From Phycisphaeraceae bacterium (GTDB lineage: Bacteria; Planctomycetota; Phycisphaerae; Phycisphaerales; Phycisphaeraceae), in the NCBI GenBank assembly GCA_963674705.1, contig OY771506.1, positions 4,480,001 through 4,544,000 on the forward strand: a stretch of 64,000 nucleotides of DNA, in the 5' to 3' direction. Positions 1 through 64,000 of this stretch are shown here, piece after piece. The first letter of the stretch is position 1, and every line of letters starts with the position of its first letter. The notes under the pieces are model-generated. The model was not told where the DNA came from, did no database searches, and saw nothing but the letters and a program-made list of their open reading frames with translations. The translations under genes and the position numbers were made by a program.

Positions 1-983
1 CCGCTATCAGTCGACAGACGTTCATGGCACTGCCCGCACTCCCCGATGATGTCACGCATAAAACCGGGCGTCCCCGCCTGTGTAATGGAGTGGGCAGTAT
101 GACAATCCGTACAGACAGGCGCATCGGGATTATCTTCTGCTAACCGCTGCCCGTGAATGCTCGTGACATAAACCTCTTCGATCCCGCTGTGACAACTGCC
201 ACATGTGTCTGGGATATGCGTCCGGTTCACCGAGGAGCCTTCATCACTGCTGGGCAAGATATCGTGCGCCTTGTGGCAATCAACACAGGTCGCCGCCACG
301 ATCAACCCCGCTTCACGGACCGCCTTGCCATGGACACTTTCCATGTAGCTTGTGACGTATTCGGAAGAATCCAGTCCGTTTGCTAACTTGTCGTGGTGCT
401 CGCTGTGGCAATCTCCACAGAGGTTGACTACATTAAGCGGATACGTCTTGGCCCTGCGATCGGTCGATGGATAGATATCGTGCCCCCCGTGGCAATCAGC
501 ACAGGTTGGCGCCGAATCATCCCCATTAGCCAGCGCTTCAGCGTGGATACCCCGACGATGCTCCGCCGCAGCAGTCGTGTGACATGCACCGGTGCAATTC
601 ACCTGCTTCATCTGCATCGCGTGTGGCAGAAACTGTGCATCTTCGTGACATGAAGTACAAGCCAGCGCCGCGTGAGGACCGTCGGCTAAGGCATCCGGTG
701 TGACAAAAAGACCCGGCCTCTCGACCGGCTCCGCTTCCAGAAGGGACCGATCCTCCGGCGGGGCGACCATTGAGCGCCGCTCCGCGACTGACAGATTGGA
801 GATATGGTGTTGCCCGTGGCAGTTATAACAGCGATTGTTCTGGGTCTGTGCCTGGGTCAGTTCGACCGCCCAAGCCGGAGCTTGATACAAACCAATGACC
901 GCAAGACATATCAGCAGCTGACAGAACAAACCACTCACGGCGTGCCCACAACTCGTGATTCGTCCTTTAGTGCTTTCAATCAT
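1..983 (-). CDS. Multiheme c-type cytochrome (3' end lies outside the window), with N-terminal signal peptide; CbcL/cytochrome c3-like repeats
   Basis: Not in the ORF track. Manual translation from ATG 983 (alternative ATG 1004) is open to position 1: MIESTKGRITSCGHAVSGLFCQLLICLAVIGLYQAPAWA-VELTQ. It contains CYNCH, CTSCH, CTGACH, CADCH, CGDCH, CVDCH, CGSCH, CTDCH and CGQCH, plus recurring S[IV]HG motifs. Confidence 0.93.
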   Translation of the reverse strand, partial: MIESTKGRITSCGHAVSGLFCQLLICLAVIGLYQAPAWAVELTQAQTQNNRCYNCHGQHHISNLSVAERRSMVAPPEDRSLLEAEPVERPGLFVTPDALADGPHAALACTSCHEDAQFLPHAMQMKQVNCTGACHTTAAAEHRRGIHAEALANGDDSAPTCADCHGGHDIYPSTDRRAKTYPLNVVNLCGDCHSEHHDKLANGLDSSEYVTSYMESVHGKAVREAGLIVAATCVDCHKAHDILPSSDEGSSVNRTHIPDTCGSCHSGIEEVYVTSIHGQRLAEDNPDAPVCTDCHTAHSITQAGTPGFMRDIIGECGQCHERLSTDS

Positions 984-1117
984 CGTAGATACGTCCCTGA
1001 TCATCCCCGCCGGATTCCAATTACGACCGGTCATGGTTTGGCCTCGCATTCGGATGGCTGGGATTGAATCACGCCGACCACGCGAGGCGCGTACATACAA
1101 CCACCCAATTGCTGCAT

Positions 1118-1133
1118 TGCACACCGCGTGCCA
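1118..1133 (-). promoter_or_regulatory. Sigma54 (-24/-12) promoter for the cytochrome gene
   Basis: Minus strand reads TGGCACGCGGTGTGCA against the consensus TGGCAC-N5-TTGCW. It lies about 135 bp upstream of the cytochrome ATG, and an NtrC-type activator is encoded 4 kb away. Confidence 0.8.
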
Positions 1134-1181
1134 AGTGAGATTGCCCTAAAGCCAGCTATATAAGCTTGTTAATCCCCGTAC

Positions 1182-1197
1182 TTCTCAGATGTGAGAA
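1182..1197. promoter_or_regulatory. Palindromic site TTCTCA-N4-TGAGAA (copy 1), candidate enhancer/UAS
   Basis: TTCTCAgatgTGAGAA, just upstream of the sigma54 promoter. Identical arms occur at 5181-5196. Confidence 0.6.
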
Positions 1198-1232
1198 TGC
1201 CCCTTCCCGCCAACTCCCGTTCACAAGACCAT

Positions 1233-2543
1233 TTACCCCTCCCGGTTAATGGGCAGGTGGATAATTGCCGTGACGCCCTCCCCGGGCTTGTTATCGAACT
1301 CAATTCGCCCCCCCTGCCGTCGGATCAGGTTGTAGCTGATCGCCAGCCCCAGGCCGGTCCCTTTCCCGACTGGCTTGGTGGTGAAGAATGGCTCGAACAG
1401 GTGTGGCATGTGCTCCGGATCAATCCCCGGACCGTTGTCGGAAATCCATATCCTGCAGAACTGGCCGTTAAAAGCTGTCCCGACTTCAAGCCGCGGATTA
1501 TCCACTTGCCCTTCTTCCAGTGCATCCAACGAATTGAACAAAAGATTGGTCAGCACCTGCTGCAACGCATGCGGCTGTACTTCACACGCCCGGTTCTCCG
1601 ATGACAATTGCTTGTCTATCGTGACCTTGCGCTGCCTCCGATCAAACCGCGACATCTGCAAAGCCGACTCGACCTGGTCATTAATCGATACCCGCTCCCA
1701 GTGATAGTCAGTTGGATGAGCAAAGTCAGTTAGTTGACGAACGGTTTGCTTGATACGCTGGACCTGCTGCCGAAGGGATTCAATATTCTCCGGTGTCAGG
1801 TGCTTGTCGTTTCGCTGAATGAGTTGAAGTACGCTGTCCATGCTGGCTAGCGGGTTAGCGACTTCATGGGCAACTCCCGCAGCCATCTGCCCCAACCCAA
1901 CCATCTTCTCCTGCTGGATCATCGCCTCTTGCTGTTTCCGCAATTGCCGAACCAAGGCACGCACCCGGCGATTTCTTGCAAGCAGGTGCCAGTGATTGCG
2001 ACGCAGTGCATGCATGATGTGATTGGCCAGATAGATCGTCACCAGCAGCATGACCGCCCAGCCGACAAGCATTAATCGCTCAATGAATGTTTGAGGCAAG
2101 CTATCACTTACCGCCAGGCAACCCATCAACATCAACATCGCCGACAGAGCCACGCCATACGCATGCGCCGGCTGAAACAACATGCTCGTGAATACCATGT
2201 GGAACACAAAGAAGCCTATCAAAGGGCTCTGCAGACCACCTGTCCAGGTTGTCAGGATTGCCAGGCACCACAAGTCAGGCAGAATATGCAGCCAGACAAT
2301 CGGAGCATGTTGTCCCGAGTTTGTCTTGTAATACCTGAGCCTCTGCCTAAGTACGGCGTTGTAGGCAATGATCAGCCCCCCGATCACGACCATCCATGGC
2401 GCCATTGGATACCAATGCAGCCATAGCCAATCCAGGCCCGAAGCCAGGATCACGACCGCTGCCGCGATCCAGCGCAGCCGCACCAGCCAGACTATTTGCT
2501 GGATAAGCAAGCGCGTGGATTGATTCAATTGCTGTTCCGCCAT
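1233..2543 (-). CDS. Membrane-bound sensor histidine kinase (HisKA + HATPase_c)
   Basis: Several N-terminal TM helices; H-box VAHEVANPL; N-box NLLFNSLDA; DNGPGI, FEPFFTTK and GTGLGL boxes. Confidence 0.95.
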   Translation of the reverse strand: MAEQQLNQSTRLLIQQIVWLVRLRWIAAAVVILASGLDWLWLHWYPMAPWMVVIGGLIIAYNAVLRQRLRYYKTNSGQHAPIVWLHILPDLWCLAILTTWTGGLQSPLIGFFVFHMVFTSMLFQPAHAYGVALSAMLMLMGCLAVSDSLPQTFIERLMLVGWAVMLLVTIYLANHIMHALRRNHWHLLARNRRVRALVRQLRKQQEAMIQQEKMVGLGQMAAGVAHEVANPLASMDSVLQLIQRNDKHLTPENIESLRQQVQRIKQTVRQLTDFAHPTDYHWERVSINDQVESALQMSRFDRRQRKVTIDKQLSSENRACEVQPHALQQVLTNLLFNSLDALEEGQVDNPRLEVGTAFNGQFCRIWISDNGPGIDPEHMPHLFEPFFTTKPVGKGTGLGLAISYNLIRRQGGRIEFDNKPGEGVTAIIHLPINREG

Positions 2544-2567
2544 GCTGGATTTACCCGCACGAAGTGA

Positions 2568-3611
2568 CTACCTGCCCGCCGATGACTCGGGCCCGTCCTC
2601 TCGAGTCGATTCCTGCAGGTCCAGCATTTTAACACCATCCACGTAATCAGTCAGCACCACCCGCTTTAGCTGCTTCAGTGACGCGATCACCCCGGACATC
2701 CGATGCAGATTTTCCTGGATCTGCCCCAACCCCTTCTGTAGTGCCTCGTCAGGCCCGGATCGGCGTCGAAGCAGTGTCAATTGCAGGTCAATGGTGGTGA
2801 TCGCGTTGTTCAATTCGTGATTTAAGGTCAATGCGGTCTGCTGGAGCGTCTGGATACGCCGACGCTCATTTTCCTGAAGCTGCTCCGCCAGGCTGTTGTA
2901 GGCCTGCGCCAGTTCATCAAATTCGTCCGACTGGCCGATCACCACCCGATGCTCGAAGTTTTCCTTGGCTAATTCACGGCTGGCGTGTACGAGCCTGCCG
3001 ATAGGTCGAAGAACCATCCCGGCGGCACGCAACATCATCAATATCGACGTGTTGATTACGACCATAAAGCCAAGCGCAATCGCCACCACCAGCCAGCGGA
3101 ACTGCCCCGTCAGGATGGACTGCTCATCCCGTGAGTGTGCCTGGACATGGCGTGAGATTTCAAGCAGTTCATAGTGCATCTGTGCAGCCCGATCCAGACA
3201 CGCCATGTTGTACTGAAGCGATAATTCACGATCATTCGCTGTCGCCAGGATACCGACCAACGACTCAAATTCTTTCATGTCCGCCATATATTGCTGATAT
3301 GTCGGATAAATCTCCGGTTGCTTGATCGAATGATGCGAACCGAGTTCTACCGCCACCGCGTTCATCGCTTCGATCTCATCGACAAGCTGGTCCAGGTGTT
3401 GCTGCCGACCGGTCTGTAATGCATACAACTCGACCTGTACCGTCGACAAGCGAGTGTTTAATTCACTGGTGTGGTCAACCGCCATCGCGGCCGTGCGCAG
3501 GTTGTCCATGTCCACAAACACACGCTGCAATGACCACAAGGCAGCCACCGCCAACACCATGAGCATCGCGGCCAGAGTGACCAGGATCAGCATCAGTTTA
3601 CGGCGCAGCAT
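2568..3611 (-). CDS. Membrane sensor with HAMP and HisKA-like H-box but no ATPase domain
   Basis: Probable start MLRRKLMLIL at 3611. It has two TM helices, a HAMP domain (VLRPIGRL...DEFDELAQAYNSLAEQL) and the H-box LNHELNNAI, and ends about 80 aa later with no N/G boxes. Confidence 0.85.
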   Translation of the reverse strand: MLRRKLMLILVTLAAMLMVLAVAALWSLQRVFVDMDNLRTAAMAVDHTSELNTRLSTVQVELYALQTGRQQHLDQLVDEIEAMNAVAVELGSHHSIKQPEIYPTYQQYMADMKEFESLVGILATANDRELSLQYNMACLDRAAQMHYELLEISRHVQAHSRDEQSILTGQFRWLVVAIALGFMVVINTSILMMLRAAGMVLRPIGRLVHASRELAKENFEHRVVIGQSDEFDELAQAYNSLAEQLQENERRRIQTLQQTALTLNHELNNAITTIDLQLTLLRRRSGPDEALQKGLGQIQENLHRMSGVIASLKQLKRVVLTDYVDGVKMLDLQESTREDGPESSAGR

Positions 3612-4647
3612 GCTGGAAGCCCCCTTCTTCTTTTGCAGATAGCATATCGGACCGCATCGACTGTAACGCCGATTCCGGAGCCACTCCGATCTCATTCCAA
3701 TCCGGCCCCAGCTTTTCAATCATGTCATAGACAGACTGGAATTCCTCACGATCGCAAGGTTGAAACCTTGCAATACCAAACACTGACAAAACCCGAAGAC
3801 CTGCCTCGTTCTTATCCATATCCAGCAGAACGCTCGTTAATTGCTTGACCAGACTCACATCCAGATCACGCCGGACCAGCAGTGCGTTGTTAGGTACCGG
3901 TTCACCAACAGCCAATCTTCGGTAATGGATTGCCGGATCCGCCTTTTCAATGGCATCGATACGCAGGTCTTTCGCTGCCCCCGCATCCACTCGACCAAGT
4001 TGCACCTGATGTATTACCTGATCGTGTGTACCGACCCATCGTATGGTCACACGCTTGTCACCACTTAACAGGCCATGCTCACTAAGAACATACATCGGGA
4101 ACAGATGGCCGGCAGTCGTTGTCTGGATCATCGCGATGGATCGCCCTGCCAGGTCTTCCAGGCTGCGGATTGGTGAATTTTCCCGCACGAAGATAACACC
4201 GCGATAAGTACTGACGCCATCTGCTGTCTCCGGCTTCACAAGCACACGGGCATCCAACTGCCTGAGGGTCATCGCTCCTACCATCGACCCCATAAATGAC
4301 GCATCTGTTTGCCCATCAGCCATGTCCTTGAACGCCTGTTCATAATTGCTGGGCGTAACTAACTCGATCGGCCGTCCAAGCTCCTCCGACAGGTAATCTG
4401 CAAGTGCATGGTAGCGGCGACGCTGCTCAAAAACGTCTCGCTCGGGCATGATGCCGATCCTCAAAGCGACCATCCCTGACACGTTACGCACAGGTGAAGG
4501 CATATCGGTCTGCTTGTCCGGTTTGGGTTCTCGGCTCAACCAACAAAGCATCAAAAGAATCAACACCAACAGCGTACAGCTGAGAATCACCATCGAAATG
4601 CGCATGCGAGCTACTGCCATCAATCCATTCCTGCAATCTTCTTTCAC
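3598..4647 (-). CDS. PhnD-like phosphate/phosphonate-type substrate-binding protein
   Basis: Motifs LADYLSEELGRPIEL, YRGVIFVRENSPIRSLEDLAGRSIA, TTTAGHLFP and G.HDQVI..V..GRVDAGA. N-terminal TM anchor; exact start uncertain. Confidence 0.88.
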   Translation of the reverse strand: MKEDCRNGLMAVARMRISMVILSCTLLVLILLMLCWLSREPKPDKQTDMPSPVRNVSGMVALRIGIMPERDVFEQRRRYHALADYLSEELGRPIELVTPSNYEQAFKDMADGQTDASFMGSMVGAMTLRQLDARVLVKPETADGVSTYRGVIFVRENSPIRSLEDLAGRSIAMIQTTTAGHLFPMYVLSEHGLLSGDKRVTIRWVGTHDQVIHQVQLGRVDAGAAKDLRIDAIEKADPAIHYRRLAVGEPVPNNALLVRRDLDVSLVKQLTSVLLDMDKNEAGLRVLSVFGIARFQPCDREEFQSVYDMIEKLGPDWNEIGVAPESALQSMRSDMLSAKEEGGFQHAAP

Positions 4648-4768
4648 GACTTACCCAGCACTACTACAAATCTCGCGCCGAACTGGCGAGAGAACTGGTA
4701 TCCCGTTTGCGATAATTCTGACCGGACGAAGAAATCCGATTCTGTGATTAACCTGCGGAATACTTCTA

Positions 4769-5152
4769 ATGATTTTGCCTGCAAATAAAAACCAATATAA
4801 AGATATAAAAACCTTTAATGATCTGCATTTGCTCATCAAATTCATTGAGGTTTACTGCCAAGGCCATCATTCTGAACAAGCAGAATGCGATCTGTCGTTC
4901 TTGAAATATGTTGATCTGAAAGAACTTACGAACAAATTGCCGGACCTGTGCCCGGACTGTCAGAAGCTGCTTACGCATGCCCTTGTTAAACGCTCAACAT
5001 GTCCAATGGACCCTAAACCGACTTGTAAACACTGCACAAAGCACTGCTACCATCCCCATTACCGACAGCAGATTCGTGAGGTGATGAAGTATTCCGGTAA
5101 AAAGTTGGTGCTGCGAGGGCGGATAGATTATCTGATACATCTACTTTTTTGA
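4769..5152 (+). CDS. ygbA: YgbA-family (nitrous oxide-stimulated promoter family) Cys/His-rich protein
   Basis: IEVYC..HH, LCPDC..LL.HA..KRS.CP.DPKPTCKHC..HCY.P.YR.QIREVMKYSG, which is the YgbA-family pattern. Confidence 0.85.
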   Translation: MILPANKNQYKDIKTFNDLHLLIKFIEVYCQGHHSEQAECDLSFLKYVDLKELTNKLPDLCPDCQKLLTHALVKRSTCPMDPKPTCKHCTKHCYHPHYRQQIREVMKYSGKKLVLRGRIDYLIHLLF

Positions 5153-5180
5153 GTGCAATTGAGAGGAAAATGACTTACAA

Positions 5181-5196
5181 TTCTCACTCTTGAGAA
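5181..5196. promoter_or_regulatory. Palindromic site TTCTCA-N4-TGAGAA (copy 2), upstream of the NtrC-type regulator
   Basis: TTCTCActctTGAGAA, with the same arms, spacing and following TG as 1182-1197. Confidence 0.6.
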
Positions 5197-5286
5197 TGTT
5201 GGCGGGCGTATCTTTCATAACCAATGCGATGTCGACAAACGGGTAGTACCGGTTCGTCAGAGGACATCTATCTGCAGGCTAAGTCC

Positions 5287-6657
5287 ATGAGCAAATCGAT
5301 CCTGATTGTTGAAGACGAGGAGGTGTTACGCCAGAGCCTCGCGGAACTGCTTTCCGATGAAGGCTATGAAGTCCAGCAGGCATCCGACGGCAAGCAAGCG
5401 TACGAGTTGATCCTCGATCATCCGGCCGACCTGATCCTGACGGATATCCGCATGCCGAATATGGACGGCCTGGAACTGCTGGGCAAACTGCGACAGACCG
5501 CCCCACAGACGCCGGTCATTATTCTCACGGCCTACGGCACGGTGGAAAGCGCTGTCGCCGCGATGCACAGCGGCGCCCATGACTACATGCTCAAACCCGT
5601 CAACTTCGACGAGGTTTTGTTGAAGATCGAACGTGCGCTTGAATACGGCGATATGGACCGCACACGCCAAGTGATGACCGATCAGCTTGCAGAAGACAGC
5701 ACCTTCCACAATCTCGTCGGTGAAGCACCAAACATGACCCGCTTGTTTGATACGGTGAAAAAACTCGCCACCGTAAAAACAAGTGTGCTGATCGTGGGCG
5801 AATCCGGGACAGGCAAAGAGCTGTTCGCCCGGGCCGTACATTACAACGGTATCACACGCGATAAGCCTTTTGTCGCGGTAAACTGCGGCGCAATCCCTGA
5901 CAACCTGATCGAGTCGGAACTCTTCGGCTATCGGCGAGGCGCCTTCACCGGTGCTATCCGTGACAAAAAGGGATACTTTGAAGCCGCACATCACGGGACC
6001 CTGTTTCTCGATGAAATATCCACACTCCCATTAAGCGTACAAAGCTCATTGCTGCGTGCATTGGAGCAGCGAGTCGTCGTTCCCGTAGGGGACACTCAAC
6101 CCAGGCCGGTCGATGTCCGGATCATCGCCGCGAGCAACCGCGATCTTAAAACCATGGTCTCGGAAGGCGAGTTCCGTGAGGACCTGCTTTACCGCTTGGA
6201 TGTGGTCAAGCTGGAATTGCCGCCGCTGCGTCAACGTAAAGAAGATATCCCCGCATTGGTCCATCACTTCCTGAATAAATACACGCAAGCGATGAATAAA
6301 CACGTGCTGGGGATCACGAATGACGCCATGCGCGCGATGCTCTCGCATGAATGGCGGGGAAACGTACGCGAACTGGAAAACGTTATTGAAAGAGCCGTGA
6401 TCTTCGCCGAAGACCGGCACATCGAACCTGAGGACCTGCCCTTTGCCGTCCCCGGACTCGGCCACGATGATTCTGAATCCTTGAAAGAAGCGATGCGCCA
6501 GTTCGAACGCCATCACATCATGTACTGCCTCAAGAAACACAACTTCGATAAGGCCGAAGCCGCCAAACATCTTGAGATCGGGATCTCCAGCCTCTATCGC
6601 AAGCTGGAAGAACTAAACATCCCTAAAAAGTTTGATGAGAATCCTACCCCCGTCTAA
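5287..6657 (+). CDS. Sigma54-dependent response regulator (NtrC family: REC-AAA+-HTH)
   Basis: REC domain (ILIVEDE, DIRMP), Walker A GESGTGKE, GAFTGA, LFLDEI, W.GNVREL and a Fis-type HTH. Likely start MSKSILIV at 5287. Confidence 0.97.
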   Translation: MSKSILIVEDEEVLRQSLAELLSDEGYEVQQASDGKQAYELILDHPADLILTDIRMPNMDGLELLGKLRQTAPQTPVIILTAYGTVESAVAAMHSGAHDYMLKPVNFDEVLLKIERALEYGDMDRTRQVMTDQLAEDSTFHNLVGEAPNMTRLFDTVKKLATVKTSVLIVGESGTGKELFARAVHYNGITRDKPFVAVNCGAIPDNLIESELFGYRRGAFTGAIRDKKGYFEAAHHGTLFLDEISTLPLSVQSSLLRALEQRVVVPVGDTQPRPVDVRIIAASNRDLKTMVSEGEFREDLLYRLDVVKLELPPLRQRKEDIPALVHHFLNKYTQAMNKHVLGITNDAMRAMLSHEWRGNVRELENVIERAVIFAEDRHIEPEDLPFAVPGLGHDDSESLKEAMRQFERHHIMYCLKKHNFDKAEAAKHLEIGISSLYRKLEELNIPKKFDENPTPV

Positions 6658-6688
6658 AGGTGCAATTTAAATCCCCCGCAACTGTCGA

Positions 6689-8668
6689 CTATCGCCTGGT
6701 AGCGATGCGCTTTTCACCATAAACCTTCATCTCATAGATCGTCGGCGAATACCAGTTGTTCGGATTGTTGTGTAGATGAGCACCGTGAACGGTCAATCTC
6801 ACGTACCGCGCCTCGGCCGGCTTCTCCAACACATCACTCGTAAAGCCGTAGGTCTTGCTGACGATCGTATTGTCTGTATCAGTGCGGTCCAGTAACGTAG
6901 TCCACATCTTGCCATCGAGGCTGCCATCGATCGTATAGGTGTAATAGCCTTCCGATCCCTTGTGGATATACCAGGAGGTCTGGACGTTCTTAATGACGCA
7001 AGGTGAACCGAGGTCCACACCAATCTCGAACGGCCAGTCTTTCCGATCGCTGCGGAAGAATGTGTCATAGTCCCCGTCAAATGCCTTCGCTACTTCATTA
7101 CCGAGACTGCCCGGGATAGAAGCCTCCGCAGGCTGATCCTGCGAAAGCAGTTGCCCTAGCTCCACCGGCACAATCTCCTTACGGGCAACGTCATAAAGCA
7201 GGTACGGCACATAATCAAAGAAAGCAAAACCATCGGCAAAACGCACCGGCATGATGACCTTTCGGCTCGTGCTATCCCCTCGGATCCAGCGGTTGGCTGC
7301 CATCACACGAACGTATGGCTCGCTGTCGCCAAACTCGATAATCGGGCCCGACTGCGACGAGAAAGTGGAGTTGTTCCCGATCGAGCGCGGCTCGCTCCAA
7401 GGCCCATACAACGAACGAGATGAAACATACCCGCCCCGGCTGGGATACCAGCCCGCCGCCTGCGAGAAGAAGAAGTAATAGAACTCGCCATGCTTCACGA
7501 TATGCGGCGCTTCCCGGTACCCCCCTTCCATCACCTTGGCGACGATCTCCGTCACATCGGTGTAGTCGTCATTCATCTTGAAGATGTAGAGCGTAGCATT
7601 CGCGCCTTGTCCGAGAACGTTCGAGGCCGCCACCAGGTAACCCTGGCCGTCCTCATCTCGGAAGATCGACATGTCGCGAACCTGCACATCGAACGGGTTG
7701 TAGATGTGGTGGATGGTAAAAGGCTGCCCCGGCGTCGCGGTCGCGACCATCGCCCTGCCGTGCCCGTACCGTGGACCCGACAGTTCCCAGTGACACCACC
7801 ACACGATCTTGTCATGCTTTGCGTCGTAAAACTGCGTGCCGGCCTCGAACTTCACATCCGCCATATCAGGATGGCTGTTGCGATCCATCACGACCGGCCC
7901 CTGCGTCCAATGCTCCAGATCCGGCGACGTCCATTGCGTAACGATCAACGATGTCCCGTCGCGCTCCCTGCGATATTCATAGTAAGTATCTCCCACCTTG
8001 ATCGTCTGTTCACGCAGACGTTTTTCGTTCGCCGATTCATTTGAAATACGTGAAAGACCGGTCGGCATCTGCCTGGTTGTGATCGATTCGACGCTCGATT
8101 CAACAGAGCCATCCTTCGAGCTTGCTTTCAAACGGTAATAGTAAGTACCCTCAGCCAAAGCGTAATCGTTGCAGGATCGACCGGCCCCTTCATAGATTTT
8201 CTCAAACGGACCCGAATCCTGCGACGCCCGATAGACTTCAAACTTTTCATAATGCCCGGATGTAGCCCACTGCAAAGCAACGTTATTAATGGGCCCTCTA
8301 TCACTGGTAGCAAACAACGAAGCACTCAATCCGATCTCCGGAAGCTGTGCTTGCTGCAACTCACGCTTTTCCAGCCCCGACATGCTGCGTTTCAGTTCAT
8401 TAAACGCTTCGCGCAATTCAGCCAGGCTCGCATCGTCCGATCGCCCAGCCTCACGTGCCGTATTCAGCGCTGAACGCATGTCGTTCCAGCTCCGGATCGT
8501 GTACTCATGCTCAGGCACTTGACGCGCCTGCTCCACCAACTCGTTTACTTTCTGCCTGGCCTGCTCATCGCCAGCACCCGGCTCAGCAGCCTGCGTACCG
8601 ATCGCGAAACATGTGACAAACAACATGCATACAAAAACAACTGCTTGATGATAAATGCTTCTATTCAT
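6689..8668 (-). CDS. Secreted GH43-family glycoside hydrolase (GH43_24-like) with C-terminal F5/8 type C (CBM32-like) domain
   Basis: Signal peptide, a FIVAR-like helical segment and an FN3-like segment; WWCHWE...YGHGRAMVA, RDMSIFRDEDGQGYL and REAP motifs; C-terminal AFDGD..T...VDLG...ARYVRL...IYEMKVYG. Confidence 0.82.
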   Translation of the reverse strand: MNRSIYHQAVVFVCMLFVTCFAIGTQAAEPGAGDEQARQKVNELVEQARQVPEHEYTIRSWNDMRSALNTAREAGRSDDASLAELREAFNELKRSMSGLEKRELQQAQLPEIGLSASLFATSDRGPINNVALQWATSGHYEKFEVYRASQDSGPFEKIYEGAGRSCNDYALAEGTYYYRLKASSKDGSVESSVESITTRQMPTGLSRISNESANEKRLREQTIKVGDTYYEYRRERDGTSLIVTQWTSPDLEHWTQGPVVMDRNSHPDMADVKFEAGTQFYDAKHDKIVWWCHWELSGPRYGHGRAMVATATPGQPFTIHHIYNPFDVQVRDMSIFRDEDGQGYLVAASNVLGQGANATLYIFKMNDDYTDVTEIVAKVMEGGYREAPHIVKHGEFYYFFFSQAAGWYPSRGGYVSSRSLYGPWSEPRSIGNNSTFSSQSGPIIEFGDSEPYVRVMAANRWIRGDSTSRKVIMPVRFADGFAFFDYVPYLLYDVARKEIVPVELGQLLSQDQPAEASIPGSLGNEVAKAFDGDYDTFFRSDRKDWPFEIGVDLGSPCVIKNVQTSWYIHKGSEGYYTYTIDGSLDGKMWTTLLDRTDTDNTIVSKTYGFTSDVLEKPAEARYVRLTVHGAHLHNNPNNWYSPTIYEMKVYGEKRIATRR

Positions 8669-8791
8669 GGTTAATCCTGCCTTTCGGGTATCGCAGCGTA
8701 CAAGCTAGCAACACTCGCCTTGCTTGGGAATTGCAAACATGCTTTACATCAAGATTTGCCACGCCCTGCTTTACATCACCAAACCCAAACA

Positions 8792-10051
8792 CTACGGCGT
8801 CGGCGGCTGAACACCGCGGGCAATATACTCCGCCAGCCATTGCAAACGCATCGACGCATGAGAGAAGAACATCTTATACCCCTCGCAGAGGATCGATGCT
8901 TCGGGCTTATCGCCACGGTGCGGCCGATCCTTCGGACAACCGCCGTGACACAAATTGAACCACTCACACTTCATGCAGGTATCAGGCAGGTCGAGTTTGC
9001 GCCGGGCAAACGCCCCTAATGTGTCATAGTCCACACGCTCGGGCCAGGCGATGTTGCCGTCTTTGTCGTGGCCGTTGATCGTAAGCTCAACAGGCGCATC
9101 ATCATTAGCCGGAACCTGGCTTTTTGAAATATGACCGATGCGCCAGCGCTTATCAACAAAGTGATCGCAGCCGAAAACGTCACCACTGGATTCGATGGTC
9201 AGTTGCCTGTGGCAGGACTCGCTGTATATACAAAGCGGCGCATGGTTGCCGAGGATCTGATGTAGCGCGGTGTCGAAGTCTCGCACAGAAACCTTGTCAC
9301 GATACTTCTCAAACCAGAGATCGAAAGTCTCGCACATGAATCGGCCGTAGTCATCTGGCCTGGGTGAAAAGGGTGCAAGCACAGGTTCGCCCGTTGCTTC
9401 ATCCGTTTCCCACTCGACCGCCGGAATGAATTGCAGCCAGGTTTCACCAAGCCCGATCAGGTACTCGAACAAGTGCGTTGGATACTTGACGTTCTCCCGA
9501 TGCAGCACACATAGGATGTTGTGCTCAACGTTGTGCTTGCGCAGCAGCTTCAAACCGCGCATCACCTTGGCGTGTGTCTTGCTGCCATCTTTGTCGTAGC
9601 GGTGCTTATCATGCAGCGGCGGCCCGCCATCAATACTGATACCGATAAGAAATGCTTCACGCTTAAAGAACCGACACCAATCGTCATCCAGCAGCGTGCC
9701 GTTTGTCTGAAGAGCATGAACCACTTCCTGGCCGTCGCGCTGAGCGTCCTTCTGAATCTCAACCGCTTTTTCGAAAAACGGGAGCCCCGCGAGTGTCGGC
9801 TCTCCGCCCTGCCAGCAAATGGTCGCCTGATCCGGCGCGGCCGCGATGTAATCCCGAAGCGTCTTTTCAAGCGTCTCCAGACTCATCCGCTGTGTCTTCC
9901 CGTCATAGATACGGTCAGCCACATCCAGGTAATAGCAATACGCACAATCCAGATTGCAGGCCGCACCGACCGGTTTGATCATCAGCGAAGCGCTGGACAT
10001 CACCCGGGCATCGTAGGCCCCGGTAGTTTCTATGGAACTGTTGCCTGCCAT
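8792..10051 (-). CDS. Anaerobic sulfatase maturase (radical SAM/SPASM)
   Basis: MIKPVGAACNLDCAYCYY (CxxxCxxC), WQGGEPTL, LQTNGTLL, GDVFGCDHFV and CxxCxxxxxCxGGCPK. Confidence 0.93.
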   Translation of the reverse strand: MAGNSSIETTGAYDARVMSSASLMIKPVGAACNLDCAYCYYLDVADRIYDGKTQRMSLETLEKTLRDYIAAAPDQATICWQGGEPTLAGLPFFEKAVEIQKDAQRDGQEVVHALQTNGTLLDDDWCRFFKREAFLIGISIDGGPPLHDKHRYDKDGSKTHAKVMRGLKLLRKHNVEHNILCVLHRENVKYPTHLFEYLIGLGETWLQFIPAVEWETDEATGEPVLAPFSPRPDDYGRFMCETFDLWFEKYRDKVSVRDFDTALHQILGNHAPLCIYSESCHRQLTIESSGDVFGCDHFVDKRWRIGHISKSQVPANDDAPVELTINGHDKDGNIAWPERVDYDTLGAFARRKLDLPDTCMKCEWFNLCHGGCPKDRPHRGDKPEASILCEGYKMFFSHASMRLQWLAEYIARGVQPPTP

Positions 10052-10217
10052 GTGACTATGGTAGCGTCAATACCTCGCCTCACTGAAAATGTCGGGGGGG
10101 GTGCCGTATATTATGCCAGGATCGTCATAGAATTACATAAACTATTAATATTCAATTATTTACAATATCATCCTATTGCTTTCACTTCTTTTTTTCCTTC
10201 ATGGTCATGCTATAAAC

Positions 10218-10264
10218 TTGCCAAACGTTCGTTTCAGTAATATGTTTTAAACGATCGTTTGAAA
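10218..10264 (+). promoter_or_regulatory. Sigma70-type promoter overlapped by two palindromic operators (likely TetR autoregulation)
   Basis: TTGCCA-17nt-TATGTT (10218-10246), with palindromes AAACGTTCGTTT (10223-10234) and AAACGATCGTTT (10249-10260). Confidence 0.7.
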
Positions 10265-10294
10265 CTGGAGGCCGGGCTGATCCGGAGAATCGCC

Positions 10295-10936
10295 ATGACG
10301 CAGGAATCACACACGACAGGCACTCGCGAACGATTGCTAGAGGTTGCTTCCGAATTGTTTGCCGAGAAGGGATATGCGGGGGTCAGTATTTCGGAAATCA
10401 CCGGCATGGCCGAAGCCAATAAAGCCGCAGTGAACTACCACTTCGGGAGTAAGGAAAAGCTCTACCAGGAAGCCTGGCGGCACGCCCACGAACGGGTCAC
10501 CACACTCATCCCGCCCGATGGCGGTGTGGCGGATGACCAGCCCGCCGAGTTACGCTTGCGTGGCAGGATCCGTTCCGGCCTGCAAAGGGCCATGCACGGC
10601 GACGCCATTGAATTCCGCATCATGCGAAACGAAATGGCCAATCCCACCGGCCTGCTCCACCAGGTCATCGAAGACACCATCGAACCACTACGCCAAGCAA
10701 CCCAAAACATCCTCGCTGAATTGCTCGGACCCAAAGCAACCGAGATGGATATACAGCTCTGCGAGTTATGCGTGGTCTCCCCCTGGCTTCACCTGAAACA
10801 TCACAAGCACGCGAGCAAACACAAAGGCCTCGCCCCCGTGATCAATGAAGACATGCTCGAGCCGGTTGCCGACCACTTCACCGCTTATGCCCTCGCAGGC
10901 ATACGACAGATCCGCGAGCGTATCGGGCAGGGATAG
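10295..10936 (+). CDS. TetR/AcrR-family regulator (CecR/DUF1956-like)
   Basis: TRERLLEVASELFAEKGY...A.VNYHFGSKEKLY HTH; GGAG RBS before ATG 10295. Confidence 0.92.
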   Translation: MTQESHTTGTRERLLEVASELFAEKGYAGVSISEITGMAEANKAAVNYHFGSKEKLYQEAWRHAHERVTTLIPPDGGVADDQPAELRLRGRIRSGLQRAMHGDAIEFRIMRNEMANPTGLLHQVIEDTIEPLRQATQNILAELLGPKATEMDIQLCELCVVSPWLHLKHHKHASKHKGLAPVINEDMLEPVADHFTAYALAGIRQIRERIGQG

Positions 10937-11036
10937 GTTGATAAACAAGTAGCATCAGCTCCGGAACCGACTTCTAACACGCTCCGACAAAAATGGCTTC
11001 GAATACGAAACAAGCACGACGCATGAGTAACCGCTG

Positions 11037-12428
11037 ATGGATGCACTGGTCCAGAAAGGCGTGATCAGAACGCTGTTTTCGATGGCTGTGCCCATGCTGG
11101 CCGGTACGTTCGCGATGAATGCCTACAACCTGACCGACACCTGGTTCGTCTCTCGCCTGGGAACGCTTCCACTGGCGGCGATGGGATTCACGTTCCCGGT
11201 AGTGATGTTGATCACATGCGTGGGTAGAGGCATCGGCTCGGGTGTCACAACACTTGCAGCCCACGCGATGGGACGCAAGAACCATCTTGAAGCTGAACGG
11301 TTTATCGGCCAAGGCATGATCATGGGCCTGGTCGTGACGATTCTCTTGTCCATCCTCGGATACCTGCTCATCAATCCCGTCTTCCGCCTGCTTGGTGCTG
11401 ATGATAAGACGCTGCCATTAATCGGCGAATACATGCGCACCTGGTACGTGGGCACCGTCTTCATGACGATACCGATGCTGGCGCATGGTACGCTGATCGC
11501 GGTCGGTGATTCACGCGCGGTCAGCCGGCTCATCGTGTTAGGCACCGTGTTGAATGTCATCCTCGACCCGATCTTCATCTTCGGATTCCTCGGCATACCC
11601 GCGATGGGTATCCAAGGTGCAGCGCTTGCCACCGTCATCGCACAAACTTTGCCGGTTGTCTGGCTCATGCATCTGCTGATCCGTAAGCATTACCTGCTGA
11701 CACGCGCCTCGGTTGCCTTGTCAGACAGCCTGGTCGTGATGCGCCGCATCAGCCAGTTTGCGATCCCCGGTTTCTTGAGCATGATCCTCATGCCGATCTC
11801 CGCCTCGGTGATTACCAAGATCCTCAGCTCGTTCGGCCACGAAGCGGTCGCCGCAACCGGTGCGGCAGGACGCCTGGAAATGTTCGCGTTCATGGTTCCG
11901 ATGGCGCTGGGCATCTCACTGACGCCCTTCGTAAGCCAGAACTTCGGTGCCGAGCGCTTAGACCGACTGCGCTACGCACAGAAAGTCAGCACGCTTTTCG
12001 CACTTGGTTATGGCGGATTCATCACCTGCTTGTTCTACATCACCGCCCCCTGGCTCGCGGCCGCATTCACCGAAGACCCGAAAGTCACCGAGGTGCTCGT
12101 AACCTACATCCGGATCGTCGCCTTCGGTTACGGCATGATGGAAGTGCATCGCTACTGCACGTTCTTCCTCACAGGCATGCACAAACCCATGGCCTCAACA
12201 TGCCTCAACGCGATCCGCGTGCTCATCTTCCTGGTCCCGCTGTCTTACCTGGGCGCATATCTCGGCGGCATCAACGGTGTATTCATCGGCCGCTTGGCGA
12301 CCGACCTCATCGTCGGCGCTATAGGCATCGTCTGGGTAGTGATGACGCTAAAGAAAGATCACACACCATCCTCCCACAGCCCGAGCAGATCGGACTCACA
12401 CGATCCTGAATACATGGCGGAGGCATAA
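11037..12428 (+). CDS. MATE-family efflux transporter
   Basis: About 12 TM helices; YNLTDTWFVSRLG, NVILDPIFIFG..GIP.MGIQGAALATVIAQ and VSQNFGA motifs. Confidence 0.93.
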   Translation: MDALVQKGVIRTLFSMAVPMLAGTFAMNAYNLTDTWFVSRLGTLPLAAMGFTFPVVMLITCVGRGIGSGVTTLAAHAMGRKNHLEAERFIGQGMIMGLVVTILLSILGYLLINPVFRLLGADDKTLPLIGEYMRTWYVGTVFMTIPMLAHGTLIAVGDSRAVSRLIVLGTVLNVILDPIFIFGFLGIPAMGIQGAALATVIAQTLPVVWLMHLLIRKHYLLTRASVALSDSLVVMRRISQFAIPGFLSMILMPISASVITKILSSFGHEAVAATGAAGRLEMFAFMVPMALGISLTPFVSQNFGAERLDRLRYAQKVSTLFALGYGGFITCLFYITAPWLAAAFTEDPKVTEVLVTYIRIVAFGYGMMEVHRYCTFFLTGMHKPMASTCLNAIRVLIFLVPLSYLGAYLGGINGVFIGRLATDLIVGAIGIVWVVMTLKKDHTPSSHSPSRSDSHDPEYMAEA

Positions 12429-12579
12429 ACATCCCGCTCTGGTATGACATGTCAGCCAGAATCATAGGTCCACCCGTTGGTCTATGTGCCGTTACCCCAT
12501 CCGGAGGTAAATCTCATGACACAGCCTTGCACATTCAACGAACTCATGCAATCCTCTTGTAGTTCAATACGATCCAGTT

Positions 12580-13755
12580 ATGGCAAAAAAAACATCCATC
12601 ATGCAACAATCTCGCCCGCCACGTGTCGCTATCATCTGCGACGTCAGCACCGGCTACGGCAGAGAAATCACCCTCGGGGCAACACGATTTGCTAACCTCC
12701 AACGCGAATGGGAACTCTGCACCGAAACGATCGCCGGCCATGCGATCGATATGTTGCCCAGATGCGACGGTGCGATTGTCGCTTCCGGTAATCCGGAAGT
12801 GTACGACCTGGTCGCTTCCCGATGCGAGCGAGTTGTGTATTGTCCGGTTACCTTGGACGTCGAGCGACGCCCGGTGGTTTCGGTGGATGATCGGGCTGTC
12901 GGCGCATTGGCGGCAGAACACCTGATCGGCTGCGGCCTGAAGAACTTTGCGTACTACGGATTCCCCGAATCCAGCGCGTTCGATCGGCGACGATATGAAG
13001 GTTTCTCAGCCACCCTCAAGTCTTATGGCTACGCATGCAGCACCTGCAAATTCCCCTGGCCCCCCTGGCCTAACCGCCTGACTCACAACCACCACCCGCA
13101 ACTGCTTGAGTGGATCGAATCGCTGCCCATGCCTTTGGGCGTCATGGGTGTCACCGACATGCAGGCCCATGACCTGGCCGGCGCATGCCTGACCGTGCAA
13201 ATCCCCGTCCCCGAGCGCGTGGCGATCGTCGGCGTCGATGACGACCCGCTGCTTTGTGAGTCCGCCTGGCCGCCGATCACCAGCGTGGCGTGTGACTTCA
13301 AACGCGTCGGCTATGAAGCAGCCAAGACACTCAAACGTTTGTTGATGAAGGAAAAACTCCACAAAGAGGAGCTGTGGATCCACCTGCCACCACGCGGCAT
13401 CACCGAACGACAGAGCACTGATATCGTGGCGGTAACTCAACCTGAAGTCGCCGAAGCCATCCGGTATATCCGCGAACACGCCTGCGACCCCTGCACCGTC
13501 AAGGACATCCTGCATGTCGTGCCAGTCGGTCGTCGCTGGCTTGAAATGCAGTTCAAGCAGACTCTCGGCCGAACACCGCACGACGAAATCAATCGCGTCC
13601 GAATGGATGTTGCGCGTCGCCTTCTGACCCAACCGGACCTGTCCATCGTCGACATCGCCGAGCGTTGTGGATTCACTTCAGCTCAAACTTTCAGCCGGGC
13701 TTTCTCAGACGCGGTCGGTACAACACCCGCAACCTACCGACGTAAAAGGACTTAA
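12580..13755 (+). CDS. XylR-like regulator (periplasmic-binding-fold sensor + AraC HTH)
   Basis: VPERVAIVGVDDD, PPITSV, GYEAA and TERQSTD motifs; C-terminal AraC domain IAERCGF.SAQTFSRAF....GTTPATYR. Confidence 0.92.
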   Translation: MAKKTSIMQQSRPPRVAIICDVSTGYGREITLGATRFANLQREWELCTETIAGHAIDMLPRCDGAIVASGNPEVYDLVASRCERVVYCPVTLDVERRPVVSVDDRAVGALAAEHLIGCGLKNFAYYGFPESSAFDRRRYEGFSATLKSYGYACSTCKFPWPPWPNRLTHNHHPQLLEWIESLPMPLGVMGVTDMQAHDLAGACLTVQIPVPERVAIVGVDDDPLLCESAWPPITSVACDFKRVGYEAAKTLKRLLMKEKLHKEELWIHLPPRGITERQSTDIVAVTQPEVAEAIRYIREHACDPCTVKDILHVVPVGRRWLEMQFKQTLGRTPHDEINRVRMDVARRLLTQPDLSIVDIAERCGFTSAQTFSRAFSDAVGTTPATYRRKRT

Positions 13756-13838
13756 ATTGCTTTATGTCTGCCCGGGGGGATGGTAAATACATCGCGATAG
13801 GTGTGCGCATATAGCTTAAAAATGAACGCATTATGCAA

Positions 13839-13866
13839 TTGCCTTGCAATTCACTTGGTTTATAAT
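13839..13866 (+). promoter_or_regulatory. Putative sigma70 promoter for the 14-28 kb locus
   Basis: TTGCCT-16nt-TATAAT in an AT-rich intergenic region. Confidence 0.45.
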
Positions 13867-14322
13867 TGAAACGTACATATTGTTGTTACATCAGCAGCCT
13901 ACCGCTGTTGTTTCACACTTGGAGAAGCCACATACGGATTATTGTGTTGCCAGTAACCTCATTATTATTCGGTTATTATGGCAAATTGTGGTAGCGGGAT
14001 TTGATGCAAGAGCTTGGAGTTCAAAATTTTGTATTTGGGGTGCTCATGGTGGCCCCTTCGATAACAGAGACATCGGTCCTGGGCTGATCAATAATGAACT
14101 CAGCGCAGATGTAAGCATGGTGTTGCGGGCGCGGCTGATAATGTGCAAGAGACGTCAAATAAAAATGGCTTCATGTCTGATCTTCGCATTGATCGACAAC
14201 TAACGACCGCCGTCCGACGCGCAACATCTTTTTCTTATGAAGCGAACAACAGTGACCACAAGAAACGAACACGTTTATGGTCGCAACAGGGTCTACCCGG
14301 TAGCAAGAAAAGGTGAGATAAC

Positions 14323-15222
14323 ATGGAAAGTCGAAACCGTCTCAATCGTAATGGATTTACACTCATCGAACTCCTGGTGGTCATCAGCATCATCGCGCTG
14401 CTGGTCGGCATCCTCTTGCCCGCACTGGGCGCGGCACGCAGCTCAGCCAGAAATGCCAAATGCCTTTCCATGACACGCCAGCACGCGCTGGCCTGGTCCG
14501 CAATGTCTGTCGATCATAACGACGAGTTCTGGAAGTATGACTTCTACAACTTGATTCATGAAGCCCTGGAAGACTACATGCCCATGACCGGCGACGCGAG
14601 CACCGGCCTGATCTGCCCCGAAACCGAACTGCCCGAGCCCGCGCCCGGTGGTTACGACGCCAACTCGTCGGGGAATTACAGTAACAATGGTACCGCCTCG
14701 GAAGCCGTCCTCTGGAACCCCGTTGCCAATGACGGCACGTACAAGTTCTCCTCTTACGCCTTCAACGGTTTCCTCTATCACAACAAGGAAATGGGCGTGC
14801 GCGGCGCCTGGGGTATCGGCGGTTTCGACTACAACCTCGCCAAATACAGTGCCGACAAACAGAACATCCTCGATAATTACTACTTCGGCGCCAACGTCGG
14901 GCACATCCCCAGCCCCTCACAAACCCCCACCTTCGCAGACAGCAACCGCGTCGACACCTGGCCCATGGACTCGCTGGTTTACACCACCATCAGCACCGGA
15001 AAACTCGTTACCAATTCGGGTAAGGATTACGAGAACAAGATCGTCCGCATGCAGTTCAGAAGGCACTCCGGCGATGCCATCAACATCTCCTACGTCGACG
15101 GCCACGGCGAATCCCCCAGCGTCAACGACCTGTGGCACTACAAGTGGCACAAACAGTTTGAACTCAAAGATGCAAACGTAACCGGCAGCTGGAGCAGCGG
15201 CGGCGCGCCGCCATCTCGTTAA
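14323..15222 (+). CDS. Prepilin-type N-terminal cleavage/methylation protein with H-X9-DG motif (DUF1559-like)
   Basis: [39 protein letters not shown] and [15 protein letters not shown]. Confidence 0.93.
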
Positions 15223-15349
15223 CCGTTGACTCGACACATCCAGAATGCGAGGGATGAAGAGATAAGTAGCGTTTAAAACAGTTTCGGAACCTCGGCGATT
15301 CGAGCATTTTATCGCCGACGATGTATCGATCACTTTATTGGAGGAGAAC

Positions 15350-18300
15350 ATGATGAGATCTTCAGGTAAAACCGGTCTGACCGGCATCGCGGGCATGTCG
15401 CTCGCGTTGATCTGTGGTATCCCGTTTTCATCGGTCGCCAGCGCGCAATGGGCTGTGGATGCCGATGGCAACTGGACCGATACCGCCAACTGGACCGGCG
15501 GCATCGTCCCCGCCGCAAATGGTGACGCCGTCTTAGGCACCATCATCACCGACAACCGCACCGTCACCCTCGACAGTAATGTCCAACTCAACAGCCTCAC
15601 GTTCAACAACACCTTGAACGCGGGCGACTACTTCCTTGTCCCGTCGACCAGTCAGACATTAACCCTCACCGGCGACGCCGCCATTGATGTCACCGGTCGG
15701 CACTGGATCAAGGCCGAACTCGCAGGCACCGCAGGCATCAACATCAGCGGCGCCGGCGAGCTCGTGCTCGACGCGGACAACTCCTTCAGCGGCGGCCTGA
15801 ACGTCGACGCCACCAACCTCGCCGTCCTCAACACCGACGCCATCCCCGCCGGTAACGACATCACCGCGATCAACGGCGCCCAGATCCGCTTCTGGGGCAC
15901 CGACAACGCGTGGTTCGCAGGTCAAGGCGCAACCGGCTTCGGCACGATGACCTTCGCCGACAACATCTCCGTAGACGCCACCAGCTACGTCACCGTCAAC
16001 GACGGCTCCAATATCACCTTCACCGGGACCATCTCCGGCGACGGCGAGTTCCAGGCCAGTAATTCCCTGGGCAATTACAACTACACCGATGTCACCTTCA
16101 CGACCGCCAACACATACGCCGGTGCTACCCGTCTTTGGGACACAACGATGACCATCACCGGCACCGGCACGCTCGGGACATCCAACGGCACGCAAGCCAG
16201 CGGCACCTTCCTCTCCTTCGAATCGCAACTGGTGCTCGATAACGTCAACCTCGGCAACGAATACCTGTTCCTGGATGAAAACGCCGACGGTGAGCGGGCC
16301 AAGATCGCCAGCAGTGGCAACAGCGCCATCTCCGGCAACATCTACGCCAGTGAATACGATGACGGCAGCCACTACGAATTCTCCTCCGCGGCCGGCGGCA
16401 CACTCACGCTCAGCGGAACCATCTCAGCTTACGACGGCGCAGCCCCCAATGACCGGTACATGGTCTTCTCCGGTGATGGTGACTTCTCCGTGAGTAAGAT
16501 CACCGACGCCATCGTCGATACCGACGGCAACTACCTTGACGTCAGCACCGGCGCCAACGTCCACGTCGTTAAACGTGGCTCCGGCACCCTGACTATCACA
16601 ACCGCCACCGACAACCTCAACGACTACTGGGAAGCAGGCACCGTCGTCGAAGGCGGCACCCTCGTCGTCCAGTCCGACGGCAGCAACGCCGGCGAACTGC
16701 GCAGCGCCGACATCCAGGTCCTCTCAGGCGCAACGCTGGACATCAGCTCCTTCAGCAACTACAGCCTGCAGGTCACCGAGGACCCGGACGGCACCGCATT
16801 CAACGGTGACGAAATCGGTCAAACACTCAGCGGCACCGGCACCATTAACGTCGGCTCCGGAACCATCTTCGCTTATGAAGATGCGGTCTTCGCTCCGGGC
16901 GTCGACGGCGCAGGCACGCTCAGCATCAGCGGCAAACTGAGTATCAATCAATCGCAAGCCAATCCCAACGGCGGGCTGAACTTTGACCTTAGCGGTTCGG
17001 CTGCAGGCGACAACGACCTGCTCGCCGTCAGCAACAGCCTCGACCTCGACGCCGGCGGAGGCGGGACGTTCAAGCTCAATGTCACACTCACCGGTGACAC
17101 GCTGGATACAAGCCCGTACACAATCATGACCGCGGGCAGCACCGCCGGCTCATCAGCCTCGAGCGGCAGCTTCGACATCGCGATCTTCAACGAACAAGGC
17201 ACGCAGCTTGACACCCGTCAGGATGATTCGGCGTCGGTCAGCATCAACGCCAACAGCGTGACCGTCCAGTTCTCCGCGGTCGAGTCCATGAACTGGACCG
17301 GCTCGGTTGACAACACCTGGGACATCGGCACGACCGGCAACTGGAACAGCAGCGACAGCCTCTTCTATGACCTGGACAGTGTCAACTTCAGCGGCACCAA
17401 CACCGTTGACATCCCCGCTTCGGTTACCCCCAGCGGCCTGACCATCAGTAGCGGTTCAACCACCTTCACCGGTGACGGCGCGATCCAAGGCAAGGCCGAC
17501 CTCGCCATCGCCGCGGGCGCAAGTGCAACACTCGGTAACAACGGCGTCAACGCTTTCGCCGACATCAGCATCGGGGCCGGTTCAACATTGAACGCCAGCC
17601 TCGTCTCCGGTGAGTTGCAGGTCAACGGCGACCTCAGCGGCTCAGGTACCCTCAACGTCACCAGCTCCGCCGTCGTGCTCAACGGTGACAACAGTGGCTT
17701 CACCGGTTCGATGACCATCAGCGATGCGAGCGTCGTACCCAATACCGCCACCGCGCTGTCCGGCACCGTCACCGCCAACAGCAACGCCACCATCGGTGTC
17801 TACGGCCAGACATGGACCAACAGCACCGCCATGACGCTCAACGGCGGCACGCTGCGTGTCGGCGGCGGCGACGCCTCGGCGGTCAGCTTCACCGGTAACA
17901 TCAATGTCGGCGCCAATGGCGCAACCATCCAGGTCGACGGCGGCGTGGGTGCAGACGGTGCGACTGTCAACAACGTGCTCATCGGCGCAAACGCGATGAC
18001 CGCAAACGTCGGCGCCAACTCAGCGCTGAACGTGACAGGCACCGTCAGCGGTTCCGGCACACTGACGGTCAGCGACACCGGCTCCATGGTCATGGCCGAC
18101 GGCTCTGCCTTGACCGTCTCCAACATCAACGTGACCAACGGCTCGCTGGACGTCTCAGCGATGAACGCCGGCGCGGGTCTGACACTCGCCAGCGGTCAGG
18201 TCCTCAATAACGACTCTGAGAACACCGTCACCGGCAACATCTCTGCCGGCACCGGCTCGACCATCAGCGGTCACGGCACGTTCGCCAACAACATCACCGT

Positions 18301-19687
18301 CCAGAGCGGCGCGAACCTTCAGATCGGCCTTGATGGCATGAGTTCCTTCATCGCCAACAAGGGCCTGCTCGATGACTTCGACAGCTACTCGACCGGTAAC
18401 ACAAACACCGCCACCGGTAGCGTCTGGAACGAGGAAGTAGTGGTCTCCGGTCTCTCCAGCATCGTCGCCTCCGACCAGGGCAACTCGCTTCAGACACTCG
18501 GCGGTTCCGCATGGAGCGGCGCTGAGCGTGACCTCACCGGCACCGCTGCCGCCGTGGAAGTCGGGCAAACACAGGCCTTCTTCTGGCAGGTCATGCCCTC
18601 GGACGACTCCGGTGCTTACACCGCACCCGCCAACTTCTACGACTTCATGATGGGCCTGAGCACCAGTGTCGATCAGATCAACACGACCGATGCCTGGTCA
18701 GACTTCGCCGTCATGCCGTTCGTCGATAATGCGGCCGCAACACCCTACGTCGCCGCACTTGACGGCAACGCTCCATGGTGGACGGCATTAGCTACCGAAG
18801 AGTGGTGCAACATCTGGGTCATCGTCGACAACGACGCCACCAGCCCGAGCTACGATGTGTACGTCGCCCTCTCATCAGACCCCAACAACCCGGTGCTGTT
18901 CGCGGAGAATGCGTACTGGCGTGGCGGTGACAATACCGAAGGTAATCCGATCACCCCAGGCACGGCCCTCAATGCGATCGGCTTCATGGCCGCCGGTGCT
19001 GCCAACAGCAACCTCCTGATCGATAACATCTGGTACTCGGAAGACCCCGCGGACTTCCTGACCAACCCGCTTGTCGATGCATGGACAGGCAACATCGCCG
19101 CGTATGAAAACGAGACCTTGACCGTGGAAGGCGACCTGGTCCTTTCAGCCGGCGCAACCGTCTCGTTCGATATCGCGACCGACGGCATCAACGACCTGTT
19201 GAATGTCACAGGCACACTGACCGCCGGCGGCACGCTCGAGGTCACGTTGGACGCTTCGATCTCGGCACTGGCTGAAGGCGATACGTACGACATCCTCGAC
19301 TTCGCCTCAGCTACCGGCTCGTTCGCAACGCTCAACCTGCCGACGCTCGATGCCGGCCTCAGCTGGGACACCAGCAACCTGCTGGTCACCGGTATCATCG
19401 AAGTCATCGCAGGTGGCCAACTCGATGGCGACCTGAACGGTGATGGATTCGTCGGTCTGGCCGACCTGGACATCGTCCTGACACGCTGGAACCAGAACGT
19501 GACTGCAGGCGACTGGACGCAAGGCGATCCGTCCGGCGACGGATTCGTTGGACTGGATGACCTTGACTTCGTGTTAATCAACTGGAACAACGGCACACCA
19601 CCGAGTTCCAACGCCGCGATCCCCGAACCGGCCAGCCTCGCGCTGCTGGGCCTGGGTGGCATGGCGCTACTGAAGCGTCGTGGTTAA
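15350..19687 (+). CDS. Large surface protein with autotransporter-associated beta-strand repeats, dockerin-like twin repeat and PEP-CTERM
   Basis: Signal peptide; G.G.L.L...N.F/Y.G repeats; GDLNGDGFVGLADLDIVL..WN-type repeat twice; IPEPASLALLGLGGMALLKRRG. RBS GGAG before ATG 15350. Confidence 0.9.
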   Translation: MMRSSGKTGLTGIAGMSLALICGIPFSSVASAQWAVDADGNWTDTANWTGGIVPAANGDAVLGTIITDNRTVTLDSNVQLNSLTFNNTLNAGDYFLVPSTSQTLTLTGDAAIDVTGRHWIKAELAGTAGINISGAGELVLDADNSFSGGLNVDATNLAVLNTDAIPAGNDITAINGAQIRFWGTDNAWFAGQGATGFGTMTFADNISVDATSYVTVNDGSNITFTGTISGDGEFQASNSLGNYNYTDVTFTTANTYAGATRLWDTTMTITGTGTLGTSNGTQASGTFLSFESQLVLDNVNLGNEYLFLDENADGERAKIASSGNSAISGNIYASEYDDGSHYEFSSAAGGTLTLSGTISAYDGAAPNDRYMVFSGDGDFSVSKITDAIVDTDGNYLDVSTGANVHVVKRGSGTLTITTATDNLNDYWEAGTVVEGGTLVVQSDGSNAGELRSADIQVLSGATLDISSFSNYSLQVTEDPDGTAFNGDEIGQTLSGTGTINVGSGTIFAYEDAVFAPGVDGAGTLSISGKLSINQSQANPNGGLNFDLSGSAAGDNDLLAVSNSLDLDAGGGGTFKLNVTLTGDTLDTSPYTIMTAGSTAGSSASSGSFDIAIFNEQGTQLDTRQDDSASVSINANSVTVQFSAVESMNWTGSVDNTWDIGTTGNWNSSDSLFYDLDSVNFSGTNTVDIPASVTPSGLTISSGSTTFTGDGAIQGKADLAIAAGASATLGNNGVNAFADISIGAGSTLNASLVSGELQVNGDLSGSGTLNVTSSAVVLNGDNSGFTGSMTISDASVVPNTATALSGTVTANSNATIGVYGQTWTNSTAMTLNGGTLRVGGGDASAVSFTGNINVGANGATIQVDGGVGADGATVNNVLIGANAMTANVGANSALNVTGTVSGSGTLTVSDTGSMVMADGSALTVSNINVTNGSLDVSAMNAGAGLTLASGQVLNNDSENTVTGNISAGTGSTISGHGTFANNITVQSGANLQIGLDGMSSFIANKGLLDDFDSYSTGNTNTATGSVWNEEVVVSGLSSIVASDQGNSLQTLGGSAWSGAERDLTGTAAAVEVGQTQAFFWQVMPSDDSGAYTAPANFYDFMMGLSTSVDQINTTDAWSDFAVMPFVDNAAATPYVAALDGNAPWWTALATEEWCNIWVIVDNDATSPSYDVYVALSSDPNNPVLFAENAYWRGGDNTEGNPITPGTALNAIGFMAAGAANSNLLIDNIWYSEDPADFLTNPLVDAWTGNIAAYENETLTVEGDLVLSAGATVSFDIATDGINDLLNVTGTLTAGGTLEVTLDASISALAEGDTYDILDFASATGSFATLNLPTLDAGLSWDTSNLLVTGIIEVIAGGQLDGDLNGDGFVGLADLDIVLTRWNQNVTAGDWTQGDPSGDGFVGLDDLDFVLINWNNGTPPSSNAAIPEPASLALLGLGGMALLKRRG

Positions 19688-19700
19688 TCCTCAAACTCAC

Positions 19701-19733
19701 CACACGGGCTCCTTAACGGGGGCTCGTGTGTTT
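19701..19733 (+). terminator. Probable intrinsic terminator
   Basis: CACACGGGCTCC-loop-GGGGCTCGTGTG followed by TTT, 14 nt after the stop codon. Confidence 0.65.
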
Positions 19734-19878
19734 ACTCACCGTTGAACGGCTTAACCGGGGCGACATGTGGAAACCGTGAAGTCACTGGCTAAAGTCACGC
19801 AAATGATGCGTGCAATAACCTTATCCGTAACACATGCGCCATCATTCGGTTCGGCAACAACCTGTTGAAGATGTTCTG

Positions 19879-22800
19879 ATGAAAAATCAAGTATCACTTC
19901 GTAGCACGACGCGAGTAAGCACCACCTTTGCCGTCATTCTCTCTTGCGTTGTCCCCCTTTGCACGGCAACGACCCACGCACAATTGACCGGCGACCTGAT
20001 CGCTCACGACCCCTCCACCGTCATCTACGACAGCGGCCGGTACTACAGCTTCAGCACCGGCGACCATGTCGGTGTCCGTTCCTCCGCCAACCTGACTTCA
20101 TGGACATACGAGCCGACCGCACTTGATTCGATCCCCTCATGGATCTACTCAGCCGTGCCGGGGTATTCAGGCAGTTCGCTGTGGGCGCCGGATGTCATCT
20201 ACCTAAACGGCCAGTACCACCTGTACTACTCCGCCTCCGTCTGGGGCACCAAACTCTCGGCCATCGGCCACGCCACCAGCCCCACACTCGATCCCGACGC
20301 ACCCAACTACGGCTGGACCGACCAGGGTATGGTCATCAGCTCGAATCACAGTTCGCCCTACAACGCGATCGATCCCTCACTCATGCTCGACGACAGCACC
20401 GGTCGGCTGTGGATGACATGGGGTTCGTTCAACAACGGCATCTACGTCAAGGAACTCGATCCCCTCACCGGCGACCCGCTTAATTCATCGCCCGGCATCA
20501 ACGTCGCCGCTCCAAGCCCCACGCCCGAGATCGAAGGCGCGGCCATGATGCAGCACGACGGCTACTACTACATGTTCGTCAACTGGGGCGGCTGCTGCAG
20601 CGGCGACAACAGCACCTACAACATCCGCGTCGGCAGAAGCACAAGCCCCACCGGCCCGTTCCTCGATAAGGACGGCGTCAACATGCTCAACGACGGCGGC
20701 ACGCTCTTCCTCGACGACGACGGACAAAAGATCGGCCCCGGCCACTTCAGCTTCGCCAACATCAACGGCCAGGACACGTTCAGCTACCACTACTACGATG
20801 CAGACCAGTACTGGACCGGCGACATGACCGGCCTGCCCCTGTTCGCCATGCGCAACCTCTACTGGACCAGCGACGCCTGGCCAAGCATCGCCGCGGTCAA
20901 CCCCAACTGGACAGGCTCCGCCAGCAGCAGTTGGTCGCAGGCTTCAAACTGGACCGACGCCACCGTCCCCGACGGCGCAGGACACATCGCTAACTTCACT
21001 TCCAACTCCGCGGGTCAATACAACGTCTCGCTCGGCAGCAACCGAACCCTCGGCACGATCAACTTCCGTGGCTTTGGCTCATACACAATCGGCTCAAACG
21101 CCGGCCCCACCATCACCCTCAGTGACATCAACGGCGAACTGCCCACGCTCAACGTTGCCGAACGTCAACACACCATTGCCGCACCGATCGCCGCCCAAGA
21201 CAACCTCGGCGTCAACGTCACCAATGTCTACGGTTTGCTCCAAAGTTCTCTCACACTCACCGGCGGCGTCACCGCACCGCAACTCACCAAATACGGCGGC
21301 GGCGAACTCATCCTCGATGGTATAAACAACTTCGCCGGCTCCGTCTTCGTCCGCAAAGGCGAACTGACCATCACCGGCACCGTCACCGCCAACTCGTACA
21401 CCAGCATCGGATACATCCAAACAGAGACCGGCATCTTAAACGTCCAAGGCTCGGGCAGCTTCACCGCAAACGGTGATCTGAACATCGGCGACACAGGTCA
21501 AGGCGCCAATGCCGCAACCGGCACGCTCAACCTCTCCGACCAGGCAAGCGTCACCGTCACCACCAACGGCGGCTTCTACGTCGGCTCCGGTTACTTCTCC
21601 AACACACCCGCCTACGGCACGGTCAACCACTCCGGCGGCACTCTCACCGTCAACCGCACATCGGATGGCTCGTTCATCATCGGTGGACGCAATTCAGAAG
21701 ATGCCGTTGGCGTCTACAACTTCAGCGGCGGAACCGTCAACGCGAACACAAACGTCTTCGTCGGCGGGCGGGGTGAAGGCACTGTCAATCAAACCGGCGG
21801 CACGTTCAACGCTAACGCATCCATATCGATCGGCAGGTACAACGGCTCAACCGGCATCTGGACCATCAGCGACAGCACTCTGAATCAGACCGACACAGGC
21901 AACGAACTGATCGTCGGCCAGCAGGGCCAGGGCACACTGACGATCACGCGTTCCGGCGAGGTAAACGCAAGCGGCACTGTCCTCATGGGTGATTCCTCCA
22001 GCGGCAGCGGTACCATCAACCTCAACAGCGGCACGCTCTCCCTTCCAACAATCGAACGCGGCTCTGGTACCGCAATCTTCAACTTCAACGGCGGCACTCT
22101 CCGCGCCACCGCCAACACCAGCACATTCATGCAAGGGCTCTCCCAAGCCAACGTCCAGTTCGGCGGCGCGGTGATCGACACGCAATCCTTCGACATCACC
22201 ATCGCACAACCGTTGATCCACGACAGCTCGCTTGGCTCAACACCGGATGGCGGGCTGATCAAACGCGGCGACGGCGCACTCACACTCACCGCCACACAAA
22301 CCTACACCGGCAACACCACCATCGAAAACGGCACACTCGCCCTGACGTCCGATGCTTCGATCAACAACGTCACAAGTTTCAATATCAATCCCGCCGCGAT
22401 ACTCGCCCTGGAAATCACCGACACCGCTGACCTGAGCACCATCGACGTCAACGGCAACTTCGCCGCCGACGGCACGCTCCGCATCACGCTAGCTGCCGAC
22501 GCTACCGCCCCACAATTCGGTGACGCCTACGACCTGCTTGACTTCGCCACACTCACCGGTGCGTTTGATGTGCTGGACCTGCCCTCGCTGAGCCCGGGCC
22601 TCGTCTGGAACACCGCCAACCTCCTCAACGCCGGCATATTAACCATCGCCATCGCCGATGATATCGCGGGCGATCTCAACAACGACGGCTACGTCGGCCT
22701 CGACGACCTCGACCTGATCCTCAACAACTGGAATACAACTGTCCGCGACGGTCACCCGTCCGATCCCTCCGGCGATAACTTCGTCGGCCTCGATGACCTG

Positions 22801-23037
22801 GACATCGTCCTCAACAACTGGAACAACGGTACACCGCCGGATGCGTTAACCAACATCCCCGAACCAACAACACTCGCATTATTGTCCCTCGTCGGCATCG
22901 CCATGACCCGACGGCCACATTACCGAATTGGCTATCGGGAGCATAACGATGTCATATCCCCCCGAACTTCACACGGGCCCCTGAATCGAGGGCACGTGGG
23001 TCTCTATCCGAGGTGGATGCACGATTTGGATTCGTAA
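19879..23037 (+). CDS. GH43 arabinan endo-1,5-alpha-L-arabinosidase-like domain + beta-strand repeats + dockerin-like repeat + PEP-CTERM
   Basis: AHDPS, WAPDV, NAIDP, WGSF, IEGA, GGCCSG..STYNIRVGRS....GPF.DKDG and GPGH, the GH43 arabinanase pattern. IPEPTTLALL...RR lies near the C-terminus. Confidence 0.9.
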   Translation: MKNQVSLRSTTRVSTTFAVILSCVVPLCTATTHAQLTGDLIAHDPSTVIYDSGRYYSFSTGDHVGVRSSANLTSWTYEPTALDSIPSWIYSAVPGYSGSSLWAPDVIYLNGQYHLYYSASVWGTKLSAIGHATSPTLDPDAPNYGWTDQGMVISSNHSSPYNAIDPSLMLDDSTGRLWMTWGSFNNGIYVKELDPLTGDPLNSSPGINVAAPSPTPEIEGAAMMQHDGYYYMFVNWGGCCSGDNSTYNIRVGRSTSPTGPFLDKDGVNMLNDGGTLFLDDDGQKIGPGHFSFANINGQDTFSYHYYDADQYWTGDMTGLPLFAMRNLYWTSDAWPSIAAVNPNWTGSASSSWSQASNWTDATVPDGAGHIANFTSNSAGQYNVSLGSNRTLGTINFRGFGSYTIGSNAGPTITLSDINGELPTLNVAERQHTIAAPIAAQDNLGVNVTNVYGLLQSSLTLTGGVTAPQLTKYGGGELILDGINNFAGSVFVRKGELTITGTVTANSYTSIGYIQTETGILNVQGSGSFTANGDLNIGDTGQGANAATGTLNLSDQASVTVTTNGGFYVGSGYFSNTPAYGTVNHSGGTLTVNRTSDGSFIIGGRNSEDAVGVYNFSGGTVNANTNVFVGGRGEGTVNQTGGTFNANASISIGRYNGSTGIWTISDSTLNQTDTGNELIVGQQGQGTLTITRSGEVNASGTVLMGDSSSGSGTINLNSGTLSLPTIERGSGTAIFNFNGGTLRATANTSTFMQGLSQANVQFGGAVIDTQSFDITIAQPLIHDSSLGSTPDGGLIKRGDGALTLTATQTYTGNTTIENGTLALTSDASINNVTSFNINPAAILALEITDTADLSTIDVNGNFAADGTLRITLAADATAPQFGDAYDLLDFATLTGAFDVLDLPSLSPGLVWNTANLLNAGILTIAIADDIAGDLNNDGYVGLDDLDLILNNWNTTVRDGHPSDPSGDNFVGLDDLDIVLNNWNNGTPPDALTNIPEPTTLALLSLVGIAMTRRPHYRIGYREHNDVISPRTSHGPLNRGHVGLYPRWMHDLDS

Positions 23038-23067
23038 CAAAACCACGTGAGTCAAAGTGTGAGACAC

Positions 23068-25650
23068 ATGAATCAAAACCCGACTCATCCGGCCCCGGTC
23101 GCCTTCTGCGTATCCGCGCTGTTGACGGGGACGGCACTCGGCCAGAACACAATCAACTTCAGCGTCAACGACGCCGGCATGAGCAAGTCAGTCCCAACCT
23201 GGGGCGTCGATATCGCCTGGGCCAACTACAACAACGTACGTCAGAGCATCGAACATATCGGGCTGAACAACGTCGATATCGCGCGTGTGCTTGTCTACGT
23301 TGATGAACCACTGGTCGATCTGGGCGGCGGCAACTACGGATTAACAAACGCGGCGAAGTCGAAGATCGATAATCACCTTGCGCTCGCCGCCATGGCCGGG
23401 AACAATATCCCACTCACCTTCGGGATCGGCGGCAGTGATCCCGGCTCGATCGACTCGGACTACGTCTCCGGCTCGGGGATCAACGTCAGCAACTACGTCC
23501 GCGTGATTAAAGCCACTCAGGAATACATCAACAGCCGACCCGGTTTCAGCTCGTCACCGATCTATGCCATCGAGCCGTTCAACGAGCCGGACTTCAACTT
23601 CACGCAGGCGAATCCCACCGACTTAAACAACATCATCCAGCAGCTAAGGACGTATGATGAGTTTCGCACCACGCTCATGATGGCGCCGAGCACGCTCAAC
23701 AGCGACAACGCCCAGTGGTGGTACGATCAGGTCCCGCAAGCCACCGCGGGCTCATCGCACCTGCTTGCCGGTTCATTAACCTCATGGACGAACTTCATCG
23801 ATTACGTCAACAACGACGGAAAAACGTTCATCAATCCGGAAATCCACAGCATGGGCGAAATCCTCGCCGGCGCTGAACACGGCATGGCGGCGGGGATGGT
23901 CTGGGCGGATGTGCTCCGTGGACGCGGCACGCTGATCCAGGCTTCCGACGGCGATCGACTCGGTTATGCTGAAGACCTGGCAAACCAATCCGCAGGCGCG
24001 GTCTACCGCGCGCCCGACGGGCAGGTCTACGCATTCGCCGGCGGGCTGGAACGAGACTACACCGGTTCGCCCAGCACCTACCGCTTTGTCAGCACCGATC
24101 AGGATGTCTACTTCAACGGCATCCCGGTGCGTGAATACTTCATGCCCACCAATAACGACCATGTCGTTTCCGATACGGATAACGACTTCCAAAACTACGG
24201 GTCGTGGTCTTCCGAAGGCGCATTCGTCAATATCGATACCGACGACTCCGGCGTCCCCGCGCTCGACGGCTACCGATGGAAGATCGTCAATGTAAACGAC
24301 GGCTCGGTCATGGAAGTCGTCAACGGCGGCACAAGCAACGGCGCGCAGATCGAATCGGCAAGCGACGACGGCGGCGTAAACCAGATGTGGCGCATCACCC
24401 GCACGCGCAACGGGTATTACCACCTGTACAACGCCGCCAGCGGACTCACCGCCGAGGTCGCGAACCTCTCACTGAGCAACGGCGCCGATGTCCGTCAATG
24501 GGGCACCGCCGACAACGCCGGCCAGCAGTGGTACATCGAGCAAGCGGGCGACGGCACATTCCATATCCGAAACGCGCACAGCAACAAATACCTGGACGCC
24601 TCGCTCAACAGCGACAACATCATCCAATGGGAAAATAACGGCGGGCTGCAGCAGCAGTGGCAATTCGTCATGGCCAACCCGACCCACGGCCCGCAGGCGC
24701 AATACCTCTTCCAGACAAACACGAACGACTCCGCCGGTACAAACCACGCCACAACGTTCGGCAGCCCAACCTACGTCGCCGGCCCGTCGGGCGAACCTGA
24801 CACCGCGATCGAATTCGACGGCAACAACGATTATCTTCAACTGCCTAACGATATCGCCAACACCGAAGACATTACCATTGCCACGTGGGTCAAGTGGGAC
24901 GGCGGCGGCGAGTGGCAACGCATCTTCGACTTCGGTAATAACACCGATGAATATATGTTCCTCACGCCGTCAAGCGGGAGTAACACGCTGCGCTTCGCCA
25001 TCACCACAGGCAGCGGTGCTGAAGAACAAATCCTGGAAACCGATCCCCTGCCCATCGGCGAATGGGTCCACCTTACACTCACACTCGGCGGCAACACCGG
25101 CATCCTCTACATCGACGGCACACCCCAGGTCGCGGGCCAGATCCTGTTCGACCCCACCGACTTCAACCCCGTCAACAACTACATCGGCAAAAGCCAATGG
25201 CCCGACCCGCTGTTCAACGGAACGATCGCCAACTTCCAGCTCTTCAACTACGCACTGCACCCCACGCAAATCAGCGCGTTATACGATGACAGCCTCCCGC
25301 CACTTGTCGGTGACCTCAACAGCGACGGCTTCGTCGGCCTCGACGACCTCGACATTATCCTCTCCAACTGGAACAACTTCGTCCGCGACGGCAATCCCGC
25401 CGACCCCTCGGGAGACAACTTCATCGGCCTCGACGACCTCGACATCGTGCTCAACAACTGGAACGCCGGCACACCCCCCAATAACCCCGCCGATATCCCC
25501 GAACCCACCAGCACCGCTTTGCTTGGGCTCGGGCTCTCGCTCTTGTTTACCAGACGTCAACACCCCAACCCTCTTACAAGGTCAGAGGGAGTAATACCAA
25601 CCTGCGTCATTCGCAATAATCTACAGAACAACTGTAACCCGAACACATAA
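23068..25650 (+). CDS. Unclassified GH-like N-terminal domain + ricin-B lectin + LamG + dockerin-like repeat + PEP-CTERM
   Basis: WGVDIAW, IEPFNEPD and NPEIHS motifs; QxW ricin repeats; LamG (WQRIFDFG...YMFLTP); IPEPTSTALLGLG. Confidence 0.82.
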   Translation: MNQNPTHPAPVAFCVSALLTGTALGQNTINFSVNDAGMSKSVPTWGVDIAWANYNNVRQSIEHIGLNNVDIARVLVYVDEPLVDLGGGNYGLTNAAKSKIDNHLALAAMAGNNIPLTFGIGGSDPGSIDSDYVSGSGINVSNYVRVIKATQEYINSRPGFSSSPIYAIEPFNEPDFNFTQANPTDLNNIIQQLRTYDEFRTTLMMAPSTLNSDNAQWWYDQVPQATAGSSHLLAGSLTSWTNFIDYVNNDGKTFINPEIHSMGEILAGAEHGMAAGMVWADVLRGRGTLIQASDGDRLGYAEDLANQSAGAVYRAPDGQVYAFAGGLERDYTGSPSTYRFVSTDQDVYFNGIPVREYFMPTNNDHVVSDTDNDFQNYGSWSSEGAFVNIDTDDSGVPALDGYRWKIVNVNDGSVMEVVNGGTSNGAQIESASDDGGVNQMWRITRTRNGYYHLYNAASGLTAEVANLSLSNGADVRQWGTADNAGQQWYIEQAGDGTFHIRNAHSNKYLDASLNSDNIIQWENNGGLQQQWQFVMANPTHGPQAQYLFQTNTNDSAGTNHATTFGSPTYVAGPSGEPDTAIEFDGNNDYLQLPNDIANTEDITIATWVKWDGGGEWQRIFDFGNNTDEYMFLTPSSGSNTLRFAITTGSGAEEQILETDPLPIGEWVHLTLTLGGNTGILYIDGTPQVAGQILFDPTDFNPVNNYIGKSQWPDPLFNGTIANFQLFNYALHPTQISALYDDSLPPLVGDLNSDGFVGLDDLDIILSNWNNFVRDGNPADPSGDNFIGLDDLDIVLNNWNAGTPPNNPADIPEPTSTALLGLGLSLLFTRRQHPNPLTRSEGVIPTCVIRNNLQNNCNPNT

Positions 25651-25663
25651 ATCACTAAGCTTT

Positions 25664-25697
25664 GGGTGCCCCATTATGCCCGAAAGGCATACGGTGC
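25664..25697 (+). repeat. REP-like intergenic palindrome
   Basis: GGGTGCCCCATTATGCCCGAAAGGCATACGGTGC, containing a TATGCC-CGAAA-GGCATA hairpin. Confidence 0.4.
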
Positions 25698-25806
25698 TTC
25701 ACACCGACAACACTTCAGATTTGTATAATACGTCAGCGCATCTTCCCCGCGCGGACGCTGCCATTCTGAACAAACCGAAACGCGATACATCACACGCCGA
25801 GATCAC

Positions 25807-28245
25807 ATGAACATGAATAAGATCACACGTTTCGTCACACTGACACTCACACTGACACTCTTCGGCCTCTGCTTGTCATTCTCCCCTAAGACCTGCGGCC
25901 AAAACGTCCTCTACTTCAACACAATCGACCCCGGCGAAACCAAAGCCATCTATACATGGGGTATCGACACCGCCTGGCCCAGTGTCGACAACATGCGCCA
26001 GGGTCTGACACACATGGGCGTCGACCAGACCGACTCCGTCCGCATGTGCTTCTACGTCGACGATCCGCTGACCAGTACCGGTGAGCTCGGTGAAAAGAGC
26101 AAGCGCAGGCTCGACCGCCACATGCAAATCGCCAACAGGGCCGGCGACAAACCCTGGGCCCTGTTGCCCGCCACCGAAGACTATGTCCACGACTGGTACA
26201 AGGACGGCGAGAGGATCCGCGCCGATCGATGGGTCGCGCTGCTCGAAGCGACACAAAAATACCTCGGCAAACCCGTCGCCGTCATCGAACCGTTCAACGA
26301 ACCGGACTGGGGCTGGGGGCAAGGCTCACCAGAAGACCTGCTCAACATCCTGCAATTGCTGCGAAAAAGCCCGCACTTCAAAAACACAAAACTCGGCGGC
26401 CCCGCCACGCTCAACAGCGACGCGTTCCGCCGGTGGTACACCGTCATCAAGGACGAGATCGACATCGGCTCAACCCATACACTCGCCGGCAGCTTCGACA
26501 ACTACGTCGACTTCATCAAACAAGTCAAAGCCGACGGCCTCGAAGCCTCCAACCCCGAAGCACACAGCGTCGTCGAAGCCATCATCGGCGCGGAGTATGG
26601 CTTGCACGATGTCACCTGGTGGGGCGCTCCCTTCCGCTCGCGCGGCCTGTTCGTCAAAAGCTGCCAGGGCAAACGACTCGCCTACCTCGAAGACCGTGAA
26701 GCCTGGTCCGCCGCCGCCGTCTACCGCGCGCCGGACGGCGTCATCCGCGCCTTCGCCGCAGGCATCGAACGACAAGGCAATCCGACCTCTTATCGCTTCG
26801 TTGTCGGCGACCGCGCCGTCTACTTCGATGGTGTGGGCCCGACACGCGTACTCGACTTCCCCGTCGAACGACACGCCGAAGAAGTGATTGAAGTCGCCTT
26901 CGGCCATGACATCCCCCCGGTACTCAACGGTCAACGCTTCGTCATCGTCAACCGCGCCACCGGCAAAGCCCTTCAACTCAGCTCCACCGAAGAAGGCTCA
27001 ACCCTTCAACAAGACGCCATCGACAATACGCTCGATGAAAAGTGGGACGTCGCCCGTGCTCGCCACGGCTATTACACGATAAAGAACGCAAAGACGCGCA
27101 AGGCCGCCGCGATCCGCGGTTGGAATCTGCTCGACGATGGCGAACCGATCTGCAATATGGGCGATGGCGGTTACGAAACCGGCATGTGGGACTTTGAATA
27201 CCTCGGCGAAGGCTGGTTCCACATCCGCAACAACTACACCTGCAAACTCATGATCGCTGACGGCGACAGCATCGTCCAAGGTGCTGCTGCAACCAGCGAA
27301 GCCCAGCAATGGCGGTTATTCCCCGCCGATTACCCCGTCGACTTCGATGCGCCTCAGCCGCCTTCAAACCTGAAAGCAACCGCCAAAGATGCCGCCGTTG
27401 CACTTACATGGGATGACAACGGCCAATCGGACATCTCCAAGTACACGATCTACCGTTCCGCAATGTCGGGCGGCCCATATGATGTCATCGCTGAATCAAC
27501 AACAAACAGCTACACCGACCCCACCGCCAACAAGCATCAGCCTTACTACTACGTCGTGCGTGCGACGGATCACGCGCTTAACCCATCAGATATCTCTTCC
27601 GAAATCACCGCCACTCCCACCGGCAAGCCCGCGTTGATCACGCACCTCGAGTTTGAAAACAACATGCGCGATTCATCCGAAAACGGTTTCGACGCAACCA
27701 TCCACGGCTCACCCATGTTTGCCGACGGCAAGTTCGGCCGATCCATCCAGCTCGACGGCAGGAACGAATACCTCTCGCTGCCGCAGGCCTCCATCAACAG
27801 CGAAGACTTCACCTTCACCGTCTGGGTCTACTGGTTCGGCGGCAACTGGGTCGCCGGCCCCACATGGCAACGCCTGTTCGACTTCGGCTACGACACCGAA
27901 CACTACATGTTCCTCTCGCCTCAATCCAACGATGAGAAGCTCCGCTTCGCGATCAAGAACGGCGGCGAAGAACAACGCTTAAACGCCCCCGCCCTCGAAC
28001 GAAACAAGTGGACCCACCTCGCCGTCGTCCTCGATGGTGATACCGGCAAGCTCTATATCAACGGCAAACTCGCCGACAAACAAACAATCACCATCGACCC
28101 CGCCGACCTCAAACCCATCACCACCTGGATCGGCAAAAGCACCTTCAACAACGACCCCATGTTCCTCGGCCGAATCGACGACCTGCGCATCTACAACCAC
28201 GCGCTATCCGAAAGCGAAATCAAAACACTAGGCCAACCACGCTAG
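25807..28245 (+). CDS. Paralogous unclassified GH-like protein + ricin-B lectin + FN3 + LamG (no PEP-CTERM)
   Basis: WGIDTAW, IEPFNEPD, NPEAHS and AVYRAPDG motifs match the upstream gene; FN3 (APQPPSNLKATA...YYYVVRA); LamG at the C-terminus. Confidence 0.82.
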   Translation: MNMNKITRFVTLTLTLTLFGLCLSFSPKTCGQNVLYFNTIDPGETKAIYTWGIDTAWPSVDNMRQGLTHMGVDQTDSVRMCFYVDDPLTSTGELGEKSKRRLDRHMQIANRAGDKPWALLPATEDYVHDWYKDGERIRADRWVALLEATQKYLGKPVAVIEPFNEPDWGWGQGSPEDLLNILQLLRKSPHFKNTKLGGPATLNSDAFRRWYTVIKDEIDIGSTHTLAGSFDNYVDFIKQVKADGLEASNPEAHSVVEAIIGAEYGLHDVTWWGAPFRSRGLFVKSCQGKRLAYLEDREAWSAAAVYRAPDGVIRAFAAGIERQGNPTSYRFVVGDRAVYFDGVGPTRVLDFPVERHAEEVIEVAFGHDIPPVLNGQRFVIVNRATGKALQLSSTEEGSTLQQDAIDNTLDEKWDVARARHGYYTIKNAKTRKAAAIRGWNLLDDGEPICNMGDGGYETGMWDFEYLGEGWFHIRNNYTCKLMIADGDSIVQGAAATSEAQQWRLFPADYPVDFDAPQPPSNLKATAKDAAVALTWDDNGQSDISKYTIYRSAMSGGPYDVIAESTTNSYTDPTANKHQPYYYVVRATDHALNPSDISSEITATPTGKPALITHLEFENNMRDSSENGFDATIHGSPMFADGKFGRSIQLDGRNEYLSLPQASINSEDFTFTVWVYWFGGNWVAGPTWQRLFDFGYDTEHYMFLSPQSNDEKLRFAIKNGGEEQRLNAPALERNKWTHLAVVLDGDTGKLYINGKLADKQTITIDPADLKPITTWIGKSTFNNDPMFLGRIDDLRIYNHALSESEIKTLGQPR

Positions 28246-28270
28246 AACGTCTGCGAGAAGTTTTTTTGCC

Positions 28271-28300
28271 ACAGATGAACACAGATAAACACAGATAAAT
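28271..28300 (+). repeat. 10-bp tandem repeat (ACAGATRAAY x3)
   Basis: ACAGATGAAC ACAGATAAAC ACAGATAAAT. Confidence 0.8.
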
Positions 28301-28328
28301 ACAAGAACGAATCGTAGATGCGCGAGCT

Positions 28329-28375
28329 CGGCGCGGGACTCCCGACCCCGCCGAAACCACCGGCCGCAGGTCTCC
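28329..28375 (+). repeat. REP-like palindromic element
   Basis: CGGCGCGGG-ACTCCCGA-CCCCGCCG hairpin followed by ...GCAGGTCTCC. Confidence 0.5.
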
Positions 28376-28421
28376 AAACCATGAGACTAAATAACACATG
28401 AAAGATGCAAGTTAACTAACA

Positions 28422-28458
28422 CCTTCTCCCCTCGGGAGAAGGCCGGGATGAGGGCCGG
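28422..28458 (+). repeat. Palindromic repeat family A (CCTTCTCCC-CTC-GGGAGAAGG-CCGGGATGAGGG)
   Basis: Perfect 9-bp stem. A related copy lies in inverted orientation at 33160-33206. Confidence 0.7.
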
Positions 28459-28780
28459 ATTGATTAGGTGTACCAATCAAATACGTTCGCATAAAGGTGG
28501 TTCGGGGTGGTCTCTTGTAGAATCTGCAGCCATGTTGGGAATGACGAATTTAGTTGCCGAATTATTAGAGACTGATATTGGCAGTGATAAACTGCTTGGA
28601 TTGGCTGCGAAAAACGAGCGCCTTGATACGATGAGATATCTAATCGAGCGAGGCGTTAATCCATTCAAGGGATTTCTGCTTGAAGATAAAACAAAAGTAG
28701 AAGAGTTGGTAAAGCGGGGCAAAGAAGATGCCTATCATTTGCTTATGCAAGCACGCAATGCATGGGGCAAGTCCAATTAG
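28448..28780 (+). pseudogene. AT-rich ankyrin-repeat-like gene fragment
   Basis: GWSLVESAAMLGMTNLVAELLE and LLGLAAKNERLDTMRYLIERGVNP resemble ankyrin repeats. GC is much lower than in the flanks, and the only upstream ATG lies inside the palindromic repeat. Confidence 0.55.
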
Positions 28781-28822
28781 AGCGATCTCAATCCAAACGT
28801 AGCCAGTAGCCTCCTCCCCTTA

Positions 28823-28851
28823 CCATCATCCCCACACAGGCGGGGATCCAC
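28823..28851 (+). repeat. Palindromic repeat family B (GTCATTCCCGCGCAGGCGGGAATCCA-type)
   Basis: CCATCATCCCCACACAGGCGGGGATCCAC; an inverted relative lies at 34325-34353. Confidence 0.7.
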
Positions 28852-28864
28852 GTCTTTGGATTCA

Positions 28865-29023
28865 TTGGAGAATTACGGCTCGATCGTCCTGGTGATCGGC
28901 AACTCCGCGGACACAGACTACGATGTGCCGATCGAGGTCGGCAGACGAACTGATAACAACACCATGCATGTGAAGCTGCCCACCCGCTCGATCAACACCT
29001 TCATCATCCCGCCGGTTAAGTGA
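28865..29023 (+). pseudogene. Orphan C-terminal fragment resembling the beta-sandwich tail of a GH30-type hydrolase
   Basis: Not in the ORF track (52 aa): LENYGSIVLVIGNSADTDYDVPIEVGRRTDNNTMHVKLPTRSINTFIIPPVK*. It matches the N.DGS.VLV..N...LP..SI.T pattern and has host-like codon usage. Confidence 0.55.
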
Positions 29024-29522
29024 TCGGCCAGGTGCTAAGGCGCATCGGGCGGCAAGCAAAATTACACAATAGTTTTATATTTTTTAGCCGTAGCCGACTA
29101 GCCGACAGACAGCGGCCTATGGGTCGCGAGTTGCCCAAGCCGGACCGGCCCAGGTTGTCAAAACGGGAAAGTTGGGTAAACCGACGTCTATCCGGGAATG
29201 GCCGTGATCGTGCGCATGCTGTCCAATCACGACAGCACTGTGCGCCCGTCGAGTGGTGGATAATTGGGTGGCCGCATCTGCCGGATTTGCTTCCGATCGC
29301 GGCTTGGTTTAGCCCAAACAACCCGGATCACCAAGCTACCCCAAACATGGCTTCATCAATGCGATTTTGAGGATGGGCGTGTGAAGATAGACAAGTTGAA
29401 CCCGCTTAACCTTAGGCAGCACCCCTGCCCTGAACGCTCTGAGCCGGGCTCGATATCCATACGGCTCCGTATCCCCGATCAGAATTTAAGCAGTCAATAC
29501 ATTCTTCGATCCCGGTAACATT

Positions 29523-29566
29523 GTCTATAACATAGACTTGTATTTAACCCCGTGTGCTATTATAAT
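29523..29566 (+). promoter_or_regulatory. Sigma70 promoter with adjacent palindromic operator
   Basis: TTGTAT(29538)-17nt-TATAAT(29561-29566); the palindrome GTCTAT-AAC-ATAGAC (29523-29537) abuts the -35 box. Confidence 0.7.
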
Positions 29567-29727
29567 AGTAATTCATACTGCTCGGATTCGGGCGTGGAGA
29601 GGAGAAGCATATCTCAGCTATCGCTGAAGTTATTTTTCTCATCTCACAACCAAATCCGGGACAGTGTTGATGACATACTGCAACTTCGCGGTCTTACTAT
29701 TCAGGTCTGTTTTAAGGAGAGAGAAAG

Positions 29728-30777
29728 ATGAACTTGTCAAAGGGTCAAGTCGGCTTGGGCATGCTTGTTTGCGCAGCCGCAATTGCACTTCCAACCAGCG
29801 CAAACGCCGCTGCTTATGTGCAAGTCAAAACGCAAGCTGAGTTGAACAATGGTTCGGGCCTACCCTATCAACGCGCGATCGCTACTTACGATGACATCAT
29901 CTACACGGTGAATGCCAGCAGCTCCGACTTTGCGATCGTTAAGATCGATGGCGGCACAATCACCACCATCGCGACGATGGCTTCCACACTCGCCGACCTC
30001 GGCGCTGCTTACAACCCTGACGATCCGTTCCCCGGCAACGGTTTGGAAATCGTCGACAGCGGCGCAGCGGTTCAGATGATCGACACACGCAACGACGAAG
30101 TGTATCGCTTCGACACCACCACCGGCACGGCCAGCATCTATGTAAGCCAAGCTGACATCGTCGCGGAAACCGGACTGGCTTCGGCCGCGCTCGCGAACTA
30201 CAGCGGCACGACCAACACCGGCATCCCCGTGTTCTACGATACGACAAGCGACAACCTGCTGATCGCCCCCTCCGCCGGCGTGGTTGACACATTGATCAGT
30301 GCTGTGGACATCGCTGCCGCCAACTGCGAGATGTCCAGCGGCATCACCGCAGACCCCAGCGGCAATCTCTACTGGGGCTCGAATGCCAGCGATGCGATCT
30401 GGAAGTTTGATGGCACGAACCTCACGATGATTGCGGACGTTGCCGACTTCGGTGCCGCTGCAAACAGCTTCAGCGGTGACATGATCTACGCACCGGACGG
30501 CCTGATTTACTTCCGTGCCGATCCCGACAACAACAACCGCGGTCTGTTCTCCATCGACCCCAGCGCGGTCGACCCGGGCAGCACGGTCACCGTGGTCCTG
30601 AGCGAAGCCGAACTCGACGCCGGCCCGATGGCCAGCAGCTTCACCTCCACGCTTTCGTGGTATGACGGCAAGCTTGGTTTCCACAAGATCTCCGACAGCG
30701 GCTACTACCTCGTCCCCGAACCGGCCTCCCTGGCCCTGCTCGGCCTCGGCGCCCTGGCGATGTTCCGTCGTCGCTAA
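29728..30777 (+). CDS. PEP-CTERM surface protein, probable beta-propeller
   Basis: Strong RBS (AAGGAG), signal peptide ending ANA, ITADPSGNLYW and MIYAPDGLIYF blade-like repeats, VPEPASLALLGLGALAMFRRR. Confidence 0.9.
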   Translation: MNLSKGQVGLGMLVCAAAIALPTSANAAAYVQVKTQAELNNGSGLPYQRAIATYDDIIYTVNASSSDFAIVKIDGGTITTIATMASTLADLGAAYNPDDPFPGNGLEIVDSGAAVQMIDTRNDEVYRFDTTTGTASIYVSQADIVAETGLASAALANYSGTTNTGIPVFYDTTSDNLLIAPSAGVVDTLISAVDIAAANCEMSSGITADPSGNLYWGSNASDAIWKFDGTNLTMIADVADFGAAANSFSGDMIYAPDGLIYFRADPDNNNRGLFSIDPSAVDPGSTVTVVLSEAELDAGPMASSFTSTLSWYDGKLGFHKISDSGYYLVPEPASLALLGLGALAMFRRR

Positions 30778-30829
30778 GTCAATGTCAGAAATATACTCGG
30801 TTCTATGAACCGTCATTAAACTGAATATG

Positions 30830-30861
30830 AAAAAGGCCGGCAATTGTTGCCGGTCTTTTTT
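30830..30861. terminator. Bidirectional intrinsic terminator
   Basis: AAAAAGGCCGGCAA-TTG-TTGCCGGTCTTTTTT, between convergent genes. Confidence 0.85.
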
Positions 30862-30890
30862 ATTGAGTGCACGCCCCTTACGGCATACAT

Positions 30891-30910
30891 AACGGGGTCT
30901 GACCCCGTTT
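30891..30910. repeat. RAYT-associated hairpin repeat, copy 1
   Basis: AACGGGG-TCTGA-CCCCGTTT, touching the RAYT stop codon. Confidence 0.9.
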
Positions 30911-31622
30911 TAGGGATTTGCCTTGGGCCGGCCGGGTCTACGGACGGTGGATTCGAGGCCGAAGGTTTGGATGGTGCGGTTCCGCCATTGATCATTGCCG
31001 AACGGTGAACAGCGGTTGGCGCTGGTGCGCAGTGCGTTCAGTTCGACTTCGCTGAGCGGGGTGTTGACGGTTCGTAGCCAGTTGCGGGGTCGGCCGCGCT
31101 GGGGCGATGTCAAACCACGGATGGGCCAATCGCTGAGTAGTTGCTGTTGATCAGTATCGCCAGACTTCCAACGCCATAATCCTGACCATCTCCACGCTGC
31201 CGCCGACTCCACCAATCCCGCACGCATCGCATTGCGTTCGACGTATCGGCAGACGGTCAGCAGATGTTCGTTGCTTTGGATCAGAAAGGATTTGAAGCGT
31301 CCCTGGTACAACGGCCCGTCTCCCACGCTCTTGTGTGCAACCCGGTAACGCCCGGCGTGGGTCGTGGTCAGCCACTGCATGAACGGGCCAAGCGCGCCGT
31401 CGGCCTCGGTCTTGAGGACCAGGTGCCAGTGGTTGCCCATCAGGCAGTAGGTCAGCAACCGGACAGCCCCGCCGCTTCGTTCGACCGCTTCAGCCAGGAC
31501 CTTTTCGAACGCTTCGAAGTCGCCATCCTTGCGAAACATCCGCCACCGCCCGGCCGTACGGCCGTACGGTTCAGGACATGGTAAGCATAGCCGCCGACAT
31601 CAACGCGTGGAGGTCTTGGCAT
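30910..31622 (-). mobile_element. REP-associated tyrosine transposase (RAYT, TnpA-Y1/HUH), frameshifted by an 8-bp tandem duplication
   Basis: HUH motif YCLMGNHWHLVL, LYQGRFKSF, catalytic Tyr in RYVERN, and WRWS. The true N-terminus MPRPPRVDVGGYAYHVLNRTA starts at 31622 in another frame. Removing one CGGCCGTA unit (31551-31566) restores a 705-nt ORF. Confidence 0.9.
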
Positions 31623-31656
31623 ACGTGTAGTTTAGGTCCGGTCGCCAAGCCCGTCA

Positions 31657-31695
31657 AAACGGGGTCTGACCCCGTTTCTTCCGCCGTTTCTTCCG
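31657..31695. repeat. RAYT-associated hairpin repeat, copy 2, with 12-bp junction duplication
   Basis: AAACGGGG-TCTGA-CCCCGTTT (31657-31677); CCGTTTCTTCCG occurs twice in tandem (31672-31695). Confidence 0.9.
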
Positions 31696-31919
31696 CGTTC
31701 CGTGGCAACCGGATCGACGTGGCTGCACGCGACGCGATCGTAAACGATCCGGTTCTTCAACCGCTATTCCACAGTCAACGGCTGCGGAGTTTCTACACGC
31801 GTGGTCCCGATTCCCGCGACACACTGACGGGGCGTTGGTGGGACATGACAACCCCCGGTCAGTGGAACGCACATGTAACCCGCTACGGGCCGGGCGGCAC
31901 GCTGCTACCCACGCGATGA
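31695..31919 (+). pseudogene. 5'-truncated polymorphic (Rhs-type) toxin C-terminal fragment, possibly a restriction-endonuclease-fold nuclease
   Basis: AFRGNRIDVAARDAIVNDPVLQ...RGPDSRDTLTGRWWDMTTPGQWNAHVTRYGPGGTLLPTR*. It has no start of its own, begins exactly at the hairpin junction, and carries a PD...D-x-T-T pattern. Confidence 0.6.
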
Positions 31920-31957
31920 CGATACGAACAGAGGTATAGTATTGCCGAGAGAAACCG

Positions 31958-32863
31958 ATGAACAAGAAGAAACTGCAAGAACGGTGGTCGGCACAAGACA
32001 TCAAGCGTGTGGCGTCGGCGCTGCGGTCTGGCGGGGAGATCGCCGAGTCGCTGAGCCCGTTCGGCCGACACGAGGAGAGGATCGACCTGCGTGGCTTCCC
32101 TATGCCAGCACCGGTGAGGATCGAAAATGCCACGCTTGTGGGCGTGGACCTCAGTGCTACGGAGCTGTCGCCGCTCTGGATGGAGCATTGCCAGTTGAAA
32201 AATGTCCTGTTCGATCATGCGAAACTGGACGGCTTCAGCGATCAGGGCAACCGGTTTGAATCCTGCCGGTTTTTGGGCACCTCGTTCGTGGGTGGGCGAT
32301 TGGGTTACCAGGGTTCGCAGTATCACGGATGCACTTTTGAGAAGTGTAAATTCACGACGGCGGGTGGAATTCGTGCGGAGTTTTATGGATGCCGTTTCAC
32401 CGACTGCAAGCTCAAGGGTGTAGACTTCGAGGCCTCGGCCTTTGAGGATTGCATCTTTGAGGGGAAGCTTGCCGACGTCTGGTTCCGTGGCGGGTACCCA
32501 TATGAGGGCTACGAACGCAAGTTCGGGACGCCTAAGACAAACCAGATGAAGAACGTCTCATTCGCCGGTGCTGAGTTGGAACTTGTCGCTTTCAGTAATG
32601 ACTGTGACCTGACTACGGTGGTCTTGCCGGAACAGGGCGAGTACAGGAAATATGACCGTTGGGCGAGGCGTTTGTTGCGACTGAAGGATGAAGCGAACGG
32701 TTGGGAGGAACCTGATCGAAAGGAAGGGCAGTTCTTCGTGCAGGTGACGATGCCTCATGCTCAGACGCAGGAGTGGATGATTGTCAATGTAGATGATGTG
32801 CGTAAACACATTGCCCCGCATGCGACGGAGCGGATCATCGAATCGCTGGACAAGCCGATTTGA
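31958..32863 (+). CDS. Pentapeptide-repeat protein, putative toxin immunity protein
   Basis: Repeats such as CTFEKCKFTT, AEFYGCRFTDCKLKGVDFEASAFEDCIFEG. It lies directly downstream of the toxin fragment, and its G/T-ending codon usage differs from host genes. Confidence 0.8.
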   Translation: MNKKKLQERWSAQDIKRVASALRSGGEIAESLSPFGRHEERIDLRGFPMPAPVRIENATLVGVDLSATELSPLWMEHCQLKNVLFDHAKLDGFSDQGNRFESCRFLGTSFVGGRLGYQGSQYHGCTFEKCKFTTAGGIRAEFYGCRFTDCKLKGVDFEASAFEDCIFEGKLADVWFRGGYPYEGYERKFGTPKTNQMKNVSFAGAELELVAFSNDCDLTTVVLPEQGEYRKYDRWARRLLRLKDEANGWEEPDRKEGQFFVQVTMPHAQTQEWMIVNVDDVRKHIAPHATERIIESLDKPI

Positions 32864-32900
32864 GGAAGAAACGAGGAAGAAACGGGGTCTGACCCTGTTT
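32862..32900. repeat. RAYT-associated hairpin repeat, copy 3, with 11-bp junction duplication
   Basis: GAGGAAGAAAC twice (32862-32883), running into AAACGGGG-TCTGA-CCCTGTTT (32880-32900). Confidence 0.9.
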
Positions 32901-32997
32901 TTCGGGTGGCTTGCTTAGGGAGAGCCGTGCCGAGCGCGGCGAGGTTTTATGTCGTCGCGGCTGGTGGCTGTGCGGGTTTGTGGTTGTTGATGTGAAG

Positions 32998-33043
32998 AGC
33001 GCGACCGATGGTCGCGGCTATACAGGTGGGTGTGAGTTCATTG
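32998..33043 (-). repeat. REP-like repeat family C, copy 1
   Basis: GCGCGACCGATGGTCGCGGCTATACA...GGTGGGTG.GA.TTCATTG; second copy at 34270-34318. Confidence 0.7.
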
Positions 33044-33159
33044 TAAAAGACAAAAACCCGGCCGGGATGGTCGGGCATTAGACGTGAAGCAAGAGCGCTA
33101 AGCCGTAAGCGGCTTGACGAGTTGGTCGTGTTTGCTTTGTGATTCGTTACTTAAGCAAC

Positions 33160-33206
33160 CCGGCCCTCACCCCGCCCCCCCCGGAAGTCTCCCGGGGGGA
33201 GAGGGA
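33160..33206 (-). repeat. Palindromic repeat family A, inverted copy
   Basis: CCGGCCCTCACCCCG...CCCCCCGG-AAGTCTC-CCGGGGGGAGAGGGA; its 5' part is near reverse-complementary to 28443-28458. Confidence 0.6.
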
Positions 33207-33361
33207 GGAAAGATAACGGGGAGGATTTGGTTGGTGCGGGCTTGTTGTAGGCGTAGGCGGGCGATGTCGATGGGTTGCCAGGTGCGCCAGACTTTGAAGG
33301 TTGGGGTGAAGCCGTAGACGCCGTTGCCGACTTTTTGGGTGGCGTTTTCTTTGAGGTACAA
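33167..33361 (-). pseudogene. Truncated coding fragment of unknown family, starting at hairpin copy 4
   Basis: YLKENATQKVGNGVYGFTPTFKVWRTWQPIDIARLRLQQARTNQ, with strongly C-ending host-like codons. It starts 5 nt from the hairpin, has no RBS, and runs out into repeat family A. Confidence 0.45.
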
Positions 33362-33366
33362 GAATG

Positions 33367-33387
33367 AAACGGGGTCTGACCCCGTTT
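33367..33387. repeat. RAYT-associated hairpin repeat, copy 4
   Basis: AAACGGGG-TCTGA-CCCCGTTT. Confidence 0.9.
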
Positions 33388-33427
33388 TTGGTTGTGCGGG
33401 AGGATTTGCCCGGCGTGTGGGTGGGGG

Positions 33428-34108
33428 TTAATCGAGAGCGGCTTCTGCACCGGCGGCCCAGAAGCCGGCGGAGAGGTCCAGGTAGATTTCGTTGACGCCG
33501 GGGCCGGAGGCGCCGTTGGTGAGGCGGCGTTCGGTGGTGCCGTAGTGGTAGTAGGTGGGTTCGCGGAAGAAGTTGCGGTTGTCGACGGGTGAGAAGTAGA
33601 CGTTGCTTGGAGCGGGATTGAGGTTCCAGTTGTCGGCGGCCCAGAAGCCGGGGTGCCTGTCGGTGGACATGTAATTCTCGAGGTCCTGCGTGAAGTCGTC
33701 GTTGTTGTTGACGCGATAGGTGTTGCCGTGGTCGTACTCGATCGCATCGAATTCATTCAAGGGGCAGATGTAGACTTCGCTTTCGGCGGGGAGGAGGTTG
33801 AGCTCATCGTAGAGCGCCTGGATGCCGAAGGTTTCGGGGCCGTTGCTGGCGGTAATTGGTGTGCTTTCACGGCCGGGCGCGACGCGGAAGCCTGCGCCAC
33901 CATAGGCTATGCGCGGGGGGACGGTTTGCTTGGGGTTTTCGGATTGGTAAGCGCTGCTTGCGATACCGATCTGCCGGAGGTTGTTCATGCACTGGACGTT
34001 CTTGGCGCTTTTGCGAGCGGCGCTGAGGGCGGGCAGGAGGATGCCGATCAGCAGTGCGATGATGCTGATGACTACAAGCAGTTCGATCAGGGTGAAGGCT
34101 CGTTTCAT
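33428..34108 (-). CDS. Prepilin-type N-terminal cleavage/methylation protein (paralog 1)
   Basis: [32 protein letters not shown] (start 34108), VYICP, and C-terminal YYH...[14 protein letters not shown]. Confidence 0.9.
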
Positions 34109-34269
34109 ATCTAAGCTAATAGTATGACCGGCCGGGGCAAGAGTATCAACCATAAAGTTGACGGGAGCAAGATGTTGCAATGGGTTATTATGAAAATCGG
34201 TTGTAGGGAAGGCCGGCCATTGCGTGGGCGGGTGGGCCGGCCCACAGATTGAATCTGTGGGCTTCGATG

Positions 34270-34318
34270 CGCGACCGATGGTTGCGGCTTTACACCGTTT
34301 GGGTGGGTGGGATTCATT
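34270..34318 (-). repeat. REP-like repeat family C, copy 2
   Basis: GCGCGACCGATGGTTGCGGCTTTACA...GGTGGGTGGGATTCATTG. Confidence 0.7.
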
Positions 34319-34324
34319 GAGCGT

Positions 34325-34353
34325 GTGGATTCCCGCGTGCGTGGGAATGACGG
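34325..34353 (-). repeat. Palindromic repeat family B, inverted copy
   Basis: The reverse complement reads CCGTCATTCCCACGCACGCGGGAATCCAC, matching 28823-28851. Confidence 0.75.
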
Positions 34354-34445
34354 ATATAAAATACAGAGGGTTTTAGCGCAGCTTGACCATCAGTTGGTGC
34401 TGATGGTCAAGGCGTGTTGTTTGTGATGGGGAATTGCCTGGTTGG

Positions 34446-35162
34446 CTAATTATTAGTAGTACTCTCGGCGCCGACGGCCCAGAAGCCGGCGGAGAGGTCG
34501 AGGTAGAGTTCGTTGACGCCGGGGCCGGAGGCGCCGTTGGTGTAACGGCGTTCGGTGGTGCCGGTGTGATAATACGTTTCTTCACGGAAGAAGTTTCGGT
34601 TGTTAGGCGTACCGGTGTATTGATCGCCGTTGCCCGAGGTCGGAGAGAAGTAGACGTTGCTGGGCGCTGGCCTGAGGTTCCAGTTGTCGGCGACCCAGAA
34701 GCCTGAGTGCTTGTCACTGGACATGTAGTTTTCGAGGTTTTGTGTGAACGGGTCGGATGCGTTGACGATGTAGGTATTGCCGTGGTTGTTTTCTTCGACA
34801 TCGAAGGTATTAAGCGGACAGATGTAGACCTCGCTGTTACCTGCGATTAATCCCAGTTCATCAAAGAGGGCTTGGAGCCCGAACGTTTCGGGGCCGTTAC
34901 CCGTTGTGACAGGGTCGCTTTCGAAATCCGGAGCGACACGGAAGTTCGCTCCGCCAAGCACGCGCCGCGAGGGCATGGTCTGCCTGGGGTTGTCGGCCTG
35001 GTAAGCGCCGCCGGCGACACCGAGTTGATGGAGGTTGCTCATGCACTTGACATTCATGGCGCTCTTGCGTGCTGCGCCGAGTGCGGGCAGCAGGATACCG
35101 ATCAGCAGCGCGATGATGCTGATGACCACGAGTAATTCGATCAGAGTGAAAGCTCGTCGCAT
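34446..35162 (-). CDS. Prepilin-type N-terminal cleavage/methylation protein (paralog 2)
   Basis: [32 protein letters not shown] (start 35162); shares long identical blocks with paralog 1. Confidence 0.9.
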
Positions 35163-35240
35163 ATCAAACCCACTTGTATGGCATGGTAAGCCAAGTCGTT
35201 GAAAAAACACCGACGTAACAACGTTGCCGGTGATGTACTG

Positions 35241-36602
35241 TTAGCGTTTTCGGCCCAGCAGCGCGAGAGCGGCGATGCCGGCCAGGGCCAGCGTAGCCGG
35301 TTCGGGGACGACGGTCGCAGCCGGCGGGACGCCCTTATTCCAATTTTCCAGGACGATGTCCAGGTCATCGAGGCCGACGTAACCGTCGCCGGACGGATCG
35401 CCCAGCAACCAGTTGCCGGCTTCCACGTTGGTATTCCATGCGGTGAGGACGATATCGAGGTCGTCGAGTCCGACGAAGCCGTCGCCGTTGAGGTCGCCTG
35501 CGAGGCCGGGGGTTTCGTAGTAATAGATACCACCCCCGGACGGGCTTAACATCGTCCAGGTCAGCAGGTCGCCGATGGTAGCGAAGTCGTTGATATACTT
35601 GCTGCCCATATCACCGGCTTCCAGGTCAGGTTGGCTGAAGAGCAGTTCGAGCGTGCCGGAGGGGTCTTCGGGATCGAAGCGTAGGACCGAGCTGTTGCCT
35701 CGTTCGAAGGTATAGAACCAGCCGTCGGGGCCGAGGACCATATCATTGAAAGCGGCGTAATTGGCACCAAAGAACGGGTCGGTCTTGGATACGGCGACGA
35801 TTTCGGGTTGGGTCAGGGCTTTGCTGAAGGTGCTATCTTGGGCGTTCAGTTTGTAGATGCTGCCGCGGGAGACGTCGCCGGGGGCGGATGAAGCGCCGCT
35901 GATCGTCCAGTAAAGGTTGTCATCCCAATCGAAGGCGAGCGCGCCGCTGACGTAGCTGACGAGTGTCGTGTCACCGACAGCGGTCTGCAGCGTGGCTTTA
36001 TCGATGAAGACGGAAAGCGAGCCGGAGGTGTCGACCATGAAGATCTGGTCCGACTTGTCTTCGTAGAAGTACATGTTGCCTTGTGAGTCGAAAGTGCACT
36101 CTTCGCGGATCTGCAATTCAGTCAGGCCGGTGAGGGTCATGACATCGCTGGGAGAAACGACCGTGGACAACGCACCGGTGGTGGTATTGACACGGTAGAC
36201 AGAGTCGGTCGATTGATCGATCAGTTGGAGGCTGTCGCCGATGACCTTTGCGTGGGCGCCGGGGAGGATCAGGTCATTACCGGTGTAGCTCAACCACTGT
36301 GCGGCGTTGACGAGTGTGGTTTGCACCTGTGTGCCGCCGATATCGGTCACCTTTGTGATTTCTGTGTCGTAGGTTGCGGTGTGAGTGGTCTCGACATCGC
36401 GCATGACGAAGTATCCGGTGGAGCCGTCGAAGACATGCGTCGAAGCGTAGTTGAAGTTGGAAGCGGAACGGATATCGCTGATCGACAGCAAGGTGTCGTA
36501 GGTAGCGGCCTGGCTGGCGGCGGAGGCGGTCAGCAGGCAGCCGGCAGCGATCGCCAGAGAACGATATTGCATACCCCGGCACGGAAGAATCGTGGACAAC
36601 AT
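35241..36602 (-). CDS. PEP-CTERM surface protein (probable beta-propeller) with dockerin-like twin repeat
   Basis: RBS AGGAGG, signal peptide, FDSQGNMYF / FDWDDNLYW / LGPDGWFY blades, GDLNGDGFVGLDDLD-type repeat twice, VPEPATLALAG...RKR. Confidence 0.9.
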   Translation of the reverse strand: MLSTILPCRGMQYRSLAIAAGCLLTASAASQAATYDTLLSISDIRSASNFNYASTHVFDGSTGYFVMRDVETTHTATYDTEITKVTDIGGTQVQTTLVNAAQWLSYTGNDLILPGAHAKVIGDSLQLIDQSTDSVYRVNTTTGALSTVVSPSDVMTLTGLTELQIREECTFDSQGNMYFYEDKSDQIFMVDTSGSLSVFIDKATLQTAVGDTTLVSYVSGALAFDWDDNLYWTISGASSAPGDVSRGSIYKLNAQDSTFSKALTQPEIVAVSKTDPFFGANYAAFNDMVLGPDGWFYTFERGNSSVLRFDPEDPSGTLELLFSQPDLEAGDMGSKYINDFATIGDLLTWTMLSPSGGGIYYYETPGLAGDLNGDGFVGLDDLDIVLTAWNTNVEAGNWLLGDPSGDGYVGLDDLDIVLENWNKGVPPAATVVPEPATLALAGIAALALLGRKR

Positions 36603-36825
36603 AGAACATCCCTCCTAATAAGAAGAAGACCTAACACTATTAATAAAAGTGTACGTGCTAACGGTTCGATTGCCGCGCCAGATACCTGCTGTAGAGGTAA
36701 CCGTCCCGGCAAGCAACGAGCAATCGACGCACATCCCAACACTCACAATCATCATCGAACGCGCACAAGGCTCCGGGCCTCACGCACGTTTTAACAATAA
36801 ATTATCTAAACTCAGTATCAGTATC

Positions 36826-36854
36826 ATCTTACCTTAAATAATAGGATATGTCAA
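36826..36854 (-). promoter_or_regulatory. Sigma70 promoter for the 36602-33428 unit
   Basis: Minus strand TTGACA-17nt-TAAGAT in an AT-rich intergenic region. Confidence 0.7.
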
Positions 36855-36886
36855 TGCTTATAAAAAAAGACATGCTTGCTGGAGTG

Positions 36887-39334
36887 TCATTGCGGCTCGC
36901 GCCAACGCGAATACGGCTTGAAGTGGTCGGGAGTTAGCGACGGGTCTGACTGCATGAGGGCCTTGAGCCGGCTCGGGGGCAGGGCGCCGTTTTCGGCCAT
37001 TTCGATGGACAGTTGTTTGGCCAGGCCGGGATTCACTAATTCGGCGGCGTCGATGACGTAAAGCCAGCCGGTTGCAGGGGCTTGGGGTTTTAGGGAATCT
37101 GCGGCTTCGAGGGATGCCACGGCAAGCGAATCAAGCCCCTGTTCGGCTGCGGCGGTGGCGAGAAGGCAGGTTAACGCAAGGCGGTTTGACTCTCCGCCTG
37201 CGACCGGTTGGGCTGTGTCCGTGAGCTTTTCGAGCAGGAGGCGGCCGAGGTGCTCGGCATGGGTCTTGTCCATGTCCTTGATCAAGGGCTCGGCATCGGC
37301 GGCCAGCGAACGGATCATCTGCATGCTGATGAGCGTGCATATCCCGTCACCCGCTTTTTCCCATTTATCCTGGTTTGCCGCGAGGCGGATCTGCAGCCGC
37401 ACCAGGTCGACCGATCGCCTGTCGGGTGGATTCACGTTCTGCCAGTGCTCAAGCTGGGCAAGTAACTGCATCTTTTGATCGTCCGGCCAGGTGAAGGCAT
37501 CGCCATCGAGTACATCCGTCAGGAGTCCGGATGGCGGGGCGAAAGGTGAGGCCTGGAGCAGGCGGGTAAGCGAAGCGGGTTGGTCGATGGCGGGCACGGG
37601 CTCGCGTGAAGAGGTGATGCCGATGGCTCGACGTACGATCAGCCAGCGCTGCAGAGCCGAGCGACAGCCGGGTGTATCCAGCGGGAGGATGTCGATGAGT
37701 TGAGCGACTTCATCGTCGGTCGGGCCGTCGTTGGATTGACCAAGCCAGGTTGTTAACTCGGAAGTGACTGAGTCGTTGGGTTGGTTCAATCGTTTTGCCA
37801 GCGCAAGCAAGAGTCGGAAGTCGATAAGATTCAGATGATCGCTTTGCTGGGCACGCTTAGCCAGATCGAGGCTTCTTGATTCAGCGTGGCCAGAGGCAAG
37901 CAATGCATCAGCCAGTCCGTCGATCAGGCCGGGCACGTCGTTGCGTGTTGGCGAAGCGCTGCGTAAACGGGCTTCGTAGAGTTGTGCGGCAAACGGCAGG
38001 GATGCTAATTCTTCCCACAAGGTACGGCGATCACTGAAGCCTGTATCTGGGGTGATGCGGTAGCCGATGACGCCGCCGGGCGATGGTTTCTGCCAGAGGC
38101 GTGGGGAGTAGTAACGGCGTTCGAGGCGTGTGATATTGAAGAACTGGAGCAGACGCATGCGGACGCCATCGTCCTGCCCGAGGGCTGCACGTAACGGTAA
38201 GGCGGGGATCGCGCCGAGGGATCGTTCGTCGATGGATGCGATCTCCAAGGCTTTGTTAAGCGCGTCGAGTTGACGCAGCGCTTCACTGAGCCGCCAGACG
38301 GTTTGTTCCTGGACGACTGCACGATCGCCGCGACGGGGCCAGAGCAGTTCGGCGAGCGTAACGAAACGTTGGTGATCGAAAAGAAAACCGACGACCCAGT
38401 TACGGACGTCGGGTTCGCCGGGCGCTCGGGTGAAGGCTTCGAGTGCGAGTTGCTCAGCGGGCGTATCCATGCCGACACCGGCCGCGGCCATGCTCGCCAT
38501 CAACAGTTCATTGATGCGTGCCTGCCCCTGACTACGGCGCTGGGTCAGTTCGGTAAGCCATTCGTTAACGTGCACGGGTTCGAGCAAGAAGCGTGCGTCT
38601 TCAGCGATGTAAATCTGATCTGTGGTGAGGTTGTTTTCTTCGGAAAGTAACTGAAGCGCTGAACGTGCTAAAAGGCTTGCGCGTTCGAGTTGCTCTTGGC
38701 CCCCGATGCTGACTAGCGATCTTGCCAGCAGCGTCAGGATAGCCGGGTGATCGGGGTGCTCATCCAGTAACGACTCGAGCATGGCGACAGCCAGCGTCGC
38801 GCCGGCGGGGTTCTCACACCAGGAGCCACGGCGCAACACGGTGTATGGGCGGAACTCATCGAGATGCGGATTGGGCGTCTTGGATGCCAGGTCAAGCAGC
38901 GCTTCATGCAACGATGGCTGCGGCGATCTGGATAAACCAGCAGCGACTTGTTGAAGCAGCAGCACACGTTGCGCTTCATCGAGATCGTTCCAGGCGAGTT
39001 GTATGGCTCTCACCGCGTCGTCAGCACTTAGCAGATTCATCACCGCTACGACGATTTGCGGGTTGCTCCCCTGCTGCTTCACCAATTCGATCGCACGCTG
39101 TGCTTCTGCGCCAGACAGAGCAACCGGTGCATTCAACCATGCCTGGACACGCAGCCGTAGCAATTGCAGTTCAGGATCGTCTTGCATTTCACAGAGACTA
39201 TCCAACTGATCCAGCACCCACTGCTGATCGGTTTCGCTTAGGGCATGCCAGCCGATCGGCAATAGCTGCTGCATGACCGACTGCACCTGTTTGGGCTCAG
39301 CCTGGTTGAAGGCATTTTCGAGCCCGAGCTTCAC
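36887..39334 (-). CDS. Hypothetical alpha-helical (TPR-like) protein, last gene of the MoxR operon
   Basis: 815-aa Ala/Leu-rich ORF; its GTG start overlaps the TGA of the upstream gene. Confidence 0.7.
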   Translation of the reverse strand: MKLGLENAFNQAEPKQVQSVMQQLLPIGWHALSETDQQWVLDQLDSLCEMQDDPELQLLRLRVQAWLNAPVALSGAEAQRAIELVKQQGSNPQIVVAVMNLLSADDAVRAIQLAWNDLDEAQRVLLLQQVAAGLSRSPQPSLHEALLDLASKTPNPHLDEFRPYTVLRRGSWCENPAGATLAVAMLESLLDEHPDHPAILTLLARSLVSIGGQEQLERASLLARSALQLLSEENNLTTDQIYIAEDARFLLEPVHVNEWLTELTQRRSQGQARINELLMASMAAAGVGMDTPAEQLALEAFTRAPGEPDVRNWVVGFLFDHQRFVTLAELLWPRRGDRAVVQEQTVWRLSEALRQLDALNKALEIASIDERSLGAIPALPLRAALGQDDGVRMRLLQFFNITRLERRYYSPRLWQKPSPGGVIGYRITPDTGFSDRRTLWEELASLPFAAQLYEARLRSASPTRNDVPGLIDGLADALLASGHAESRSLDLAKRAQQSDHLNLIDFRLLLALAKRLNQPNDSVTSELTTWLGQSNDGPTDDEVAQLIDILPLDTPGCRSALQRWLIVRRAIGITSSREPVPAIDQPASLTRLLQASPFAPPSGLLTDVLDGDAFTWPDDQKMQLLAQLEHWQNVNPPDRRSVDLVRLQIRLAANQDKWEKAGDGICTLISMQMIRSLAADAEPLIKDMDKTHAEHLGRLLLEKLTDTAQPVAGGESNRLALTCLLATAAAEQGLDSLAVASLEAADSLKPQAPATGWLYVIDAAELVNPGLAKQLSIEMAENGALPPSRLKALMQSDPSLTPDHFKPYSRWREPQ

Positions 39335-42300
39335 CGCTTAGCGACCATGTCCATTCGATCGAGCGCGATAGCGAGTGAGGCCGCACGCGCTGCGGAACGA
39401 GCGGGCCAATTAGAGTCGCCTTCCAATACGCCCGCCAAGCGGGTTGCGGCCTCGTTCAGATTGCCTCGTTTCAGTGCCAGTTCCGCCTGGTCGAGCGAGG
39501 CTTGCCCCCTCTGTTCGTTCGTCATACCAGCAGGCAAGTTTATGGTTGGGTTGTATTCATGAACCATCACCGCGATACGTTGATTCAGCGTTTTATCAGC
39601 CTGGAATGTCGCGGCTAATTGTGCATCAATCGCATTGGATGTGCCGTACTGATTTGTCGCCAAGGATGCGTAACGCAGCGCATCGGCGGTATAGACCCAG
39701 CGTGGGAAGCGCGATGCGTTGTCGCCGGATTCAACGACAGCCTGACTTGCACGCGCGGCTTGTTCGGCCAACTTCGTCAGACCTTCGACCACTTCGGCCT
39801 GGGCCGCGTCATCGAAGGCAGCGAAGAGCAGGCCGTCCACACACGGGCCGAAGTAGGTTTGTGTCTCGCTGATGTCGCTTGCAACACGCCGACGGGAACC
39901 CGCTATCAGGTCGTCGAGCGGTTCGTCTGCGGCGCGCAACGGCATGCGTTTGAGCATCACATCAATCGCACGCAGGTAGCATTCGCGTGCACGGTCCCAC
40001 TGTTCGAGTTGGCCGAAGATCGACGCCTGGCGGTACAGCAGGCCGACATCATCCGGCCTTGAGAGCAACAGTTCATTGAGCAATCGCGAAGCGACTCTTG
40101 GCCGAAGCGCGCGTTCGTAACGTTCAGCTACTTGCGGGACAACCGAACCGCGCTCGCCGAACTGCACGGCACGTTGGAACGCGCGGTCGGCGCCTTCGAC
40201 TTTGTTCTGACTCAGCAGCATATCGCCAAGCCCGATCATGACCTCGGGCGGGACGGCCTGACCGGTAGCGACCAGCATCTGGCCGTAGGTTCCTGCTTCT
40301 TCCTGCAGGCCCAGCGCGGTAGCGCGTTCGATCGATTCGCGCAACAGCGTGATCGCACGGTCGCCGTCGGCTAGAAGGATCGGGTCCATCCAGGACATCG
40401 CCGACTCCCGGTAGCCAAGCGCTTCAGCGAGATCGATCGCGACACGCAAGAGATAACCGCGCTCCGGGTAAGCTGCGGCTCGGATCATCGCGCGGCGCAG
40501 CGCCGCTTCAAGTAGAGCCTTTGACGCATCCAGATTTAGCAAGCCGTCCACGCCAACCAGGAACAGGTCATCATCCTCGGCCCGTTCAACAATGCGCAAC
40601 AGCAAGGTGGTCGCCTCATCGGTGTGCCTTGCCTCTTGCATCGACTGCGCCCAGAGCAGCCAAAGCTCAACGTGTTCGGGATTATTCAACAATGTCAGGC
40701 GGTACTGATCGGCGGCGGTTTTGTTATCGCCGAGCATCGCGTGGACGCCTGCCGACAACTCGTTGAAGTAAGCCTGGGGCATGTCCTCAGACTGTCGCAT
40801 CGCAGCGATGGCGACCTTGGCCGCGGAAAGATCGCCTCGCTCGGCCGCGAGCACGGCACGCTGCTGCCAGTAGTCGACCGCGCCTTCGGGATCGATCGTG
40901 ATTAACTCGGCCAGTACCGAATCCGCGAGGCCCAGGCGGCCGGTGCGCAAGTAAAGTTGCGCCAGGCGCTGCTTGGCTACGAGTTGATCGCCGGCGGTGT
41001 CGTTCGTCGCAAGGAGCAACTCGGCGGCGGAGATGGGATCGTCGATACGCAGGTACAGGTCGATGAGCATGCCAAGCGCGGCTTCATCCGTGATGTCGTC
41101 GCTGATGCGCTGCTCCATTTCGATGGCAAGCGTTCCGAGATTACCGAGGCGTGCGGAGAGTTCCAGCATCTGTTGCTGGGCGCGTTGCCGCATCGCGGCG
41201 GTGCCGCCGTCCTCCCAGAGTTGACGCCAGAGCGTAAGCGCTTCGGCGTTACGGCCCTGCTGCGTCAGCAACCAGGAAAGGTATGCGGTAAGTGATTCGT
41301 GCTCGAGCGGTCCGCCGTTCTGATCAATCCATTCTTGCAGGTACTCGATCGCCACATCGATGCGGCCGATCTCGGCGTAGGCTTCAGACAAACGGCGTAC
41401 ATCCGCGGCGTCCTCCGCGAACTTGGACGTATGGATCAGTATCTCAATCGCATCATCAACCTGGCCTTGCTGAGCCAGGTGAGAGGCTTGCCACAATCGG
41501 GCATCGAACGCACCTTTTCCGCCCTGCTTCTCGGCTTGCTCAGCGAGGCGCAAGGCAAGGTCATATGCACCGACTTCATCGGCAGCATCAGCGCACCAGA
41601 GCATCTCCGTCGCATTCTTCGAAAGGTCTACGGCCTGCTTGAAGGCCACTGCGGCGCCCTGCTTATCGCCACGCAGCATCAGCACCTGACCGAGGCAAGC
41701 GCCCCACACGCTGTGCCCATCCTGTTCAACCAGGCTGCGCAGCGCCGCCACGGCGGCGTCGCCCGCGCTGGTGTCCATCGCGACAGAAAGTAGTTCACGA
41801 CGCAGCATCGCCGCATCAAACTCGGGCGCCGCCTGCTTGTCGGGTGCTGCGGCCTCGGCTGCCAGTCGCACGGCCTCTTGCGTCTGATCCGTGCGACGCA
41901 GCAACGTCATCAACGGCCAGAACCGAGGCGCGGGGATCGGTTTTTCGTTTAACCAGCGCTCCGCCAATGCCAGTTCATCATCAGATTCGATCGCGAGCCT
42001 GAACTGCACCAACGCGATCGAGCTGCGCTCGGATGGACGTGTTGCGATCTGTTCCGCCTTTTCGAGTACGGCCCGTGCTTCATCTGTCCGGCCCAACTGG
42101 CGGTACTGCTCGGAAAGGCTCAATAGATCGAGAACGTTCGGCGATTCGATAGCGGATAACCGCTGCGCCGCCTGCTCGGGTTGACCAAGTAATGCGGTGT
42201 AGTGTCCGAGCCAGCGTTTGATGACATCGTCGGGGGGCTCAGCCGGTAAGCCGTCGGCTTCAGTTGCCTGGCCCTTCGGCAGGATGGATAAGGCGTTAAG

Positions 42301-45105
42301 CCGAAGCCGCAGGCCGGTTTGTTGTGATTCGGGTGCGAGCGTGATCGCCTGCTGCAAAGCCTGTTTGGCTTCATCCAGTCGGCCTTGCGCTTCGAGGTGG
42401 CGGGAGAGCGTGACCAGTTCGACCGCGCCAACTTTGCCGGCTTCGCGTGCCGCCTGCCCTACTTCGATGCAGCGCTGCGACAGGCCCGCTTCATCGGCCA
42501 GCGCGAGCGCCAGTTGGTATTGACCTTGATCGGCCAGGGCTTTTACCTGCACATCAACATCCACACCGTTTCGGATGGCATCGGCAAGCAGTTCTTGTGC
42601 ATCCTGCACAGCCTGCTGAGAAACTTGCAGACCGGCTTGATCGTTCGGCGTTGCGGCGTTTACGTTTGTTGCGCCCACAAGCAGAAGCAGAAGCAACATC
42701 GCAGCGGCTTTGCTGGTTTGTGATGTATTGCGCGAAACCATATCACGCAGGTTCCTGCCAAAGCGGCGGAACGTCAGCTCACCGAGCACGCCGATCCAGG
42801 CCAGGATCATCAGCCATAGGCTTGGGTCAACGACGTGCCAGGCGACCGAAGCTTGTGCGGTAGACGATGCGGTTTCGACCGCTTCTTGCGGTGCTGCATC
42901 ATCAATAAGATTCGTCGTATTGCCCCCCGCCCATGCGGCGGACTGGCCAAGGATTGCGCCGTTCTGTGCGACAGCGCGGAGCGTGACTGCGCCCTGATCT
43001 GCTGTAAGCAGTCGAGCGTTCCATCGTCCGAAACCGATCGGGTCTGTTATAGTTTCGCTGATTACTTCACTTGCCGCATCAAGGCATTGCAAGGTGATCG
43101 CGCTATCTGCGGGGGCCTCGCCCGTACCGACCCATTGCAGGTTGCATGCAAGGCCCTGCTCGATCGGTTGAGCGTTGATGGCGATGCGTTGATCGTTGCC
43201 CGCCGCTGCTAACGAAAGCATCCATTGCCGCATCCATCGCGCAGCATCGGCGTTTTCAAGGACGGATGCGGATGCGGAGCCTGTCAACGAGGCGGCCCAG
43301 ACAGCGCTGCGGCCTTTACCGAACTGCCACCAGACGGCGAGCGGTTCGCCGCTGTCGGCGGTGGCGAGTTGATGGCTGGTGGGTTTGGCGTCGATGCGCT
43401 GGTAGCCGGTCAATTCGAGTTCGGTCATGTTGTCGTCGGCGGAGGCGCTTGCGCTGAATAGCTGCACGCGTGTGGGCGTTTGAGCGAAGGGGCTGTGTCG
43501 CTGTTCATCAACTTGCTTGAAGACGATTTCAGGAAGCTGGAAGCGATCGGGCGCCTGGTAGTAATGCCCGCCGCCCCACTGCGCGAGGGAAGTAAGGAAC
43601 TGAGAGTGCTGTGCGGGGCCGACGAGTACGGTGGAGGTGGTGACGCCTGACTTACGCATGCGTTCGATCTTTTCGCGGAACGGGCCGGTCTCGACGCCGC
43701 CGTCGGTGAGGATCAGGACGTGCTTGAAACGTGCGCGGATGTTCAACAGCGCGTAGTGTGCTTCGTCGACTGCGGGGAGGATGATGGTGCCGCCGCCGGC
43801 GGTAAGTCTGTGCAGGCCGCGACGGATTTCGATCTGGTTGGAAGCGGGTTGCAGAGGCGCAGCCCATCGGCGCGAACCGTAGAACTCGACGATGCCGACG
43901 CGGTCGTGCGGCATGAGCCTGCGGATCGCGAACTCAGCGACCTGCTTGGCGATGGGCATGCGAGCGCCGCCCATGCTGCCACTGGTATCGATGATGATGA
44001 CAAGTGCAACGCTGGGATCTCGCTGCTCCATGGTTTGCCTGCCGCGCGCGGGTAATGCTTCGGCGAGCGGATCGGTCGCGGGCGGGAGTCCTGTCGGCGC
44101 GGCTAACATCAGTAGACCTGTGCCACGGCTGACCGCATCCTTTAACGTTTCGGAAGTTTGCGGATTGCTGCCGCTTAGTGCGACTAACAGTTGATAGTTA
44201 TTCAACGCGACAGCATCGACTTCGTTTGATGACAGGGATGAAACCTCAGCACTTTTGCCCCAGAGGGTGCGGAGGCGGTCAGTTGTCGCCACAGCTTCTT
44301 CGGGGCGATCCAACGTGTCAACGACAGCGATCTTGAGCGGCTGGTCGATCCAGATGGCTGTGTGGGTTGTGCTTTGCGTTTGGCCGTCGGCATTAAGTAA
44401 GGCTGCGGTCAGTTGGTGCAGGCCGTGCTGATCGGGGGCGAATAGCTGGATGCGGGCGTCGCGTTGATCCTTGTTAAGGTCGACGGTTTGCGCGGTCGTG
44501 GCCTGATCGAAGGAAAGGTTCAGTTGATCTGATTCATTGGCGGGATTGAAGCGGACGGTGGCGGTGAATTCCGAGCCGGGCAGAGCGTTAGCCGGTGTTT
44601 CTATGGTTAGTTGCGGCGAAGGTTCGGGCGCTGGGCCGAAAGTGTTGAGTAAAACGCCTGCGGCGGCAAGGCGGCTTTTTGATATGTTCATCTCTTGCGC
44701 ATCTTGTTGCGGCAGCCACAACTCGGCTGTACCGGGTGGGAGCATGGCTGAGGCGATGGACACGGCCTGAGCGGTGTCGCTGTCGCTTGGCGATGCCGGC
44801 CAGCGCCATTGCGATGAGTTGATCCGCAAGCCATCGGGCGATTGATTGATCGAAGCGATCACGTGCTTGACCGGTTCAGGTTGATCGTCTGTGAGGATGA
44901 TTACGCGCTGCGGCGTTGTGTCTGTGTAGGTCCAGCGCAGGCCCGAGGCGAACAGCGATAACGTGATGACAACTAGCAAGCGAAGTAAAAGTGAAGCGAC
45001 CGCGGGCACGGTGCTTCGCCGGGGCGAACCGGTGCGCCACCACCACACGACGACGGGCACGCTTAGCAAGAGCAACAGCAACCAGGCGGGGTTCGCAAAC
45101 CACAT
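39331..45105 (-). CDS. Giant BatA-N/VWA/TPR membrane protein
   Basis: MWFANPAWLLLLLL (BatA-type N-terminus), MIDAS IIDTSGSM...GGGT...ILTDG, an internal TM segment and about 1000 aa of TPR-like repeats. Confidence 0.88.
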   Translation of the reverse strand: MWFANPAWLLLLLLSVPVVVWWWRTGSPRRSTVPAVASLLLRLLVVITLSLFASGLRWTYTDTTPQRVIILTDDQPEPVKHVIASINQSPDGLRINSSQWRWPASPSDSDTAQAVSIASAMLPPGTAELWLPQQDAQEMNISKSRLAAAGVLLNTFGPAPEPSPQLTIETPANALPGSEFTATVRFNPANESDQLNLSFDQATTAQTVDLNKDQRDARIQLFAPDQHGLHQLTAALLNADGQTQSTTHTAIWIDQPLKIAVVDTLDRPEEAVATTDRLRTLWGKSAEVSSLSSNEVDAVALNNYQLLVALSGSNPQTSETLKDAVSRGTGLLMLAAPTGLPPATDPLAEALPARGRQTMEQRDPSVALVIIIDTSGSMGGARMPIAKQVAEFAIRRLMPHDRVGIVEFYGSRRWAAPLQPASNQIEIRRGLHRLTAGGGTIILPAVDEAHYALLNIRARFKHVLILTDGGVETGPFREKIERMRKSGVTTSTVLVGPAQHSQFLTSLAQWGGGHYYQAPDRFQLPEIVFKQVDEQRHSPFAQTPTRVQLFSASASADDNMTELELTGYQRIDAKPTSHQLATADSGEPLAVWWQFGKGRSAVWAASLTGSASASVLENADAARWMRQWMLSLAAAGNDQRIAINAQPIEQGLACNLQWVGTGEAPADSAITLQCLDAASEVISETITDPIGFGRWNARLLTADQGAVTLRAVAQNGAILGQSAAWAGGNTTNLIDDAAPQEAVETASSTAQASVAWHVVDPSLWLMILAWIGVLGELTFRRFGRNLRDMVSRNTSQTSKAAAMLLLLLLVGATNVNAATPNDQAGLQVSQQAVQDAQELLADAIRNGVDVDVQVKALADQGQYQLALALADEAGLSQRCIEVGQAAREAGKVGAVELVTLSRHLEAQGRLDEAKQALQQAITLAPESQQTGLRLRLNALSILPKGQATEADGLPAEPPDDVIKRWLGHYTALLGQPEQAAQRLSAIESPNVLDLLSLSEQYRQLGRTDEARAVLEKAEQIATRPSERSSIALVQFRLAIESDDELALAERWLNEKPIPAPRFWPLMTLLRRTDQTQEAVRLAAEAAAPDKQAAPEFDAAMLRRELLSVAMDTSAGDAAVAALRSLVEQDGHSVWGACLGQVLMLRGDKQGAAVAFKQAVDLSKNATEMLWCADAADEVGAYDLALRLAEQAEKQGGKGAFDARLWQASHLAQQGQVDDAIEILIHTSKFAEDAADVRRLSEAYAEIGRIDVAIEYLQEWIDQNGGPLEHESLTAYLSWLLTQQGRNAEALTLWRQLWEDGGTAAMRQRAQQQMLELSARLGNLGTLAIEMEQRISDDITDEAALGMLIDLYLRIDDPISAAELLLATNDTAGDQLVAKQRLAQLYLRTGRLGLADSVLAELITIDPEGAVDYWQQRAVLAAERGDLSAAKVAIAAMRQSEDMPQAYFNELSAGVHAMLGDNKTAADQYRLTLLNNPEHVELWLLWAQSMQEARHTDEATTLLLRIVERAEDDDLFLVGVDGLLNLDASKALLEAALRRAMIRAAAYPERGYLLRVAIDLAEALGYRESAMSWMDPILLADGDRAITLLRESIERATALGLQEEAGTYGQMLVATGQAVPPEVMIGLGDMLLSQNKVEGADRAFQRAVQFGERGSVVPQVAERYERALRPRVASRLLNELLLSRPDDVGLLYRQASIFGQLEQWDRARECYLRAIDVMLKRMPLRAADEPLDDLIAGSRRRVASDISETQTYFGPCVDGLLFAAFDDAAQAEVVEGLTKLAEQAARASQAVVESGDNASRFPRWVYTADALRYASLATNQYGTSNAIDAQLAATFQADKTLNQRIAVMVHEYNPTINLPAGMTNEQRGQASLDQAELALKRGNLNEAATRLAGVLEGDSNWPARSAARAASLAIALDRMDMVAKR

Positions 45106-45106
45106 A

Positions 45107-46783
45107 TCAGGCGATCCTCCCGCGTTCGTAGAGCCACCAGCTTAACACAAGCAGGCCAACGGCTAACGCTGTCAATAGTGCGCGGCTATGCAACTGCAGG
45201 CCTGTCGTGGTGGGTGTGGATGTTTCTGCTGCGTTACCTGTAGCGAGTAGGTTCGAGACGGAAGGCGAACCGGGCGCGGCGAGCCAGATGGTTTCGCTTT
45301 TTGATGTTTGATCGTAAAGCCACGGCAGATCATCCAGACTGCGCTCGGCGGATGTCGTGGTCAGCTCGGGGGCGATATCCAGCGAGTGTGCAACCGCACG
45401 AGAGAGCATGACCGCGAAACCGCCTGCTGCGGCTGCGGGCGACTGTGAGATAAACCAATTGCCATTGAACACAATGACTGGTACATCGTCAGCGTTTTTC
45501 GTTAACCATGCAACAGGTTGATCCCCCGCCAGTGCCATAGCCTCGATGTTTGCATCAGAAGACGCGATGTCGTTATCGAGGCGAGGCAGGCGGACGCCGT
45601 CGAATTGAATGTCTTCGGCAATACCTGTTCCACGAACCGCAACCCGGCCTAGATCCAATGTGGTCTGGGATACGCCTGTATCGATCTGAATCACAGCAGC
45701 GGGTTTTGCGTTGACGTCATCGCCAAGCAAGAGTTCGATTTGGTCATCTTTTGTTGGAGATTGGCCATCAATAACACAACCTGCAGACTCAAGCGCAGCC
45801 TGTAACTCGATGGGCGTCAACACACCGATTCGAGCGGACACGCGCTGCCGGGCGGGCATGGTGAGATTCAATGTGTTGTCAGCAGCGAGGGCGTCGTTTT
45901 GTGATTCGATCGTGATGCGCAGTTGCTGGCCCTGCGCGGGGAGGTCGAATGATTCGGTGGATTGTGATGCGCCGGCTGGTTTTGTGATGGTTCGCTGCGT
46001 AAGTTCGTTATCGTCTCGGGTATCGACAAGACGCAACTGGATGTTACTCTCTGATTGCAGCCATGCACCGATGCGGACGGTTAACGTGCCTTGGGCGCTT
46101 AGTGGACGATCACTGCGCCAGGTCGCGCCGATGATGGCGGTGTTGTTTTGCGGCTGCCCTACCTCAATGATTAGCACTTTGTCCGACATGGCCAATGCAT
46201 CGACGGCATCGCGCCAGCGCTGGGCAGTGGCGGTGACGATGGTGATTTTGGCGCTACCCATAGTTCTGGATAACGCATCTGCCAGTTGCAGTGACGGGCC
46301 TGTCGCGGCGGCAGAGGTGGAAGGCAATTCGGCAAGCCGGTGACGCCAGCGGCCGTCCGCCTGGCCCGGCGCTTGCAACACGCGAGGCAGTGGTGCAGCG
46401 GCGATGATCGCGGCTGAGGTTTGATTGGTAGAGACAAGTTGATCGACAGCAGCATCGAAGGATTCGACCGCGTCGGACGGCAGGCCGTTATCTATTAACA
46501 GGATGGCGGGCTGCGTGTCGGTGCTTATCCATAAGGGCGCGAGCAATGCGAGTGCGCCGAGTAATAAGGCGAGCAGTAACAAAAGCAGGCTGAGCCACTG
46601 CGAGGGTCTTCCGCCGAGTCTCCCGCCATGTACGACAGCGCCGGCTTCCTGCCAGAACATCGTGGTGATGACCTTGATGCGCCGTGGCTGCGGGCGGAGC
46701 AGGTGCAGCAGTATCACCACGTTGGCGACGATGACCGCCAAAGCAATCACCCAGGACCAAGGCAATCCCGTCCAGATCCACAT
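45107..46783 (-). CDS. BatA-domain membrane protein (degenerate VWA)
   Basis: ILLHLLRPQPRRIKVITTMFW...WLSLLLLLLALLL...ALLAP BatA double-TM pattern, plus a C-terminal TM helix. Confidence 0.82.
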   Translation of the reverse strand: MWIWTGLPWSWVIALAVIVANVVILLHLLRPQPRRIKVITTMFWQEAGAVVHGGRLGGRPSQWLSLLLLLLALLLGALALLAPLWISTDTQPAILLIDNGLPSDAVESFDAAVDQLVSTNQTSAAIIAAAPLPRVLQAPGQADGRWRHRLAELPSTSAAATGPSLQLADALSRTMGSAKITIVTATAQRWRDAVDALAMSDKVLIIEVGQPQNNTAIIGATWRSDRPLSAQGTLTVRIGAWLQSESNIQLRLVDTRDDNELTQRTITKPAGASQSTESFDLPAQGQQLRITIESQNDALAADNTLNLTMPARQRVSARIGVLTPIELQAALESAGCVIDGQSPTKDDQIELLLGDDVNAKPAAVIQIDTGVSQTTLDLGRVAVRGTGIAEDIQFDGVRLPRLDNDIASSDANIEAMALAGDQPVAWLTKNADDVPVIVFNGNWFISQSPAAAAGGFAVMLSRAVAHSLDIAPELTTTSAERSLDDLPWLYDQTSKSETIWLAAPGSPSVSNLLATGNAAETSTPTTTGLQLHSRALLTALAVGLLVLSWWLYERGRIA

Positions 46784-47700
46784 CAGCGCACCCCCGGTCT
46801 TGATGGGCCAAGCAACAGTGCGCCGGCCTGGCTCAGCGCGCCGAGTTGAGCGAGCACGGGTTGATCGGCATCGATGGGCATGCGTCGGCCGCCGGCGGAG
46901 GTTGCGGCCTGGTTGAGCGCGTGGTCGTAGCGGTCGTAGGCATCACGATACGCGATCTCGGTCCGGCTTGTTATCACGATGCGCTGAAGCTGCTGCGTTT
47001 CGCAGTCTTCGACTTCCATCGCGCCGGTGAGCGCGGGCTCACGATCAGCGTTGCGCGTGAGTTGAACGAGTACGGGCAGGTGGCCGGTGCGTTTGAGGAT
47101 GGATGCCCATGAGCCGACGCCCGCGGGGTCGAAGAAGTCGGAGATCACGACCAGTGGCAATCTTGGCTGATGCGCACGGCGTACGGTATCGAACACCTCG
47201 GCGAGCCGGCTGTCGGCGGATTCTTCGGCTTCCCATTTAACGATTTTGTGTGCAAGGTCGGTCAGACGCGTACGCGAGTCGGCGATGATCGGTGAACCAA
47301 GCAAGCGCCCGCCTGCGAAGCGTTGAACGCTGACGCGGTTCAATTCTTCCACGCCGGCGGCGGCCATGGCTACGGCGAGCTGCTTGGCGGCGTTTAAGCG
47401 CGGTGGGGATTCAAAACCCATCGAGCCGCTGCAATCAACGAGTATCTGCACGCCAAGTTGGCGGTGCTCATCGTAGAGGCGGATAAACAGCTTGCCGCTT
47501 CGGCGGTAGAGCGGCCAATCGATACGGCGGGGGTCGTCGCCGCAGACGTACGGCCGACGGTCGCGATAGTCGAGGCCGGGGCCCGGTCGGGGCGTGGGCG
47601 TCTCGGCGCGCTTTAACAGCGGCGCAACGTTCGGCGCACGCAGGCGCAGCTTACTCGCTACGACCAGAAAGCTCTCGTCGATCAACGGATCGCTAGTCAT
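46783..47700 (-). CDS. DUF58 family protein (MoxR-associated, VWA-like)
   Basis: G.DY.D.RPY..GDD.RRIDW..Y.RSGKLFIR.Y.E, LVDCSGSM and VISDFFD motifs. Confidence 0.93.
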   Translation of the reverse strand: MTSDPLIDESFLVVASKLRLRAPNVAPLLKRAETPTPRPGPGLDYRDRRPYVCGDDPRRIDWPLYRRSGKLFIRLYDEHRQLGVQILVDCSGSMGFESPPRLNAAKQLAVAMAAAGVEELNRVSVQRFAGGRLLGSPIIADSRTRLTDLAHKIVKWEAEESADSRLAEVFDTVRRAHQPRLPLVVISDFFDPAGVGSWASILKRTGHLPVLVQLTRNADREPALTGAMEVEDCETQQLQRIVITSRTEIAYRDAYDRYDHALNQAATSAGGRRMPIDADQPVLAQLGALSQAGALLLGPSRPGVR

Positions 47701-48733
47701 CGAACGAAGTTTCCTTCACAACCTGCAGCATCTGCCCGAGCACGGCGTCGATATCCAGACCTTCAGCTTGCGCTTCAAAACTTAATAGCAGACGGTGACG
47801 CAACACGGGGATCGCCACCTTGCGCAGGTCGTCGGTGGATACGGCGTAACGCCCGTCGAGCAGCGCCTGCACTTTACCCAGCAGCAGAAGCGACTGGCCG
47901 GCACGCGGGCTTGCGCCCATGCGGACGTACTGGTTGATCTGATCGGTTGCGTATGGCGAGCCGGGCTGGGTCGCCATGACAAGGCGCGTGGCGTACTTGA
48001 AGACCTGATCGCTGACAGCTACCTGACGCACGGTGTGGCGCATCTTCAGGATGTCTTCAGCGGAGCAGACGCGGTTGACGGTCGGCGGGGTGTCGCCGGT
48101 CGTGCGTTGGAGGATGGATGCGTATTCATCTTCGCCGGGGTATCCGACGAGCAGCTTGACCATGAAGCGGTCGAGCTGCGCTTCGGGCAGCGGGTACGTG
48201 CCTTCCTGCTCGATGGGGTTTTGCGTCGCGAGGACCATGAACGGCTCGGGCAGGTCGAGTGTGTCGCGACCGAGTGAGACTTGCCGTTCCTGCATGCCCT
48301 GCAGCAAAGCGGATTGCGTCTTGGGCGTCGCACGGTTGATTTCGTCAGCCAAAAGGAGGTTGGTGACGATCGGGCCGGGCTCGATGCGCAGTTCGACGCC
48401 GCCGCTGGGTTTTTCGAACAGCGCGTGCGTGCCGGTGAGGTCGGTCGGCATGAGGTCGGGCGTGAACTGGACGCGTGAGAATTCCAGGTCGATGACTTCG
48501 CTGAGCGTGCGGACGAGCAGCGTTTTACCGAGGCCGGGCACGCCTTCGATCAGCACGTGGCCGTCGGCTGTCAGTGTTGAGAGCACGAAGCGGACCAGGT
48601 CGTGGTGGCCGACGAATACCTTGCCGATTTCCGCTTCCATGGTCTTGAAGCGTTCGGCGAACTGCTGTACCTGAGCGGCAGCGTCCGAGGTAAGGTCGTT
48701 CGATGTTTGTGTGGACTGTGGTGTGTCACTCAT
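47693..48733 (-). CDS. moxR: MoxR-family AAA+ ATPase
   Basis: [45 protein letters not shown] and [22 protein letters not shown]. Probable start 48733. Confidence 0.96.
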
Positions 48734-48755
48734 AGCAATAATCTTAGCGGATTGA

Positions 48756-50174
48756 CTATTCGGTTGGTTCTCGACGCAACGCTGCCAGGTAGTCGCTGAC
48801 GAAGCGTGCCTCACGCTCATCCCATCGCTGGGTATTGATCTGCCAAACGGGATCGTTATTGATCGGGCCTGTTGTTTCGTTGGTGGTATCGTCCTGCTGT
48901 GGCGGTGTTACGCGTCGGAAGGTGCGCTGCACGGGGCCGGGGCGCGACTGACCTTCGACGAGTTCGGGTGTGGGGACGCCTAAGAGCATGGCTGCGGTGC
49001 CGCGCGATTTTTTGACGGGTGTGGGGCCGCCACGACCGGAGCCGGGCGGGCCTTTGGGTCCGCTGATACCAAGCTGACGTGACGGCGCGACGTTGCGGTC
49101 GCGTGCTGCGGGTTGTGCGCCGCCCCGCTGCTGCTGGTCATCGACGGGTTCATCCTCCGGCTCATCGGATTCTGTTTCGTCGGCGGACGTCTGGCTGGAC
49201 GCCGCGGTCCGGATGTTTTTGACCCAATCGTTTTTCACGCTGAACGAAGCGCCGCCGCTGCGGCCTGCGCCGGAGGGCATGGCGTTATCCGATGGCGAAC
49301 CTGCTTCGCGGCTTCCCGGTGAGGTCTTCTTCGATTGGCTGGAGGGTTTGTTTGATTCTTGAGATTGATTCGGTGCGGATTCTGATTCGCGCTGCCCTGA
49401 CCCGGCCGACGCGGTAGCGCCAGTGCCTGCAGCTGCGTGGGCGGCGCTGACTCGGCCCGGCGAGGTCTGGTCCGATTCCTTTGGTTGATCGGGCGACGTT
49501 GTGCGGGTCGACCGCGTTGACTCAGCGCTTTGCTGAGTTGATCGATTCGTCGTCGGGCGGTTGGTTGAATCGGTGCGCGGCTGCGTCAGATCGGCGGGCT
49601 CGTCCGTCGTCGTCATGGCGACAGTAGCGCCGGGGGTTGCGGCATCATCCGGTAACCGGTGCGAGATGCTCGGGATGTCGGGGGATAACAGCAGCACGAC
49701 GGTTAAGAGTGCGGCCGCGATAGACTGCCGCCAGGGGAGAGCGTTCGGCTCGGGTTGTGCCTGCTGTTGCGTCAGCGCGGTCAGTGCGTGATTGCCATCC
49801 TGGATCGCTGCACGCTCGAAAAGATCGGTTGTGCCGCGCTGTTCGAAGCAGAGGGCTGTGGCGATGCGGTTTTTGGTTGAGCCGCGCAGGTCGAGGGTTT
49901 CTGCGACGTGCGGCAGGGTCGGCGGGTTCAATAACTGAACCAGGCTCCAGCATGCCCAGAGCAAAGCGGCGAGTATGAGGACTGCGATACCGATTTGCGT
50001 CCCCGTGGTTATGCCGATGAGCACGGCGACGGGCACGCTCCAGATAAACCAGGGCACGGTGCGGATCGCACGGCGGACGGTCCATTCGCGACCGAGCGCT
50101 TGCTGCCACTTACCTAGCGCCGGAGCGATCTGCTTTTCAGAATGGGTTGCCGCATGGGGCGAATCAGGCGTCAT
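48756..50174 (-). CDS. Hypothetical membrane protein with low-complexity S/Q/G-rich C-terminal region (MoxR-operon accessory)
   Basis: Two or three TM helices, LD....TKNRIATAL.F motif and a disordered tail; ATGA overlap with the upstream gene. Confidence 0.75.
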   Translation of the reverse strand: MTPDSPHAATHSEKQIAPALGKWQQALGREWTVRRAIRTVPWFIWSVPVAVLIGITTGTQIGIAVLILAALLWACWSLVQLLNPPTLPHVAETLDLRGSTKNRIATALCFEQRGTTDLFERAAIQDGNHALTALTQQQAQPEPNALPWRQSIAAALLTVVLLLSPDIPSISHRLPDDAATPGATVAMTTTDEPADLTQPRTDSTNRPTTNRSTQQSAESTRSTRTTSPDQPKESDQTSPGRVSAAHAAAGTGATASAGSGQRESESAPNQSQESNKPSSQSKKTSPGSREAGSPSDNAMPSGAGRSGGASFSVKNDWVKNIRTAASSQTSADETESDEPEDEPVDDQQQRGGAQPAARDRNVAPSRQLGISGPKGPPGSGRGGPTPVKKSRGTAAMLLGVPTPELVEGQSRPGPVQRTFRRVTPPQQDDTTNETTGPINNDPVWQINTQRWDEREARFVSDYLAALRREPTE

Positions 50175-52540
50175 GGTGTTTGCCTTTCATCATGTGCGGC
50201 AAATCGTTTCCATCCAAGACATTCACCATCGGGCGATTCCCAGACGATAAGGATTGCTGTTAACGCCGGGTCGATCAGATTCGGTTCAAACGCATACTTC
50301 CGCCCTTCCCACTGGCGGATCATACTGAGTTGCCTGCGTTGAAGTTTATCGAGGTCCTTGCGTGTGACGATCCATTCGTTCGGTTCGGCGTTATCAGCAG
50401 TCGCAGCGTTTAACGGCAAGCTGATGGTTGTGCCGTCGCGCACCATCCAGTCGTGGAACATCGCTTTGGATTCACAGGGCCAGAATACGAGTTGTTCGAG
50501 AAGCCAGAGGCGCAGTTGTCCTTCGTGCGGCGTCGTGGTGTCGTTCGAGCGGAGCGTGACGCGGTATTGCTCTGCGGACGGTTCAAAGTGTACTTCCAGC
50601 CAGTCAAGTTCTGACGGGCCCGGCTCGCCCTGCATTGACACGACCGCTTCGACCAGCGCATCAAGCCAGACGTCGGCCCGGACATCCATCGGGATATCAA
50701 CGACCTGACCATTGATTGCGACGGCGGGTGTCTGGCTGATGGACAGTTCCTTTTCGCGATCGGTCGTGACCTTGCGTGCGAACGGATCATTGATGTGATG
50801 CGTGACAAGGCCGAACTGCGGGAACATCTGCGCCGATGCGGCCCAACCGCGAAGCACCTGCTCGGAAACAGGATTGTCTGCTTCAACGAACAGCTCGATC
50901 AGCGGGCGCGTGGTCTCGCTGAGGCTTTCAGCGGAAGGCGGGCGGCGCGTGAGGGCATCGATCTGGCCTTCAAGCAGCATCTGCATCTGTAGTGTGGAGA
51001 ACTTTGCTCGTAACTGCGGATCGTTTGATAAACGTCCCAGGCCACGCAGCGCACCGATCGGCGGCGTGTCGGCCAGGGCGCTTTGGGCGTAGCGCGACCA
51101 TGCACGCAAAGGCTGGTCGGTCACTTCGTACAACCGCCCGAGCCAGAAGTTGATGTAAGGATCGGAAGGCAGGCCGAAACGGGCCGCGATCAGACCTCGC
51201 CGGGCCTCTTCGTAATCGCCTCGGATCAATGCGATCAGGCCCCGGCGTGCGGCGATCTGGTGGACGGCGACGCTGTCCAGGTCCTTGTCGGCGGTCTTCT
51301 CAGCAACATCCAGCGCGGCCTCGGCGGCGTCGTATGCTAAGGGCGTGTCATCCTCGCGGGAGATCGCGTCGTCGGCGACACGCACCAGCGCCATCGCGCT
51401 GCGCTGCTCGGGGATACTATTTAAGAGTAATTCAAACGCACGGCGGGACGCTTCGATATCCAAAGGCCTCTGGTCCAGCCGCATGCGTACGAGTGTTTCG
51501 CACGCGGTGGCGATTTGCGATTGAGGCAAGCCTTCACGGATCACGGCTTCGACCGCGTCAGCGTCGGCGTTCGCTCTTGCCCGCAAATAAGCCCGCACCA
51601 CCGACGACACTTCCGGCTCAACGAGCGGTGTCAAAACCAGACGCTGGTTTGGGATGTCGATCACGACGCGCATCTTCTGCATCAGGTCGGCGCCGAGGTT
51701 GATGTCGGGCCGGGGCTCGGGCAGTTCACTGAAGTCGCTGGGTTCGAGGATTGTGTAGTCGGCGAGGTTGATGCCGCCGACGACAGCGGTGGGAAGGTCG
51801 CCGCTTGGGAAGCCGAGCGCATCGGCGGTGTCGCTGTTGATGCGTGTGGTTCGTTCGCCGCTGGCAAGGCGGACACGCAGGGGTTTACCGTTGGGCCCCA
51901 CCGCATCGATCCAGTAGCCGTAGCCTTGGGCTTCAAAGGGGATGATCTCGGAGGTGTCGGGCTCTTCGGCGGCCTGGGTGAAGACGTTTTCTTCCTGGCC
52001 GAACACGACTTCGCCGGCGGCGAGGTTCAGCGTCATGACACCGTGGAAAGCGGGCAAGCCCAGGACGACCGCGGCGGGGATTTCACCAAGGGCTTCAGCG
52101 TTCATCGCGCTGAATTGCTCGATGGGTTCGATCTCGACGGCTACGACATCGAGCGTGGGCCAGACGAGGCCTTGATCGGTAAACGCGATCCGCAGTTTGC
52201 CTTCGTTATGGATACCGAGAGCGGCGGCGGTGCGCGGGTGGACCAGCGCGGGGGCCCGTACGCCGATGTCGAGTACGGCATGGCTGGGCAGAGTGACCTC
52301 GCCGCCGGTCAGGTCGATGCGGACGCACGACAGGCCGTCGATCGTATTCATTTTCAGCGTATCTGCGTGGACTATATTGATCAGGCACAGAATCAACATG
52401 ACAGGCAGCACCTGACATAGCAGAAGCGGCCGCACGCAGCAGGTGAAAGATTCGACAAGCCTATGATACATATGGGTAAAACACGCTTGTGACTTATTGA
52501 AAGTCAGGCTGGGTGAGCAAACGTCGGATTCCGGTGTCAA
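50171..52540 (-). CDS. Secreted protein: two degenerate retropepsin-like domains + TPR + thioredoxin-like domain
   Basis: Signal-like MLILCLINIVHA; AVLDIG; INLGADLMQKMRVVIDIPNQRLVL; TPR (FWLGRLYE); PLIELF...TPAVAING. The real start probably lies downstream of 52540. Confidence 0.65.
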   Translation of the reverse strand: MTPESDVCSPSLTFNKSQACFTHMYHRLVESFTCCVRPLLLCQVLPVMLILCLINIVHADTLKMNTIDGLSCVRIDLTGGEVTLPSHAVLDIGVRAPALVHPRTAAALGIHNEGKLRIAFTDQGLVWPTLDVVAVEIEPIEQFSAMNAEALGEIPAAVVLGLPAFHGVMTLNLAAGEVVFGQEENVFTQAAEEPDTSEIIPFEAQGYGYWIDAVGPNGKPLRVRLASGERTTRINSDTADALGFPSGDLPTAVVGGINLADYTILEPSDFSELPEPRPDINLGADLMQKMRVVIDIPNQRLVLTPLVEPEVSSVVRAYLRARANADADAVEAVIREGLPQSQIATACETLVRMRLDQRPLDIEASRRAFELLLNSIPEQRSAMALVRVADDAISREDDTPLAYDAAEAALDVAEKTADKDLDSVAVHQIAARRGLIALIRGDYEEARRGLIAARFGLPSDPYINFWLGRLYEVTDQPLRAWSRYAQSALADTPPIGALRGLGRLSNDPQLRAKFSTLQMQMLLEGQIDALTRRPPSAESLSETTRPLIELFVEADNPVSEQVLRGWAASAQMFPQFGLVTHHINDPFARKVTTDREKELSISQTPAVAINGQVVDIPMDVRADVWLDALVEAVVSMQGEPGPSELDWLEVHFEPSAEQYRVTLRSNDTTTPHEGQLRLWLLEQLVFWPCESKAMFHDWMVRDGTTISLPLNAATADNAEPNEWIVTRKDLDKLQRRQLSMIRQWEGRKYAFEPNLIDPALTAILIVWESPDGECLGWKRFAAHDERQTP

Positions 52541-52721
52541 CCACAGAAAACGCCTGCTCTCATGGTTGCTATGTCATTGTATTCAACCATCTTAAAATGG
52601 TCCAACCACCACATTGGGGCGCTATATATAAGGATAGGTCCCCAATCAATCGGATCGGGTGGGGTTTCAGGCAAGATGGGTATGCCTGGTGATAAACAAG
52701 ATGCCGTTTTGCTGCTGCGGA

Positions 52722-53975
52722 TTATTGCGAGGCGGCGTTGTTGAGCCGTGACGGCTTGGCTTGAGTTGTCAGCCGTAACCTGACGATGGATGCGAGCCCG
52801 CCGGCGGCGGTTTCACGGTACTTGGCTTGCAGGTCGTGGCCGGTATCGTTCATCACATCGATCACTTCATCGAGTTTGACGATGTGCTGACCGTCGGTGG
52901 CGATGGCGTAGGTGGCGCAATCCATGGCGCGCATTGCGGCAAAGGCATTGCGTTCGATGCAGGGCACTTGTACCAATCCCAGTACGGGGTCGCAGGTCAG
53001 GCCGAGGAAGTGTTCAAGGCCCATCTCGGCGGCGTATTCGATCTGGCCGTTGGCTGCACCAAGTAGAAAGGCGGCGGCGGCGGAAGCCATGCAGCAGGCG
53101 GCCCCCACTTCTCCCTGGCAGCCGACTTCGGCACCACTGATCGACGCCCTGTGCTCGATGACCGCCCCGATCATGCCTGCGATGGCAAGCGCTCTACCTA
53201 TTGACTGCTGTGACGCGTTGCGATTTTTCTGGAAGTGGTAGAGCACGCCGGGCAAGATGCCGGAGGAACCGCAGGTAGGCGCGGTGACAATCCTGCCACC
53301 TGAAGCGTTTTCTTCTGAGACTGCAAGCGCGTAGCTGCTGATCAGTTTGCGATCATCTTCATCGTGTTCAAGAGCCTTGCTGTGCATTGATCGGGCTCGC
53401 CGCTTGAGCTTCAACTCGCCGGGCAAGGTTTGCTGATCGCTGGCGATGCCTCGCTCTACAGCTTGTCGCATGGTTTGCCAGACATTTTTGAGATGCGTCC
53501 AGGCGTCGGGTGAGTCGTGTGCGTCGAGATATGCCCAGAGAGGTTTACCGGTTTGATCTGAGAAATCCAGTACATCCTGGAAAGACGTGGCTGGATAGAG
53601 CGGATCATCCGTGTGTTGTATGGGCCCGGATTCGTCGCGTAACTGCCCGCCGCCGATACTGTAGACCCGCCATCTGTCCAGCAGCTCGCCGCTGCGGTCC
53701 CTGGCTTCGAGGTCCATGCCGTTGGGGTGCAGGGACAGATGTTTGTCCGGCCGCCAAAGGATTTCTGTGCAGATGGGGTGCGTTGATTGCAGGATCGCCT
53801 TGTCGGTCAGGTGCCCCCGGCCGGTCAGCGCCAGGCCGTCATATAGCGTGACCACGAGCGAAGCCGGTGGGTGGTCGAAGCGTTGCAGGAATAATCGACA
53901 GGCAAGCGCGGGGCCCATGGTGTGAGAGCTGGATGGCCCTAACCCGATTTTATAGACGGAACGTACGGAGAGCAC
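52722..53975 (-). CDS. sdaA: Iron-sulfur-dependent L-serine ammonia-lyase (single chain)
   Basis: YKIGLGPSSSHTMGP, LALTGRGH.TD, YSIGGG, EENASGGRIVTAPTCGSSG, GAEVGCQGEVG, LGLTCDPV.GLVQVPCIERNA and KYRETA.GGLA. Confidence 0.96.
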   Translation of the reverse strand: MLSVRSVYKIGLGPSSSHTMGPALACRLFLQRFDHPPASLVVTLYDGLALTGRGHLTDKAILQSTHPICTEILWRPDKHLSLHPNGMDLEARDRSGELLDRWRVYSIGGGQLRDESGPIQHTDDPLYPATSFQDVLDFSDQTGKPLWAYLDAHDSPDAWTHLKNVWQTMRQAVERGIASDQQTLPGELKLKRRARSMHSKALEHDEDDRKLISSYALAVSEENASGGRIVTAPTCGSSGILPGVLYHFQKNRNASQQSIGRALAIAGMIGAVIEHRASISGAEVGCQGEVGAACCMASAAAAFLLGAANGQIEYAAEMGLEHFLGLTCDPVLGLVQVPCIERNAFAAMRAMDCATYAIATDGQHIVKLDEVIDVMNDTGHDLQAKYRETAAGGLASIVRLRLTTQAKPSRLNNAASQ

Positions 53976-54048
53976 TGAGCACCTCTGTGACTTTGTATAC
54001 CCAGATTATCGCGAGATGTAGCTGACACCGCTACATGTCAAGGATAAG

Positions 54049-54081
54049 AAAACGGACACACACAATGAAGCATGTGTCCGT
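54049..54081 (-). terminator. Probable intrinsic terminator after the PEP-CTERM gene
   Basis: ACGGACACA...TGTGTCCGT stem with a T-run on the minus strand. Confidence 0.55.
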
Positions 54082-54119
54082 AAAGTGAAGTTAAAAGGAT
54101 TGATTATGCCGGTAGATCA

Positions 54120-55457
54120 TCATCGGCTGCGACGCAGGAGCACACCCCACCCCAGGCCCAACAGAGCGATGGAAGCCGGTTCGGGGATCACGCCGGCACT
54201 GGAGGGCGTGCCGGAATTCCAGTTATTCAAGACGATGTCCAGGTCATCCAGGCCGACGAAGCCGTCGCCGGAAGGATCGCCCTGAAGCAGTTCGCCGGCC
54301 GGAACGGTGGTGTTCCAGCGGGTGAGGATGATGTCCAGGTCATCCAGGCCGACGAAGCCGTCGCCGTCAAGGTCACCTGGTATCACGATCGCGCCGGAGA
54401 TCAGTTCGATTTTGACGTTGTCGATGACGCTGTCGTAGTTACCGGTGGTATTTGCGAGTATCAGGTAATCGAAGCCGTCGACTTGGGGGGCGTTGTGATA
54501 AGCATACGGGTCTTCATCGAGAGCGTCGGTGTCGCCAAAGGATTCGAGCAGCGTACCGTTGCTGTCGTAGAGTTCCATTGTGTAGAAGATGTTGTCGCCG
54601 TCGGCGTTGACGACATCCACGCGTTCGAGGATGAGTTTGACGGTGTACTTGTCGGTCGTGGAGATGAGCGGCCAGGTGTCTGCGATGCCGTCTTCATCGG
54701 CATCAGTGGGCTGGGCGACGAAGTCCATATCGTTGCCACCGAGGACGCGGCCTTCGGTGCCGCCTTCCTGCGCGATTCGGATGTTCTGAAGCAGCGAATC
54801 ACCGACCGCTGAATTAGGCGACATGGTCAAACCAAGACGACACATGACACCGACGTCGTCACCGGCATTACCGTATGGCACCTCATCACCATCGAACAGG
54901 CCGTCGTCATTGCCCCAGGGATTATCACCGCCGCCGATGCGATCGAGTTCGTTATCCGTGTCTTCGTAAAGCCCGAATCGCAACTCACCGGCGAAGGGGA
55001 AAGAGTCCGGCGCGGTTGCCGTGGTTGGCGAACCGTCACCGGAGGCCCAGACGCGCCAGTCGAAGGACAGTTCGAGCTTATCGCCGACGTTGCTGCCTAA
55101 AGAGATGGTTTCGGGGAAGATACCGACGTATTCACTGCCGATGCCGACGGCTTCTACAAACATGGCGTTGCCCGAGTCGAGGCCCGCACCGGAGGTCGGC
55201 GTGTCGTCCATGATTGTCAGTTCAGGCTTGTTGCGTGGCAATTCGCCGGGTGTTGTGGGTGTGGTCTGGCCGTTGGCAGAGAACCAGTTGATATCCAGTG
55301 GATCGGCTACAGTGTCTGCGCGGTCGCCGTCGTCGAAAGTGTCATACACGACGACCTCGGCACCGGCTTGCACGCCGATCGTCATCGCACCGCCCAAGCA
55401 TAACCCCATGATAATCCGCCGCCAGGTGCTACCGTTTTGAGGCTGACTTCCAATCAT
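54120..55457 (-). CDS. Acidic PEP-CTERM surface protein with dockerin-like twin repeat
   Basis: Signal peptide, GDLDGDGFVGLDDLD-type repeat twice, IPEPASIALLGLGWGVLLRRSR. Confidence 0.9.
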   Translation of the reverse strand: MIGSQPQNGSTWRRIIMGLCLGGAMTIGVQAGAEVVVYDTFDDGDRADTVADPLDINWFSANGQTTPTTPGELPRNKPELTIMDDTPTSGAGLDSGNAMFVEAVGIGSEYVGIFPETISLGSNVGDKLELSFDWRVWASGDGSPTTATAPDSFPFAGELRFGLYEDTDNELDRIGGGDNPWGNDDGLFDGDEVPYGNAGDDVGVMCRLGLTMSPNSAVGDSLLQNIRIAQEGGTEGRVLGGNDMDFVAQPTDADEDGIADTWPLISTTDKYTVKLILERVDVVNADGDNIFYTMELYDSNGTLLESFGDTDALDEDPYAYHNAPQVDGFDYLILANTTGNYDSVIDNVKIELISGAIVIPGDLDGDGFVGLDDLDIILTRWNTTVPAGELLQGDPSGDGFVGLDDLDIVLNNWNSGTPSSAGVIPEPASIALLGLGWGVLLRRSR

Positions 55458-55657
55458 GTTCAGTATTCCTTTGGTTGTGTCGGTTTGCGTCCTATGCGTT
55501 GGGCCTACCGACGAATTACTAATTGCATTCCATTTTGACTCGGGTCGAATCCGCTTTGGAATCGGGCCGGACCCGTTACGTTTTTTTAATGGATGGGGCT
55601 GGTGGTTCCAACCCCACCCGTAGATGGAGGAATCAATACGCTTGCGCTGACACTTAC

Positions 55658-56626
55658 TTAGCGACGACGCAGAACGGCCAGGCCACCGAGTCCCATCAGG
55701 GCCAGCGAAGCCGGTTCCGGTGTGATGGCGATGTTCAGGTTATCGACGAAGTACTCGGCCTGCTTGGTGTTGTTAAAGGCCAGGTAGTTCCACTCAAAGG
55801 TGGATTGAGCCAGACCTTCGCCAACAGGCTCGAAGCCGCTGAGGTTGCCCACGCCGTCGACGTAGCAACTGATGCGGGTACCTTCCGTACTTACGCCTTC
55901 AACATCTTCGCAGGTGTGTGTGACGACCAGAGTAATCGTGTGCTTGAGCGAATCGGTGATCGCCGGGAGCGTGCCCCCCGCGGAAGATGGAACGATCGAG
56001 TCGGTGTCGCTGCCGCCGAGGATCGTGTCGATGTTGAACTCTTCGATGATGGTGGGGGTCGAGGTCGAGGTGCCTACGTTCACGCGGATCTGGAAGCCGG
56101 TGTCACCTTGTGCGCCGGGATAGCTGCCATCGAAGTTGCCTTCTTCATAGCCGAATTCACCCGGGCCGGCAGTGTTGAAGTACGATTCGTCCGCCATGAA
56201 GATGCCCCATCGCAATTGCGCGGCGTTGCTCAGCGCATCGGTGCCTTCTTCGTAGCGGATGTCGTAGCTGATGGTCATGGTTTCGTCGAGGCCGAGTGAA
56301 ATCGTCTGGCCCAACGGTGCGTACATTTCGAAGTTCGATCCGGCCTGGTCGACGTACAGCGCGTTGCCGCTGCCGATGCCTGCCGAGTCGTCGACGACGG
56401 TGAACGCGGGGTTCGGCGTCCCGTCAGACAGGGCTTCCATCGCCAGCCACTTAATACCGACATCCCCGGCATCGGAGACGGCCGAGCCATCAACCACGCC
56501 ATCGTTGTTGCGGTCCGCATCGCCTAGGCCGTCGGTGACAACCACGGGTGTGCCATACGCAAAACCCGCAGCCAGCGCCAGCGCTGCCGCCGATGTAAAC
56601 CACTGTGAATACCTTCGCTCTGCCAT
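55658..56626 (-). CDS. Acidic PEP-CTERM surface protein, paralog of 54120-55457 without the dockerin repeat
   Basis: RBS AGGAG before MAERRYSQWF (56626); GIGSGNALYV versus GLDSGNAMFV; ILGGSDTD versus VLGGNDMD; TPEPASLALMGLGGLAVLRRR. Confidence 0.9.
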   Translation of the reverse strand: MAERRYSQWFTSAAALALAAGFAYGTPVVVTDGLGDADRNNDGVVDGSAVSDAGDVGIKWLAMEALSDGTPNPAFTVVDDSAGIGSGNALYVDQAGSNFEMYAPLGQTISLGLDETMTISYDIRYEEGTDALSNAAQLRWGIFMADESYFNTAGPGEFGYEEGNFDGSYPGAQGDTGFQIRVNVGTSTSTPTIIEEFNIDTILGGSDTDSIVPSSAGGTLPAITDSLKHTITLVVTHTCEDVEGVSTEGTRISCYVDGVGNLSGFEPVGEGLAQSTFEWNYLAFNNTKQAEYFVDNLNIAITPEPASLALMGLGGLAVLRRR

Positions 56627-56836
56627 GTGTTCTCTCCTCTCAGAAAACGTAGAAGTGATGTATCCGAATGCTTGCCTCCGTCGTGATTGGGTCGGGATCA
56701 TATGAAGGACATACCCTAAGTCCGGACCCTCATCACACTGGATACAGGATACAGCATTTAATTTTGTAAACCATTATAAATGCCTACGTTGCGCAAAATC
56801 GGCAGGGCTCTGCGCTTTCCACGTGGTTCTGATCGT

Positions 56837-56869
56837 AAAAGTATGCCCCGGATACGCATTCCGGGGTAT
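56837..56869 (-). terminator. Probable intrinsic terminator of the minus-strand sugar operon
   Basis: ATACCCCGGA...TCCGGGGCAT stem followed by a T-run on the minus strand. Confidence 0.6.
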
Positions 56870-56955
56870 TGATGTGTTAGATTTCCGTTAACGGAGGTTG
56901 GTTCACTCCGGAAAGTGGAAAACCTGTAACGATTATGACGGTCGGTTGAAAGCAG

Positions 56956-57966
56956 TTATGCCTTGAGCCGACCAAGCCCGACACGCCAGACACCGCCCCG
57001 CTTCAAGTGCTTGACGATCGCCCGCTCGAGCGTGGTCCGTTGCGGCGCCTGTGTGATGTCCTGGTACACCTGCCCGAAGACGAAGCTCTGCACTTCATCG
57101 GAATCCCGCTCGAATCCGAGCAATTCAAACCGCTTCAAAAAGCGGCAGATATTGCTATCCGCCGGCAGGTATTCAGCCAGTTGCGGGTCCATCAACCACG
57201 ACCGGCACAGCATCGCTTGAGTCCGATGTTCCGGAAAGTGAACGGGGAAAAAGGATATGGCTTGTGAGATAGATGTCTCGCAAGCTTCAGGGACTAATGG
57301 TCCTGATCTTGGGATGTGAATCCAGAGCACCGGGCTTTCAAGCGTTAATCCAAGCCGCCTGATGCAGGCACGATCCGACTTGAGTTCATCGCGTTCAGCT
57401 TCGTCCAGCTTCGTAGCAACTCGGCTCATCTCGAATTGCAGCCTGCCGAGCGCCACGATCCTGTGCGTCAGGTGATGAGTCAGCCAGCGCATCCGCATCA
57501 CGCCGGGACACCCCAGGTTTTCAAGGCATCTATTGAACGCTCGGTGAACGTCCCGCAACGTGTCTCGGATGATCGTATCGCTGATGCCGCGCAATGTGTA
57601 GATCTCGCAGAATCGGCGGATACCGGACAGCACGAGCAGGCCGTAGGTGTAGGCGAGTTGTGGCTCCGTTGCTGCGGGCCATTGTTCCATGTCAGGTACG
57701 GTCCAGCCGCCGGGATCGATCAGGCCACGGTGCCAGTGCCATAACAGAGCGGTTGTATCGGGATGGCTGCGCAGCTTCTGAGCGTGCTTAGTCAGTTGCC
57801 TGATCCAGTCATCTTCCAGTGCAGCCATTCGGCCCGCCCATTTGATCTCAGTCGGATCGAACAGGCGCAACGCTTTGTCGGACATAGAGGCGCGCGATGC
57901 ATCTAATCCCTGTTGCCAGAACATACAGCGAGATGGACTTAACGGGCTGGGCGATGAATCAGCCAT
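56956..57966 (-). CDS. Acyltransferase-domain protein (DUF5596/GNAT-like C-terminal type)
   Basis: I..DTL.D, LGRLQFE, IHIP..GPL.PEAC..S...A..FF and CRSWLMDPQLAEYLP.DSNI.RF motifs. Probable start 57966. Confidence 0.8.
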   Translation of the reverse strand: MADSSPSPLSPSRCMFWQQGLDASRASMSDKALRLFDPTEIKWAGRMAALEDDWIRQLTKHAQKLRSHPDTTALLWHWHRGLIDPGGWTVPDMEQWPAATEPQLAYTYGLLVLSGIRRFCEIYTLRGISDTIIRDTLRDVHRAFNRCLENLGCPGVMRMRWLTHHLTHRIVALGRLQFEMSRVATKLDEAERDELKSDRACIRRLGLTLESPVLWIHIPRSGPLVPEACETSISQAISFFPVHFPEHRTQAMLCRSWLMDPQLAEYLPADSNICRFLKRFELLGFERDSDEVQSFVFGQVYQDITQAPQRTTLERAIVKHLKRGGVWRVGLGRLKA

Positions 57967-58003
57967 GACAGGTGTACAAAATAAGTTCAAGTCAAACGGT
58001 GGA

Positions 58004-59533
58004 TCAAGACTTGGGTTTGTGCAGGTGCGATTCGTTGACGAAGTCGTGTCCGCGGAATGTCCCGGCGGCTTCGGCGCTTGGGCTGACGGGCTTGCCGTGG
58101 TCGGGCCCCCACTGATAGAACCCGCGGAACACCACCGGCCCGCGGTCGCGTTGTAGCGCCTCGGGACGGGCGTCTGAAAACTGCGCCTGCCATGTGTGCA
58201 TAATGGGATATATGAAACGATCGCAGGATTCCTGGTCGTCGTTTTCGCCGGCGATGGTGGGCGGGATTGGGTTCCAGAGGTATTGCGCCCCTGCAAAGTA
58301 GGTAATGAAAAGCCGATCCCAATCGTTCCAACCCCACATGCAGACCGTCGCACCACGCAGATCTGTGCAGTCATTTACGTGCTGACAGAAGTAACGTGTG
58401 GCCAGGTATGCGCCGCGATACTGCGCCAGGCTCTGGCCCACGGACATCATCCAAGGCCCTGCGCCGCTTCGGCCGTAACGTTCGATCGCACGATCAATCT
58501 GTTCGCGGTTGGCGATCCAGTATTGCCAGGGATGCACGACCACTTCCTTGCGGATCGAGTCGGGCACGGTTCGCCCGGCATGGTCCGCGTGGATTTCCAT
58601 CGTCAGGTCTTTGCCATACTTTTGGGCTGCTTGCTGAACGATTTTGTAATACCGGTCCAGCAAGTCGGCAGGCGCGTACCCTTCAGGCATATCCGGGGCG
58701 GTAAACCAGTTCGCTTCATCGAATCCCAGATGAACGGATGCTTTGTTCGCTGACACCGAGGCAATCTGGTCCACCAACTGTTGCATCAATGAGATCGATT
58801 GCTCACCAACCAGGAAACTCGAACCGGCAAACATGCCGGGACCGCCGCGCAGGTCTGGGCGATGGTAGGTGATTGCGCCGACGTGTCCCCAGCCTTCAAG
58901 CTCGGGCATGATCTCGATGTGATGCTCGGTCGCGTAGCGTACGAGTTCGCCCAGTTCGTCGAGTGTGATGGCGTAGGGATTATCGTGGCCGAAGGGCAAA
59001 TCTACGAACTTCAGGCCGCATAACTCATCATCGTAAAGCCGAAGGTGCAGGCGGTTGTAACGCAGGTTGTGAAAGACACGCACCAAGCGTTTGAGCATGG
59101 GCAGCCCGGCGATCGATCGGCCCAGGTCGACCATCGCTGCTCGCACGGGTAACGCAGGTTCGTCTTCGATCGTGACCGAGGGCCAATGTGTTCGATTGCG
59201 GAAGGTGTACATGATCTGCAACAAGGTGCTACAGCCATAAGAAAGTCCGGCGCGATCCGCGGCTATCAATTCGAACCGCCCGGATTGGAGTGTTAAACGA
59301 TAACCTTCCCGGACACAGGCGTTTGGATCGATACGCAGATTCAGCTCGGTATCTGATGGTTCATCCTGAACTACTGTGATGGACGAGTCAGTAGAGATCG
59401 AAGTGATAAAGCTATCGGCCGGGGATTCACCGGTGATGCGCAGTGATTGTGGGGCAGGAAGTGCTGCACCATCCTGTACGATGCTTTTGGGATAAGGCCA
59501 GAGCCAGACAAACGGATCACTCGACTCAGACAT
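58004..59533 (-). CDS. GH20-like glycoside hydrolase (hexosaminidase fold)
   Basis: LWPYPKS, EGYRL, IEDEP....RAAMVDLGR, YNRLHL, IEIMPELE.WGH and catalytic HLGFDEA. Probable start MSESSDPF at 59533; no signal peptide. Confidence 0.85.
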   Translation of the reverse strand: MSESSDPFVWLWPYPKSIVQDGAALPAPQSLRITGESPADSFITSISTDSSITVVQDEPSDTELNLRIDPNACVREGYRLTLQSGRFELIAADRAGLSYGCSTLLQIMYTFRNRTHWPSVTIEDEPALPVRAAMVDLGRSIAGLPMLKRLVRVFHNLRYNRLHLRLYDDELCGLKFVDLPFGHDNPYAITLDELGELVRYATEHHIEIMPELEGWGHVGAITYHRPDLRGGPGMFAGSSFLVGEQSISLMQQLVDQIASVSANKASVHLGFDEANWFTAPDMPEGYAPADLLDRYYKIVQQAAQKYGKDLTMEIHADHAGRTVPDSIRKEVVVHPWQYWIANREQIDRAIERYGRSGAGPWMMSVGQSLAQYRGAYLATRYFCQHVNDCTDLRGATVCMWGWNDWDRLFITYFAGAQYLWNPIPPTIAGENDDQESCDRFIYPIMHTWQAQFSDARPEALQRDRGPVVFRGFYQWGPDHGKPVSPSAEAAGTFRGHDFVNESHLHKPKS

Positions 59534-59534
59534 A

Positions 59535-61316
59535 TCACGTCGCCTCCGTCGCAACATCTTCGACAGGCTCGGTTGGCAGTTTTGACCGCCTGGCCTGGTA
59601 GCGCAAACCGATGAGGAACAATAACAGCCCCACACCGCCGACGGTGCCGGCGACGAACAGGATCGCAAGCCTTCCTGAAAGCGGGTTGGGCAACAGCATC
59701 AGCGACGCGATGAACACGCCGATCGCCATGGCGAAACTGCCGACTACTTTCATCTGGCTGCCGTCATTGCCTTCGCCCACCTCGGTCTTGAAGTCGATCG
59801 GCCGATGCATGCGCTCGAAGAACTCGGTTGTCTTCTGCTTGTACTGGCTGGTCGCGGTCTTCCAGAACGGGATGGTCGCGATGTAGACCAAGGCGCTTGC
59901 GCTCATGTTGGTGAAGACCTTGTAGGAAAATTCCCATTCCTGGTAGAACCCGATCGCAGAGGGGATCGAAGCGCCTGCGATCGACGCCAGGGCTGCCCAC
60001 CACGGCGTGCGTTTGATGAACATGGCAAGCAACAGCGGCACCGCCATCGGTAAAGACATCACCGCACCGAGCGTCAGCATGTGTTCAAACACGCCTTTAC
60101 CCTCAGCCTGGGACAGGTACAACGCGATCAGGATCGTACATATCCCAAAGGCGAGTGACACCAGTTGTGATAAACGCAGTTGAGCCTTGCCCTCGAATGG
60201 CTTGATGCCGAGGGCTTTGCAGATCAGCGGGTAGATGTCGCAGGTGAAGATCGCGGCGTTACGGTTAAGGCCCGTGTCCATCGAGCTCATTGTTGCAGCG
60301 AACATCGCGACGACCATCATGCCGGTCATGCCGGAAGGTAGCAGGTTCATACTGACGACCGCGTAGGCCGACTCCGCCGGTTTGGCGATTGCCATGCCGT
60401 CGATCTGGCCTTCGTAAAGCAGACGCCCGACCATCGGCGGGATCACCCAGACGATCGCGCCTAAGGTCATCAATACACCACCGAGGGCGGCCGCTTTGCG
60501 TGCTTCGGCCCCGTCTTTGACGGCAAAGTATCGTACGGAAGAGTTGATCGTGTTGTAGCCGATCACGTTCTTGAAGAACATGGCCCCGGCCCAGAGGTAG
60601 GTGTAATCCGTGGTCAGCTTGTTGGGATCATGCGGCCCCTTCAGGGCGTGGAAACTCTCGGTCAAGCCGGCCTCGCGCACGCCGTCGAAGAAGCCTGTGA
60701 TGCCGCCGACCTGCTTCAGAGCGAGGTAGGCCACGAGCAGTGTGATGGGCATGAGGATCAGTGTCTGCAGGAAGTCGGCGGACATGACCGCCCAACTGCC
60801 GCCGACGGTGGCGTACACCACCACGACCAACCCGACCACGATGATGACCAGTTCAAGCTTGAAGCCGAAGACCGCGGAACTGAAGATCGCCAGGCCGAGC
60901 AGCCACAGCGCCGCGTAGATCAACCCCAGCACCATGTTAAGCCATGCATAGATCTGTCGGGTCAGTTCGTTGTATCGCTGTTCGATGACTTGCGGCACGG
61001 TGATCGCGCGCATCTGCCTGAACCAAGGCGCGAGCCAGATCGCGTTGACAAGGAATCCGGCGGAGTTGGCGAGGTAGATGACCATGACGGACCAGCCGGC
61101 CTCATAGGCCACGCCGGAAGCGCCGGTGAATGTCCATGCGCTGAACGCGGCCATGAAACCGCTGGCGCCGACCAGCCACCATGTCCCTTTGCATCCGTTT
61201 CGGAAGTAGTCGCTGGAATTGCTGCTGAAGCGGTTGAGTATCACACCCACCAACATCAGAAACACCAGGTAAATAGAGACGACGACGTATTCGAGAGTGT
61301 GACTTGTTTCAGGCAA
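59535..61316 (-). CDS. Sodium:solute symporter (SSS family)
   Basis: SDYFR.G....WWLVGAS.FMAAFSAWTFTG, GGSWAVM.ADF.Q and AMFAATMSSMDTGLN motifs; many TM helices. Confidence 0.93.
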   Translation of the reverse strand: MPETSHTLEYVVVSIYLVFLMLVGVILNRFSSNSSDYFRNGCKGTWWLVGASGFMAAFSAWTFTGASGVAYEAGWSVMVIYLANSAGFLVNAIWLAPWFRQMRAITVPQVIEQRYNELTRQIYAWLNMVLGLIYAALWLLGLAIFSSAVFGFKLELVIIVVGLVVVVYATVGGSWAVMSADFLQTLILMPITLLVAYLALKQVGGITGFFDGVREAGLTESFHALKGPHDPNKLTTDYTYLWAGAMFFKNVIGYNTINSSVRYFAVKDGAEARKAAALGGVLMTLGAIVWVIPPMVGRLLYEGQIDGMAIAKPAESAYAVVSMNLLPSGMTGMMVVAMFAATMSSMDTGLNRNAAIFTCDIYPLICKALGIKPFEGKAQLRLSQLVSLAFGICTILIALYLSQAEGKGVFEHMLTLGAVMSLPMAVPLLLAMFIKRTPWWAALASIAGASIPSAIGFYQEWEFSYKVFTNMSASALVYIATIPFWKTATSQYKQKTTEFFERMHRPIDFKTEVGEGNDGSQMKVVGSFAMAIGVFIASLMLLPNPLSGRLAILFVAGTVGGVGLLLFLIGLRYQARRSKLPTEPVEDVATEAT

Positions 61317-61348
61317 TCTGATCGCTCAACTTTTCCGACTTGTTTGAT

Positions 61349-62494
61349 TTAATGCGAAGGAGTGAGTCGGGCCTTGGCAGGTAGGATACGCACATGGCCG
61401 GGGGTTGCCAGTCCGGGCCGCCCGGAAACCAGCCCGGGACCGGCTTCGGCGAATTCACGTGCCTGCTGTAACGCGGCGACCAGCGGCCTGACGCTGCGCG
61501 GCGGCACCGGTGATGGGCCGCCTGTCAGGATGGCTTTACGCATCTGCAAATAGAACTGGCAATGCGGGTACTGCCTTTCCTGCTTGTCGGGATCGACGCG
61601 CCAGGCGTTCTTGATCCACTTGATCTCATCCCGGTCGTATCGCCGCGTGGTTGACTTGAGTTGCCTTTCCAGGTGGCGTTCGGGCAGGCTGTCGAAGTCG
61701 GCGACGTGCCAGTGCAGTTCGTTGGCGTTACCGCGCAGGGAACCTTTCGTGCCTAGGATCAGCCAGAGGTCCTGGTTGAACGCGCTGACGTTGGTGATCT
61801 CCACCTGCAACAACGGCAAGCCGGTCTGGCGGTACATCAATACGCAATGGTCTTCGGTATCACCAAGCGTCAGGGCCGAGTCTGTATGAGCAAAACACGT
61901 CGGCGCATCCATGGGAAACAGTTCGAGCAACAGGTCCAGCAGGTGTGAACCGATGTTGTTGATCAATCCGCCGTTGAATTCGCGCAGGGTCTGCCAGTCC
62001 CATCGGCGAGTGAACTGGTGCTGCATCATCCGCGCCTGGACGATACGACCGAGCTGCCCGGATTCGATGATCTGCTTGACCTGTTGATAGTGCGGCTCGA
62101 AACGTCGGTTGTGGAACACGGCCACGAGGCGGTCCTGTGCATCGACGGTACGGATCAGCTTGTCCGCATCTTCGAGTGAACCCGCCATCGGCTTCTCACA
62201 GATCACGTGTTTACCGGCAGCCAAGGCTGACAACACGTGGCCCCCGTGCATGTGGCTTGGGGTCGCTACCACGACCAGATCGATCGAGGGATCGTTGACA
62301 AACGCGTTGTAGTCGTCGTAAGCCTTGCAACCAAACCGATCGACCGCTTCTTTCAATCGATCCGTGGACGAATCGATCACGGCGGTTACCCGGTACAAAT
62401 CCTGCATGGTTGCCAGTGCGTCGGCATGGATATGCCAGCCGCTGCGGCCCAACCCCGCGATGCCCACTCGGATAATTTTCGAACCGCCGTTCAT
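61349..62494 (-). CDS. Gfo/Idh/MocA-family oxidoreductase
   Basis: RVGIAGLGRSG, AGKHVICEKP, FHNRRF and GG...N.GSHLLD motifs. Start 62494 overlaps the upstream stop (ATGA). Confidence 0.93.
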   Translation of the reverse strand: MNGGSKIIRVGIAGLGRSGWHIHADALATMQDLYRVTAVIDSSTDRLKEAVDRFGCKAYDDYNAFVNDPSIDLVVVATPSHMHGGHVLSALAAGKHVICEKPMAGSLEDADKLIRTVDAQDRLVAVFHNRRFEPHYQQVKQIIESGQLGRIVQARMMQHQFTRRWDWQTLREFNGGLINNIGSHLLDLLLELFPMDAPTCFAHTDSALTLGDTEDHCVLMYRQTGLPLLQVEITNVSAFNQDLWLILGTKGSLRGNANELHWHVADFDSLPERHLERQLKSTTRRYDRDEIKWIKNAWRVDPDKQERQYPHCQFYLQMRKAILTGGPSPVPPRSVRPLVAALQQAREFAEAGPGLVSGRPGLATPGHVRILPAKARLTPSH

Positions 62495-63579
62495 GAAACC
62501 ACCACCTTGCCGGAAAGGCCACGACGCAACATCAAACCACTGGTTGCCAGGCCCAACAGACAAGCGGAGGGCTCGGGTACATTCGTGGCAGGCGGGGTGC
62601 CGGCATTCCAGTTACTAAGTACGACATCCAGGTCATCGAGGCCGACGAAGCCGTCGCCTGACGGATCAGCCGCTTCGTCCGCCGGGGGCACGGACTGATT
62701 CCATGCACTGAGGATGATGTCCAGATCGTCGAGACCCACGAAACCATCACCGTCCAGGTCGCCTTCGAGATAGAGCGCTGAAGTGGGCAGTATTTGCCAG
62801 TCATCGAGGTAGACGGTGGAGTTGTCGGTGCGGATGCCGGTCGTCCCGGCCGCAAGTGAATTGTCCGTAGCGAACAGGATCGGTTCGTCATTGATCAGGA
62901 ACGTCAGTTCGTTGCCGATGATCGCGAACTTCAGGTCGTACCAGACGTCGATCACCAGGTGACCGGTGCCATCAACATATTGCGAAGGCAGGGCGCCGCT
63001 GGCGAGTGTGGAGTAGACGGCGTTGTACTTCTTCTTGATTGTTGCTGTGCCGTCGTAACGGATGGATGCGACGTAGAGGTCGTCGGAGGTCTGGTATCGG
63101 CCGAACACGTGCAGGCCCGACCAGTTCTCCAGACTGCCGTGCCATTCATCGATCATGGCGCGGTAGTGGCCGACCTGGTCTGTCCATTCGATCTTATCGT
63201 CGCCGGCCCAGCCGTTGGCGATCATGCGGAACACGTCGTCGTACGTCACCGCCAAACCGTTGCTGCCGTCCTGAACGGACCAGAGGGAGCCGGAAGTAAC
63301 GTCAAGGTGAGGCAGCGAACTCTTTGTGCTGCTGCTTTCCAGTCGGACGACGCCGCTGTAGCTTTCGAAGTCGTCACCTTCCCATGACAAGGTGTCGGAA
63401 ACCGGCCCGATGACGGTCGGCACACCTGAGGGGTAAGCGTCCCAGAAGGCTTGCGCTTCACCGACCGCTGCCCCGCAGACCCCCACAACGATTATCAGAT
63501 TGACCAGCATATCGTGCTTGAACATATCCCACGCTTTCAACAAATTGCCGGGTAAAAACATCCCACAGACAACACGCAT
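62491..63579 (-). CDS. PEP-CTERM protein with ConA-like (DUF1080-type) domain and dockerin-like twin repeat
   Basis: WYDLKFAIIGNELTFLIND...GTTGIRT....VYLDDWQI; GDLDGDGFVGLDDLD-type repeat twice; VPEPSACLLGL. Start uncertain (63579, 63525 or 63510). Confidence 0.82.
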   Translation of the reverse strand: MRVVCGMFLPGNLLKAWDMFKHDMLVNLIIVVGVCGAAVGEAQAFWDAYPSGVPTVIGPVSDTLSWEGDDFESYSGVVRLESSSTKSSLPHLDVTSGSLWSVQDGSNGLAVTYDDVFRMIANGWAGDDKIEWTDQVGHYRAMIDEWHGSLENWSGLHVFGRYQTSDDLYVASIRYDGTATIKKKYNAVYSTLASGALPSQYVDGTGHLVIDVWYDLKFAIIGNELTFLINDEPILFATDNSLAAGTTGIRTDNSTVYLDDWQILPTSALYLEGDLDGDGFVGLDDLDIILSAWNQSVPPADEAADPSGDGFVGLDDLDVVLSNWNAGTPPATNVPEPSACLLGLATSGLMLRRGLSGKVVVS

Positions 63580-63588
63580 CCACGATGA

Positions 63589-64000
63589 TTACTGGTTGCC
63601 CATCAGGGCATCATGCGAACCCACAAACCGATTGCCGGGGTCTGCAAGTTTGAGGATCGCGTCGTTACCGCTGAGTGATTCGGCGTGGCCATCGATAAAC
63701 GCGTAGTTGGCGTTGGGATGATGGCGGAAGTGTTCAGGATCAACGTGAGCGCTGGTCCAGCCACCTCGGCTGGGATCAGAACCACCCGTAACAGAGAAAC
63801 CGATCCACCAGTGATCCCAGTCGCCGTTGATGATGCGGCTGGTCGGGTGTGTTAATTCTTCATAGCGCCAGTAACGGTAGAAGCCGGCCTTGAAGTCCCA
63901 CGTACGGTCAGCGGGGAATGATGGGCTGACCGAGCTTTCGTTTGGATCTTCACCATAACGTGTACTGTCATTTTTACTGGAATTGTCAGGGTCCGGATTT
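63589..64000 (-). CDS. C-terminal part of a prepilin-type/H-X9-DG protein (5' end outside the window)
   Basis: Not in the ORF track. Manual translation: ...YEELTHPTSRIINGDWDHWW...FRHHPNANYAFIDGHAESL...LMGNQ*, with the stop at 63589-63591. Confidence 0.85.
   Translation of the reverse strand, partial: NPDPDNSSKNDSTRYGEDPNESSVSPSFPADRTWDFKAGFYRYWRYEELTHPTSRIINGDWDHWWIGFSVTGGSDPSRGGWTSAHVDPEHFRHHPNANYAFIDGHAESLSGNDAILKLADPGNRFVGSHDALMGNQ

Follow-up and report, generated by a model that had tools for sequence, protein, structure and literature searches.

The closest described relative of the locus reported here is the TIRtron, in which a Y1 transposase gene (TIRYT) likewise lies between terminal inverted repeats with the consensus GGGGWSAS (Di Nocera et al. 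2013, PMC3733652). According to the available part of that paper, the repeats are also dispersed as single copies, dimers and clusters, some of them self-complementary; this part describes the system without cargo, cut position or biochemistry, unlike the cargo-bounding slots considered here. TnpA-Y1 subclass 2.1, or RAYT Group 1 (Quentin et al. 2018, PMC6006769; Bertels et al. 2017, PMC5581495), consists of enzymes that, like the one here, are ~238 aa long and tied to the TIRYT consensus, and in the excerpts of those papers at hand its rate of duplication is the highest among the true RAYT groups. In the REPtrons of E. coli, Stenotrophomonas and Marinomonas (PMC8266576), cleavage leaves a 5′-phosphotyrosine that is resolved by an added 3′-OH, and the portion of that study drawn on here reports that TnpA-REP enzymes in vitro join the 3′-OH of an added oligonucleotide to the cleaved 5′ end. 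REPtrons cut at CT/CA by means of a GTAG guide; no GTAG foot is present here, and the breaks follow distance, not dinucleotide. The TIRYT/TIRtron pair of enzyme and repeat is already named, and capture of cargo at such palindromes by this class of enzyme is undescribed in the literature searched, in which no biochemistry for the TIRYT group was found either.

Integrons, which accumulate DNA between repeats as this locus does, use an IntI tyrosine recombinase and form long arrays of co-oriented, whole-gene cassettes, and CRISPR spacer acquisition is an insertion that duplicates a palindromic site of ~30 bp. The segments between repeats here measure ~0.3–3 kb with no fixed length and are gene-like rather than guides, and no Cas1-like gene was found in the loci read. 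In rAID-1 arrays, as far as the accessible text goes, orphan immunity genes are likewise gathered between repeats in association with a recombinase, but this is a XerD tyrosine recombinase, and the arrays are long and made of co-oriented whole genes (10.1101/471110), whereas the present system pairs an HUH enzyme with short, scattered slots whose cargo ends mid-gene and lies either way round. No IntI or XerD is encoded in the block, where the Y1 enzyme is the sole recombinase-like gene product. Like integrons and rAID arrays, the system has cargo that varies among relatives at a fixed site; it lacks their co-oriented whole cassettes, the genes being truncated and lying in both orientations. 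A subclass 2.1 enzyme has likewise been proposed to diversify protein-coding DNA in the case of TnpA-REP and the prochlorosin genes (Laurenceau et al., 10.1101/2020.03.09.984088), but that study proposes indels rather than capture and saw no link to inverted repeats, and a note says that causality is unsupported.

The window, a 64,000-nt stretch of a Phycisphaeraceae genome (G000), was given a preliminary description as a RAYT-driven cassette array with four palindromes in the same orientation. The four palindromes are confirmed: the core GGGGTCTGACCCC is found at 30894, 31661, 32884 (one mismatch) and 33371 in a single shared orientation, so that three of the four copies are exact, all inside 2.5 kb. 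Copy 1 (30891..30910) consists of two fused, outward-reading GGGGTCWG repeats and starts with TAAC, not AAAC. Copy 2 lies at 31657..31677, and copy 3 (32880..32900), which has the mismatch and contains CCCT, has the variant and the flanks of the copy resident at gpsA (locus L001, 9484). Copy 4, with the 10-nt flank before it, forms the resident right end (33361..33387). On the outward strand of the repeat, GGGGTCAG meets the GGGGWSAS consensus. The repeat is a dispersed family, with 18 exact cores in G000 against ~0.4 expected from base composition and 19 in the sister genome G004 against none for the reversed control; a search allowing two mismatches stands out weakly from shuffled sequence, at least four copies being reached in 9 of 100 shuffles.

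On the left, the host flank is a PEP-CTERM protein gene (29728..30777, plus strand; orthologs in G004 and G009) with a terminator-like hairpin behind it, and on the right a DUF1559/N-methyl prepilin-like gene (33428..34108, minus strand; ortholog in G004). The left flank of copy 1 is resident, a degenerate copy being present there in G004, and its right flank belongs to the transposase unit. At the G004 ortholog the 10-nt flank of copy 4 also stands before two copies, and the DNA to which they are joined differs from one to the other. An assembly artefact is ruled out by short-read contigs that span copies 1 and 4 with zero differences, by cover of 31650–32901 and by the same edges in the sister genome.

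Copies 1 and 2 bracket a Y1/HUH transposase gene (30910..31622, minus strand; PF01797, 35.3 bits against a cut-off of 23) with the motif NHWH and Y124 in YVERNA. Among 23 homologs, HWH is invariant and Y124 is found in at least 90%. Compared by motif, subclass 2.1 has NHVH/NH[YF]H and YIELNP/Y[IV]HLNP in the available parts of its descriptions (PMC6006769, PMC5581495); these also give it an HTH tail, which was not found here with Pfam (Bac_DnaA_C, HTH_23, HTH_28), Y1_Tnp alone being matched at E up to 1. The predicted structure ends in a short helical tail. Its best match in a fold search (E 1.6e-7) is 4ER8, a REPtron structure; a sequence search of solved structures gave no meaningful match. 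The score against the RAYT equivalog NF047646 is 51.4 bits, below the cut-off of 80, and an inverted repeat of at least 13 nt is present at 22 of 36 homolog loci. In enzyme and motif the locus agrees with the TIRtron, the described class that combines a TIRYT with GGGGWSAS repeats, and differs from classic REP-RAYT. The earlier claim of a RAYT between copies 1 and 2 holds for the bracketed Y1 gene and needs correction as to its type and its integrity.

The gene is frameshifted by an 8-bp duplication at 31551–31566, which is backed by contigs of run X1 (summed depth 21.6, of which 8 lacks the duplication and matches the paralogous copy). An intact paralog lies at G000:291435–292136. The unit sits at different sites in G000 and G004. 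An IS200/IS605 insertion sequence was rejected, since many near-identical copies with precise ends would be expected and G000 holds only two, 93% identical. A predicted promoter, read from sequence (31629..31657, minus strand; −35 TTGACG, 17 nt, −10 TAAACT, 6 nt to ATG), begins at the inner edge of copy 2.

Between copies 2 and 3, which are not direct repeats of each other, lies the cargo. A linker at the left junction (31674..31694) carries a 9-nt flank repeated with a period of 12, a probable scar of a break ~10 nt outside GGGG. It is followed by the truncated C-terminal tip of an RHS polymorphic toxin (31695..31919, plus strand, 74 codons), which is 57–63% identical to the tips of RHS proteins elsewhere and matched no Pfam or NCBIfam family. 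As described before, the toxin is cut at the junction: its frame is open into the junction and has no start codon. Tox-REase-9 is a lead only for the tip (Atlas 0.91, 143/256 features). A pentapeptide-repeat protein gene, the predicted cognate immunity gene, comes next (31958..32863, plus strand), and at 6 of the 13 homolog loci looked at the same tip precedes it; its identification as Qnr/HalA was rejected on scores far under the cut-offs. Its stop codon (32861–32863) overlaps the right junction linker (32862..32883), an 11-nt flank in two tandem copies, and stands 16 nt off the palindrome stem, in agreement with the earlier placing of the stop at the junction. The foreign codon usage once ascribed to the cargo is not borne out, the pentapeptide gene being at the 51st percentile of host usage (GC3 0.68 vs 0.69). 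The window cargo DNA is found in none of 143 other genomes of the family. The preliminary description held that cargo carried by relatives without hairpins at its junctions would count against capture; full-length donor-type toxins (RHS genes) do have no palindrome at the cut point, but capture from arbitrary DNA would predict just this.

The segment between copies 3 and 4 (32901..33360, minus strand) had also been taken for foreign cargo, but it is copied host DNA, 95% identical to the gpsA locus of the same genome. It comprises an intergenic region and the 3′ end (~64 codons) of a native gene that contains TPRs, cut mid-gene at 10 nt from copy 4's GGGG. The whole block looks nested: a piece made of transposase, cargo and host flank may have come from a gpsA-type locus of a related strain and been placed between the resident ends of the site.

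Comparison of orthologous loci bore out the chief prediction of the preliminary description. At the ortholog of the window site in G004, palindromes stand at both edges, the transposase is absent and the cargo is wholly different, consisting of a toxin-tip fragment and an SMI1/KNR4 gene; both palindromes and cargo are missing from a more distant relative. Different protein-coding cargo at palindrome junctions is found at the gpsA, groEL and glnA-region sites too, and 10 of 11 hand-picked repeat-bounded segments of G004 have no full counterpart in G000. Another site forms an empty/filled pair with a palindrome duplication of ~31 bp, a change that could run either way. Repeat duplication with an insert is seen at L088, L059 and L001, and not at window copies 2 and 3; the L088 pair shares 10 nt when read directly and was scored 0 automatically since its left copy has a fifth G. 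At two further filled sites, in hand-chosen pairs, the direct repeats share 10–11 nt on one side and 7 nt on the other, the 7-nt side being a poor fit with two symmetric nicks. The window cargo itself recurs, inverted and with the same two ends, in a contig of another study (X4, a metagenome, depth 3.8, read except for an 84-nt junction), with 5 differences in 1,170 nt, beside a transposase ~82% identical to that of the window. The cargo proposal largely stands, the palindromes marking slots that in related bacteria carry different foreign DNA, in many cases the tip of a toxin together with the gene for its antidote; the first interpretation as a whole is partly supported.

The junctions lie 9–12 nt 5′ of GGGG regardless of local sequence. 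Local duplications occur at 24 of 109 half-sites against 13 of 3,000 control sites, and in 19 of the 24 the shared flank is 9–12 nt long. Among near pairs of repeats, 24 of 117 share 9–14 nt, compared with 21 of 2,640 distant pairs at 9–12 nt, the pairs in this comparison being mutually dependent. Since positions −6 to −11 hold at most 0.22 bits across loci, the flank shared at junctions is locus-specific and not a motif. Breaks at 10 and 11 nt are also seen in two other repeat families, in one case as a 152-bp deletion into a toxin fragment, and non-palindromic repeats of related transposases behave likewise, with a break at the same distance. In other genomes, an automated test found duplications of 7–26 nt at 6 of 42 repeat ends, enriched and with no sharp peak. 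The clustering at 9–12 nt points to a fixed nick, and joins ~10 nt outside the palindrome suggest that the enzyme itself would stitch DNA in.

With repeat copies bounding variable DNA at several orthologous slots and a Y1/HUH gene between outward-reading repeats, the locus is probably best read as a TIRtron whose repeats serve as capture-and-erosion hotspots, the action of the enzyme being deduced from the junctions. The transposase, often acting in trans, would nick ~10 nt outside the repeat and hold the repeat-bearing 5′ end as a phosphotyrosine that any 3′-OH could resolve. Attack by the cell's own DNA would give short duplications or deletions starting at the nick, while incoming DNA attacking both strands of the palindrome would be inserted with duplication of the ~30-bp site. 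DNA between two repeats could be freed and re-inserted either way round. Immunity genes would be kept by selection and the remainder trimmed by repeat-adjacent deletions, which would leave toxin genes broken off internally and stop codons right at the junction.

The repeats could instead be REP-like passengers, with local scars made by the enzyme and cargo brought in by homology-assisted illegitimate recombination or hairpin slippage, the repeats surviving in tolerant, variable regions. Most palindromes are indeed solitary and free of cargo, some lying in frame within host genes, and loss from filled to empty requires no enzyme. Only 5 of 18 G000 repeat loci touch a low-GC island, and a genome-wide link to such islands was rejected as weak, 5 of 304 touching a repeat against a shifted mean of 1.5 and maximum of 6; of SMI1/KNR4 genes across the two genomes, 1 of 8 is repeat-bounded. 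Breaks ~10 nt outside the shared motif, neither within it nor at the stem base, are not what passengers would give, nor are an equal break distance in a non-palindromic family, site-specific flanks duplicated around cargo and identical cargo ends that recur inverted, and we regard this explanation as unlikely.

A true integron-like system, in which defined cassettes leave as circles and are added in order to a dedicated site beside the enzyme, would account for the reuse of cargo with fixed ends, for duplication of the site upon insertion and for the frequent beginning of cargo at the palindrome next to which the transposase promoter lies (window, L001, L061, L100, L099). It is improbable since host DNA is found among the cargo, whose genes are broken off internally and lie either way round, since many slots have no enzyme in cis, and since the clusters are short and interspersed with insertion sequences. 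No circle junctions were found in four runs, searched as contigs, from which rare forms are lost; a joint from 31681 to 32872 in runs X1/X2 (depth 8, sides 30–31 nt) was treated as a repeat artefact and not counted as excision. The ordered array first proposed is unsupported, and the repeats look like separate hotspots of capture and erosion. It is still less probable that an IS4-family element inserting into the repeats moves the cargo, with the Y1 enzyme incidental. At several loci in both genomes, repeats of three families adjoin an IS4 transposase (NF033592, above cut-off) or the ends of IS4, but these ends fall inside the core, not 10 nt outside it, and the window block, the L088 pair and cargo B of L059 have no IS4 end, such IS4-free filled sites weakening the case.

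The hotspot reading yields a precise prediction, a nick placed by distance, 9–10 nt outside the repeat, that arbitrary DNA resolves, and the intact enzyme copy and defined substrates make the host role of RAYT-family enzymes directly testable. If true, it describes the joining of arbitrary DNA to a short site by an enzyme, and a route by which orphan toxin-tip genes and immunity genes arise away from RHS loci. More tentatively, and with the balance of our judgement against it, TIRYT may constitute a widespread HUH-based DNA acquisition system that nicks both strands ~10 nt outside the palindrome, joins arbitrary incoming DNA with CRISPR-like duplication of the site and recirculates repeat-bounded pieces between species as a selected archive of toxin–immunity genes for its hosts. 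This would be a third gene-capture chemistry beside integron integrases and Cas1–Cas2, and would give the largest RAYT group a role in its hosts.

Beyond the two genomes, the palindrome was found in no viral contigs and the transposase on no plasmids at E 1e-30. All 11 palindrome loci in seven other genomes of the class are single-copy within ~1.5 kb. Of 16 loci, 7 gave no repeat call, and among the other 9 repeat-bounded segments are present at 3. The same layout recurs in another genome, where a transposase and palindrome are followed by a startless deaminase toxin frame and an SMI1/KNR4 gene.

The four palindrome copies named in the preliminary description were all located, with cores at 30894, 31661, 32884 (one mismatch) and 33371 of the window, and each folds into a short stem closed by a 3-nt loop (z −1.5 to −3.8). 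The window's own genome (G000) contains 18 exact and 14 one-mismatch cores. Copies 1 and 2 enclose the gene for a Y1 transposase, whose frame is shifted by an 8-bp duplication. The model of an intact paralog (G000:291435-292136; pLDDT 89.6) has E. coli TnpA-REP (4ER8) as its top structural match, followed by IS200/IS605 transposases. The gene had been taken for a RAYT; a Y1 transposase is indeed there, but its score falls short of the cut-off for the RAYT equivalog. Its close homologs are in records titled Phycisphaeraceae, and of 36 homolog loci, 22 carry inverted repeats of their own. The outward strand of the palindrome, GGGGTCAG, matches GGGGWSAS, the repeat consensus of TIRtrons according to PMC3733652, which PMC6006769 links to subclass 2.1. 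On the basis of the enzyme and its structural matches, the outward repeat and the inverted repeats at homolog loci, the window element is a TIRtron, and its transposase (TIRYT) is a candidate for strict subclass 2.1.

G000 carries 14 Y1 transposase genes. In the sister genome of the same genus (G004), 76 bp left over from the 3′ end of one transposase (L061 2214-2290) precede a second palindrome, after which comes a different allele; this suggests that the enzyme gene itself was swapped at the palindrome. A 2.7-kb unit elsewhere in G004 (L069 1940-4625) consists of a repeat, a 423-aa gene, a repeat, another TIRYT and repeats; its counterpart site, G000:710079-710158, is without a repeat, and whole units may be mobile. 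The palindrome also lies in frame within host genes at G000:2956469, G000:3681074, L094 1501 and L165 1501, which we take to be, in that order, grpE-like, heavy-metal ATPase-like and ligA-like genes (the ligA-like case being confined to G004) and a gene of a further genome, G264. The ligA of G004 alone holds an inserted lone palindrome unit of ~33 nt.

Between copies 2 and 3 are a 74-codon frame that has no start codon and a pentapeptide-repeat gene, and the codon usage of this segment, previously called foreign, is host-like. Relatives of the pentapeptide gene were found at 43 loci; among the best 13 of these, six have the same toxin tip (57-63% identical) immediately 5′ of the relative. In L121 the tip forms the end of an RHS protein at least 1,991 aa long, with no repeat at the point equivalent to the window cut, and RHS cores are present in L120 and L128. 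The toxin-like ORF described as cut at the left junction is a startless frame matching RHS tips, and the window cargo is therefore an RHS tip cut mid-gene plus a gene presumed from gene order to confer immunity. The pentapeptide-repeat protein (31958-32863), paired with a predicted nuclease-type RHS tip, may represent an unlisted immunity family. In two unrelated hosts the family gene occurs without the toxin but next to similar repeats, between two palindromes (L118) or 9 nt from a GGGG repeat (L127) that adjoins a frame similar to the transposase N-terminus but without a Pfam match. Copies 3 and 4, thought to bracket another captured segment, instead enclose host DNA copied from a paralogous locus (95% identical).

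Slots with swapped cargo are observed directly. In G004, a one-contig genome, the ortholog of the window slot has orthologous flanking genes and palindromes at both edges; the transposase is absent, and the cargo comprises a fragment of the RraB family, a piece of an IS, a short end resembling a toxin and an SMI1/KNR4 gene with its stop codon abutting a palindrome. The more distant relative G009 has neither palindrome nor cargo at this slot, and none of the family's 143 other genomes has the window cargo. The predicted cargo change at orthologous loci was borne out, as the window, gpsA, groEL and glnA-region sites differ between G000 and G004, with a WHH nuclease tip and a fragment of an RHS core among the cargo of the last three. 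Compared with G000, 11 repeat-bounded G004 segments of our choosing gave no match in six cases, pieces of at most 200 nt in four and 99.9% identity in one. Repeat-bounded low-GC cargo at L067 4298-5600 is 99.9% identical to G000:3501173-3502323, whereas the flanks are 95% identical, which suggests recent transfer between the two species. At G000:20414-20444 there is one degenerate palindrome, and the G004 equivalent has two copies flanking a 125-codon gene, with ~31 bp duplicated; the difference may be a gain or a loss.

In a sequencing run from another study (X4), one low-depth 15.7-kb contig holds window 31694-32863, inverted and with five differences; 84 nt away is the hairpin of a transposase allele that shows 63 differences in 357 nt. 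Near-identical cargo lies beside a diverged transposase, and enzyme and cargo therefore move separately, with the cargo ends preserved. In another genome, L100 has the same palindrome, then a deaminase toxin frame lacking a start, then an SMI1/KNR4 gene. Among eight RHS-core loci of G000 and G004, three have a repeat inside the 3.2-kb locus and two more have one just outside or degenerate, against 2.6% of random G000 positions. Three long G004 RHS genes (L184, L187 and L188) have a repeat, TIRYT remnant or IS4 end right 3′ of the immunity gene, which may explain the frequency of toxin tips as cargo.

The break positions are likewise a matter of observation. Across 109 half-sites (the whole of G000 and the fetched G004 loci), conservation upstream of the repeat is limited to AAAC, and the local flank is duplicated at 24, of which 19 have 9-12 nt in common; control sites gave any duplication in 13 of 3,000. 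Near same-strand pairs had 9-14 nt in common in 24 of 117 cases and more in one, and distant pairs 9-12 nt in 21 of 2,640, the pairs being non-independent. In 14 comparisons of our choosing, the right end of the window slot has the same 10 nt joined to three different sequences, and in two other repeat families the break is at 10 and 11 nt, in one case through a 152-bp deletion running from the repeat into a toxin fragment. Filled sites (L059 3216/3858, L001 6532/9496 and L088) have 10-11 nt in common on one side and 7 nt on the other. No dinucleotide is common to the breaks.

TnpA-REP cleavage leaves a 5′-phosphotyrosine that is resolved by an added oligonucleotide, according to PMC8266576. 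By our model, TIRYT would nick ~10 nt outside its own repeat; self-attack at the nick would leave deletions and scars, incoming DNA attacking there would be inserted and the site duplicated, and a piece flanked by two repeats could re-insert in either orientation. Immunity selection and erosion would then act on captured DNA, accounting for the cut toxins and the missing slack. Copy 3 and the following 460 nt match the gpsA-type locus, and the 3′ end of the window transposase is closer to the G004 allele than to the G000 paralog. Most simply, the block would be a transposase-cargo-host-flank piece from the gpsA-type locus of a related strain, placed between the resident ends of the window slot.

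Against enzyme-driven capture, 13 of 18 G000 repeat loci touch no low-GC island, 299 of 304 such islands touch no repeat, and no repeat is near seven of eight SMI1/KNR4 genes in G000 and G004. Among the class's 350 other genomes, seven contain the palindrome, and all 11 loci examined are single copies. In other genomes duplications are less marked (6 of 42 repeat ends, 7-26 nt), and bounded segments occur in three of nine called-repeat loci. No circles were seen in the contigs of four runs, where rare forms drop out. The repeats are also targeted by an IS4 element. On balance, we favor the reading that the enzyme drives cargo capture; that it forms a dedicated acquisition system is possible, but we lean against it.

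The open-access literature searched, including passages of PMC5581495 and 10.1101/2024.07.17.603846, yielded no account of cargo being captured at TIRs. The nearest published cases are the TIRtron paper (PMC3733652), a prochlorosin preprint (10.1101/2020.03.09.984088) and rAID-1 (10.1101/471110). TIRtrons are already known, and the palindrome itself may figure in the TIR lists of PMC3733652; it is the capture behavior that is apparently undescribed.

The IS4-family element (450 aa; L003 3701-5175, L064 5031-6535, L063 5201 and L076 4351) ends exactly within repeats of three TIR families in G000 and G004, with part of the core apparently duplicated, and seems to be an IS that targets repeats. 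Further families of dispersed palindromic repeats, present many times in the genome, occupy intergenic positions 32950-33030, 33140-33215 and 34269-34294 of the window. At 33428-35162, among PEP-CTERM genes, are two DUF1559/N-methyl paralogs in tandem (pieces 77-87% identical), where G009 has one.

Follow-up and report, generated by a model that had tools for sequence, protein, structure and literature searches.

The locus described here raises the question of what kind of reaction can join a small gene cargo to inverted repeats and leave a short tandem duplication at each junction. In the window (the whole stretch of DNA analysed, 64,000 nucleotides in length), a cargo unit of 1170 nt (31694..32863, + strand) lies between copies 2 and 3 of a repeat, the terminal inverted repeat (TIR). 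Its palindrome GGGGTCTGACCCC is present in four copies in this 64-kb window, with 8 strand-matches seen against 1.7 expected by chance. Copy 1 (30891..30910, core GGGGTCTGACCCC at 30894-30906) is located at the 3' end of a Y1 gene, and copy 2 (31657..31677, core 31661-31673) upstream of the same gene, facing the cargo; copy 3 (32880..32900, core 32884-32896) has one substitution in its core, and copy 4 occupies 33367..33387 (core 33371-33383). With +1 as the base right after GACCCC of the TIR core, the left duplication (31672..31695, + strand) consists of the 12-nt unit CCGTTTCTTCCG twice, starts 2 nt inside the core, ends at +10/+11 and takes in the initial 1-2 cargo bases, and the right one (32862..32883, - strand) consists of the 11-nt unit GAGGAAGAAAC twice and ends at +10/+11 of copy 3. 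Both of these stutters, as we call them, are exact, as a preliminary description of the locus had reported; both start 0-2 nt inside the core and end at +10 or +11 with 1 nt of ambiguity. Copies 1 (30894) and 4 (33371) have no TTCC extension, as the same description stated, and no duplication either. The left arm of copy 1 resembles a degenerate TIR at the equivalent position of a congener (G004) and its right side matches the Y1 element, and the G004 ortholog of copy 4 bears a 17-nt stutter that ends at +10. The preliminary description had also stressed that GTTTCTTCC on the left is the reverse complement of GGAAGAAAC on the right. This inverted 9-nt match is exact, but it mostly reflects the symmetry of the TIR (GTTT being the palindrome foot) together with shared descent of the TIR lineage; the extension of copies 2 and 3 is also found at genome positions 293519, 293734 and 296483, in G004 and in G009.

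The junction duplications are not an assembly artefact. A Logan contig of run X2 spans 31650-32901, and one of run X3 spans 31650-32609, each with 0 differences and 0 gaps. These are comparisons with contigs rather than raw reads, and X2 and X3 come from a single sample, which may be the source of the window itself, so that the agreement amounts to re-assembly rather than an independent strain. This would leave some room for an error of sequencing or assembly; however, the short-read contigs show both stutters without any difference, the scar recurs in many independent assemblies, and in G009 a TIR lies in frame in an apparent DNA-ligase gene, where the stutters on either side of it have 12-nt units and leave the frame intact. 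We regard such an error as extremely improbable. G004 has an in-frame TIR at the equivalent position of this gene, which by its motifs is apparently the NAD-dependent DNA ligase, and our genome is without a TIR there. The ligase loop (L238 in G004, L248 in G009) measures about 33 nt in G004, that is, the TIR with about 10 nt on each side, versus 12 nt at the counterpart in our genome (2488193-2488254), a difference suggesting that the 33 nt are a minimal mobile unit or, alternatively, that our lineage has lost them.

The gene between copies 1 and 2 (30910..31622, - strand; Pfam Y1_Tnp) encodes a Y1/HUH tyrosine transposase of the TIRYT type and is frameshifted near its 5' end. An 8-nt tandem duplication (31551..31566, + strand) breaks the frame and is missing from both the paralog and the related gene of run X4; its edge is also the point where a TIR extension joins a Y1 fragment at genome 293734-293877, which makes this position an apparent hot spot. 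The paralog, at genome 291435-292136, is intact (234 aa; 97% identity over 209 aa, tblastn). The residues H62, H64 and Y124 are invariant across 103 homologous sequences, and the best match of the predicted structure is 4ER8, the TnpA-REP of E. coli (E 1e-7, Foldseek); a PDB sequence search with the protein gave nothing useful. The predicted model of the 234-aa protein has C-terminal helices at 179-218, and an HTH was found in this part neither by Pfam nor among the Foldseek matches listed. The profile NF047646 scores 47 bits on the 209-aa ORF against a cut-off of 80, and 7101 proteins match the Y1 protein at E 1e-30 or better. Only 6 of the 30 TIRs in our genome have a Y1 gene within 1.5 kb, and every TIR core type adjoins a Y1 gene or fragment there.

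The cargo begins with a start-less C-terminal stub of an RHS-type polymorphic toxin (31695..31919, + strand), which is cut mid-domain and retains the last ~74 of ~110 aa. Its homology begins at an Ala codon at +10, and it is 52-78% identical to the proteins P0001-P0007, two of which have an RHS core; homologues of the domain form the C-terminal end of proteins of up to 2652 aa. Pfam gave no family for the toxin tip. The stub is followed by an intact pentapeptide-repeat gene of 301 aa (31958..32863, + strand), the stop codon of which overlaps the right stutter by 2 nt and which, judged from its position, is the probable cognate immunity gene. P0001 and P0009, the closest relatives of the toxin and of the pentapeptide protein, each list a 2721-nt Logan contig, which suggests that the two relatives are linked. 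P0009 extends 13 residues beyond the stop of the window's gene and has KGDK as its C-terminus; as the third TIR core would translate in this way, its gene may abut a TIR too. An intact donor toxin gene was not found in our genome, the cargo had no DNA match in 40 relatives, and a scan of genome contigs with the pentapeptide protein returned only 2 weak, unrelated loci.

Stutters are far from being a peculiarity of this cargo. In our genome, an exact tandem duplication of at least 9 nt occurs at 10 of 66 TIR sides, with one event counted from both sides. At random genome positions, exact duplications of 9-60 nt with any end were found in 70 of 20,000 cases, and in 11 of 20,000 when the end had to fall in a range including +10. 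After removal of identical sides, the counts were 10/60 in our genome, 16/70 in relatives of the genus and 10/261 at unselected foreign loci, and stutters at TIRs occur in many phyla. For example, a 95% paralog of copy 3 at genome 296483 bears four units that vary in length and share their outer end. When the class was searched for the stutter pattern, 2 of 401 genomes gave matches of this type, our genome being one, and the exact TIR variant is therefore patchy. Two sister-core patterns gave 0 and 1 matches in viral contigs; the sister TIR core is nearly missing from these contigs yet abundant in genomes. At several further loci (L139, L144, L150, L158, L184 and L185), in some Acidobacteria and Actinomycetota, the TIR itself stands in tandem arrays with a period of 11-25 nt, and these arrays are possibly the end state of repeated stuttering. 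In our genome, locus L002 (2795780-2797600) is a cluster in which small unknown genes are surrounded by TIRs of at least three core types, with stutters of 13, 17 and about 51 nt.

The geometry of these events is regular. In two sets of 82 and 85 events, the slopes of the outer end on unit length were 0.06 and 0.12, and those of the start, or inner end, were -0.95 and -0.88. As the preliminary description had proposed, the distance between the repeat and the end of the duplications is nearly fixed, with the outer end about 9-11 nt outside the core. Among 26 events from our genome and the genus, 17 are compatible with an end at +10, 14 with +11, 8 with +12 and 7 with +9. The direction is equally constant: at 389 unselected sides, 36 duplications run inward, into the TIR, and 1 outward, and this sole outward case is itself an imperfect inward array. 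Two further expectations did not hold. A single-nucleotide cut site is not supported, given the spread of the outer ends, which is 9-11 in the genus and 3-16 across phyla. A conserved TTCC/GGAA boundary is likewise rejected, with GTTTCTTCC at the boundary in 6 of 130 sides from our genome and the genus and in 0 of 271 foreign sides. Positions +9 to +12 hold mixed bases, and the C present at +11 in 62 of the 130 sides is frequent partly because of the stutters themselves. The boundary is set by position and the local sequence is free.

The hairpin is not needed either, although the preliminary description had measured the offset from it. The repeat GGGGTCWGACCCC folds into a 9-bp stem at -9.0 kcal/mol, and inner ends often lie at the loop, which is what would be expected if a polymerase slipped at a DNA hairpin, with no enzyme involved. 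Against this, other hairpins (443, with a stem of at least 9) show a duplication at only 1 of 886 sides, and that one away from the foot; in addition, the outer end is independent of unit length, many events have no microhomology, and the scar is also seen where the core is non-palindromic or folds only weakly. The core GGTTCCTGACACC/GGTGTCAGGAACC folds at -0.5 kcal/mol compared with -9.0 for the palindrome, and beside another Y1 paralog the core GGTGTCAGGAACC has two stutters that start 10 nt from it. A pattern scan for this weakly folding core returned 126 loci in many phyla and one archaeon, and 83 of 136 matches were exact duplications, with ends that peak at 9-11 and none above 16 even though the pattern permitted ends beyond 30; because the set was selected for duplications, it gives the offset and not the frequency. 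The other side of the asymmetric core has a duplication in 8 of 175 cases, which on inspection are copies of the whole core or arrays belonging to the same events. Unselected sites of this core in 121 genomes gave 6 versus 0 for the two sides, each 10 nt before the repeat, with five of the 6 from one genome. The same scar is present at a third core, which is non-palindromic and adjoins a Y1 fragment, and AAH-GGKG sites gave 11 matches among 2665, all 11 being TIR cores. Slippage at the hairpin was rejected on the control hairpins and the non-folding cores, and we rate it as very unlikely.

The limits of the cargo fall at the same place as the stutter ends. On the left, the G004 copy of the TIR matches the window through +9 and differs at +10, the start of the toxin Ala codon, so that a junction after GTTTCTTCC fits there. 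On the right, the TIR extension and the stop codon share 2 nt, and +9 to +11 therefore all fit. A second comparison is offered by run X4 from another study, in which a 15,658-nt contig carries window 31694-32863 in inverted orientation with 5 differences in 1170 nt. Its order is the Y1 5' part with copy 2, 84 unread nt, the inverted cargo, 1419 unread nt and a copy-3-like TIR. The shared cargo stops at +9 on the left and at +10 on the right, counted in the distal unit of each stutter, with an uncertainty of 1-2 nt from chance matches. Thus a junction after GTTTCTTCC, at +9, is compatible with both cargo ends, and both ends were joined in inverted geometry, as first described. The Y1 5' part and copy 2 of X4 differ from the window at 63 positions over about 357 nt, and this near-identical cargo beside a diverged transposase suggests that the cargo was recently exchanged between hosts. 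The preliminary contrast with a DDE target-site duplication also stands, since each tandem lies at one end, contains TIR sequence, and is one of an inverted pair of unequal length. Its reading of the duplications as scars of the insertion survives only in part: the near-fixed offset agrees with it, but the left unit contains 1-2 cargo bases, so this stutter is younger than the capture and not a product of the insertion itself.

Some other joins have similar limits. The segment 32862..33360 (+ strand) is 95% identical to genome 296460-296959, a TIR with about 480 nt of flank, and its homology stops at +10|+11 on the left side of copy 4. We sorted 51 rows of flank homology by eye: in 16 of them non-TIR DNA is joined at +8 to +14, in 22 the homology starts at +19 to +45, and the remaining 13 are self or TIR-to-TIR matches. 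At the orthologous G004 locus the flanking genes are shared and the TIR-bounded content is different, consisting of an RraB-like stub, a piece of a multicopy element and an SMI1/KNR4 gene; the variable cargo of congeners includes SMI1/KNR4 and SUFU matches. Pfam assigned a family to 9 of the 38 ORFs searched, out of 56 candidates near TIRs, and as there was no control set, this is no evidence for enrichment of immunity genes. A second, larger TIR array (L001, genome 291417-296959) is orthologous to L229 of G004 with different cargo; it holds the intact Y1 gene, a WG-repeat gene, an IS fragment, another apparent toxin stub with a small gene, and an ATPase gene that is presumably PilB/GspE-like. 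To the right of the cargo in the window, dispersed hairpins of the GCGCGACCGATGGTCGCGGCT and CCCTCACCCCG types (32999-33024, 33149-33205 and 34269-34294) have many genome copies, are unrelated to the TIR and show many loose ends in Logan contigs. Two tandem paralogous prepilin-type (N_methyl/DUF1559) genes (33428-35210), 77-87% identical in blocks, adjoin PEP-CTERM genes and are conserved in G004.

Duplications and many joins to unrelated DNA thus end about 9-11 nt outside the GACCCC/GACACC half, at any local sequence. We think it reasonably probable that the stutters are footprints of the TIRYT (Y1/HUH) enzyme, which would nick about 10 nt outside the TIR and keep the TIR strand as a 5'-phosphotyrosine; the geometry is observed directly, and the role of the Y1 enzyme, its polarity and its action in trans are inferred. 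The enzyme would recognise a GG(G/T)GTCA-type half-site, nick about 10 nt 5' of it and stay on the TIR strand through the phosphotyrosine. A host polymerase would then extend the 3'-OH of the flank for a variable distance into the TIR, and the extended 3'-OH could resolve the phosphotyrosine link to give a tandem copy; repeated rounds would yield arrays that share one outer end. If the 3'-OH came from other DNA, it is this foreign DNA that would become linked to the TIR end. In this way a pair of half-sites that face inward, one on each strand, may have joined both ends of the toxin-stub/immunity cargo. At least the left stutter would then stem from re-nicking after capture; a palindromic core could work in both directions. 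Such a nick with extension predicts that the outer end stays fixed while the inner end varies, that duplications run inward, that microhomology is dispensable and that arrays can form. We assume action in trans because only 6 of 30 TIRs are near a Y1 gene and the window gene is frameshifted. The chemistry has precedents: in the available part of PMC8266576, a HUH nick leaves a 5'-phosphotyrosine and a 3'-OH able to prime synthesis or resolve the link, and the 5'-phosphotyrosine of TnpA-REP is resolved in vitro by whatever 3'-OH is added, and the portion of PMC3333891 at hand gives a related nick-and-extend model for the amplification of BIMEs. Counting against the proposal, the offset is a distribution (3-16 across phyla) and not one bond, and the 22 of 51 homology rows that start at +19 to +45 are unaccounted for.

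The same enzyme could instead act with opposite polarity or with two cuts, in the manner of IS200/IS605 or BIME recombination; a TIR-strand 3'-OH at +10 would then attack another nick that the enzyme has made at a variable position. Two observations agree with this: inner ends are concentrated around the core centre (-7 to -9) and at -4, and in whole-core duplications, with units of 32-37 nt, both ends often lie about 10 nt from the core. TnpA-REP also cuts 5' and 3' of REPs according to the part of PMC8266576 available. However, this scheme requires the enzyme to cut a second time within the site it occupies, irrespective of sequence, no common junction dinucleotide was seen by inspection, and a single nick of opposite polarity with extension predicts an outward duplication, the direction seen at 1 of 389 sides. 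We consider it unlikely. More doubtful still is a non-catalytic roadblock, in which a TIR-bound protein stalls or breaks forks at footprint distance and host end-joining or template switching duplicates and captures DNA. It accounts for the loose offset, for the sequence-specific one-sidedness and for a slight excess of microhomology, which was 1.11 against 0.69 (p 0.02) and 1.18 against 0.76 (p 0.0005) in a simulated null. This modest excess is not predicted by pure ligation, and 49% and 36% of the events had zero microhomology; arrays whose ambiguity exceeds 6 nt were excluded from this comparison. The invariant catalytic His-x-His and Tyr in 103 homologues speak against a mere roadblock, and the strictly inward direction with a constant outer end over rounds, as in the four units at genome 296483, favours a recurrent nick.

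If nicking by the TIRYT enzyme is accepted, a wider reading can be offered tentatively, and we hold it with clearly less confidence than the nick itself. TIRYTs may be a widespread system of sequence-indifferent DNA capture, in which 5'-activated ends about 10 nt outside the half-sites ligate any 3' end, and TIR clusters may serve as integron-style landing pads that exchange foreign fragments, notably toxin tips and immunity genes, between species without a recombination site on the cargo. Were this true, immunity and other genes could be acquired with no site on the incoming DNA, and the HUH enzyme would be a ligase that may join arbitrary 3' ends. The scars predict the substrate (a TIR half-site, with the hairpin dispensable), the position (about 10 nt outside) and the polarity for a large Y1 class for which we found no study of cleavage sites and no TIRYT biochemistry. 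Subclass 2.1 of this class is present in 14.9% of strains, as given in the available text of Quentin 2018 (PMC6006769).

The element in the window belongs to a known family, the TIRtron/TIRYT, which was named by Di Nocera 2013 (PMC3733652, seen in part). The Y1_Tnp gene at 30910-31622 lies between TIR cores at 30894 and 31661, the GGGGWSAS motif is present here as GGGGTCAG on the A-centre strand, the HUH motif and the catalytic Tyr are conserved (H62, H64, Y124), the flanks are unrelated to GTAG REPs with stem feet AAAC/GTTT, some TIRs are self-complementary, and the family is moderately abundant and dispersed, with about 30 copies here. TIRtrons were placed in TnpA-Y1 subclass 2.1 in the sections of Quentin 2018 (PMC6006769) available, a subclass equated with RAYT Group 1 in the accessible part of bioRxiv 10.1101/2020.03.09.984088, and the present element probably belongs there, although the C-terminal HTH extension of the subclass has no Pfam HTH counterpart in it. 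The cut site, the end stutters and cargo capture are not described in the text available from PMC3733652 and PMC6006769, the string 'duplicat' being absent from that of PMC3733652; the figures and supplements of both might show such ends. Our literature search, which covered few subscription papers, found no description of end stutters or TIRYT cargo capture, and no paper printing the four core 13-mers. The offset, the direction, the hairpin independence and the cargo limits are new, and the end-processing signature with capture is an undescribed aspect of the family.

Compared with other systems, the RAYT/TnpA-REP proteins of groups 2 and 3 with their REP/BIME repeats share, as far as the available parts of PMC3333891 and PMC8266576 go, the fold, nicking and strand transfer near a palindrome, and a proposed nick-extend-religate amplification of tandem units. 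Here, in contrast, there is no GTAG tag and no conserved C|T junction, the offset is apparently positional, the hairpin is dispensable, both palindrome strands are used and kilobase cargo is joined. IS200/IS605 elements (IS608, ISDra2) likewise have the Y1 HUH fold, are cut at ends near a subterminal palindrome and make no target-site duplication. From the portion of their literature available, they have two different ends, guide-selected cleavage and one active strand, whereas the ends here are inverted-symmetric, with free junction sequence and stutters on both palindrome strands. IS91, in the part of PMC13181058 available, is a HUH element that makes no target duplication and moves adjacent DNA to a variable end, and its one-ended transposition resembles the segment 32862-33360, copied with its TIR; it differs by distinct ori and ter ends and a tetranucleotide target, in place of symmetric TIRs and no conserved target. 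Finally, the orphan toxin-CT/immunity modules and acquired interbacterial defence arrays, in the available parts of their descriptions, resemble this locus in the start-less toxin tip followed by a probable immunity gene and in cargo that varies between congeners, and the truncated toxin C-terminus found here is homologous to the tips of RHS proteins. Unlike those modules, the cargo here is bounded by Y1 TIRs and includes host DNA and IS fragments.
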